Below, piece after piece: positions 1-20,000 of a DNA stretch of 20,000 nt. Source of the DNA: an uncultured virus (IMG/VR IMGVR_UViG_3300031687_001114) (Duplodnaviria > Heunggongvirae > Uroviricota > Caudoviricetes); the IMG/VR virus record IMGVR_UViG_3300031687_001114, positions 54,130-74,129 of that record, one strand, 5' to 3'. The translations under genes and the position numbers were made by a program. Position 1 is the first letter of the stretch; every line of letters begins with the position of its first letter. The notes under the pieces are model-generated. The model worked only from the letters and a program-made list of their open reading frames with translations, was not told the origin of the DNA and did not search any database.

Positions 1-2121
1 ATTGTCGATGTCAAGTTGCGATACTTCAAAATCGTCTTCCACTTTCTGTTTAAATGAGTCTTTATGTCCACGCCATGCTGTGTCGTAAGTAATTACTCCG
101 TCAGTATCTGTCTTCTTATAATAACTATAACCTTTTACAAAGCTAGTAGTTGTGCCGCCGAAAGGTGTGTAACTAATTACATCACTAGACATGTTATTAT
201 CAAACACAATTTCACTAAAGTTATTAAAGTTTTTATATTCTAATGGGAATCCTAATACACTGTCGTTAGTTGAACTAGTAAGTGCGTCCTTATAGGAAAA
301 TAACTTAGTTCCTTTGAATGATGAACTTGGATACGTTACTTCGTTGCCAACAGATTTTTTACTAGAGTCGTATGCCGCAAATAATGGCGCTGAATTAACT
401 TTTGTCTTTCTTTGACCAACAATCCATTTTGTTCCAGACCAGTAGTATTCTTTACCTTGATGTTGCACTCCAAACAGAACAGCTACAATGTCGCCTGTTA
501 CTGGAGTCCACGGAACAAAGTTTGAGTCACCGTCAACTGCTCCAACTGGATTAGTTGTTGGATGTGGCATCCTTGTTAATTTTATTCTGTTATTAAAAGT
601 TAATGCTACACCGTCTGCAATAGTTTCTGCTTGACTTAATGTAATAGTAAGTGTGCTAGTATTAATTGTTTTTACTGTTGTATCGACACCACTAATGCCT
701 GTGCCTTTAACTAAAGCACCAACGTAAACATCTGCCATACTATCTAGTACAACAGTAGTGGAACTAGAAACAGCACCGTTAACAGTTTGTGTTTGCGTAT
801 CCTCTACAACATAAATGTATTTTGATATGGTTGCATCTTCGTCTGGTAATAGCAGTTTGTTAGCAAGTTTTAATCCTTGATTATCTAGTAAAGCACTAAC
901 GGCTCTGCCTTGCACTTCATTTTTAGTATAGCCTGTGCCACTTAAATCAGCACTGAATGTTGTTCCTTTACTTCCAAAGTTATATAATTCTAAATTTCTA
1001 TCAAATTCTAGGATCGGTCTTTTTGCTCTGTAAGCCTTATCAGGCAATGCAGTAGCCGATTCTGTAAATCTATCTTTGTGATGCCAAAAGTTAATCCTAC
1101 TCCAAGTATTGTTATCTTCAGCGGCCCTTTGCATAATCAAGTAGTCGGGTACTATCTGGGTGTTGCCGCCATCCCATGGATCAGCATCAAAGCCTGCAGT
1201 ACCTGTGTTCATGTATGAAAGAAACTTGCCAGTGCCTGTAACATATCCTTTCCAGTAAGTTTCACCAGTTAATGTTATATCATCTAATCCAATAAAGAAT
1301 TCGTTGTCAATTTTCTTTCCTAGTGCGTCATAGTATTGTCTAGCAGTGCCGTTGTCTTCTAATAATAATGCGGCGGCTGTAATTGCGCCTGATGGTATGT
1401 CAGATGCTATAAGCGTTGATTCCGCCGTTATAACTTCATCGTCCCACGGTGTAAATGCTGGTGTTGAAAATATAGCACTAAAGTTTTGATCCTTAGCATA
1501 TAACACTATGCTATCGCCTACACCTTCTACGATGTATCTGATTCCTAAGTACGTTGCTGGAATAACATGTGTGCCTGCAAATTCTATAACAGCGCCGTTT
1601 TTAAGTTCTATGCCATTAGGTGAAGTATAAAACTTCTTGCCTATTATATCTTTTAAAACATTAATAGTTGTTGCACTAGTTCCGTTAACTGTAATCTTGT
1701 TTGGGCCGTCTGTGCTCCAGAAATATTCCTGGAAGTTAACTAGCTTGTCGTAATCAATTGGAGGTAAAAAACTATAAAAATTTGTGTCAAACAATACATT
1801 TTCGTTTTTAGTATCTACGCCATAACTCGATAATTGGTTAACAAAGTCTTCGTAGAATAATACATTTGTTGCTTCGCCGGTAGATCCATCAATTGTGTTT
1901 ACTACTGGCTCTAAACTGTATTTTTGTCTGCTTGGATTTGGTTCAACAATGTAGTGGTCTTGGCTGGAGTTAAATTGATCTGGCTCCTTACGTCCAATGT
2001 ATGCGGAAATTGTTTCAATGTTACTTTTACTGAATAACTGTTCTACGGTACTTTCAAAAAAGTTCTTTAATACCGTGGTCTGTAATGCACCGGGTAACTT
2101 ACTTATTTGCTTATCAGCCAT
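1..2121 (-). CDS. Large virion structural / baseplate-associated protein, N-terminal ~707 aa, continues beyond the left edge
   Basis: Absent from the ORF track because it has no stop in the window. ATG at 2121, 8 nt after the TAG of the gp6-like gene, with TAGGAAAAAAC upstream. Manually translated segments are open and in one frame: MADKQISKLPGALQTTVLKNFFESTVEQLFSKSNIETISAYIGRKEPDQ...FLPPIDYDKLVNFQEYFWSTDGP... down to ...FEVSQLDIDN at base 1. Position directly after the wedge gene suggests a gp7-like role (inference). Confidence 0.85.
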   Translation of the reverse strand, partial: MADKQISKLPGALQTTVLKNFFESTVEQLFSKSNIETISAYIGRKEPDQFNSSQDHYIVEPNPSRQKYSLEPVVNTIDGSTGEATNVLFYEDFVNQLSSYGVDTKNENVLFDTNFYSFLPPIDYDKLVNFQEYFWSTDGPNKITVNGTSATTINVLKDIIGKKFYTSPNGIELKNGAVIEFAGTHVIPATYLGIRYIVEGVGDSIVLYAKDQNFSAIFSTPAFTPWDDEVITAESTLIASDIPSGAITAAALLLEDNGTARQYYDALGKKIDNEFFIGLDDITLTGETYWKGYVTGTGKFLSYMNTGTAGFDADPWDGGNTQIVPDYLIMQRAAEDNNTWSRINFWHHKDRFTESATALPDKAYRAKRPILEFDRNLELYNFGSKGTTFSADLSGTGYTKNEVQGRAVSALLDNQGLKLANKLLLPDEDATISKYIYVVEDTQTQTVNGAVSSSTTVVLDSMADVYVGALVKGTGISGVDTTVKTINTSTLTITLSQAETIADGVALTFNNRIKLTRMPHPTTNPVGAVDGDSNFVPWTPVTGDIVAVLFGVQHQGKEYYWSGTKWIVGQRKTKVNSAPLFAAYDSSKKSVGNEVTYPSSSFKGTKLFSYKDALTSSTNDSVLGFPLEYKNFNNFSEIVFDNNMSSDVISYTPFGGTTTSFVKGYSYYKKTDTDGVITYDTAWRGHKDSFKQKVEDDFEVSQLDIDN

Positions 2122-2129
2122 GTTTTTTC

Positions 2130-5100
2130 CTAATATCCGCTGTTGTCTGTTGAGCTACTAGAGTTGCCCACAGAATTATTTAGGGTAATTGTATTACCCA
2201 ATGTAGTGTTTGCTACACTTTGATCCAGTACATAAGTACCATGGTAGTATGTTACACTGTTAGGCATGTAAAATACTTGCCCAAAGAATGTGTGCGTCAT
2301 ACTTGTTCCGTCACCTGCAAAGTTTGCCGCTTCAGCTGAAGCATATAACGGATAGTAACCATTAATAGCATAAGGACCCACAGAGCTGTCAACACCATTG
2401 TATGTTGTTAATAGTCCGCTACTAGTCTTGTTAGGCTTAATGTTACCATGTGTTAATTTGTCTACAACATCAATTTCGTCAATGCCGGCTGTACTTAAAA
2501 ATAGTTCGTCTGCATCTGCTTTAACTTGGAATAAGTCTCCAAAAACACCACTTGCTTTTGTAGGCACAATAACAATACTGCCTATAGCATTTCCAACTTG
2601 CTGATGTATATAACTGCTTAGTTCTGTGAAGTAAAAAGTATCGCCGAAGTCCCAATTATCTACATTGAAATATTGGTTAATTGCGCCAATAACTTTTGTT
2701 TTAATTTCGTTATCACTTAAACTTGTTCCAGGCAATCGAACAACTTTGAATTTTGCTTGTAGCTCATCAGTTGCATCATCGCCAAATATTAATTTAAATC
2801 TTCCACTCTTGAATACTAATTGGTCACTAGCAGATTTAAAGTCTTGTAAAATAGCAAATTCGTTTTCTAATTCTGAACTAGTAGGTGCTGTTGGGAAATC
2901 TGTTCCTGGCACTTTAATATAAGATTGCATGTCTTCCCAGTACGAAGAAGTAAGTACAAAGAATTCATGTACGTTACTAACACTAGGATCGATTCGCATA
3001 CTATTGTCTGCAACGTGAGTCCATTTAAATACTACACCGTTTTGTCTGAGTGACTTAGAATTCTGTGTAAAACTTCTGCCTTTTTTAGCAAAGTGACTTG
3101 AACTTTCGTAGTTGCTAACACTTGCTAAGTTTGTGCTACTCTTAGTTAAAATAAATACCTTCCCAGTGTCTTTAGAATAAATCTTTTTATTATGCATGCC
3201 ACCAGTAGTTTCATTTTTACCTTGCTGGTTATTAAATAAATCAACAACAGTTTTGTTTCTAACTAAGTAGAATTCGTAATCAGCAGTATTATACGGCACA
3301 CCAGCGGCGCCTGTCACAGTTGATCTATCTCCAGCAAACGTTAGTGTTGTTTCTTTTCTTAAATCTAATATGCCTGTTTTAACTGGTCTAGTATAAGTGT
3401 AGCCATCAAAGTCTTCATAGTTTTCAAATAATATAATGTCGTCTGCGCCAACAAAATGTTCAAACTGGATTGGATTATCTGGACTATCTGATGATGCTGT
3501 ATTAACAGGAGTAACTTTAACCTTCTTAGGATCAGTATATCCGTCTGGGTAACTAAAGTTTCCTATAGCACTATATACTATCGGAGCATCAAGTCTAGAG
3601 TTGTCGTTAACATACTTAACTGCAATAGTATCACTTCTGTTATTTCTAGCAGAGTTGTCTATGGCATAGTGATGTCTTGCTTCAAAGTCAACTACAAGTG
3701 TTCCTGTCTGTGCCGCATAGTTACTAGTAGCTAATTGGAAAGAAGCGCCAGCTACTGTACATGAACCGCCTGCCGCCAGTGTTAAGTTCTGATTATTATA
3801 TCTGTATGCAATGCCGCCTGTAGCATTTAAAATTGGTCCACCGAATGTGGTACCATCAAACGCTATAGTTATTTTTGGCAACTTATAAATTACGCCAGTG
3901 TCTGCAACTACTACTACTTTGTCAGTAACAGTTGTTGATGCCGATGTGCCTAATTCAATTGATGTTGGTTGTACAAAAGCCCCTATGGCTCCATTTTGAT
4001 AAATTCCTAAGTTAGATATAACTGAAACTGCTATATCGTAATGCTTAACATTTCTGGAAATCAACGGTATATTAGAAAAGTAAGATCCTGTAGTACCTAA
4101 ATACCACTTGTCTCCAATTATTACACCGTCTTCGTCAACCCATGTAAATGATTCTGTGAAACTAGGCTTAATGTTTAATGTTGGTAATTCAATTGAATCG
4201 TATTTTGCTAAACCTGTTGCGTTATCCTGTAACCTGTTTTCATTGACATTATAAAATCTAACATCGTCTAAACTTTCGAACACAAATTGTGTTCCTCTAA
4301 TTTCAATATCATATCTGTATGATAATGTATCTACATTAACATATTTAAATTTTAATATCCAACTTGCATCTAATCCTGTTCCTGATGAATCTCCGGTATA
4401 CGAAGCACTAAAGTCTTTAGCAGTACTTAAATTATTATTCTCTATAATATAGAATCTATTTTCGCTAGGCATAAATCTTACGCCAAATGTTCTTCTAGAA
4501 GCCATTGCCGATTTTAATTGCTGTTCTTCTAATGCAAATAATGTTTTTCTTAAAATAACAATTACTTCATCACATTTCCAACCATTTGTAATTTTCTTAT
4601 TAAGTTTAACTGGGCCATTTGATGTACTACTAGCCGAGTTTCTAACACCGTTGTTATCCATACTAACAATCTTAGCCCATTCATATTTTGTTTTATCAGT
4701 GGGATCATAGAATTTTAACATATAGCCAGGCTGTATAATTTTAAACAGCGTATTAGCTACATTAACGTCAGTAGGTGTTCCACCAGCTGTATATGTCTCA
4801 GACATATACCCAAACACACCTGTAGCAATTCTTGGCAATGTATTCCATGTTATGCCGAATAATGAAATATCAAACATATCAGTATAAGCAGGAACTTCTT
4901 TAACTTTAGTTCTAAATGTGCTGTAAATAAAATCATTAAGTTTTAAGTTCTTAATAATAGTTGGAAACTTTGTGTTAATAAAATCTTGTGTAGTATTCGT
5001 AGTTGTTACTTTAAATGCATCACTAGAGTTACTAGGCTCTTCATACAATGCGCCATCTTCTGCGATACTAGTTGTGGTCTGGAAAGTACTAGTAGGATCT

Positions 5101-6503
5101 GTAATATCAATATATCTACTGTGTCCAGCATGTGTTTTGTTAGTAACTTTTAATTTTTTAATGTTTGTGCTTTTAGCTAAAGGAAGTACTTGGTAGTCTT
5201 GAGCTGTAACCATTCTGTCTTGAGCATAATATGCCTGTGGTGCTCTTTCCTTAATGCCAGCAAGTGTTTCTGCAGGTAAACTGTTTGATACCTTGCTTTC
5301 TAGTTTTGATGTAATTGTTAACTGATGCGATTTACCATCTCCTGTAAAGTATGGTATAGTTGTTACAACAGTTCTAACATCATCTGGCTGTAGTGCAAAT
5401 CTTTCGTTGTCACTAACTCTGTACTGAGCTTTAAATGATCCCATAGGTACGTTTGCAAAGTTACCGTCTGCAAACTGTAGTCTAATACCACCTTGTCCTA
5501 CATTTTGTACAGCATATAATAACGGAGTATTTTTAGCCTTAGTGTTATACATTAAAGTCTGTCCAACAGTGTTTGGAACTTTAACCCACTTAGTTAATAC
5601 TTTATCATTACTATCTACTTCTGACAAATATACATCTGTTTCATTAATATTATCAACAGCAATTGCTTGTTGTCTGTTTTCAATTGGTGTAGTAAAATCG
5701 AAATTTGATGATCGCAATGTGCCTTGCTTAAACATCATAAAGAATCCAGTATTTTTACTTAATGATCCTAGTCCGTCATTTCTATGAAGTATTGAAAAGT
5801 TGTTTGTGCTGTCTGGATGCTTTTCTGCAAACACACCGGCATCTTCAAAATCAACATTCACAAATTCAAATGCTCTGTCAACTCCGTTAACATTTACATC
5901 AAAGCCGTATGTTTGCGATGCAGTGATTGGAGTGTTAATATCGTATCTGTCTGTTATGATTCCACCGACAGTTCCTGTTTTTACAGGCTTACTAAATCTG
6001 TTAACATTACCAAATGCACTATTCATTATAGTTAAAAATTGTTCGTAACTGTCTGGATTGTTTGCATCGTTCCAGCTAATAGTTTTATCGTTTATACTTG
6101 CACCCGAACTATCTGTTAACGCCTCTGAAGTTGACACGCTTACAATTTTCATTAATCCACTTGCAGGCATATTTCGTTTTGGATTGTATCCAAGTTGTCT
6201 AGCAAGTTTAAATACCGAGTCTCTTCGCTCAGCAGTTTCTAAAAAGTTTTCTCTTGTATTAACATCCATTCTGAATGCAATACTTTGCCCGAGGTAGGCA
6301 AGCAATTCTATGATTGCTATGAATTCTGAACTTTCAATATAATCATTGAAGTTTTCTGGAAAATTAGATTTGATATATTCGACCATTGCATTTCTAATAG
6401 TGTCAAAGTCGTATGCTTGAAAGTCTACTTGACTATATGCCTGATAGGCTACTGACCAATCTTCTGCCGCGAATAAATTATTTTGTCTGCTATTAACTGC
6501 CAT
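2130..6503 (-). CDS. gp6: Baseplate wedge subunit, T4 gp6-like (1457 aa, with large central insertion)
   Basis: N-terminus DFQAYDFDTIRNAMVEYIK...FNDYIESSEF...ELLAY...NTRENFLETAERRDSVFKLARQLGYNPKR and the AETLAGIKERAPQAYYAQDRMVTAQDY motif are typical of gp6/baseplate J-like proteins. Lies directly downstream of a gp25-like gene. Confidence 0.88.
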   Translation of the reverse strand: MAVNSRQNNLFAAEDWSVAYQAYSQVDFQAYDFDTIRNAMVEYIKSNFPENFNDYIESSEFIAIIELLAYLGQSIAFRMDVNTRENFLETAERRDSVFKLARQLGYNPKRNMPASGLMKIVSVSTSEALTDSSGASINDKTISWNDANNPDSYEQFLTIMNSAFGNVNRFSKPVKTGTVGGIITDRYDINTPITASQTYGFDVNVNGVDRAFEFVNVDFEDAGVFAEKHPDSTNNFSILHRNDGLGSLSKNTGFFMMFKQGTLRSSNFDFTTPIENRQQAIAVDNINETDVYLSEVDSNDKVLTKWVKVPNTVGQTLMYNTKAKNTPLLYAVQNVGQGGIRLQFADGNFANVPMGSFKAQYRVSDNERFALQPDDVRTVVTTIPYFTGDGKSHQLTITSKLESKVSNSLPAETLAGIKERAPQAYYAQDRMVTAQDYQVLPLAKSTNIKKLKVTNKTHAGHSRYIDITDPTSTFQTTTSIAEDGALYEEPSNSSDAFKVTTTNTTQDFINTKFPTIIKNLKLNDFIYSTFRTKVKEVPAYTDMFDISLFGITWNTLPRIATGVFGYMSETYTAGGTPTDVNVANTLFKIIQPGYMLKFYDPTDKTKYEWAKIVSMDNNGVRNSASSTSNGPVKLNKKITNGWKCDEVIVILRKTLFALEEQQLKSAMASRRTFGVRFMPSENRFYIIENNNLSTAKDFSASYTGDSSGTGLDASWILKFKYVNVDTLSYRYDIEIRGTQFVFESLDDVRFYNVNENRLQDNATGLAKYDSIELPTLNIKPSFTESFTWVDEDGVIIGDKWYLGTTGSYFSNIPLISRNVKHYDIAVSVISNLGIYQNGAIGAFVQPTSIELGTSASTTVTDKVVVVADTGVIYKLPKITIAFDGTTFGGPILNATGGIAYRYNNQNLTLAAGGSCTVAGASFQLATSNYAAQTGTLVVDFEARHHYAIDNSARNNRSDTIAVKYVNDNSRLDAPIVYSAIGNFSYPDGYTDPKKVKVTPVNTASSDSPDNPIQFEHFVGADDIILFENYEDFDGYTYTRPVKTGILDLRKETTLTFAGDRSTVTGAAGVPYNTADYEFYLVRNKTVVDLFNNQQGKNETTGGMHNKKIYSKDTGKVFILTKSSTNLASVSNYESSSHFAKKGRSFTQNSKSLRQNGVVFKWTHVADNSMRIDPSVSNVHEFFVLTSSYWEDMQSYIKVPGTDFPTAPTSSELENEFAILQDFKSASDQLVFKSGRFKLIFGDDATDELQAKFKVVRLPGTSLSDNEIKTKVIGAINQYFNVDNWDFGDTFYFTELSSYIHQQVGNAIGSIVIVPTKASGVFGDLFQVKADADELFLSTAGIDEIDVVDKLTHGNIKPNKTSSGLLTTYNGVDSSVGPYAINGYYPLYASAEAANFAGDGTSMTHTFFGQVFYMPNSVTYYHGTYVLDQSVANTTLGNTITLNNSVGNSSSSTDNSGY

Positions 6504-6504
6504 G

Positions 6505-6876
6505 TTATATCTCTACGTTTTCCCTAGCATACTCTACAAATAGTGTGTCTTCCGATAAAAACGGTTTAAACTTTAAGTGTAATGTTATGCGAATTGTGTG
6601 GTCTAATACATCAGTGAACATATCGGTCATTTCTACCCTGCTGTCCTTCGATACAATACGCTCTATATCTTCTTTGATTTCTGCAACAACGTATTGGTCT
6701 AGAGGGTTCATTATAATATCCCAAATTCTAGTACCATATGTAGGTCTCATTACTCGCTCACCTCTTTTGGTATAAAGTTCGTTAAGTAAGTCAGCTTTTA
6801 TAAGTTCACCATCAATTAGCGTATAAGGTGCCCTTACCTTGCCTGTTGTGCTGAATCCTCTGTATATATTTGCCAT
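6505..6876 (-). CDS. gp25: Baseplate wedge subunit, gp25/GPW-like
   Basis: 123 aa with LIKADLLNELYTKRGERVMRPTYGTRIWDIIMNP...IERIVSKDSRV, matching the gp25 GERxMxPxYG pattern; adjacent to the gp6-like gene. Confidence 0.9.
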   Translation of the reverse strand: MANIYRGFSTTGKVRAPYTLIDGELIKADLLNELYTKRGERVMRPTYGTRIWDIIMNPLDQYVVAEIKEDIERIVSKDSRVEMTDMFTDVLDHTIRITLHLKFKPFLSEDTLFVEYARENVEI

Positions 6877-6881
6877 ACAAC

Positions 6882-6889
6882 TATTTATC
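6882..6889 (-). promoter_or_regulatory. Putative late promoter GATAAATA for the gp25-gp6 operon
   Basis: One mismatch to the T4 late consensus TATAAATA, 5 nt upstream of the gp25 ATG. The same 8-mer recurs at 13197-13214 and 17982-17989, and a gp55 gene is present. Confidence 0.65.
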
Positions 6890-6941
6890 CTAAAGGATTA
6901 AAACTAGTTATAATAAACACCATAATAAGCCTAAAAAAATG

Positions 6942-6970
6942 TTGACTTTTCAATAGAATGGATACATAAT
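6942..6970 (+). promoter_or_regulatory. Sigma70-type (early) promoter
   Basis: TTGACT (6942-6947), 17 bp, CATAAT (6965-6970). A-tract upstream; AGGA RBS before the ATG at 7020. Confidence 0.75.
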
Positions 6971-7019
6971 AACATAGTAGGAATTATCTTGCTAATTTTA
7001 TAAATTTATAGGAATAACA

Positions 7020-7295
7020 ATGAGAAATATCATTGAACGATTCGACAGCATTTGCAAAAAAGCAGACGCAGTTAACAAGCAGTTAAAATTAACTGATCAG
7101 TCTTCTGGGTACGGACCTCGTTTCCAAAAGATGATGTCGAAAAAACAGAATCGTCTACATTCCGTAGGCATTTACGATTACCACACTAAGGGCTATGTAT
7201 TGTTCGAAATGGTTAATCTTGTAGGTCAGAAGGGCAAAGTACCACAGGAATTCTATGACATGGAATCTATGCTCAAGAATGCCGTTACCGCCTAA
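7020..7295 (+). CDS. Hypothetical protein (91 aa, basic)
   Basis: ORF with AGGAATAACA-ATG start downstream of a sigma70 promoter; no recognisable motif. Confidence 0.75.
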   Translation: MRNIIERFDSICKKADAVNKQLKLTDQSSGYGPRFQKMMSKKQNRLHSVGIYDYHTKGYVLFEMVNLVGQKGKVPQEFYDMESMLKNAVTA

Positions 7296-7905
7296 CAAAA
7301 ATATTGTTTTTATACATGGTAGTGGCGCCTCCACGTTAAGTTTTAACTTTTTACAAATATTCTTGCCAGAACATAACGTACTTTATATAGAGTACGACAC
7401 GCAAGAGCTACCGGAAACATTAGTAACTCGTATCAAAATGGAAATACTCGATGAGTTTGGGCATGAACCATTCTCCGTAATAGCACATAGTTACGGGTGT
7501 TTGCTAGGATTAAAAGCGGTACAGGCATTTGCTAACTGTGAAGTATTTTTAGCCATGAGTGCTCCGTGGGGCGGTAGTAGAACAGCAAAATGGTTATCGT
7601 ATGCATTCAGACACAGCAAACTTTTTACAGCACTAAATCCAAAGAGTACGTTTATCACTGCATTACAAACTGTAAACAATGATTTTAAGATAATTAACAT
7701 AGTAACAACAGGAACTAGAGGAGCCGGAAATGCTCTTGCTGGTATGGGTGAATCTAACGATGGCACTCTAACTGTTAAAACACAGAAATCTGTTCCTAGT
7801 AATTTTAATAATTTGAAACAGATTGAAATGGGTACTAGTCACAACGAAGTGCTAGTTAATTTTGAAACGGTTGAAATTATAAAAAGGGAGATGTTTGGTG
7901 AATAA
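7279..7905 (+). CDS. Alpha/beta-hydrolase fold esterase/lipase
   Basis: IVFIHGSG oxyanion segment, AHSYG nucleophile elbow, NDG acid and SH catalytic His in the expected order. ATG 7279 (MPLPPNK) is preferred over 7255 because it overlaps the upstream gene less. Confidence 0.85.
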   Translation: MPLPPNKNIVFIHGSGASTLSFNFLQIFLPEHNVLYIEYDTQELPETLVTRIKMEILDEFGHEPFSVIAHSYGCLLGLKAVQAFANCEVFLAMSAPWGGSRTAKWLSYAFRHSKLFTALNPKSTFITALQTVNNDFKIINIVTTGTRGAGNALAGMGESNDGTLTVKTQKSVPSNFNNLKQIEMGTSHNEVLVNFETVEIIKREMFGE

Positions 7906-8110
7906 TAACCATAGCTTAAACGATACCTTAGAAGAAGAACTTCGTCTTATGCTTGTTGACAAGAACAACGAATGTAATCAACTAAGAGCCGAAATTAAAA
8001 CTTTAAGAAGATCAGTTGCTGAAGAACAAGAAGGCAAATATAGAGCCTATATCAAGTTTGCTGATTTACAACAACAAATACATACAAATAAGAATAACGA
8101 AACAGCTTAA
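7898..8110 (+). CDS. Small coiled-coil protein (~70 aa)
   Basis: AGGGAG RBS (7885-7890) 7 nt before GTG at 7898; heptad-like LEEELRLML...CNQLRAEIKTLRRSVAEE. Its stop overlaps the convergent gp5-like stop at TTAA 8107-8110. Confidence 0.7.
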   Translation: MNNNHSLNDTLEEELRLMLVDKNNECNQLRAEIKTLRRSVAEEQEGKYRAYIKFADLQQQIHTNKNNETA

Positions 8111-9651
8111 CTAGTTGGATTGTCTTTGTCTGCATGGCCTATATAAGGCTCTCGAGTCAGTAATGGCTCTATAATACTAGTAACAGTATCTTTATTACCA
8201 TCTCTCTCACCGTCAGTGGTCAACGGATTATCTTCGCTAGTTGCTTGAAAGTCATATTCCCACCCTGGTGTTTCTATTGGCTGGTCTTCATGTGCTATTG
8301 TCGGTATAGCCAAAGCGGCTTTACTGTTTTCTGCCTGTGTTGCACTACCACCATCATTGAGATGCACTGTACTGCCCACTACGTTTACTTTATTACCTGC
8401 TTGTATATTTGTCTCACCGCCTGCCTTAATATGCTGAGTTTCTGACGCTGTACTAAACATGTTAGACTTAGCATTTAAATGCATGTCAGTGCCAGCGGTT
8501 GCAAGTAGTGATTGTCTGGCAGTTAAATGCATACTGCCTAACTCGTCTACTTCTAACACAAAGTCTTTCATAACTTTCATAGTAGCTTCTGCGCCAGCGT
8601 TAATGTTGAGTACGCCACGTTGATTGCCGTCCTCGTCTTGTTGTCCATGTGCTTCGCCATAAACACCTGCATTAATATTTACAGATGTGTTGCCTTCTAG
8701 ATTTAAATTTTTGTCTGCACGAATATTGATGTTACCTTTAGCTCTATACGAAATATCTTTTTCACTATATATTTGTATGTCGCCGTCTCCACTCATCTCT
8801 ACCCACGCAGTACCTTTTGCATTTATTATATAAATTAGTCCGTTAGTGTCGTCCATTAATACTTGGTTGCCACCTGCTGTTCTAATTCTTATATTTTTAC
8901 TGTCGCCGTTGATGTCGCCATCGTCCATCACAAAACTGTGTCCACCTGTTCTGTGTGTGCCGTCTTTTTTACCTGTAGTTAAATTTACATCTTCTGCACC
9001 AGGAGTAGATATACCAAATACTGCACTAGGTGATTCTCTTCTTGCACTAGATGACGATAAGCCTCTGAGCTTGTCATTTATTAAGCCTTGGTCAAGAATA
9101 GGTTTTGTTATATATGGGTTAACTGGTCGTGTAGCATTAACACCGTGATTTATTTGGTCTGTTTGTCTATTAACTTCTGCAACTGGCAATTTTTGGTCTG
9201 TGCCAAAAGTTCTGCCTGCGGCATTACCAGGTACCATGTTAGCCATTTGATCTGGTAGTAAACATCCTAGTACAAATGGTAATTTAGATTTGCCGTCAGC
9301 AAAACATACTAATACCCAGTTACCTACATCAGGCGGTACCATCCACATGCCATATGTTTTTTGTGTTTCGACATACGATGCTAAATTGTCTCCAATTCTG
9401 TTAGCCGGGGTACTTCCACCAAACGGAGTACTCCAGAATGCATTAACCCAATTACTCGGATTATCTCTATCTTTGCCTAACGATGGAATATACACTGTTA
9501 GTCTGCCACTGTTAGTATCGTCTTTAGGTCTAACAATAACTTCGCCTAAATATACACCGAAATCTAAATCAGCATTTTTAGTCATTTCCGCAGTGGGATT
9601 ATTTCTACTAACTTTAAACTTATCTGCTCTATAATTTCCGCGTAAACTCAT
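8107..9651 (-). CDS. gp5: Baseplate hub/central spike, gp5/VgrG-like (OB-fold + beta-helix, no evident lysozyme domain)
   Basis: N-terminal GVYLGEV...DDTNSGRLTVYIP...PPDVGNWVLVCF OB-fold pattern; GHSFVMDD...IRIRTAGGNQVLMDD and repetitive beta-strand segments (INIRADKNLNLEG) ending VHLN. Confidence 0.82.
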   Translation of the reverse strand: MSLRGNYRADKFKVSRNNPTAEMTKNADLDFGVYLGEVIVRPKDDTNSGRLTVYIPSLGKDRDNPSNWVNAFWSTPFGGSTPANRIGDNLASYVETQKTYGMWMVPPDVGNWVLVCFADGKSKLPFVLGCLLPDQMANMVPGNAAGRTFGTDQKLPVAEVNRQTDQINHGVNATRPVNPYITKPILDQGLINDKLRGLSSSSARRESPSAVFGISTPGAEDVNLTTGKKDGTHRTGGHSFVMDDGDINGDSKNIRIRTAGGNQVLMDDTNGLIYIINAKGTAWVEMSGDGDIQIYSEKDISYRAKGNINIRADKNLNLEGNTSVNINAGVYGEAHGQQDEDGNQRGVLNINAGAEATMKVMKDFVLEVDELGSMHLTARQSLLATAGTDMHLNAKSNMFSTASETQHIKAGGETNIQAGNKVNVVGSTVHLNDGGSATQAENSKAALAIPTIAHEDQPIETPGWEYDFQATSEDNPLTTDGERDGNKDTVTSIIEPLLTREPYIGHADKDNPTS

Positions 9652-12134
9652 CCGCCTGTACTCCTGTCCGCTTTGGACTCATTAAATGTTTCTAGTTGTC
9701 GTGCGTTGACGGCGTCTGCTTCTGCATTAGGATCAAATCCATCATCTGCTGGACCGGCTAAGTAGCCATCTCCGTAATCTATATCTACTATGTCGTACTC
9801 AGATAAATTTAGTGCTGTATTCTTTTTAGCATTTACTTCTATTTCAAACATGCCATTACTAAATGTACATGTAGTTGCCATGATTTGATATACACCGCTT
9901 ATAAAGTAAGCCGTGCCTGCTTTCTCAAGATACCCTGTGTTGTTATCTTCATCATCCATATCAGGATCTATTACCCTCGGAGTTTGCATTGTAAATAGAA
10001 AATAGTTATCATTGCCGGTATACGATATGGAATCCATAGTGGTTGCCTTTCCAATGTTGTCTAGTTTCGCTGACATGCCTTTGCCTTTCTGCGGGTCCGT
10101 TGGCTTCTCGCCTAAGTACCATACATCGCCTCTAATTTTTAATCCTAAATCAATTAATATACTTGCATCATTGACATTTTGGTACATGTATCCAAACAAT
10201 GTTGCTTTAGGCGTGCCGTCAACAGTATTACCTGATGTGGACACAATACTCTTAGTATAGTCAAATCCCGGTTTAGTAACTGCCATCTTTAACGAGTTCA
10301 TTGCTTGACGAGAACTAAGTTCGCCAATAACAATTTCACTGCCACCGGCATTGTCAATAAGATCCGCTCCATACAAATAGCCACTCGGCTCTGGCTTGTA
10401 CGGTGGGTCGTTTTGCGTTGGCGTCGGATCCGATGATGTAGGGGTGCTAGGATCTGCATTGGCTTCTTGGGACCTGAAATACCCTAGCGGATCATTGCCT
10501 CCGTTATTCAATAATACCATAGCTTCTGCTAAATTCCTTTGTGTCTGTTTATTTTCTTGTAGAGACTTTCTTTCAGAAGCACTTAACTGTAGTTGGTCAG
10601 CAACTTCATTCTGGTATGCAGAGTTATTTAATTTCTTGGTTAGTGCGTCTGTGTTTTCTTGTGCCGCCGCAATCTTAGCCTTCTTTTGTGAATTGTTGAG
10701 GTCGTCATCAGTTGTCGGAGTTCCTGGTGCGTTAGGATTAGTAGATGCATCACCCATCAATCCTCCTTGCGGAGCACCTAGTAATAGTTGTCCTGCTTTA
10801 TAGCCAATAGTTGCTTCTAAAATTTGGTCATTTTGTCCAGTATACAAATAATGATATGCTTTTTTTATTTTCAGTTCATTTATTCGAGTGTTAATATTTT
10901 CTTTAGTAGTATCAAATTCACCCGGGCCACTGGCTAGTGAGTCGTCTGCTGTTTCATAAAGTATAGGTTTATAAGTTACTTTCTTTGCGTAAGTATTTCT
11001 TCTATGGTCATAGTCTAGCCACTCAGTAACCGCTTCTATTCTGTACCATGTGGTAAATGTTTGATTCATGTCTAGACCGTCTTTGTCTATGGTAGGATCA
11101 GTGAAGTCTGTCTTTCTTGTGATTGCCTTTAAAAAGTCATCATTCATTACTAGCAATGTTGTAAGGATCTTATGTAAGTTAGTGCCTTGCTTTAGTTGTA
11201 TTCTGTTTCGTCTCCAAACTCCACCGCTGGCTTCTATACCACCATCTAAACTGTCTGGATTGTCTTCTAATATTTTATCGTATTCTTCTCTGGTCTTGAT
11301 TCCCATGGAATCTGCATTCATTAATCTGTTTACTTGTTCAGCTTGTTTGTAGTTACTATAATTTAAATTGCCGTCTCCACCGAGCATCAACACAAGATTA
11401 GAGAAGTCAAACGATACTTCATCTTGTACAGCATGTTCTTTATAGTTGTCTTCTCTGAACTGTTTAAGTGTATCTTCTAAGGATTTCATACATTCTACAA
11501 TAGTGCTACCAGTCATACTGGTGTCAGCTGGAATTGTATAAAATGTATCCGAGTATGCGGTTGATTCGGTTTGTACGAACGTAACATCATATGTGCTACC
11601 AGCATCATTAATGTTTACATCGATAGTCGCAATTTCTAATTGCCAACACCATGGCCCATCGATAGAAACAGGTTCGCCACCGGATTCATTATCGTCTAAA
11701 TCCTCTGTGTATCCTTTAAAGTTCAATTCGAGAAATACAGGTGCATTAGCAAACATACCGGCTTTGATGCCTAGCACTTGTTTTGCCATCTGTATCTGGT
11801 CTAGTAAGTCTGCGGCGCCGGGCTGTATAAGTGTAAAAGAACCGTTGGTCACAAATACACCTGCTCCGGACCTAACGATATTTAATTCTACATTTTCTAT
11901 TGCTACACCAGTTACACTAGTCTGAGCAATAATAACTGTTTGTTCTGGTGCGGCTTTTAAGGCTCCGTTTTTATATCCGCCGCCGTTGCCGTCATCATCG
12001 GGTATCATGTAAAGTCTAAAATTATATGATGCGTTATTGAAAGCATCTAGTTTGTTACCGGCTACAGCACCAATCCATCGGTCTTCCTTTATAGGAGTTT
12101 CAGCTGTCTCTTTGTCTTTGGAAGATCCAAACAT
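9648..12134 (-). CDS. Virion structural protein, probable baseplate hub (gp27-like position), 828 aa
   Basis: Long ORF with start/stop overlaps to both neighbours, between gp53-like and gp5-like genes. C-terminal LKIRGDVWYL and ISGVYQI...FSNGMF resemble hub-protein motifs. Function inferred mostly from synteny. Confidence 0.55.
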   Translation of the reverse strand: MFGSSKDKETAETPIKEDRWIGAVAGNKLDAFNNASYNFRLYMIPDDDGNGGGYKNGALKAAPEQTVIIAQTSVTGVAIENVELNIVRSGAGVFVTNGSFTLIQPGAADLLDQIQMAKQVLGIKAGMFANAPVFLELNFKGYTEDLDDNESGGEPVSIDGPWCWQLEIATIDVNINDAGSTYDVTFVQTESTAYSDTFYTIPADTSMTGSTIVECMKSLEDTLKQFREDNYKEHAVQDEVSFDFSNLVLMLGGDGNLNYSNYKQAEQVNRLMNADSMGIKTREEYDKILEDNPDSLDGGIEASGGVWRRNRIQLKQGTNLHKILTTLLVMNDDFLKAITRKTDFTDPTIDKDGLDMNQTFTTWYRIEAVTEWLDYDHRRNTYAKKVTYKPILYETADDSLASGPGEFDTTKENINTRINELKIKKAYHYLYTGQNDQILEATIGYKAGQLLLGAPQGGLMGDASTNPNAPGTPTTDDDLNNSQKKAKIAAAQENTDALTKKLNNSAYQNEVADQLQLSASERKSLQENKQTQRNLAEAMVLLNNGGNDPLGYFRSQEANADPSTPTSSDPTPTQNDPPYKPEPSGYLYGADLIDNAGGSEIVIGELSSRQAMNSLKMAVTKPGFDYTKSIVSTSGNTVDGTPKATLFGYMYQNVNDASILIDLGLKIRGDVWYLGEKPTDPQKGKGMSAKLDNIGKATTMDSISYTGNDNYFLFTMQTPRVIDPDMDDEDNNTGYLEKAGTAYFISGVYQIMATTCTFSNGMFEIEVNAKKNTALNLSEYDIVDIDYGDGYLAGPADDGFDPNAEADAVNARQLETFNESKADRSTGG

Positions 12135-12433
12135 TAGTTTGCTAGCCTGTCTATTACTTCCTTAGAGGGTACGAATATTATTAAACCTGACACAAAGTCT
12201 TCTATAGGGTCTACTAATGCATCTGGGTTTCTTAATGCAAACACCCACCATAGTTGGACCGTTCCATATAGTTCGTATGCTAGTAAGTCAGGGCGTTTTG
12301 CGTATTTAGGTTCTACTGAATACTTTCTATCTGCTCGACTTTTTGGAAGTTTAGGCAAATCGTTTACGTCAAGAAATAATCCTCTTGTGGAAGCTCTGCG
12401 TAAAAAACTGTCTTTGTTAACCGTGTTAGCCAT
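12134..12433 (-). CDS. gp53: Baseplate wedge protein, gp53-like (LysM-like fold)
   Basis: RPDLLAYELYGTVQLWWVFALRNPD...DP motif characteristic of gp53/tail-X LysM-like proteins. Confidence 0.82.
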   Translation of the reverse strand: MANTVNKDSFLRRASTRGLFLDVNDLPKLPKSRADRKYSVEPKYAKRPDLLAYELYGTVQLWWVFALRNPDALVDPIEDFVSGLIIFVPSKEVIDRLAN

Positions 12434-13179
12434 TAGATAAATCCATCCGATAGTCCCTTGCCACTAGTAAATCTTTGCAAGTTAAATTTCTTTCTTGTTT
12501 TTCTATATGTGTATTGTGGTGCAAGTTCTATCATTATACTAGTTTCCGTTGGCATCATTGTAGTTTTACCTTTGTATTTAACCGGAACGTAATCTACGTT
12601 GGGCGGTAACTGGAAGTTATAGTTTCGTATGATAACTGGAACTTTGTTAAACCCAAATTCTCCTAAGTATTCAAATAATAACACTGGAGGAGGAGTTCCA
12701 AAGAATCCACTCTTAACAGCACTATCACCATAGAATGCTTTAGTAACACTTCTTAAAAAATGAAATATTGCTAACATATATTGTGCTTCGTCTGTAGTAT
12801 TTGCTGTGAACGTTCCTGTGATAGGTATCGTTGTAGGTCTACTATTAATGTATGTATAAAACGGATAGTTCGATCCATGTTGGGTAGACTCATTATAATC
12901 TACTGAAGCCGCAAGGAAGATATCCGGAGTAAAAGGAAACACAATTCCGCCTCTCTCTTGCAATGGTTTTAGTACACTATCAGTAATTTCTTTAGAAGGA
13001 TCATCGGGATCTACTAGACCGTATGCCCATTTCTCTCCGCCTTTCTTAGGTCGGATTCTTGCTCGCCAGTCTATTTCCCCAAATTCTGTGCCGTCGTTGC
13101 GTTTCATGAATTGATTAAATTCTTGAGAACCGTCTTCGCTGTTTACACTAGGTTGGGTATTTGATGTTTCATTTGCCAT
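12433..13179 (-). CDS. Baseplate/tail-tube initiator-like protein (gp48/gp54-type), 248 aa
   Basis: Start re-assigned to ATG 13179 (MANETSNTQ), which has AAGGAG 6 nt upstream. GIVFPFTPDI and PPPVLLFEYLG...VPVIIRNYNFQLP resemble tube-fold initiator proteins; first gene of the baseplate operon. Confidence 0.6.
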   Translation of the reverse strand: MANETSNTQPSVNSEDGSQEFNQFMKRNDGTEFGEIDWRARIRPKKGGEKWAYGLVDPDDPSKEITDSVLKPLQERGGIVFPFTPDIFLAASVDYNESTQHGSNYPFYTYINSRPTTIPITGTFTANTTDEAQYMLAIFHFLRSVTKAFYGDSAVKSGFFGTPPPVLLFEYLGEFGFNKVPVIIRNYNFQLPPNVDYVPVKYKGKTTMMPTETSIMIELAPQYTYRKTRKKFNLQRFTSGKGLSDGFI

Positions 13180-13196
13180 ATTGTGCTCCTTCGTTG

Positions 13197-13214
13197 TATT
13201 TATCAAGATAAATA
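13197..13214. promoter_or_regulatory. Back-to-back putative late promoters TATTTATC-AA-GATAAATA
   Basis: Perfect inverted repeat of GATAAATA. The minus copy (13197-13204) precedes the baseplate operon RBS; the plus copy (13207-13214) points to gp55. Confidence 0.6.
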
Positions 13215-13254
13215 ATAGCACGTTTTAATTATTAGTACGATTATTAGAAAACAG

Positions 13255-13283
13255 TTGACTTTGTCTTGCTTAGGCACTATAAT
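13255..13283 (+). promoter_or_regulatory. Sigma70-type promoter for the gp55-gp47-gp46 operon
   Basis: TTGACT (13255-13260), 17 bp, TATAAT (13278-13283); AAGGAG RBS at 13295-13300. Confidence 0.85.
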
Positions 13284-13305
13284 ACTGTTTAACTAAGGAG
13301 ATTAT

Positions 13306-14178
13306 ATGGCTCACATTACACCAAAAAAGGTTAATTATTTAAACAACAAAGACATACTAAAGCAGATTCATGCTAGTAAGATGTCGTATTGTTATGTGCA
13401 AGATGACAAGTACATGAACCCAGACATCATTTTAATGGATGTCAACGAAATTAATAAAACTACTATTAAACAGGCTCAAGAGAATAGGTCAGCAAAACTA
13501 CAATCAGAAGGCTACCAAACTGCTATGAAAGAAGGCGGTTGGGATAAGAAGCCTAAGCAGAAAGACTTTGCAGTTGATCCGCTTTCTCTTGCAGTAGATG
13601 AACTAGTGTTTAGAGTTATGGGATATGACCATATTCCAGATGAACCGGGTAGAAAGAAAACTACTAAAACAGTTGCTGATACAAAAGCAAAACTAAATTT
13701 CCCTCCATTTAAACATTATATAGTAGATGGTGCTGGAACAAATCCTAGGGAAGTTGCTAGAAGTCATTGGGTAGGTGGACTACACAATGGTCATTTTAGT
13801 GTTGACCACGGAAAAATTACAAATACCCTCGGTAGCATGTTTATGAAACTTGTAGAGCGTTACAGTCAAAGAGGTAACTGGCGAGGTTACACTTATGTTG
13901 ACGAAATGCGTGGACAAGCATTAGTACAACTTGCTCAAATAGGATTGCAATTCAACGAAGCAAAATCAGACAATCCATTTGCATATTATACCGCTACAGT
14001 TAATAACAGTTTCACTAGAGTGTTAAACTTAGAGAAACGTAACCAATCAATTAGAGACGACATCTTAATCGAGTCTGGTCATTTACCAAGTTATGGTAGA
14101 CAGATTGCATACGAGAATGAGATGAAAGAACTTCGTGCGATTGCAGAAACTGAAGTAGAAAATACATCAACTGAGTAA
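13306..14178 (+). CDS. gp55: Late-transcription sigma factor, T4 gp55-like
   Basis: NYLNNKDIL N-terminus; NWRGYTYVDEM and FNEAKSDNPFAYYTATVNNSFTRVLNLEK motifs; canonical position upstream of gp47-gp46. Confidence 0.88.
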   Translation: MAHITPKKVNYLNNKDILKQIHASKMSYCYVQDDKYMNPDIILMDVNEINKTTIKQAQENRSAKLQSEGYQTAMKEGGWDKKPKQKDFAVDPLSLAVDELVFRVMGYDHIPDEPGRKKTTKTVADTKAKLNFPPFKHYIVDGAGTNPREVARSHWVGGLHNGHFSVDHGKITNTLGSMFMKLVERYSQRGNWRGYTYVDEMRGQALVQLAQIGLQFNEAKSDNPFAYYTATVNNSFTRVLNLEKRNQSIRDDILIESGHLPSYGRQIAYENEMKELRAIAETEVENTSTE

Positions 14179-14186
14179 CAACCACT

Positions 14187-15206
14187 ATGGCAAACCTTTT
14201 TGAAAGGGCCGCGTGTTTCACCGATATACATTACGGCTTAAAACAAAACAGTAGACAACATTTAATAGACTGCGATAACTTTATAACGTGGTTTATTAAG
14301 GAAGCGAAAGCACGGAATTGCGAGACTTGTATATTTCTGGGCGACTGGCATCATCATAGAGCAAGTATTAACATTGCTACTATGAACTCTACTATCAAAG
14401 ACTTAAAGCGATTAAACGATGCATTTGAAACTGTGTACTTTATCACTGGAAATCATGACTTGTTTTATAGAGAAAAGCGTGACTTAAACAGTATCGAGTT
14501 TGCTAGAGATATGTCTAACATTGTTATGGTAGATGAACACTTCCTACAAGATGATGTTGCTATCGTTCCATGGTTAATCGGAGACGAACACAAAGATGTT
14601 GCTAAAGTAAAATGCAAATACATGTTTGGACATTTCGAGTTACCATACTTTAAAATGAATGCAATGATTGAAATGCCGGATCACGGTGGTATTAGAGCAG
14701 ACATGTTAAGTGGTCCAGAATATGTATTCAGTGGTCACTTCCACAAACGTCAATATAAAGGCAACATACATTACATCGGTAATGCTTTCCCACATAACTA
14801 TGCAGATGCACAAGATAATGAACGTGGTGCAATGTTTTTAGAATGGGATGGCGAGCCACAATATGTTAATTGGGCAGAGTGTCCAAAGTATGTTACTATG
14901 GGGTTACGTCAGTTACTTGAAGCGCCTGAAAAATATTTAGATTCACAAACTCATGCAAGAGTTAAACTAGATGTAAACATCAGTTACGAAGAAGCAAACT
15001 TTATTCGTGAAACATTTGCAGAACAATTTAAAGTTAGAGAGATACAATTACTTCCTGTTAAAGAAGAAGAGGAAGCCTTCGAAGGTGGTGAAATACAATT
15101 TGAAAGTGTTGACCAAATTGTTATACAGCAATTAGAAACAATCGAAAGCAACTTAGTCGACACCGGCGAGCTTGTTAAAATTTACAGAAGTTTAGAGACC
15201 TTATAA
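14187..15206 (+). CDS. gp47: Recombination nuclease subunit, Mre11/SbcD-like
   Basis: Metallophosphoesterase motifs DIH, GDWHH, GNHD, GHFE and SGHFH. Confidence 0.93.
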   Translation: MANLFERAACFTDIHYGLKQNSRQHLIDCDNFITWFIKEAKARNCETCIFLGDWHHHRASINIATMNSTIKDLKRLNDAFETVYFITGNHDLFYREKRDLNSIEFARDMSNIVMVDEHFLQDDVAIVPWLIGDEHKDVAKVKCKYMFGHFELPYFKMNAMIEMPDHGGIRADMLSGPEYVFSGHFHKRQYKGNIHYIGNAFPHNYADAQDNERGAMFLEWDGEPQYVNWAECPKYVTMGLRQLLEAPEKYLDSQTHARVKLDVNISYEEANFIRETFAEQFKVREIQLLPVKEEEEAFEGGEIQFESVDQIVIQQLETIESNLVDTGELVKIYRSLETL

Positions 15207-16976
15207 ATGCTTACTATAAAAAACGTAACAGCAAAAAACTTTATGAGTATTGGCAACAATACCCAGGCGGTTACATTTGATACCGAGCAACTAACACTAG
15301 TCCTAGGACACAATTTAGACTTAGGTGGCGATGGCAGTAGAAACGGTACAGGTAAAACGACAATCATTAATGCATTAAGTTATGGATTATACGGCGAAGC
15401 GTTAACAAACATTAGACGTGATAACTTAATTAATAAAACAAATGCTAAAGGCATGATTATTACTGTTGACTTTGATATCAACGGAAACGAATATAGAATT
15501 GAACGTGGCAGACGTCCTAACACTTTAAAGTTTTTTATAGATGGTGTAGAGAAAGCTGATGACGAACAGCAAGGCGACAGTAGAGAAACACAAAAAGAAA
15601 TAGAACGTATTATAGGGTTCCCTCATAATATGTTTAAGCATTTGATTGCATTGAATACATACACTGAACCGTTCCTTAGTATGAAAACTAATGACCAACG
15701 TGATATGATTGAGCAGTTACTAGGCATCACTGAGATTAGTGAAAAAGCAGAGCTACTTAAAGAGCTACTTAAAAATACCAAAGACAGCATTAAAGACGAA
15801 GAGTCTAGAATACAAGCAGTACAGAATGCTAACAAGCGTATTGAAAAGAACATCGACGACATTGAATTGCGTAGGAAAGCATGGGACAATCAACATAGCG
15901 TAAAATTAAAAGACTTACAAGCATCATTGGATGCATTAAGTGAAACTGATATTGATTCCGAACTAGACAAGCACAGAGAATTAGATATTGTTCACAAACA
16001 GTATTCAAAAATGCAAGGCTTACAAAATGAGTTAAAGCAACTACAAACTAGTAGCAAACGTAATGCTAGTACACTTGTTAGTATACGAAGCGATATCGAG
16101 AAAGCTGAATCAGGCGTATGCCCAGCATGTGATCAAAGTACAGCACACTTGGATACTCATGAAACGTATACCGCAGAGCTTAAAGAAAAAGAAAAAAAAG
16201 AGCTATCGTATTCTACAGAATTAGAAGGCAAAATAGCTGTGTTAGAGCAAAGCCTAACTGACATCGGAGAACTGCCTGAAAGTCCTATTACTTTTTATAA
16301 CAGCATGGAAGATGCTTTACAGCATAGACATAATTTAGACACTATCACAGAGCAACTTGCTGAACGTAAAGAAGAAACTAATCCATATTCTGACCAAGTA
16401 GTTACACTTAGAGAAACTGGCTTGGAAGAAGTTAGTTATGAAGGCATTAACGAGTGGACTAAATTAAAAGACCATCAAGACTTTTTGTATAAACTATTAA
16501 CAAGCAAAGACAGTTTTATAAGAAAGAAAATTATCGACCAGAACTTACAATACTTAAACTACAGACTAAATTATTATTTAGAAAAGTTAGGCTTGCCACA
16601 TGATGTTAGATTCAACTCAGACTTGAGTGTAGACATTACTGAATATGGCAGAGACTTAGACTTTGATAATTTAAGTAGAGGCGAACGTAACAGATTAATA
16701 CTTGGCATGAGTTGGGCATTCAGAGATATTTATGAAAGTCTTAACCAACCAATGAACTTAATGTGTATCGATGAACTTGTTGACTCTGGTATGGATACAA
16801 CTGGTGTTGAAGCGGCACTGGGCGTACTTAAAAAGATGGGAAGAGAATCTAAGAAAAATGTATTCTTAATTTCCCATAAAGAAGAACTGCAAGGAAGAGT
16901 TAGTAATGTATTGTATGTTGTAAAGGAAGGAGGTTTCACTTCTTATGCCAATGACATCGAAATATTGGATAACTAA
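15207..16976 (+). CDS. gp46: Recombination ATPase, Rad50/SbcC-like
   Basis: Walker A NGTGKTT, coiled coil with central CPAC zinc hook, signature LSRGE, Walker B/D-loop CIDELVDSGMD, H-loop ISH. Confidence 0.95.
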   Translation: MLTIKNVTAKNFMSIGNNTQAVTFDTEQLTLVLGHNLDLGGDGSRNGTGKTTIINALSYGLYGEALTNIRRDNLINKTNAKGMIITVDFDINGNEYRIERGRRPNTLKFFIDGVEKADDEQQGDSRETQKEIERIIGFPHNMFKHLIALNTYTEPFLSMKTNDQRDMIEQLLGITEISEKAELLKELLKNTKDSIKDEESRIQAVQNANKRIEKNIDDIELRRKAWDNQHSVKLKDLQASLDALSETDIDSELDKHRELDIVHKQYSKMQGLQNELKQLQTSSKRNASTLVSIRSDIEKAESGVCPACDQSTAHLDTHETYTAELKEKEKKELSYSTELEGKIAVLEQSLTDIGELPESPITFYNSMEDALQHRHNLDTITEQLAERKEETNPYSDQVVTLRETGLEEVSYEGINEWTKLKDHQDFLYKLLTSKDSFIRKKIIDQNLQYLNYRLNYYLEKLGLPHDVRFNSDLSVDITEYGRDLDFDNLSRGERNRLILGMSWAFRDIYESLNQPMNLMCIDELVDSGMDTTGVEAALGVLKKMGRESKKNVFLISHKEELQGRVSNVLYVVKEGGFTSYANDIEILDN

Positions 16977-16981
16977 TATGC

Positions 16982-17407
16982 ATGACACCATGGACTTATG
17001 AAGGCAAAACAGTAGACTCACTTCCAGACGATTGCGAGGCATTTGTCTACTTAATTACTAATACCACAAACGATAGAAAGTATGTAGGTAAAAAGTTAGC
17101 CAAATTTAAAACAACTAAGCCTCCACTAAAAGGCAAAAAGAACAAACGTCGCGGAACGAAAGAATCGGACTGGAAAACTTATTGGGGAAGTTCAGATCAT
17201 CTAAATGCTGATGTATCAGAGCTAGGAGAAGGTAAGTTTACAAGAGAAATAATTTGGTATTGCCCCAGTAGAGGCGTTGCAAGTTATCTCGAAGCCAGAG
17301 AACAATTTGAAAGGCGTGTATTAGAAACCGATGATTACTATAACGGTATTATTAACGTTAGGGTAGGCGGTTCAAAAATTCTACGAGAAGCATTGAAAGA
17401 TAGATAA
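16982..17407 (+). CDS. Compact GIY-YIG family endonuclease (141 aa)
   Basis: FVYLITN...KYVGKK (GIY-YIG variant), YWGSS, helix with YLEAREQ glutamate and YYN asparagine; no obvious C-terminal NUMOD/HTH extension. Confidence 0.85.
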   Translation: MTPWTYEGKTVDSLPDDCEAFVYLITNTTNDRKYVGKKLAKFKTTKPPLKGKKNKRRGTKESDWKTYWGSSDHLNADVSELGEGKFTREIIWYCPSRGVASYLEAREQFERRVLETDDYYNGIINVRVGGSKILREALKDR

Positions 17408-17425
17408 CTAACTATTGCATAACAA

Positions 17426-17472
17426 CACAGACACCAAGTCACAGCAAGGCACACCACAGACACCAAGTCACA
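17426..17472 (+). repeat. Two exact 18-nt direct repeats CACAGACACCAAGTCACA
   Basis: Copies at 17426-17443 and 17455-17472, separated by 11 nt (GCAAGGCACAC). Confidence 0.95.
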
Positions 17473-17499
17473 CTACATAGGACTATACACCAGCCCCAC

Positions 17500-17833
17500 C
17501 CGAGGCCAATATCGGACTCCTCGACAAACCTGAACAAGGTGCGAGAATTGGAGATGTATAGCGGTAAAGATACAAACACACGACAAACTGTATTAAAAGG
17601 ATGTAGGCAATGAGAAAAAGCAACCTACAAGTTTGTGTAACTAAACTCTACAAGGTTACATAAATTTCCGTGAGATGAGACGGTAGTGTATGGGGACAGA
17701 AAGCTCACTGGTTCCTTATAGCACCCGAGTTAGAGATGATGATGGCTCATATGATGTCGACAGACACTATATTTTCCGAACAGCTTCTCCTTGCAATAGG
17801 AGAAGTATGACTCCAACTATATGATATCGCATT
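17500..17833 (+). ncRNA. Candidate large structured non-coding RNA of unknown class
   Basis: No plus-strand ORF in the track; about nine hairpins found by eye, several with G-U pairs on the + strand; long-range pairs 17548-53/17811-16 and 17540-44/17827-31 close a multibranch domain. Confidence 0.55.
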
Positions 17834-17851
17834 AATTAACTAATTAGAAAC

Positions 17852-17917
17852 TTTCTAACAAGAACTGAAATGAATGTAATGAATGAAGTTAGTAGTTGGA
17901 AAAGATACGAAGTATCT
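17852..17917 (+). other. Hairpins with GNA triloops and tandem G.A pairs (ssDNA-type structure)
   Basis: AACT-GA-A-AT-GA-AT-[GTA]-AT-GA-AT-GA-AGTT (17863-17890) on a TTTCTAAC/GTTGGAAA base stem; AGATAC-[GAA]-GTATCT (17903-17917). Confidence 0.5.
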
Positions 17918-17981
17918 AAAAAGCTAATTGTAATTAATTGTAACAAACATATATAAACAGTTCTAGAACTTATCCAATTAA

Positions 17982-17989
17982 GATAAATA
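17982..17989 (+). promoter_or_regulatory. Putative late promoter GATAAATA upstream of the heme-copper enzyme gene
   Basis: Same 8-mer as upstream of the structural operons, 78 nt before the ATG at 18068. Confidence 0.5.
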
Positions 17990-18067
17990 TATGTAAGAAT
18001 ATAACATAAGGTTATATTAGTATTAGAGCACTCGCTCGTAGTTGATACGCAATCCAAAGGAAAAAAC

Positions 18068-19345
18068 ATGTACAAGTATATACTCACGGCTTTTTTAGCC
18101 ACTGTGTCTACATCATCATGGGCAACAGACTATGTGTCAGGCGTTGCTGATATTATTAATAACAATTGTGTAGTATGCCATAGAGCAGGTGGCATAGGAC
18201 CAATGAGTTTTGAAACGTACGAACAAGTTAGACCATGGGCTCCTCTTATAAGTTATAAAGTAATGACAAGAGAGATGCCTCCATACGCATACGATCATGG
18301 AATTGGCATACAAGACTTGCAAGGAGATTGGCGTCTGTCTCAAATGGATATAGACACAATTGTGGAATGGGTAGATAAAGGAAGCCTACGAGGTGATCCT
18401 GACATAACGGTGCAGACAGCACAACTACCGGATCCAGAAGCATGGAGTTTCACTGAGCAGTTTGGCTTACCCGATACAGTTATACCCAGTGTAGCAATAG
18501 ACATTCCTGCAAGTGGTAACGACTTGTGGCATAAGCATTTAGTTCCGACTGGACTAACAGAGGATCGTTGCATAAAAGCAGTACAAGTTAAGCCACGTGG
18601 CGAAGCTAAAGCAGTAGTACATCACGCCAACAGTAGTATTATAACTGAGAGCGGTAACCAGGGCATGTTAACAGAATATGCAATGGGTAAATGGGGTGAG
18701 ATAGTACCAGAGGGTGTGTGCAGGACTATTCCAGCAAATGCAGAAGTAAGTTGGGACATTCATATGTACCCAGGTGGATTAGGCGCAATGGCTCCTGGGA
18801 GTGTAATCAAAGACAATGTAGTAGAGATAGGACTTTGGCTATACTCACAAGAAGAAAGTGAAACATTAAAGTATAAGCAAGACTTATCGTTGTATCGCTT
18901 AGGTGACCAAGACGATATAGTTATTGCTCCGAACGGTTATCACATGACACAAGGCTTCCACAGTTTTGACCATCCTGTGAGATTAGACAGTTTTCAACCA
19001 CACGGGCATTTAAGAATGAATGCCGCAAGTTTGGAAATATTCTATCCTATCACAGGCAAAACAGAACAAATTAGCCAAGTATCAAATTGGAGTGCAACAT
19101 GGCATCACAGTCATTTATATGCTCCAGATGTAGCACCGCTAATTCCAGCTGGTGCAGTTATTGTATTGAAACAATGGTACGACAACACATCAGATAACCC
19201 AAACAACCCAGACTCTGATATGTGGGTAATGGGCGGTAGTAGAACAGGGGACGAAATGACCCACGCCTGGTTAGCTATAACACACTTAGACGAAGAAGGA
19301 TACACATCACTATTAGACAAACGGAGAGAAAACGGTGCTGACTAA
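18068..19345 (+). CDS. Secreted cytochrome c domain + copper type II (PHM/DBH-like) monooxygenase-fold protein
   Basis: Signal peptide ending SWA; heme c motif CVVCH (18167-18181) with MPP distal Met; candidate Cu ligands VHHA, DIHM, PHGH and DEM in the order of the PHM CuH (HH, H) and CuM (HxH, M) sites; AAAGG RBS. Confidence 0.82.
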   Translation: MYKYILTAFLATVSTSSWATDYVSGVADIINNNCVVCHRAGGIGPMSFETYEQVRPWAPLISYKVMTREMPPYAYDHGIGIQDLQGDWRLSQMDIDTIVEWVDKGSLRGDPDITVQTAQLPDPEAWSFTEQFGLPDTVIPSVAIDIPASGNDLWHKHLVPTGLTEDRCIKAVQVKPRGEAKAVVHHANSSIITESGNQGMLTEYAMGKWGEIVPEGVCRTIPANAEVSWDIHMYPGGLGAMAPGSVIKDNVVEIGLWLYSQEESETLKYKQDLSLYRLGDQDDIVIAPNGYHMTQGFHSFDHPVRLDSFQPHGHLRMNAASLEIFYPITGKTEQISQVSNWSATWHHSHLYAPDVAPLIPAGAVIVLKQWYDNTSDNPNNPDSDMWVMGGSRTGDEMTHAWLAITHLDEEGYTSLLDKRRENGAD

Positions 19346-19529
19346 AATAGCAAAAACTTTAATACTAGTAGTAACTTTAACGGCATGTAGTAGTGTGCCG
19401 TTAAAGTTTTCAATAAATCAACAATCACAGTTTGATTACATGCCAGATCCAATAACATGGAATAGGAACATCTTCACTTGTAGAGCTCAGCCACAATGTA
19501 ATGCGGCTGATTTGTTTAACAGGTTTTGA
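19335..19529 (+). CDS. Small putative lipoprotein (64 aa)
   Basis: GGAGAG RBS before GTG; basic N-terminus, hydrophobic stretch and lipobox LTAC; two further Cys. Confidence 0.65.
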   Translation: MLTKIAKTLILVVTLTACSSVPLKFSINQQSQFDYMPDPITWNRNIFTCRAQPQCNAADLFNRF

Positions 19530-19627
19530 TGACTTATGGAATTATGATGTCGCTATGTATTTTTATTAACATTGCGGTATATGTAATGATAGGCATGTAT
19601 TTTGAAGGACATGAAGCTTTTAATTAA
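19529..19627 (+). CDS. 32-aa single-pass membrane peptide
   Basis: Below the ORF-track cutoff. TGATG stop/start overlap with the lipoprotein gene; MTYGIMMSLCIFINIAVYVMIGMYFEGHEAFN fills the gap to the convergent gene. Confidence 0.5.
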   Translation: MTYGIMMSLCIFINIAVYVMIGMYFEGHEAFN

Positions 19628-20000
19628 TTATGGTATTTAAATATGCTACGGTATCGAAATAGTTCATCCGTAAATTAATTGAAAACATTTTAGAACTTAC
19701 ATCGATATCTCTGTGGTCACATCCATGTGATAGTTGTACATTTAATGCCATGACTTGACCTGGCATAATATACTTAGATTCATTTTCCTTCCCATGCGTT
19801 ATATAGATAGGGTGATCCTCTAGATTGAATAACATATTGCACTTACGAGTAAATGGATTGCCCCAACCTAACAGATAGTCATTATGATTTATAACATGTT
19901 CGTTTGCAGGAACAGTTTCAAATCCAATACTATGCTCCGCTAACACTTGTATAGGACTTAACAGTTCTTTAATTTTTTCCAAACACGATAAATCTGAAAG
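19620..20000 (-). CDS. Cupin / 2OG-Fe(II) oxygenase-like protein, 5'-partial
   Basis: The frame stays open upstream of the TTG at 19982 to the window edge. HND (HxD) and a distal SHG His after PGQVMALNV fit a double-stranded beta-helix metal triad. Confidence 0.55.
   Translation of the reverse strand, partial: LSDLSCLEKIKELLSPIQVLAEHSIGFETVPANEHVINHNDYLLGWGNPFTRKCNMLFNLEDHPIYITHGKENESKYIMPGQVMALNVQLSHGCDHRDIDVSSKMFSINLRMNYFDTVAYLNTIIN

What the first reader, a model, noticed from the sequence alone, without database searches (positions are those of the whole stretch)
17500..17833. Candidate large structured ncRNA downstream of gp46 and the GIY-YIG gene
Seen in sequence: a 660-nt gap in a genome where genes otherwise abut or overlap. 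It is packed with stems: CGAGG/CCTCG (17501-05/17519-23), ACCT/AGGT (17528-40), TGTAT/ATACA (17555-74), TGTAGG/CCTACA (17602-29), a ~14-bp stem with 3 G-U pairs (17629-42/17654-67), CCGT/ACGG (17668-83), GTGTATGGGGAC/GTTCCTTATAGCAC (17686-724), GAGTTA/TGGCTC (17727-48) and CTTCTCCT-TGCAAT-AGGAGAAG (17784-805). TTGGAG/CTCCAA (17548-53/17811-16) and TGCGA/TCGCA (17540-44/17827-31) enclose most of these in one ~290-nt multibranch domain. TAGTGT (17684-89) can alternatively pair with ACACTA at 17764-69 or 17470-75, suggesting a pseudoknot or switch. G-U pairs favour the + strand. Inference: a functional RNA that I cannot match to tRNA, tmRNA, RNase P or group I/II introns.
Basis: partly seen in the sequence, partly recalled or inferred. 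Interest (0 to 1): 0.85.

Follow-up and report, generated by a model that had tools for sequence, protein, structure and literature searches.

The report
New ornate RNA of marine phages
The gap holds a real, strongly conserved, roughly 355-base folded RNA gene with two pseudoknots that matches no described RNA family, always sits behind a small nuclease gene in a group of uncultured marine phages, and carries two oddly identical short boxes whose role is unknown.

Summary
The 660-nt gap (17408-18067) is real. Window 17475-17829 (+ strand) encodes a conserved structured RNA. Homologs occur in at least 119 IMG/VR stretches and in 65 of 80 fetched metagenome loci. On 48 distinct sequences, 72 proposed pairs in 14 helices are 95.6% paired, and 41 pairs show changes on both sides (0/500 shuffles reach this). 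There are two long-range pseudoknots. G-U cells (346) far outnumber A-C cells (25), so the + strand is the RNA. It is not coding, not a tRNA or tmRNA, and has no Rfam 15 match in the window or in 20 homologs.

His two enclosing helices and his "switch" are not supported.

A SegE-like GIY-YIG gene lies upstream on the same strand in 95/95 distinct loci, even where the pair is inverted relative to gp46. Genes inserted between them in 9 loci, and a cultured phage with the nuclease but no RNA, show the two are separable.

Most unusual are two boxes about 46-72 nt apart, flanking a hairpin. They vary between phages but are identical within each phage (95/95 at three positions). No complementary partner was found.

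Best reading: a new family of trans-acting phage RNA. Its biochemical role is open.

The parts
16982..17407 (+). 141-aa SegE-like GIY-YIG nuclease gene. It is the constant upstream neighbour of the RNA.
   Evidence: Pfam PF19835 E 4e-34; phrog_447 E 7e-37. It lies upstream on the same strand in 95/95 distinct loci that have >=2.1 kb of upstream flank. There are 81 distinct homologs, none with an internal stop.
17408..17474 (+). Leader between the GIY stop codon and the RNA core. It holds an 18-nt direct repeat (17427-17444 and 17456-17473). Homologs carry 2-4 tandem AAGGCACAY units and 1-2 CAGACACCAAGTCA units here.
   Evidence: Sequence and upstream regions of 80+ homologs. No sigma-70-like promoter was scored here.
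17475..17829 (+). Conserved structured RNA, about 355 nt.
   Evidence: Column conservation, alignment A1, pair counts, fold z-score.
17483..17561 (+). Helix Pa (17483-89 with 17555-61). It encloses hairpins Pb (17500-03/17512-15) and Pc (17529-31/17537-39, plus pair 17525/17543).
   Evidence: All 4 Pb pairs change on both sides with 100% of cells paired. Pa has 3 of 7 pairs with both-side changes. Pc varies in length between clades.
17569..17594 (+). Hairpin Pd (17569-73/17590-94).
   Evidence: 100% of cells paired, 2 pairs with both-side changes.
17602..17629 (+). Hairpin Pe. Its 16-nt loop carries the nearly invariant block TGAGAAAAAGCAA.
   Evidence: 4 of 6 pairs change on both sides.
17630..17666 (+). 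13-bp hairpin Pf. Its loop (17646-17651) forms pseudoknot PK1.
   Evidence: 11 of 13 pairs change on both sides.
17646..17735 (+). Pseudoknot PK1: 17646-17651 pairs with 17729-17735 (17731 bulged).
   Evidence: 5 of 6 pairs change on both sides, for example 17650/17730 AU 65, UA 15, CG 8, GC 2.
17668..17724 (+). Hairpin Pg (17668-71/17680-83, invariant). Its loop 17672-74 pairs with 17704-06 in the loop of Pi (17691-97/17711-17). Pi is stacked on Ph (17686-89/17721-24).
   Evidence: All 3 loop-loop pairs change on both sides (GAG/CUC, GGG/CCC, AGG/CCU, AAG/CUU) and are 100% paired on A1; on the 95 sequences two are paired in 95/95 and the third in 92/95. Divergent L225 has GCGGA/UCCGC.
17745..17759 (+). 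Box A (GCTCATATGATGTCG).
   Evidence: Same-base covariation with box B.
17784..17805 (+). Hairpin Pk between the two boxes, preceded by a variable T-rich spacer.
   Evidence: 2 of 7 pairs change on both sides, 89% of cells paired (the alignment register is uncertain).
17814..17829 (+). Box B (CAACTATATGATATCG), at the 3' edge of conservation.
17868..17925 (+). Conserved non-coding block downstream. It could be a 3' extension or a separate element.
   Evidence: about 68% column conservation; the reading frame is not kept between homologs; present 10-60 nt after the RNA in 74 of 174 loci that have enough flank.

Best explanation
Window 17475-17829 (+ strand) is the gene for a stable, highly structured non-coding RNA of a previously undescribed family. 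The family is confined to one clade of uncultured, mostly marine, large T4-like phages. The nearest cultured gp46 is in Pseudomonas jumbo phage PA5oct, at 52% amino-acid identity.

Shown: the RNA folds into at least 14 helices, including a long-range helix (Pa), a 6-bp pseudoknot (PK1) and a 3-5-bp loop-loop contact. That level of complexity is seen in ribozymes and in large ornate RNAs.

Inferred:
- It acts in trans as an RNA or RNP machine, not as a cis regulator of a particular gene.
- Its 3' tail presents two copies of one short recognition sequence (boxes A and B) on either side of hairpin Pk. These most likely dock the same phage-specific partner twice. The partner is probably a nucleic acid, because the boxes drift in sequence yet stay identical to each other.
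- The SegE-like GIY-YIG gene next to it is best read as a homing-endonuclease-type gene that has settled beside a highly conserved RNA gene and travels with it. This resembles Seg endonuclease genes beside stable-RNA genes in T4 (recalled).
- The nuclease is not read as an obligatory subunit.
For: Conservation. The intergenic DNA is 69-96% identical across relatives whose gp46 protein is only 66-84% identical. Core columns are more than 80-90% conserved.

Structure. 95.6% of cells are paired against 85.3% in shuffles. 41 of 72 pairs have both-side changes against 24.1 in shuffles and 8-22 when partners are slid. The covariation score is 0.342 against 0.153, with 0/500 shuffles as high and slid versions at most 0.084.

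Strand. There are 346 G-U cells against 25 A-C cells. Fold z-score is -2.88 on + against -1.14 on -.

Not coding. Distances between conserved anchors take all residues mod 3. Open frames differ between homologs.

No known family. Rfam 15 gives 0 gathering hits in the window, only chance-level hits at E>3, and nothing consistent in 20 homolog loci. ARAGORN finds none.

Breadth. There are 0 hits in 185,579 species genomes with the strict pattern. Each of six 74-110-kb contigs holds one copy.

Separability from the nuclease. In 9 of 95 loci other genes sit between them, five times a 165-aa ORF on the opposite strand. Cultured phage Melnitz has the nuclease (76% identical) but no RNA.

Downstream genes differ between loci, which argues against a cis regulator.

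Boxes. They are identical in 95/95 sequences at the 3 nt before UGAU (6 different triplets) and in 93/95 also at the 2 nt after (12 haplotypes). Box A of one phage paired with box B of another matches only 14.9% of the time. Another 29 metagenome sequences give 29/29 and 28/29. L225 changed U to A in both box cores together.
Against: The transcript, its ends and its stability are therefore inferred.

No promoter or terminator was recognised by the simple scans. Co-transcription with gp47-gp46-GIY and later processing is possible.

No partner for the boxes was found. There is no complementary or extra same-sense copy (at most 1 mismatch in 14) in six contigs of 74-110 kb. No perfectly co-varying column occurs in the RNA or in about 600 nt of flank. 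Those contigs are only 21-28% of the estimated genomes.

The nuclease gene is present in 95/95 loci. That is unusual for a purely selfish homing gene and keeps an RNP reading alive.

The structure between 17516 and 17554 and around box A is not resolved. One sequence (L384) has box A interrupted.
Confidence: 0.6

Rival explanations
1. The RNA and the 141-aa GIY-YIG protein form one ribonucleoprotein. The protein has a nuclease domain but no separate DNA-binding domain. The RNA would supply scaffolding or target recognition, for example through the boxes. The pair would move as a mobile nuclease-plus-RNA module, in the way that TnpB or IscB genes travel with a structured RNA encoded beside them.
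For: The nuclease gene is upstream on the same strand in 95/95 distinct loci and within 110 nt in 86. The pair stays together when inverted relative to gp46 (11 loci) and in 3 loci without gp46. The protein is 123 of 141 residues GIY-YIG domain, is intact in 81 distinct homologs, and is 72-100% identical to the window's. This is generally more conserved than gp46, which falls to 55-66%.
Against: Melnitz carries a 76%-identical protein next to nrdB with no such RNA anywhere in its genome. The same protein family (phrog_447) is common in cyanophage records. Nine loci have other genes between the two. No protein or leader column tracks the box haplotype perfectly. No RNA-guided GIY-YIG enzyme is known to me (recalled).
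Confidence: 0.15
2. The element is a cis-acting 3' untranslated region of the GIY-YIG or gp46 operon transcript. It would stabilise, process or limit expression of the nuclease mRNA and would not be an independent RNA.
For: It has the same strand and close spacing (55-110 nt) in 86 of 95 loci. No separate promoter was recognised. The only clear sigma-70-type promoter nearby is upstream of the late-sigma gene.
Against: In five loci an opposite-strand ORF lies between the nuclease gene and the RNA, and in others 1-2 unrelated genes do. About 355 nt with two pseudoknots is far beyond known 3'-end stabilisers. The leader motifs stay attached to the RNA, not to the nuclease gene, in the insertion variants.
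Confidence: 0.1
3. Boxes A and B are matching take-off and landing (or template-end) sequences for a polymerase. A nascent strand ending in box A could re-pair at box B. That would skip or reiterate the 46-72-nt unit with hairpin Pk. This resembles RNA templates of reverse transcriptases that make tandem repeats, or, at the DNA level, a slippage-prone deletion site.
For: The two direct repeats are maintained strictly identical while their sequence drifts. A hairpin lies between them. No complementary partner was found. Published ncRNA templates need repeated ends (DRT2 in passages of 10.64898/2026.09.22.753630; DRT10 in the abstract listing of 10.64898/2026.06.29.735271).
Against: No reverse transcriptase (PF00078) is present in the window's contig or in five related contigs of 90-110 kb, though each is only 21-28% complete. 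The unit length is not fixed (46-72 nt). None of 124 unique sequences lacks the interval, that is, none has a single box.
Confidence: 0.05
4. The conservation is at the DNA level (replication origin, recombination or packaging site, or protein-binding iterons), and the apparent RNA structure is incidental.
For: Direct repeats occur in the leader and in the tail. The element is located beside the recombination genes gp46/47.
Against: Compensatory changes keep Watson-Crick and G-U pairs in 41 of 72 pairs, including two pseudoknots. The strong G-U over A-C asymmetry is meaningless for duplex DNA. Folding is better than shuffles only on the + strand.
Confidence: 0.04

Closest known systems
Large ornate phage- or bacterium-associated RNAs of unknown function (GOLLD, ROOL, OLE, raiA). 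Rfam families; cryo-EM paper 10.1101/2024.12.08.627333 seen only as a search listing with abstract.
   Same: It is several hundred nucleotides long and has many helices with pseudoknots or loop-loop contacts. It is found in phage genomes, is not tied to one downstream gene, and has no known function.
   Different: There is no match to any of these Rfam models at E<=10. It sits beside a GIY-YIG gene rather than tRNA clusters. It has the twin identical boxes. Whether it multimerises was not tested.
T4 stable RNAs and tRNA genes with the neighbouring Seg homing endonuclease (SegB in the tRNA region). Recalled, not read here.
   Same: A Seg-type GIY-YIG gene sits next to a conserved structured-RNA gene in a T4-like phage. 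The pair is inherited together.
   Different: Here the nuclease gene is present in 95/95 loci rather than sporadically. The RNA is about 355 nt and is not a tRNA. Cleavage of nuclease-less alleles could not be tested, because no such alleles were found.
T4 gene 60 bypass cassette: a homing endonuclease gene plus a 50-nt insert with matching take-off and landing codons. Recalled.
   Same: A short insert containing a hairpin is flanked by identical triplets. The first triplet is followed at once by a stop triplet (UGA). It lies next to a homing-endonuclease-type gene.
   Different: No open reading frame runs into box A or out of box B. Box B is itself followed by UGA and, in 119 of 124 unique sequences, by UAA or UAG. 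The identity spans about 14 nt, not one codon. So it cannot be ribosomal bypassing.
TnpB/IscB omega-RNAs. Abstracts of PMC10690162 and PMC10055086 seen in a search listing.
   Same: A nuclease gene has a large structured RNA encoded beside it, and the two move as one unit. The concept is a nuclease that biases inheritance of its own locus.
   Different: The nuclease fold is unrelated (GIY-YIG, not RuvC). There are no transposon ends and no TnpA. No hypervariable 3' guide was identified. The nuclease occurs without the RNA in Melnitz.
Paired protein-binding RNA sites that are identical within a phage but differ between phages (lambdoid nutL/nutR). Recalled.
   Same: Two copies of one short RNA signal beside a hairpin are identical within a genome and divergent between relatives.
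   Different: Here both copies lie in one RNA 46-72 nt apart. No N-like partner protein is identified. The copies are not at the heads of two operons.

Membership tests
Any Rfam 15 family (4227 models, including RNase P, tmRNA, 6S, group I/II introns, GOLLD, ROOL, OLE, HEARO, riboswitches) | Score at or above the family's gathering cut-off with the covariance model | tested here: not met
   There are 0 gathering hits in the 20-kb window. At E<=10 in 17300-18200 there are only five hits of 13.8-21.7 bits, against cut-offs of 47-61. In 20 homolog loci there are two unrelated chance hits.
tRNA / tmRNA | Cloverleaf or tRNA-like domain, with a tag reading frame for tmRNA, as detected by ARAGORN | tested here: not met
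   ARAGORN finds 0 genes in the window. Five related contigs hold none at the RNA locus.
Group I intron with GIY-YIG homing endonuclease | Interrupts a host gene whose exons are joined after splicing | tested here: not met
   gp46 is complete (589 aa; residues 1-581 of 589 align with PA5oct gp46) and ends before the nuclease ORF. Flanking genes differ between loci, and the module occurs in both orientations.
Group I intron with GIY-YIG homing endonuclease | P3-P8/P7 pseudoknot core recognised by the Rfam intron model | tested here: not met
   The intron model gives no hit. The order of helices and pseudoknots found does not follow the recalled group I strand order.
Protein-coding gene | Reading frame kept among homologs | tested here: not met
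   Anchor-to-anchor distances fall in all three classes mod 3 (40/31/23, 42/29/23, 50/22/22). The longest open frames lie in different frames in different homologs.
Box C/D guide RNA | Paired C/D and C'/D' boxes forming kink-turns, with guides complementary to rRNA or tRNA | tested here: inconclusive
   Box A contains a heptamer like the recalled box C consensus. Rfam C/D models score only 17-19 bits against cut-offs of 47. No D-box partner or target was identified.
Type III toxin-antitoxin RNA (ToxI-like repeats) | Tandem array of near-identical repeat units next to an endoribonuclease toxin gene | tested here: not met
   Only two 15-16-nt boxes occur within a unique-sequence 355-nt RNA. The neighbour is a GIY-YIG domain protein.
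Reverse-transcriptase template ncRNA (retron, DRT) | Adjacent or genome-encoded reverse transcriptase | tested here: inconclusive
   PF00078 is absent from 6 contigs of 74-110 kb, but these are only 21-28% of the estimated genomes.
New family proposed here | Pa, Pe loop block, Pf-PK1, Pg-Pi loop contact, Ph/Pi, twin boxes around Pk | tested here: met
   The window sequence is the first row of A1 and A2 and carries every element. Model R1 scores five related contigs at 135-170 bits and 65 metagenome loci at 123-172 bits.

The most novel reading that the evidence does not exclude
The RNA is the core of a new kind of mobile ribonucleoprotein or catalytic RNA of large marine phages. A minimal GIY-YIG nuclease would travel with an ornate RNA whose two self-identical boxes act as programmable docking sites for a phage-specific nucleic acid. 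Alternatively the boxes act as matched take-off and landing sites that let a polymerase jump or reiterate the hairpin unit. Either way, it would be the first RNA-assisted GIY-YIG system.
Probability: 0.15. Interest if true: 0.95.

Novelty: categorically new. Interest (0 to 1): 0.8.

Why it matters
Large RNAs with this much tertiary structure are rare, and nearly all that have been solved turned out to be ribozymes, riboswitch-like sensors or self-assembling cages. This one is abundant in ocean metagenomes, including TARA and other marine assemblies. It belongs to an uncultured clade of large phages and is absent from Rfam and from the three literature searches run here.

Its constant pairing with a small nuclease gene is unusual. 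So is its same-base covariation between two boxes, a pattern that ordinary RNA folding does not explain. Together these give concrete, testable handles on a possibly new RNA mechanism. At the least, they add a well-supported new family for annotating marine viromes.

Tried and rejected
Known families. Rfam was run at gathering and at E<=10 on the window and on 20 homolog loci and gave nothing. ARAGORN gave nothing.

GenBank phages. blastn gave no match for the gap or the core. Model R1 found nothing in the complete genomes of Melnitz and PA5oct, nor in 73 loci around the 425-aa gene.

Coding. Rejected.

Cis partner for boxes A and B:
- Exact 7-mer complements in the loci: none consistent.
- Best RNA duplexes with the upstream RNA: scattered and weak.
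- Columns segregating with the A/T state among 35 close sequences: only the two box positions themselves.
- Flanks of 560 and 700 nt: no perfect column.
- Six contigs of 74-110 kb: no further same-sense or complementary copy.

Pairing of box A with box B through a palindrome was rejected by eye. The palindrome exists only in some clades.

Ribosomal bypassing and mini-ORF readings were rejected, because there is no frame into box A and the box B mini-ORF is out of frame in several clades.

Reverse transcriptase: none found in partial genomes.

The apparent excess of GGCACAC on the - strand is coding sequence, not a promoter motif.

The catalogue of about 10,000 candidate viral RNAs (PMC10690425) was checked only by term search of the main text and of the supplements that could be read. 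Files 1, 2 and 4 were not searched. It lists candidates upstream of GIY-YIG genes, which is not this arrangement. This RNA may therefore be an unnamed entry there.

Earlier-findings look-ups returned nothing.

Full report
**What is there.** The window is the last 20 kb of a 74-kb IMG/VR virus contig judged 21% complete. The gene order around the finding is:
- late sigma factor (13306-14178; phrog_12791 E 7e-92; 45% identical to PA5oct gp346)
- gp47-like phosphoesterase
- gp46-like SMC/AAA protein
- a 141-aa SegE-like GIY-YIG protein (16982-17407; Pfam PF19835 E 4e-34)
- a 660-nt gap
- a 425-aa ORF without Pfam or PHROG match

The closest cultured gp46 is in Pseudomonas jumbo phage PA5oct, at 52% identity. 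PA5oct has the same sigma-gp47-gp46 order but no nuclease gene or RNA after it.

**Is the observation more than chance?** Yes. The + strand of 17500-17833 folds at -87 kcal/mol (z -2.88, 0/100 shuffles as good). The - strand gives z -1.14.

The stronger evidence is comparative. The gap sequence is conserved at 69-96% nucleotide identity in relatives whose gp46 is only 66-84% identical. nhmmer found the element in 199 of 280 fetched loci. Of these, 185 were full length and gave 95 unique sequences. Conservation peaks at 17590-17760, where columns are more than 80-90% conserved. It drops at 17448-17472, 17763-17785 and after 17829.

**Structure.** I derived helices from mutual information and pair tables on the 95 sequences. 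I then counted them with the independent tool on alignment A1 (48 distinct rows).
- 72 pairs in 14 helices are 95.6% paired, against 85.3% in shuffles (0/500 as high).
- 41 pairs change on both sides, against a shuffle mean of 24.1 (0/500) and 8-22 when partners are slid.
- The covariation score is 0.342, against 0.153 for shuffles and at most 0.084 for slid versions.

The best-supported elements are:
- Pf, with 11 of 13 pairs compensated
- Pb, with 4 of 4
- Pe, with 4 of 6
- pseudoknot PK1, between the Pf loop (17646-51) and 17729-35, with 5 of 6
- a loop-loop contact, 17672-74 with 17704-06, with 3 of 3. The divergent L225 switches to GCGGA/UCCGC here.

Pg (CCGU/ACGG) is invariant, so covariation says nothing about it. 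A small pair set inside the Pi loop (17702-03/17708-09) also covaries and may compete with a longer version of the loop-loop helix. I could not resolve this point. I also could not resolve the fold of 17516-17554 or the region just 5' of box A.

G-U cells (346) outnumber A-C cells (25), so the RNA is read from the + strand.

The segment UAUGG..CCUUAU in Ph/Pi resembles the recalled 11-nt tetraloop receptor. Some clades insert GAAA- or GCAA-capped extensions into Pg. This is a lead only.

Six of his nine local stems stand. Of these, five are supported by covariation and one is compatible but invariant. Three are replaced by other pairings, and both enclosing helices and the TAGTGT switch fail. 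His overall inference stands.

**Not something known.**
- Rfam 15 gives no gathering hit. At E<=10 there are only chance hits, and there is nothing consistent across 20 homolog loci.
- There is no tRNA or tmRNA.
- It is not coding. Spacing between anchors takes all residues mod 3, and open frames shift between homologs.
- blastn finds no copy in 50,697 GenBank phage records.
- A strict pattern finds none in one genome for each of 185,579 prokaryote species.
- Three literature searches found no description. The large catalogue of candidate viral RNAs (PMC10690425) was only partly searchable and could hold it unnamed.

**Distribution.**
Of the 80 that were fetched, 65 are true by covariance model R1, at 123-172 bits. 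The other 15 are chance pattern matches.
- Record names include many ocean surveys.
- Each of six contigs of 74-110 kb has exactly one copy.

**Context.** In 95 of 95 distinct loci with at least 2.1 kb of upstream flank, the GIY-YIG gene lies upstream on the same strand. It is within 110 nt in 86 and further away in 9. gp46 is on the same strand in 81, on the opposite strand in 11, and absent from the locus in 3. So the nuclease gene and the RNA stay together through an inversion.

They are nevertheless separable:
- The nine spaced loci carry inserted genes. Five times this is a 165-aa ORF on the opposite strand. Elsewhere it is a second GIY-YIG-like gene, a methyltransferase-like gene, or two other genes.
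- The leader motifs stay with the RNA.
- The cultured Methylophilales phage Melnitz has a 76%-identical nuclease next to nrdB and no RNA in its whole genome.

The protein belongs to phrog_447, which is common in cyanophage records. All 81 distinct homologs here are intact. Genes downstream of the RNA differ between loci.

I therefore read the RNA as its own gene and the nuclease as a homing-type gene fixed beside it. The RNP alternative is kept at 0.15.

**The twin boxes.** The strongest covariation in the whole alignment is between like bases, not complementary ones. Box A (17745-59) and box B (17814-29) flank a T-rich spacer and hairpin Pk.

Anchored on the invariant UGAUG (A) and UGAUA (B), the three preceding bases are identical in 95/95 unique sequences. 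They take six different values: TCA, ACA, TCG, TCT, ACT, ATA. The two following bases are also identical in 93/95, giving 12 haplotypes. A box A paired with another phage's box B matches only 14.9% of the time.

Twenty-nine further metagenome sequences give 29/29 and 28/29. One more (L384) has a 6-nt insert in box A. In L225 the otherwise invariant core changed U to A in both boxes.

Among 35 close sequences differing by A or T at one box position, the only perfectly associated columns in 425 nt are the two box positions themselves. No partner was found in the flanks or in 74-110 kb of six genomes.

Ordinary intramolecular pairing therefore does not explain the identity. The remaining explanations are:
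- a shared trans partner whose sequence differs between phages
- matched polymerase take-off and landing or template ends (no reverse transcriptase was found in the partial genomes)
- DNA-level homogenisation

This stays unexplained. It is the most interesting handle on function.

**Verdict.** This is a real RNA of a new family with complex tertiary structure. Shown: conservation, covariation, strand, non-coding nature, linkage to the nuclease gene, and box identity. Inferred: that it is a stable trans-acting RNA, and that the boxes dock one partner twice. Unknown: the transcript ends, any partner, and any catalysis.

Noticed in passing
window 17427-17444 and 17456-17473; leaders of L163, L045, L042, L078 and others: The leader between the nuclease stop codon and the RNA carries short direct repeats. 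In the window this is an 18-mer present twice. In homologs there are 2-4 tandem AAGGCACAY units and 1-2 CAGACACCAAGTCA units. They could be protein-binding sites or promoter elements.
   Followed up: partly
window 17868-17925: A conserved block lies 10-60 nt after the RNA in 74 of 174 loci. It reads like a 16-28-aa peptide (MNE.NE..SW..), but one-base indels change the frame between homologs. It is therefore probably non-coding: a 3' extension of the RNA or a separate element.
   Followed up: partly
window 18068-19345: The 425-aa ORF has an N-terminal hydrophobic stretch and a CxxCH motif but no Pfam or PHROG match. Relatives occur in 246 IMG/VR stretches, and none of the 73 related loci searched carries the RNA.
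   Followed up: no
window 13255-13285 and 6930-6975: There are textbook sigma-70-type promoters. TTGACT, 17 nt, TATAAT lies upstream of the late-sigma gene, and a similar one lies in the divergent region at 6877-7019. Nothing comparable lies in front of the RNA.
   Followed up: no
window 16982-17407; phrog_447: The PHROG family and many GenBank cyanophage records label this small GIY-YIG protein 'NAD synthetase'. Given the Pfam SegE_GIY-YIG match, this looks like a propagated mis-annotation.
   Followed up: partly
L187, L168, L214, L218, L223 (between nuclease gene and RNA): A 165-169-aa ORF on the opposite strand (two copies in L223) is inserted between the nuclease gene and the RNA. L225 has a second, longer GIY-YIG-like ORF there, and L231 has a 343-aa and a 142-aa ORF. 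This spot seems to be an insertion hotspot.
   Followed up: no
L384:1025-1185: One metagenome copy has six extra bases inside box A while box B is normal. It is the only such exception: none of the 95 + 29 unique sequences counted has an interrupted box.
   Followed up: no
L292:9847-10439 (related contig G002): A small tRNA cluster (Ser-GCT, Gly-GCC, Ala-TGC) lies about 39 kb from the RNA locus in one related contig. None was found in the other four contigs.
   Followed up: no
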